From the NCBI GenBank assembly GCA_051294375.1, contig JBJCIZ010000344.1, positions 1 through 8,729 of the forward strand: a stretch of 8,729 nt of DNA. Direction: 5' to 3'. Of the stretch, positions 1 to 8,729 are shown in pieces. The number at the start of each line of letters is the position of its first letter. Position 1 is the stretch's first letter. The stretch is from Paraspadella gotoi (Eukaryota; Animalia; Chaetognatha). The notes beneath the pieces were generated by a model. It worked only from the letters and a program-made list of their open reading frames with translations. It did not search any database and was not told where the DNA came from. The position numbers and the translations under genes were made by a program.

Positions 1-129
1 GATTTGCGACTTACAGCTTATCAGAATTTTTAATTAGTTAATCATCTGTTAATCAATTATTACCGTTACTTACTGCTTAATCTCAATGATGAATTGTTTG
101 TTATTTATTGTTATTTTCGTGGGTTACTT

Positions 130-247
130 TTACTTTCGCCGACCGGGGTTAGGGAGGGGCTAGGGAGGGGTTAGGGTTAAGAGTGGTTTAAGGGTGATTT
201 AGGGTTAGGGGTGGTTAGGGTTAAGATGGTTTAGGGTTAAGGTAATT
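130..247 (+). repeat. Dispersed repeat (copy A) with degenerate telomere-like (TTAGGG) array
   Basis: Multiple TTAGGG/TTAAGG/CTAGGG units. It is the reverse complement of 6312-6436, including the non-repetitive end TTACTTTCGCCGACCGGGGTTA vs TAACCCTGGCCAGCGAAAGTAA and the internal GTGGTTTAAGGGTGATTTAGGGTTA. Confidence 0.85.
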
Positions 248-252
248 AGATA

Positions 253-375
253 ACAGACAGACGGTCGGACGGACATCATTTCTTTGGCATAATTTATCAT
301 AATTCGATGTTCTAACATGATATAAGTGCATCGCAGAGATATCAAACTCAAGAAATGAAATCGGATCAACGACTC
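253..375. mobile_element. (GACA/GACG)n microsatellite and flank resembling a DINE-1/HINE-type non-autonomous Helentron fragment
   Basis: ACAGACAGACGGTCGGACGGAC at 253-274 plus AAATCGGATCA near 358-368. GTCY microsatellites are typical of DINE-1-like elements. Termini were not found, so the family assignment is an inference. Confidence 0.3.
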
Positions 376-1604
376 GAGTAAAATCAGCAAGAAATAGAAT
401 GGAACTCTCTCTTTGGCAGGAGACAAATGGCACCAGGCAATGACCAGATGGGCTTCCTTCCGCCGATGATTTTTACCCTAACCTCCGATCCGATGGAACT
501 GTATAAAAGAGCACTAAGTTTTGTATTGATTCATTCTGCCTGAAACATGTCCGATTTTTTTCATAAAAACTTTGTTGAGAAAACAAAAAACTTTTCTTAT
601 ATCAAATTCTGAAACTAACGAAAAAGAAAAATATACTATTTTACGAAGCAAATGTATTTTTATTTATTTATTAACCTCTAATTACAATTGCATGGATGGC
701 AATAAATAAAAATTTTCACACTTAATTTTATAAAAAAATTAATATAAATTGTTAATTTAAGATGCAAACGGTTAAAGCGGATTGAAAAAACTACTAAAAA
801 AACTACATTTAATGTCAGAGGTTTTCACAACACCACCCATATTTTTATAAAATAAGTCTGAGGTGACTTTAAATATCGAATTTTATTGACAATCACAAGA
901 AATATTATAAGGATTGAAAATTCTAATACTTCATTAACGTTATGAAATCTTTGATTCTAGAAATTGGCTGCTCTGACTCTAACTTTTCTTGGGCAAAGAG
1001 AAACAATAAATATTTTCAAATTTGCATTTACTTTTAAAAACATTGCAAACCATTTTAAATGTAAGATTCGCAGTCAATTGGGATGTGACTGAGGTTAGCT
1101 TTTTTAAATGCTCATTAGTCAATTTTTTCAAAATACTGTCAGAATAGATGTATAAATACAATATACAATAAATAAATACAATCTTGATTTAAAAAAGCTA
1201 ACTGATTTAATTAAGTTATTAACCAAAATTTGTGTGTCGTCCGTTCGCGAGTGATAACAAAACAATCTTTATTATACTTTAAATATTTCATAAATATAAT
1301 TCATAAGTATATCATTAGTTGGATAACTACTGGACGTTTTTTATGTGTCATTTTGTGTTTAATTCATTTACTATTCTATGGCGACGTTGGAAAAAGAGAC
1401 AATGTTTATAATAATATACATTTATTACAATGTAAAACGTGAGAAGAAAATATAACAATGAAGTTTATTCGAGTGAGAGTTTCGTCCGACGGTGTCGAGG
1501 AGAGAAAGAGAGAGAACATCGGTCGTATCAAGTGACCCAACGCAACGGGGACGAAAAGGTCGGTCGAATCGTTGGTCACAGTTGTCTTCGACCATCCTCC
1601 ACAA

Positions 1605-2216
1605 TAAGGCGTAGTGAAAGTTACATACGAAAATTCTAAAAGTCAATTATGAACAACATACCATCAGTGAACATTAATTTGTAAAAAAAATTAATTTTAT
1701 GTTTTTTAATTTTCGCAGTAGGCTATATTTATATATAGTACTATCCTTATAAAATCGAAAAATTTCAAAATAAGCTTATCTTAATTTTGATTGCAGATTT
1801 GAATTCCTCGTCAAAAGTTGATAAAAGAAAATATAAATCATTTTTAAAAATTCTTTCATTAAGTGGGTTAAAAATTAAGAAAACTATATTTAATATATAA
1901 AAAGTTAATTTTCAGCTTAAAATATAGCTTTTTTTAATTTTTGAGCCACTTAATGAAGGAATTTTTCAAAAAGAGTTATATTTCTTTTTATCAACTTTTT
2001 ATGACGAATCCAAATCTGCAAAAAAATCTTAGAAAAAACTGTTTTGAAATTTTAACATTTATTGATTTAGTACTAGTATAAATATGGCCTACTGCGTAAA
2101 TTTTAAAATTTATTATAAATTTTTTTATTACATAAATGTTCATTAATATAATGTTGTTCGTTCCTCACTTTTAGAATTTTAATTAAAGTTAAATTTAGAA
2201 ATTTTACTACGCCTTA
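1605..2216. mobile_element. 612-bp foldback MITE (non-autonomous DNA transposon, probably hAT-type) with ~290-bp TIRs and 8-bp TSD
   Basis: Termini TAAGGCGTAGTGAAA (1605) and TTTTACTACGCCTTA (2216). Exact TSD CTCCACAA at 1597-1604 and 2217-2224. Arms ~1605-1893 and ~1917-2216 are diverged reverse complements (CGCAGTAGGC/GCCTACTGCG, TTGCAGATTTG/CAAATCTGCAA, AAAAGTTGATAAAA/TTTTATCAACTTTT, TTCATTAAGTGG/CCACTTAATGAA). An 8-bp TSD with a YARNG terminus fits hAT. Confidence 0.92.
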
Positions 2217-2778
2217 CTCCACAATTCTATGTTTAATTTTTTATCTAACACAGTAAAATTAAAAAACTATTTTCGACGTATTCTTCATTGCATTAAAAAA
2301 AATTTTACACCATAAGAAATTCCTATTAATGGTCTAATCAATGGCATATCTGAAGATAATGTTTAAAAATTTTTGAGTAATGATTTTTTATTTTTATATT
2401 TGTAAATCTTAAGTTTTATTAGAAAACCTGAGGGGTATTGAAGGCGTGAAGAAATAGAGGGAAAATAATGGTATATTTCGCGAAGAGTAGAAACGAGAGA
2501 CAAAATATACTGAGGGGCAGGAGGAGGAGGAAAGAAGAAAAGAGGAGGAGAACTGGACGGCAGGCTAAATCCTCCTCTGGAAAATAATACTGTCCTGACC
2601 ATGTTCTTGACTGTCTTGAATAATTATTTTATATCGTAAGGATTCCCAGTTAATGTTTTACTTAATGGTGTAAATGAATTTCAATTATTTTAAGTAATTA
2701 ATGAGTAATTAGTTTATAATAATTTTCATTTTTTTTAATATTCATTTTTTTTTACGGAAGATAAAATGACCATTATGA

Positions 2779-2937
2779 AAAGGTCCGGGGTTCTTAGCCC
2801 GGTGGCCGCCTATCAGTTAAGAGGGACGGGGCCTTAACCACATGTAACACGGTGTTACAGCCTGACGAGCTCAGGGACTGCTTATATTGAACGGTTCCGT
2901 CACTAACTCATTACAATTATTACTGTCTCTTCAATAT
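2779..2937 (+). mobile_element. 5'-truncated copy of the tRNA-headed twister-containing SINE-like element
   Basis: Collinear with 6693-6855 over its whole length (AAAGGTCCGGGGTTCT..AGCCCGGTGG; CAGTTAAGAGGGACGGGGC; TGTAACACGGTGTTACA; GCTCAGGGACTGCTTA; GTCACTAAC; ACTGTC..TTCAATAT). It starts inside the tRNA-like head, at the variable loop. Confidence 0.85.
2814..2880 (+). ncRNA. Degenerate (probably inactive) type-P5 twister ribozyme
   Basis: Keeps P5 (CAGTT/GACTG), GA-CGG, TAA, P3 (TGTAACA/TGTTACA) and P4 (CCTGA/TCAGG). L4 is shortened to CGAGC (vs TCCGAAGC) and the T2 GC after P2 is lost. Confidence 0.65.
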
Positions 2938-3018
2938 AATAAACGTCCAGTACTTTGCTATAGTATGAGAGAAGAAAATTAAAAAAATATTCATCTAATT
3001 AGACATGGTACGCATTTT

Positions 3019-3129
3019 TGTGGTGTCACTCGCGAACGGTCACGGGACAATTCTTCACATGTTGTCATGAGCGTTGAGGATAGAATCTTTTGTCCGTGTC
3101 GGCTGATCCGAAAAGACAACGTCTTCACA
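3019..3129 (-). repeat. Putative short (111-bp) 3' LTR
   Basis: Starts TGTG one base after the PPT and ends CACA where the GC-rich island ends. There is no second LTR in the window to confirm it. Confidence 0.5.
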
Positions 3130-3136
3130 GCCTGCC

Positions 3137-3592
3137 CTAAAGATGACGTCCTGCAGTGGAGGACGACGAAACCCTTTGTCGGGTTGATGTTGTCGGATCC
3201 GCGATAGAGAGCTGTGTGGCTTCATCATCGACTGCAGGCTTGTGTTGCGTCGTTGTCCGCGGACGGGAGTTGGCAAAGTGGACAGCGAACAAAAGGTTTG
3301 AGGTGGCCGCGAAGTCGAGGCGGAAGAATTTGGCGCCGCGAGAGACAATCTTGAACGGGCCGTCGTAGATTTGAGCCAGAGGACCGCGATGGGCGTCGCG
3401 GGGGTCGAGTGCGAAACGGTAACTTTGGAGGCTGTCTGGTATCTTTTGGCATGTCCCGTCGACCGGTCGCTGGGCATCCATCTCGCGCCGCAGGGCTTGA
3501 AGCAGTGCATCGAGATCGGGCGGCAGCACGCCGTCCGGAACAAATTCGGCGGGTCGTTGAGAAGTCCCGTATCTTCCGTGCCACTTCTTCAT
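3137..3592 (-). pseudogene. pol: Decayed Gypsy pol fragment, integrase C-terminal GPY/F region
   Basis: YGTSQRPAEFV (cf. YGttLRLPGEF), LQALRREM, RDAHRGPLAQIYDGPFKIVSRGAKFFRLDF (GPY/F motif), then HKPA (cf. RLKPA) and TAGRHL (cf. TRSGR). The DDE core and RT are absent. Confidence 0.85.
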
Positions 3593-4622
3593 TCAAGGGC
3601 GTGACAATATGGTGATTAGACCCTGCCAGAAAATTTAAAGTTTTTGATATAGCTCCTCACTAATGACAATATTTTTTTATAATAATCCTCATTGGAAAAA
3701 ATTTACAGGAAATGCTGAAAAACCAGGACATTTCTTTCATATCTTAAATAGTATTAATGATATATGAAGGAAACCAGATTTAATCTTTTAAAGCGTCAAA
3801 AACTGTACATGTTTAGATATCTTACTTGATGAAATGGAGACTAAATATGGAATTATGGATGTCTTACATTTAATTTATATTTTATTTTTAAAAAAAATTT
3901 AAAAACTATTGTAGTTTCATATGCTAATCTTTATTCCTATGTTTGGAAAAAACAGTAAGAAACAAAAATGACAATAAATTTTGAAAATTTTTTTTTATTA
4001 ATTGCTATTATTTCTTACTATGTTAATTTATTTTTTTTGTTATGCGCTTGAAAGATAGGCTAAACCCAACAGAATCGGAATAATTGCATGACCACTGTAT
4101 ATTTATTTGACATACACAGTAAATACAGCAAAAATAAAAAAAATTCAAAAAAAATTATGACTAAGCGCCGCGTTTATTTTCAGTTGTGGCACCGCAACCT
4201 TCAAAGCTCGATCAAGAATCTCTCTCTTCAACTGGTTCAGTTATTCAACCACTTGTCCTCACGTGCCTTACTTTTTGTCCTATAAATAGTCATATTGTTA
4301 TTGTTATCGCTTTGTTACAGTTGGAGAATACAAATCATTCTCGATCTGAACCTTCGTCTCGTTAACATCTAATGCCACACAGTATTTTTTAATCAAGACC
4401 TTTATTAGGGGCCGGAGCATTTTTAGATTCGAGTGGGGAGGTACTTTTGAGTCACACATAGGCCAAAATATCTCACATATCTTGACGCACAATTAAAAGC
4501 GATTAAATTATTCTGCCTATTTTTATGCTATATTTTTTAAGAAATCAACCTGGTGGAACTTTTGAAAACCAAGCAATTAAATTGTTTAGAAAAAATATAG
4601 TGCATTTAATATTATAATTAGA

Positions 4623-4814
4623 GAGAATTAATAATCCTATTTTGAGTACAATATTAGTTCACTTTACAAAAACTGATTTAAAAATAGAAAACATGTCATT
4701 AAGATCGAAGAGGAGAATAATAATCCTTTTTTGAGGACAATATTAGTTCAATTTACAAAAACTGACTTAAAACGGGAAAGCGCCGCATTAAGATCGAAGA
4801 GGAGAATAATAATC
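4623..4814. repeat. Tandem duplication, 89-90-bp unit, ~2.1 copies
   Basis: GAGAAT(T)AATAATC starts at 4623, 4713 and 4802. Shared blocks ACAATATTAGTTCA, TTTACAAAAACTGA and CATTAAGATCGAAGAGGAGAATAATAATC. Confidence 0.9.
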
Positions 4815-4815
4815 G

Positions 4816-4955
4816 GCTAAATTTTACTTTAGTCTACCGCAGTTTTGGCGGCTTTTGAAAAACCACTTAAAAATACTTATTTTAAAAAAAATTTAAAAAA
4901 TATTACCTATCCCTAACCCTTTTAACCCTAACCACCCTTAACCCTAAACTATCAC
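4816..4955 (-). repeat. Dispersed repeat (copy B, partial) with degenerate CCCTAA array
   Basis: Collinear with 6229-6365: GCTAAATTTTACTTT, CTTTTGAAAAA, TTAAAAATACTTATTT, TTTTAACCyTAACCACCyTTAACCCTAAA. Confidence 0.85.
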
Positions 4956-5543
4956 AAATCGATTACTACATAAAATTAATTTTGTTAATTTAAAACTTAC
5001 CAAACTAATATAGCAAGGAAGACAGAAATGCTAATGAGAACGCCGAAGCAGACGCTATTGCGGAGACGGACAGTCAGGGTGACGAATAACTAAGTTGAGA
5101 ATAAACCTAAATTTAAAAAAGGGGCACAGTAACCAAGAAAATAACTTAGATGTGAGGGAATTTATGTAAATGGCAGAACAAAAAATATATTTACCTAGCG
5201 ATATACCAAAAAAAACGTAAGGGCTGAGATTAAAATGCAGTCATTGAAGGGGCGTGAAACATTTTTCTACGGCCTCACCTGAAAATGTGATTACATATAG
5301 AAATAAAATGCAAAAAATTTAAACTCAAAGGAAGTTAGTTATGCTTACCACGATCGATGCTGCAACAAGGTCCTAAAATGGAGAGGGTGACACGAAGACG
5401 ATGTAAAGTCTAAGACGATGTGATGACGGCAAAAAAAGCGCGTGAAATTTAGTTTTTATTCAATGGAAAATGATCTACCATGATGGAAAAAAAATTGTTA
5501 CCGTTTCTTAACTTAAATTTAATCTTAATTTATTCTTAACCTC

Positions 5544-5667
5544 ATGTTATTATTTTATAAAAATGATACAAGCTTTAAACCACTAGAACCTGTCCAAAAT
5601 TAAAGAAAAAATAATTTAGTTATTAGATGAAAAAATAATTTTTATATTAATTATAATAATTTTATAA
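5544..5667. repeat. Left arm of an old 124-bp inverted repeat pair (partner 7853-7976)
   Basis: Ungapped alignment to the reverse complement of 7853-7976, about three-quarters identical by hand count. Anchors ATGTTATTATTTT, CCTGTCCAAA, TTTTATATTA, AATTTTATAA. Confidence 0.75.
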
Positions 5668-6130
5668 TTATTACCTAATCATTAATATAAAAATAACTAT
5701 AAAGATATTAAAAAATTATAATATTTAAATTTTTTATTTTTTTAAAAATTATCTTTTAAACATTAATTTTTAAGAATTTTAGTTATTTTATTAGATTTAT
5801 AATAAAAAATTATTTTTAATAAATAAAAAAAATATTTTTTATATAAATTTTATTATTATTGCACAAAAGGGTAGAATGATAAAAAGATTGAACATTTTTT
5901 ACTGCTTATGGACATATAATTAATAAATTTTAAATACTTTAAAAAAATTTTAAACATAACAGTATAATAAATTAAATTATGTAATAATATCCAAATAAAA
6001 TCATATAATGTAAAAATAATTTTTTTTATATTTAAATTTTTTTTAATTGATTCTGATAGAGCTAAAAAAGTTAAGCAAAAATTATATTATAATTTTTTAA
6101 AATTTTAATATTTTAGTATTAAAATTTAAC

Positions 6131-6169
<39 letters not shown>
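6131..6169. repeat. (AAT)13 microsatellite
   Basis: Thirteen perfect AAT units. Confidence 0.97.
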
Positions 6170-6171
<2 letters not shown>

Positions 6172-6228
6172 TAATTTTTTTAAGTTTTTTCAATTTTAAC
6201 CCACTTATTATCAAAAGATTAAAAAAAA

Positions 6229-6436
6229 GCTAAATTTTACTTTTGCCAACCTCGGTTTTAACAACTTTTGAAAAATAATTTAAAAATACTTATTTGAAAA
6301 AAATATTATTAAATTACCCTAACCTTAAACATTTTTAACCTTAACCACCTTTAACCCTAAATCACCCTTAAACCACTTTTAACCCTAGCCTTTACCTAGT
6401 ACTTAACCTTTCCGTAACCCTGGCCAGCGAAAGTAA
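6229..6436 (-). repeat. Dispersed repeat (copy C, longest) with degenerate CCCTAA array
   Basis: Matches copy B directly (6229-6365) and copy A in inverted orientation (6312-6436). Confidence 0.85.
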
Positions 6437-6650
6437 CTTGAAAAAAGAATTATACTTAATAAAGACAACTTTTCATAAGTTATCTGAATCTAATATAAAA
6501 ATTTTTTTAAAAAATTTAACATTTTTTATCTATAAATAAATATTAAAAAATTAATTATTAATGCTTTTAACTATTTTAAAAAAAATTGGTCTAATGAAAG
6601 TTTTTTCAGAAATATATTATGGTGGACTAAAATCCACCAACCGTTCATCA

Positions 6651-6723
6651 GCGGCCATTGGTGCCGGAGGCAAGTCATTCGCCTCCCATCCCAAAGGTCC
6701 GGGGTTCTAGCCCGGTGGTCGTC
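6651..6723 (+). promoter_or_regulatory. tRNA-like head with internal Pol III A/B boxes (SINE head or pseudo-tRNA, not a functional tRNA)
   Basis: 73 nt. Acceptor stem GCGGCCA/TGGTCGT (the other copy has the perfect complement TGGCCGC at 2803-2809). A-box-like TGGTGCCGGAGG (6659-6670). B-box-like GGTTCTAGCC in the hairpin CCGGG/CCCGG. TTCGCCT-nnn-A...AAAGGTCC resembles the tRNA-Val framework, with CCC at the anticodon position. D and anticodon stems are broken. Confidence 0.75.
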
Positions 6724-6724
6724 T

Positions 6725-6800
6725 GGCAGTTAAGAGGGACGGGGCGCTTAACCCGCCTGTAACACGGTGTTACAACCTGATCCGAAGCTCAGGGACTGCT
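6725..6800 (+). ncRNA. Twister self-cleaving ribozyme, type-P5 permutation, vestigial P1
   Basis: P5 GGCAGTT(6725-31)/GACTGCT(6794-6800). P2 GAGG(6734-37)/CCC(6752-54, one bulge). Conserved GA (6738-39). T1 CGG(6740-42)/CCG(6782-84). UAA (6749-51), predicted cleavage U6749|A6750. T2 GC(6755-56)/GC(6787-88). P3 TGTAACA/TGTTACA (6758-74). P4 CCTGA/TCAGG closing L4 TCCGAAGC, which matches the twister UCCNAAGC loop. Confidence 0.85.
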
Positions 6801-6927
6801 TACTTTAAACAGTTCTGTCACTAACACATAACAAATATCACTGTCTTTTCAATATGAAGTTTTATTTGAAAAGGTTTTCAAATCAAACTTCAGATTTACT
6901 TCATTGATAAAGTTAATTACAAAAAAT

Positions 6928-7011
6928 AAAAAAATCTTAATTTTTTATTTCTCCCCCAAATATATAAAGTTAAAAAAAATTATTTTATAAAAATATTATT
7001 ACAAATATATT
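6928..7011. repeat. Direct repeat, left copy (84 bp; partner 7584-7665), candidate long target-site duplication
   Basis: AAAAAAATCTTAATTTTTTATTTCTCCCCCAAATAT...TTATTACAAATATATT. The two copies differ only by two 1-nt indels. Confidence 0.93.
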
Positions 7012-7097
7012 GATGCTTAATCCTTTCTTTTTCGTTGTTCATAGGTATTAGAGAGAAGCAAAGAATTTTGAATTTAACAACGATTTTTATTAGTAGT

Positions 7098-7138
7098 TGG
7101 ACATGTTTCGGCTTGCTTATTTCAAGCCTTCATCAGCA
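7098..7138 (-). ncRNA. Minimal type-I hammerhead ribozyme (Penelope-type)
   Basis: Minus strand TG-CTGATGA-A-GGCTTG-AAATAAG-CAAGCC-GAAA-CATGTC^CA. Intact core, perfect 6-bp stem II, palindromic ACATGT stem III, GUC cleavage triplet (cut between 7100 and 7099). Stem I has only 2 bp. Confidence 0.88.
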
Positions 7139-7178
7139 TATGACATTCAATAATAAATTTTGTGCAAAAGAAGAATGT

Positions 7179-7198
7179 GAGAGAGAGAGAGAGAGAGA
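7179..7198. repeat. (GA)10 microsatellite
   Basis: Perfect GA run. Confidence 0.95.
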
Positions 7199-7310
7199 GG
7201 GTAAAAGTTTTTCCAACAAAGTGGTGAGACAGAATAGTGGTCAGATGTTGAGGACAGGTTGAAGGTGAGGACAGATTGAGTGAGTTGTGAAAAGAAGTGA
7301 AACTTGTTAA

Positions 7311-7338
7311 AGAGAGAGAGAGAGAGAGTGAGAGAGAG
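7311..7338. repeat. (AG)n microsatellite with one interruption
   Basis: AG run with a single TG unit. Confidence 0.93.
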
Positions 7339-7583
7339 GAGAAACAAAAACAACAGAGATAAATAAATAATAAAGATACATTTTTGCAATGTACAACAAA
7401 GATAAAGGAGTTTGAAAAAAAAAACTAACATTGGAGAAATTTTAACATTTAACTAGTGAATAAATAAGTAATTAGCTAAGGGATAGTTAAGTGAAAATGA
7501 AATATGAAAGAAAGTAGTTTTTAGTTTTAGTTGATAATTAGGAGATTAAGAAAGTGAAATTCAAGGGAAAGAAAGAGCCCAAA

Positions 7584-7665
7584 AAAAAAATCTTAATTTT
7601 TTATTTCTCCCCCAAATATTAAAGTTAAAAAAATTATTTTATAAAAATATTATTACAAATATATT
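7584..7665. repeat. Direct repeat, right copy (82 bp; partner 6928-7011)
   Basis: Near-identical to 6928-7011. Confidence 0.93.
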
Positions 7666-7852
7666 AAATTTATTATTCTATTCCTAAAACTATATAAACA
7701 AAATATTTTTATAATAATTAATTATACTATCTCACATTTAAATATTTTTACTTGATTATCTAAATATTTATTTTAATATTTTTAACTGCTTCACTCTACT
7801 GCACAAAGCAATAAAATATAATCTTATATTTTTTATAATTTTTTAATTTTTT

Positions 7853-7976
7853 TTATAAAATTGATACAACTAATATAAAACTTATCCAGTTATTTAATAA
7901 ATAAACTATTTTGTCCCTGACTTTGGACAGGCTTTAATAATTTAAAACCTTTACCATACTTACAAAATAATAACAT
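7853..7976. repeat. Right arm of the old 124-bp inverted repeat pair (partner 5544-5667)
   Basis: Contains TTTGGACAGG and AAAATAATAACAT, reverse complements of the left-arm anchors. Confidence 0.75.
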
Positions 7977-8597
7977 AACAGGTCCTGAAAACTATTAATC
8001 AAAACTTTTAATATTATTAATATATCTAAAGATAAAAATATATTTATTAATAAAAAATTAAGTTTTATAATTTTGAATATCATTTTTTTTACATATAAAT
8101 TAAAATTTATTATTGAATCAATCCTAATAAAAATAATAATCTTTTAAAAAATATTATTTTAATTAAAATATATTTAAAAAAATTAAATATATATAAAAAA
8201 TAAAAAATAGTTAAACAGTTGCTGTAACAATTTTTTTTCCATCATGGTACACATGTGACACTAGACATGGATTTTTTTGTTTCGTCGCGGCTGCGGTGGT
8301 CATCGCGGCACGGAAAATGAAAATTAAGAGAGCCACAGAGAGGCATTGAAAAAGTTAATTTCAGCGGCGCCCCACCAAATGTTTTCACGTTTTTCACAAG
8401 TCGATGGCGGCGACGGCGACCTTGGCAGTGCAGAAAATGAAAATTAACAAAAAAAACACGAGGCGAATAAAGAGAGTCAAGAAATTTCCATAGCAACTGT
8501 TAGAAAAGTGATATTGAGACACGATAACACGAAAAATTTGGTTTTGATCGAGGACCTGATCACGCATTAGATGATTAGGCGGTGTAAGAATTTCGAG

Positions 8598-8656
8598 AGC
8601 GACTAGTAGCGACGACGAGCGACAAGTAGCGAAAACAGCGAAAAACAGCGAAAACA
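8598..8656. repeat. AGCGA-core ~10-bp period minisatellite-like array (6 units)
   Basis: AGCGA starts at 8598, 8608, 8618, 8628, 8637 and 8647, with variable spacers. Confidence 0.75.
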
Positions 8657-8729
8657 ACCAAACCAGCTCCAGTAAATAATAAATTTCAAGATGAAACCAT
8701 GAAAACTACGCCTTTGTTCCCCCAGATTT

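Follow-up and report, generated by a model that had tools for sequence, protein, structure and literature searches.

The window, by which we mean the whole 8,729-nucleotide stretch of Paraspadella gotoi contig JBJCIZ010000344.1 that was analyzed, has a G+C content of 30% and contains a repeat at 6618-6851 that is very probably a long terminal repeat (LTR). Within the repeat, a tRNA-like segment is followed one base later by a predicted type-P5 twister ribozyme, and a second, damaged copy lies upstream (Table 1). The analysis drew on the window itself, contigs from public sequencing runs, pattern scans, and the literature, the papers named being cited from extracts.

TABLE 1 Features of the putative LTR and of its second copy in the window
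Feature	Position	Strand	Remarks
Second copy	2779..2933	+	5'-truncated, twister damaged; same CA end, then ATAT 2934-2937
Target-site duplication, left	6614..6617	+	ATAT, from sequence
Solo LTR (likely)	6618..6851	+	234 bp, TA...CA in the window copy; from contig depth and loose ends
Hairpin in LTR leader	6620..6639	+	7 bp, 5' of the tRNA part
Inverted repeat, left arm	6639..6647	+	9 bp, partner 6806-6814; 7/9 pairs in the window copy
tRNA-derived segment	6651..6723	+	A box 6659-6670, B box 6704-6712; CCC at anticodon position
Predicted type-P5 twister	6725..6800	+	One base 3' of the tRNA-like segment
P5 (predicted)	6725-31/6794-6800	+	7 bp
P2 (predicted)	6734-37/6752-54	+	
General base G6738, then A6739 (predicted)	6738-6739	+	GA with catalytic G
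PK2 (predicted)	6740-42/6782-84	+	3/3 Watson-Crick pairs, CGG/CCG
Self-complementary hexamer	6743..6748	+	In the place of P1; could pair two copies
Predicted cleavage site U|A	6749..6750	+	By homology to UAA of L1 (PMC8501958)
U6749-A6750-A6751	6749-6751	+	NAA motif with catalytic A (predicted)
PK1 (predicted)	6755-56/6787-88	+	2/2 Watson-Crick pairs, both G-C
P3 (predicted)	6758-64/6768-74	+	7 bp; base mismatch in the window copy
P4 (predicted)	6776-80/6789-93	+	5 bp, closes the 8-nt L4 loop
Inverted repeat, right arm	6806..6814	+	Partner 6639-6647
Sole T4 run in the LTR	6846..6849	+	Possible weak Pol III terminator; missing in the second copy
Target-site duplication, right	6852..6855	+	ATAT, from sequence; second copy likewise CA-ATAT

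Ends and abundance of the repeat

The ends of the repeat were located from contigs. In run X1, summed contig depth, which is not copy number and serves here only to locate the repeat ends, rises from values of 205 to 2,100 to more than 4 million at 6616-6643 and falls below 5,600 past 6853. Among the rows listed for contigs compared with 6560-6950, loose contig ends cluster at 6614-6618 and at 6851-6852, with an uncertainty of up to 4 bases at the left end. An initial sequence-only reading had placed the element at 6651-6855; the contig ends move it to approximately 6618-6851, such that the repeat starts 33 nt 5' of the tRNA-like segment, ends sharply at CA6851, and lacks an A-rich tail.

That reading had also taken the second copy as a sign of a dispersed family, and this holds. 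The second copy (2779-2937 with its ATAT) lacks the 5' part, matches the 6618-6851 copy at 86% of 164 nt, and has a twister damaged in L4, P2, and PK1. In three runs of organism A, the host of the window, 13,315, 2,549, and 834 contigs lie on the repeat, covering about 6616 to 6853, and other left flanks occur at four places in at least 253 X1 contigs. The copy number is at least in the hundreds and probably in the thousands.

The ATAT on either side of the repeat constitutes a 4-bp target duplication, based on one intact copy. Alignments of 45 X1 contigs and 26 X5 contigs extend to exactly 6614, suggesting a target preference. The length of the duplication and the primer type (see below) point to an animal as host. 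In all three organism-A runs, the consensus 5' of 6618 ends in TG, with an agreement of 0.40 to 0.46, and in X1 it is G-rich; this TG may mark a polypurine junction, or the LTR may truly start with TG.

A primer-binding site follows the repeat in related contigs. In the single contig from organism B, CA6851 is followed by T-TGGTGAGCCCGAC, a motif that matches the tRNA-Trp site of Helenus-2_SyJa and Gypsy-32_NVi at 12 of 13 bases. The X2 consensus (14 contigs, agreement 0.50) continues T-TGGTGAG..GACTTCC, the same as the organism-B contig, and that of X1 (45 contigs) starts C-TGGT, a partial site. Among the seven rows compared at 6851, the site is clear in X2 and X10, partial in X1 and X5, and absent, with plain flank in its place, in X8 (1 contig), X9 (4 contigs), and X7 (4 contigs). 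Such mixed flanks are expected, since only 5' LTRs precede a primer-binding site. X1 and X2 come from one study and X10 from another, placing the clear sites in two studies and two organisms; the records of X7 and X9 agree in every length and depth, so that they represent a single, doubly filed data set, and because X9 is a DNA run, X7, which had been guessed to be RNA, is silent on expression. None of the listed contigs from public runs joins two LTRs or crosses the internal region. A Helitron terminus was considered for the CTRG past 6851 in two consensus lines, but this motif resolves into the primer-binding site in X2 and X10 and lacks a preceding 3' hairpin.

The tRNA-like segment and flanking pairings

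The A and B boxes and tRNA-like head recognized from the sequence are confirmed. At canonical spacing, with 6659 as position 8, the segment matches 17 of the 20 positions that are invariant or semi-invariant in tRNAs, and the best score elsewhere in the window on either strand is 15. The acceptor stem has 7 bp and the T-arm stem 5 bp, and the D and anticodon stems are degenerate and unpaired. ARAGORN made no tRNA call in the repeat and the Rfam tRNA model did not match it; the segment appears to be the vestige of a promoter, like the one in Helenus LTRs. Pol III transcription may terminate at the T4 run, short of the primer-binding site.

The two mismatches of the inverted repeat in the window copy are missing from most contigs, and by a rough estimate a repeat of this kind arises by chance about 1 time in 10, making it weak. 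Its arms could pair only in an RNA spanning two LTRs or in a circle.

A predicted twister with irregular features

The twister elements were ordered as in Table 1 of PMC8501958, with a permutation that places the opening at P5. The sequence-only reading had described a complete fold, which is correct for P5, P3, P4, both pseudoknots, the UAA, the GA, and L4, but overstated as a whole: P2 is short, a monomer can form no more than 1 bp of P1, and P3 carries a mismatch at its base in the window copy. With a 3-nt 5' strand, P2 forms either two pairs and a mismatch or three pairs with a bulge, where four pairs are usual. The atypical features are the 3-nt P2 strand, the nearly missing P1, the 5-bp P4, and the CGG/CCG pseudoknot. 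Pair probabilities of P4 and P5 are 0.998 to 0.999.

Specificity was assessed with descriptors written after the sequence had been seen. The strict descriptor (G-A, N-A-A, both pseudoknots, two P2 pairs, and P4 and P5 of at least 4 bp, with pairings free except for the GC of PK1) has a single match in the whole window, at 6738/6750/6781. Applied to dinucleotide-shuffled sequences, it matched 0 of 398,876 derived from the repeat and 7 of 9,387 derived from the window. A looser descriptor added two AT-rich sites in the window and matched 75 of 315,774 shuffles of the repeat and 1,167 of 4,449 of the window, and it is therefore unspecific in AT-rich DNA.

The covariance-model test proposed with the sequence-only reading came out negative: Rfam twister models gave no match to the repeat at E values up to 1 or 10. 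An Rfam score is a detection test and not a biochemical definition, and the descriptor of CHiTA itself recovered no more than 26% of the active twisters that have P5 (PMC11662667). In CHiTA (McKinley 2024), twisters withstood flaws in P1, P2, and P4 but not in the pseudoknots or catalytic bases, the sensitive elements being PK1, PK2, the catalytic G and A, the second A, and L4 (PMC11662667). At 6725-6800, every element that is sensitive by this measure is intact, and the odd elements (P1, P2, and P4) are those that CHiTA found tolerant. The twister is likely active in the family, and the cut at U6749|A6750 stands as a prediction.

Within the family, the four common polymorphisms of X5 in the tRNA-like segment and twister (6719, 6722, 6725, and 6765, at 18 to 58% of summed depth) all preserve the predicted fold, three by exchanging wobble and Watson-Crick pairs and one by lying in the P3 loop. 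At a cutoff of 1% in X2, X8, X9, and X7, all seven rows listed for 6726-6800 fall in P3 or its loop, and one of these, a single X8 contig, breaks a P3 pair. The mismatch at the base of P3 in the window copy is missing from over 95% of the depth. Most contigs preserve every CHiTA-sensitive position, and none of the common polymorphisms falls on one.

Single copies show decay of core CpGs, amounting to 2 to 7% of depth in X1 and 0.2 to 2.1% in X5. Among the rows listed (40 of 42), 19 of the 25 C>T and G>A changes lie at CpG, core positions included, indicating that inserted copies decay neutrally. The family is very uniform, with one-sided changes only and no compensatory double changes, which leaves the evidence for selection weak; metagenome scans yielded no distant homologues for covariation. 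The CpG bias in the decay of copies suggests methylation of repeats by the host.

Competing folds and pairing between copies

When pseudoknots are not counted, an alternative helix that traps PK2, P2, and PK1 is favored over the twister-compatible nested fold by 10 kcal/mol (-29.2 versus -19.1). A P2 probability below 0.2 also occurs in 4 of 8 phage twister candidates (see below).

The hexamer in the place of P1, one of 8 that are self-complementary among 229 in the LTR, could join two copies. For each pair of copies, joining through 6743-6748 would bring the energy of the twister-compatible fold down from -38.3 to -49.9 kcal/mol. Two misfolded monomers are nevertheless more stable, at -58.4 kcal/mol, and the best dimer found, at -71.9 kcal/mol, retains the blocking helix. 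We consider it doubtful that the element is a natural Pol III circular-RNA retroelement whose twister is a swapped dimer, with P1 formed from 6743-6748 between copies only. If it were, cutting would switch on once Pol III had read both LTRs, and together with the Helenus elements of Synergus wasps described below, it would define a convergent class of tRNA-promoter LTRs in which the class of ribozyme is interchangeable. Twister dimers were not found in the literature searched.

Scans for related twisters

In metagenomes, a 19-nt motif gave no matches, and a degenerate twister pattern gave 35, none with a P4 of at least 4 bp; BLAST of 287 metagenome loci against the LTR detected similarity in none. 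Narrow scans of viral sequences returned 11 loci, 10 with a P4 of fewer than 4 bp and the last without convincing stems. In viral contigs, the pairing filter was passed by 4 of the 121 listed matches (of about 190) to a pattern with a 3-nt P2, where 0.55 would be expected by chance, and by 4 of the 120 listed (of about 190) to a pattern with a 4-nt P2 (0.23 by chance). A P1 of 7 to 8 bp, which the filter did not require, is present in 7 of the 8 passing phage candidates.

Phage candidates with the permutation of 6725-6800 are predicted to have a 3-bp P2 in L144, L155, and L159, and L037 and L088 a CGG/CCG PK2 like that of 6725-6800, all having been selected by a pattern derived from that sequence. 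Candidates in P5 order near position 101 are L144, L155, L159, L193, L196, L029, L037, L088, and L118, of which L155 and L118 have nearly the same P1 but a P2 of 3 bp versus 4 bp. Several phage candidates have a GGAGG motif downstream, perhaps a ribosome-binding site.

Relation to known elements

The closest counterparts are Helenus and TRIMp3 (Kojima 2024, PMC10886601), with which the repeat shares a short LTR bearing a tRNA-like segment, the CA end, a primer-binding site one base past the LTR, and a 4-bp target duplication, this duplication being 4 bp (in animals) or 5 bp in Helenus. Helenus-2_SyJa and Helenus-2_SyUm have the same tRNA-Trp primer type, and some Helenus LTRs likewise start with TA (PMC10886601). 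Most Helenus LTRs differ in having a T run directly after the tRNA (PMC10886601). We therefore read 6618-6851 as most likely the solo LTR of a Helenus-like miniature, noncoding LTR retrotransposon. Its motifs occur in no Helenus family listed in the available part of the PMC10886601 supplement, and in the extracts of that paper the word "twister" does not occur and "ribozyme" appears only in a reference.

Inspection by eye of Helenus-2_SyUm-LTR and Helenus-2_SyJa-LTR from Synergus (PMC10886601, DataS1) revealed an unannotated, full type III hammerhead behind the tRNA, comprising a 7-bp stem I, CUGAUGA, stem II, GAAA, stem III, and complementary loops that can form a 12-bp loop-loop pairing. 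In both LTRs, the T run that usually follows the tRNA is missing, and they have the same primer type and the same ribozyme slot as the 6618-6851 LTR. Judging from these two wasp LTRs, the design appears to be a recurrent one. The case may be known to specialists, given that a 2020 review refers to work "in preparation" on type III hammerheads in insect elements (PMC7761336). The 7-mer pair 6641-6647/6806-6812 equals the core of the Synergus loop-loop pairing, possibly by coincidence. In the 6618-6851 repeat itself, no hammerhead was matched by Rfam models, and the ribozyme is twister-like; on the minus strand, a CUGAUGA at 6651-6645 was dismissed as a hammerhead because a GAAA partner is absent, by eye, within the repeat.

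Plant LTR retrozymes (Cervera 2016, PMC4918200) likewise have a ribozyme in each LTR, a primer-binding site, and a 4-bp duplication, are mobilized by Gypsy elements, and have a predicted circle. They differ in their type III hammerhead, tRNA-Met primer, 300- to 400-bp LTRs, and occurrence mainly in plants (PMC4918200), and extracts of three sources (PMC4918200, PMC7761336, 10.64898/2026.07.22.740005) mention no internal tRNA promoter for them. As modeled here, the 6618-6851 element would function in the manner of an LTR retrozyme while standing outside that group. Schistosoma Sm-alpha and the animal non-LTR retrozymes combine Pol III/tRNA sequence with a self-cleaving ribozyme (PMC7229834) and yield unit-length RNA from a longer transcript, and dimeric cutting is known there; in contrast, they have type I hammerheads and tandem repeats, with no LTR, primer-binding site, or polypurine tract (PMC7761336), and the 2020 review describes animal retrozymes as without LTRs and primer sites (PMC7761336).

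The twisters of the non-LTR retrotransposons Perere-3 and RTE also lie within retroelements and have a reducible P1 (PMC8501958, PMC7761336). They differ in having the P1-type order and in lying at the 5' end of coding LINEs, where they release the 5' end, and not in an LTR. Engineered cassettes are synthetic, with two different twisters and added ligation stems; one such cassette, Tornado, is driven by a Pol III promoter. In such tandem-twister circular RNA cassettes, as might occur here, two twisters produce ends that cells can ligate into circles (PMC7229834). A twister within an LTR, or a tRNA-promoter LTR with a ribozyme, was not found in the literature searched, which comprised sources other than subscription journals, Dfam, Repbase, and SINEBase; extracts of a 2026 preprint (10.64898/2026.07.22.740005) do not mention twister, tRNA, or Helenus. 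Related literature includes PMC6765202, PMC10085705, PMC13570524, and PMC12029980.

Proposed cycle and alternatives

If the repeat is an LTR, the functional RNA is probably a transcript running from one LTR into the next. An isolated copy has a transcript of 200 nt, which is probably not the functional form; a solo LTR such as 6618-6851 can yield short RNA only and is a dead end. In the proposed cycle, Pol III would transcribe from one LTR into the next, the twisters of both LTRs would cut to give a unit-length RNA, and this RNA, by analogy with plant LTR retrozymes and animal retrozymes, would be ligated into a circle that Gypsy enzymes could copy, as for plant hammerhead retrozymes. Solo LTRs would then arise by recombination or from short cDNAs. 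The published circle model of plant LTR retrozymes includes solo LTRs among its predictions (PMC4918200), and RNA of an animal retrozyme was circularized by RtcB in vitro (PMC7229834). The joint reading, in which a solo LTR of the Helenus kind with a tRNA-like segment and a predicted twister derives from an element whose unit-length RNA is likely circularized and copied by Gypsy, seems to us about evenly poised between right and wrong. The twister, the Pol III boxes, and the earlier guess of a twister-based retrozyme are all upheld as predictions.

Several other readings bear on parts of this cycle. The twister could be a dead or idle relic in a Helenus-like solo LTR that follows the ordinary linear LTR cycle. 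The short P2, missing P1, strong competing helix, and nil Rfam score all point that way, as does the fact that most published Helenus LTRs inspected by eye have no ribozyme (PMC10886601); but the sensitive positions are all intact in the bulk of contigs, with common polymorphisms elsewhere, and we regard a relic as rather unlikely. An active twister might instead serve to make 3' ends, the 5' copy being blocked and only the 3' copy cutting, which would produce a linear RNA with the 99-nt repeat 6651-6749 at both ends, suited to reverse transcription with normal strand transfer. The competing helix could block one copy, the LTR lacks the post-tRNA T run of most Helenus LTRs (PMC10886601), and the Pol III RNA of Cassandra is described as linear, with short repeats at its ends (PMC10886601). 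Since both LTR copies have the same sequence, however, one-sided cutting needs an extra rule, and plant LTR retrozymes show double cutting and circles (PMC4918200, PMC7761336); both the one-sided cutting and its linear product are accordingly judged unlikely.

That the LTR belongs to an autonomous Gypsy element and not to a miniature one is very unlikely: its primer type is shared by autonomous Gypsy elements and the internal region lies outside the listed contigs, but published elements with tRNA-bearing LTRs are all 311 to 1,263 bp and noncoding, and Pol III has been argued to be unsuited to long coding RNA (PMC10886601). The tRNA-headed SINE of the sequence-only reading, with a self-cleaving 200-nt transcript, is largely refuted and retains only the slightest probability. 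The tRNA head and its A and B boxes, the T4 close to the 3' end, and the 5' truncation of the second copy are all SINE-like, but the fixed CA end, primer-binding site, and 4-bp duplication are not, and a transcript of the element itself could not have supplied the 33 conserved bases that precede the tRNA. The tRNA-twister block may nonetheless once have entered an LTR as a SINE, as in the proposed origin of Helenus (PMC10886601).

If correct, the proposed cycle unites tRNA-promoter TRIMs and LTR retrozymes, so far described separately, and extends the role of twisters beyond the 5' ends of LINEs. It also offers a testable answer, a ribozyme-made circle, to the question of how an internal Pol III promoter can yield a usable template for reverse transcription, and the Synergus hammerhead supplies a named organism for testing the idea. 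Because Rfam misses the 6725-6800 twister, similar elements may hide in many genomes.

Other features of the window

On the minus strand at 3137-3592 lies a broken fragment that resembles an integrase C terminus and has a GPF motif; it has an Atlas lead to MLVIN_C at 0.94, no Pfam or database match, and no link that we found to the LTR element, and we take it to be a Gypsy remnant. Another repeat family, with GGGTTA-rich ends, occurs in both orientations at 160-253, 4803-4948, and 6216-6399 and is possibly a nonautonomous DNA element. Nested long inverted repeats with arms of 104 and 132 nt occupy 1630-2180 (foldback or MITE-like), 4620-4797 contains an 89-nt tandem duplication, and an 84-nt duplication is found at 6928-7011 and 7582-7665, 654 nt apart.
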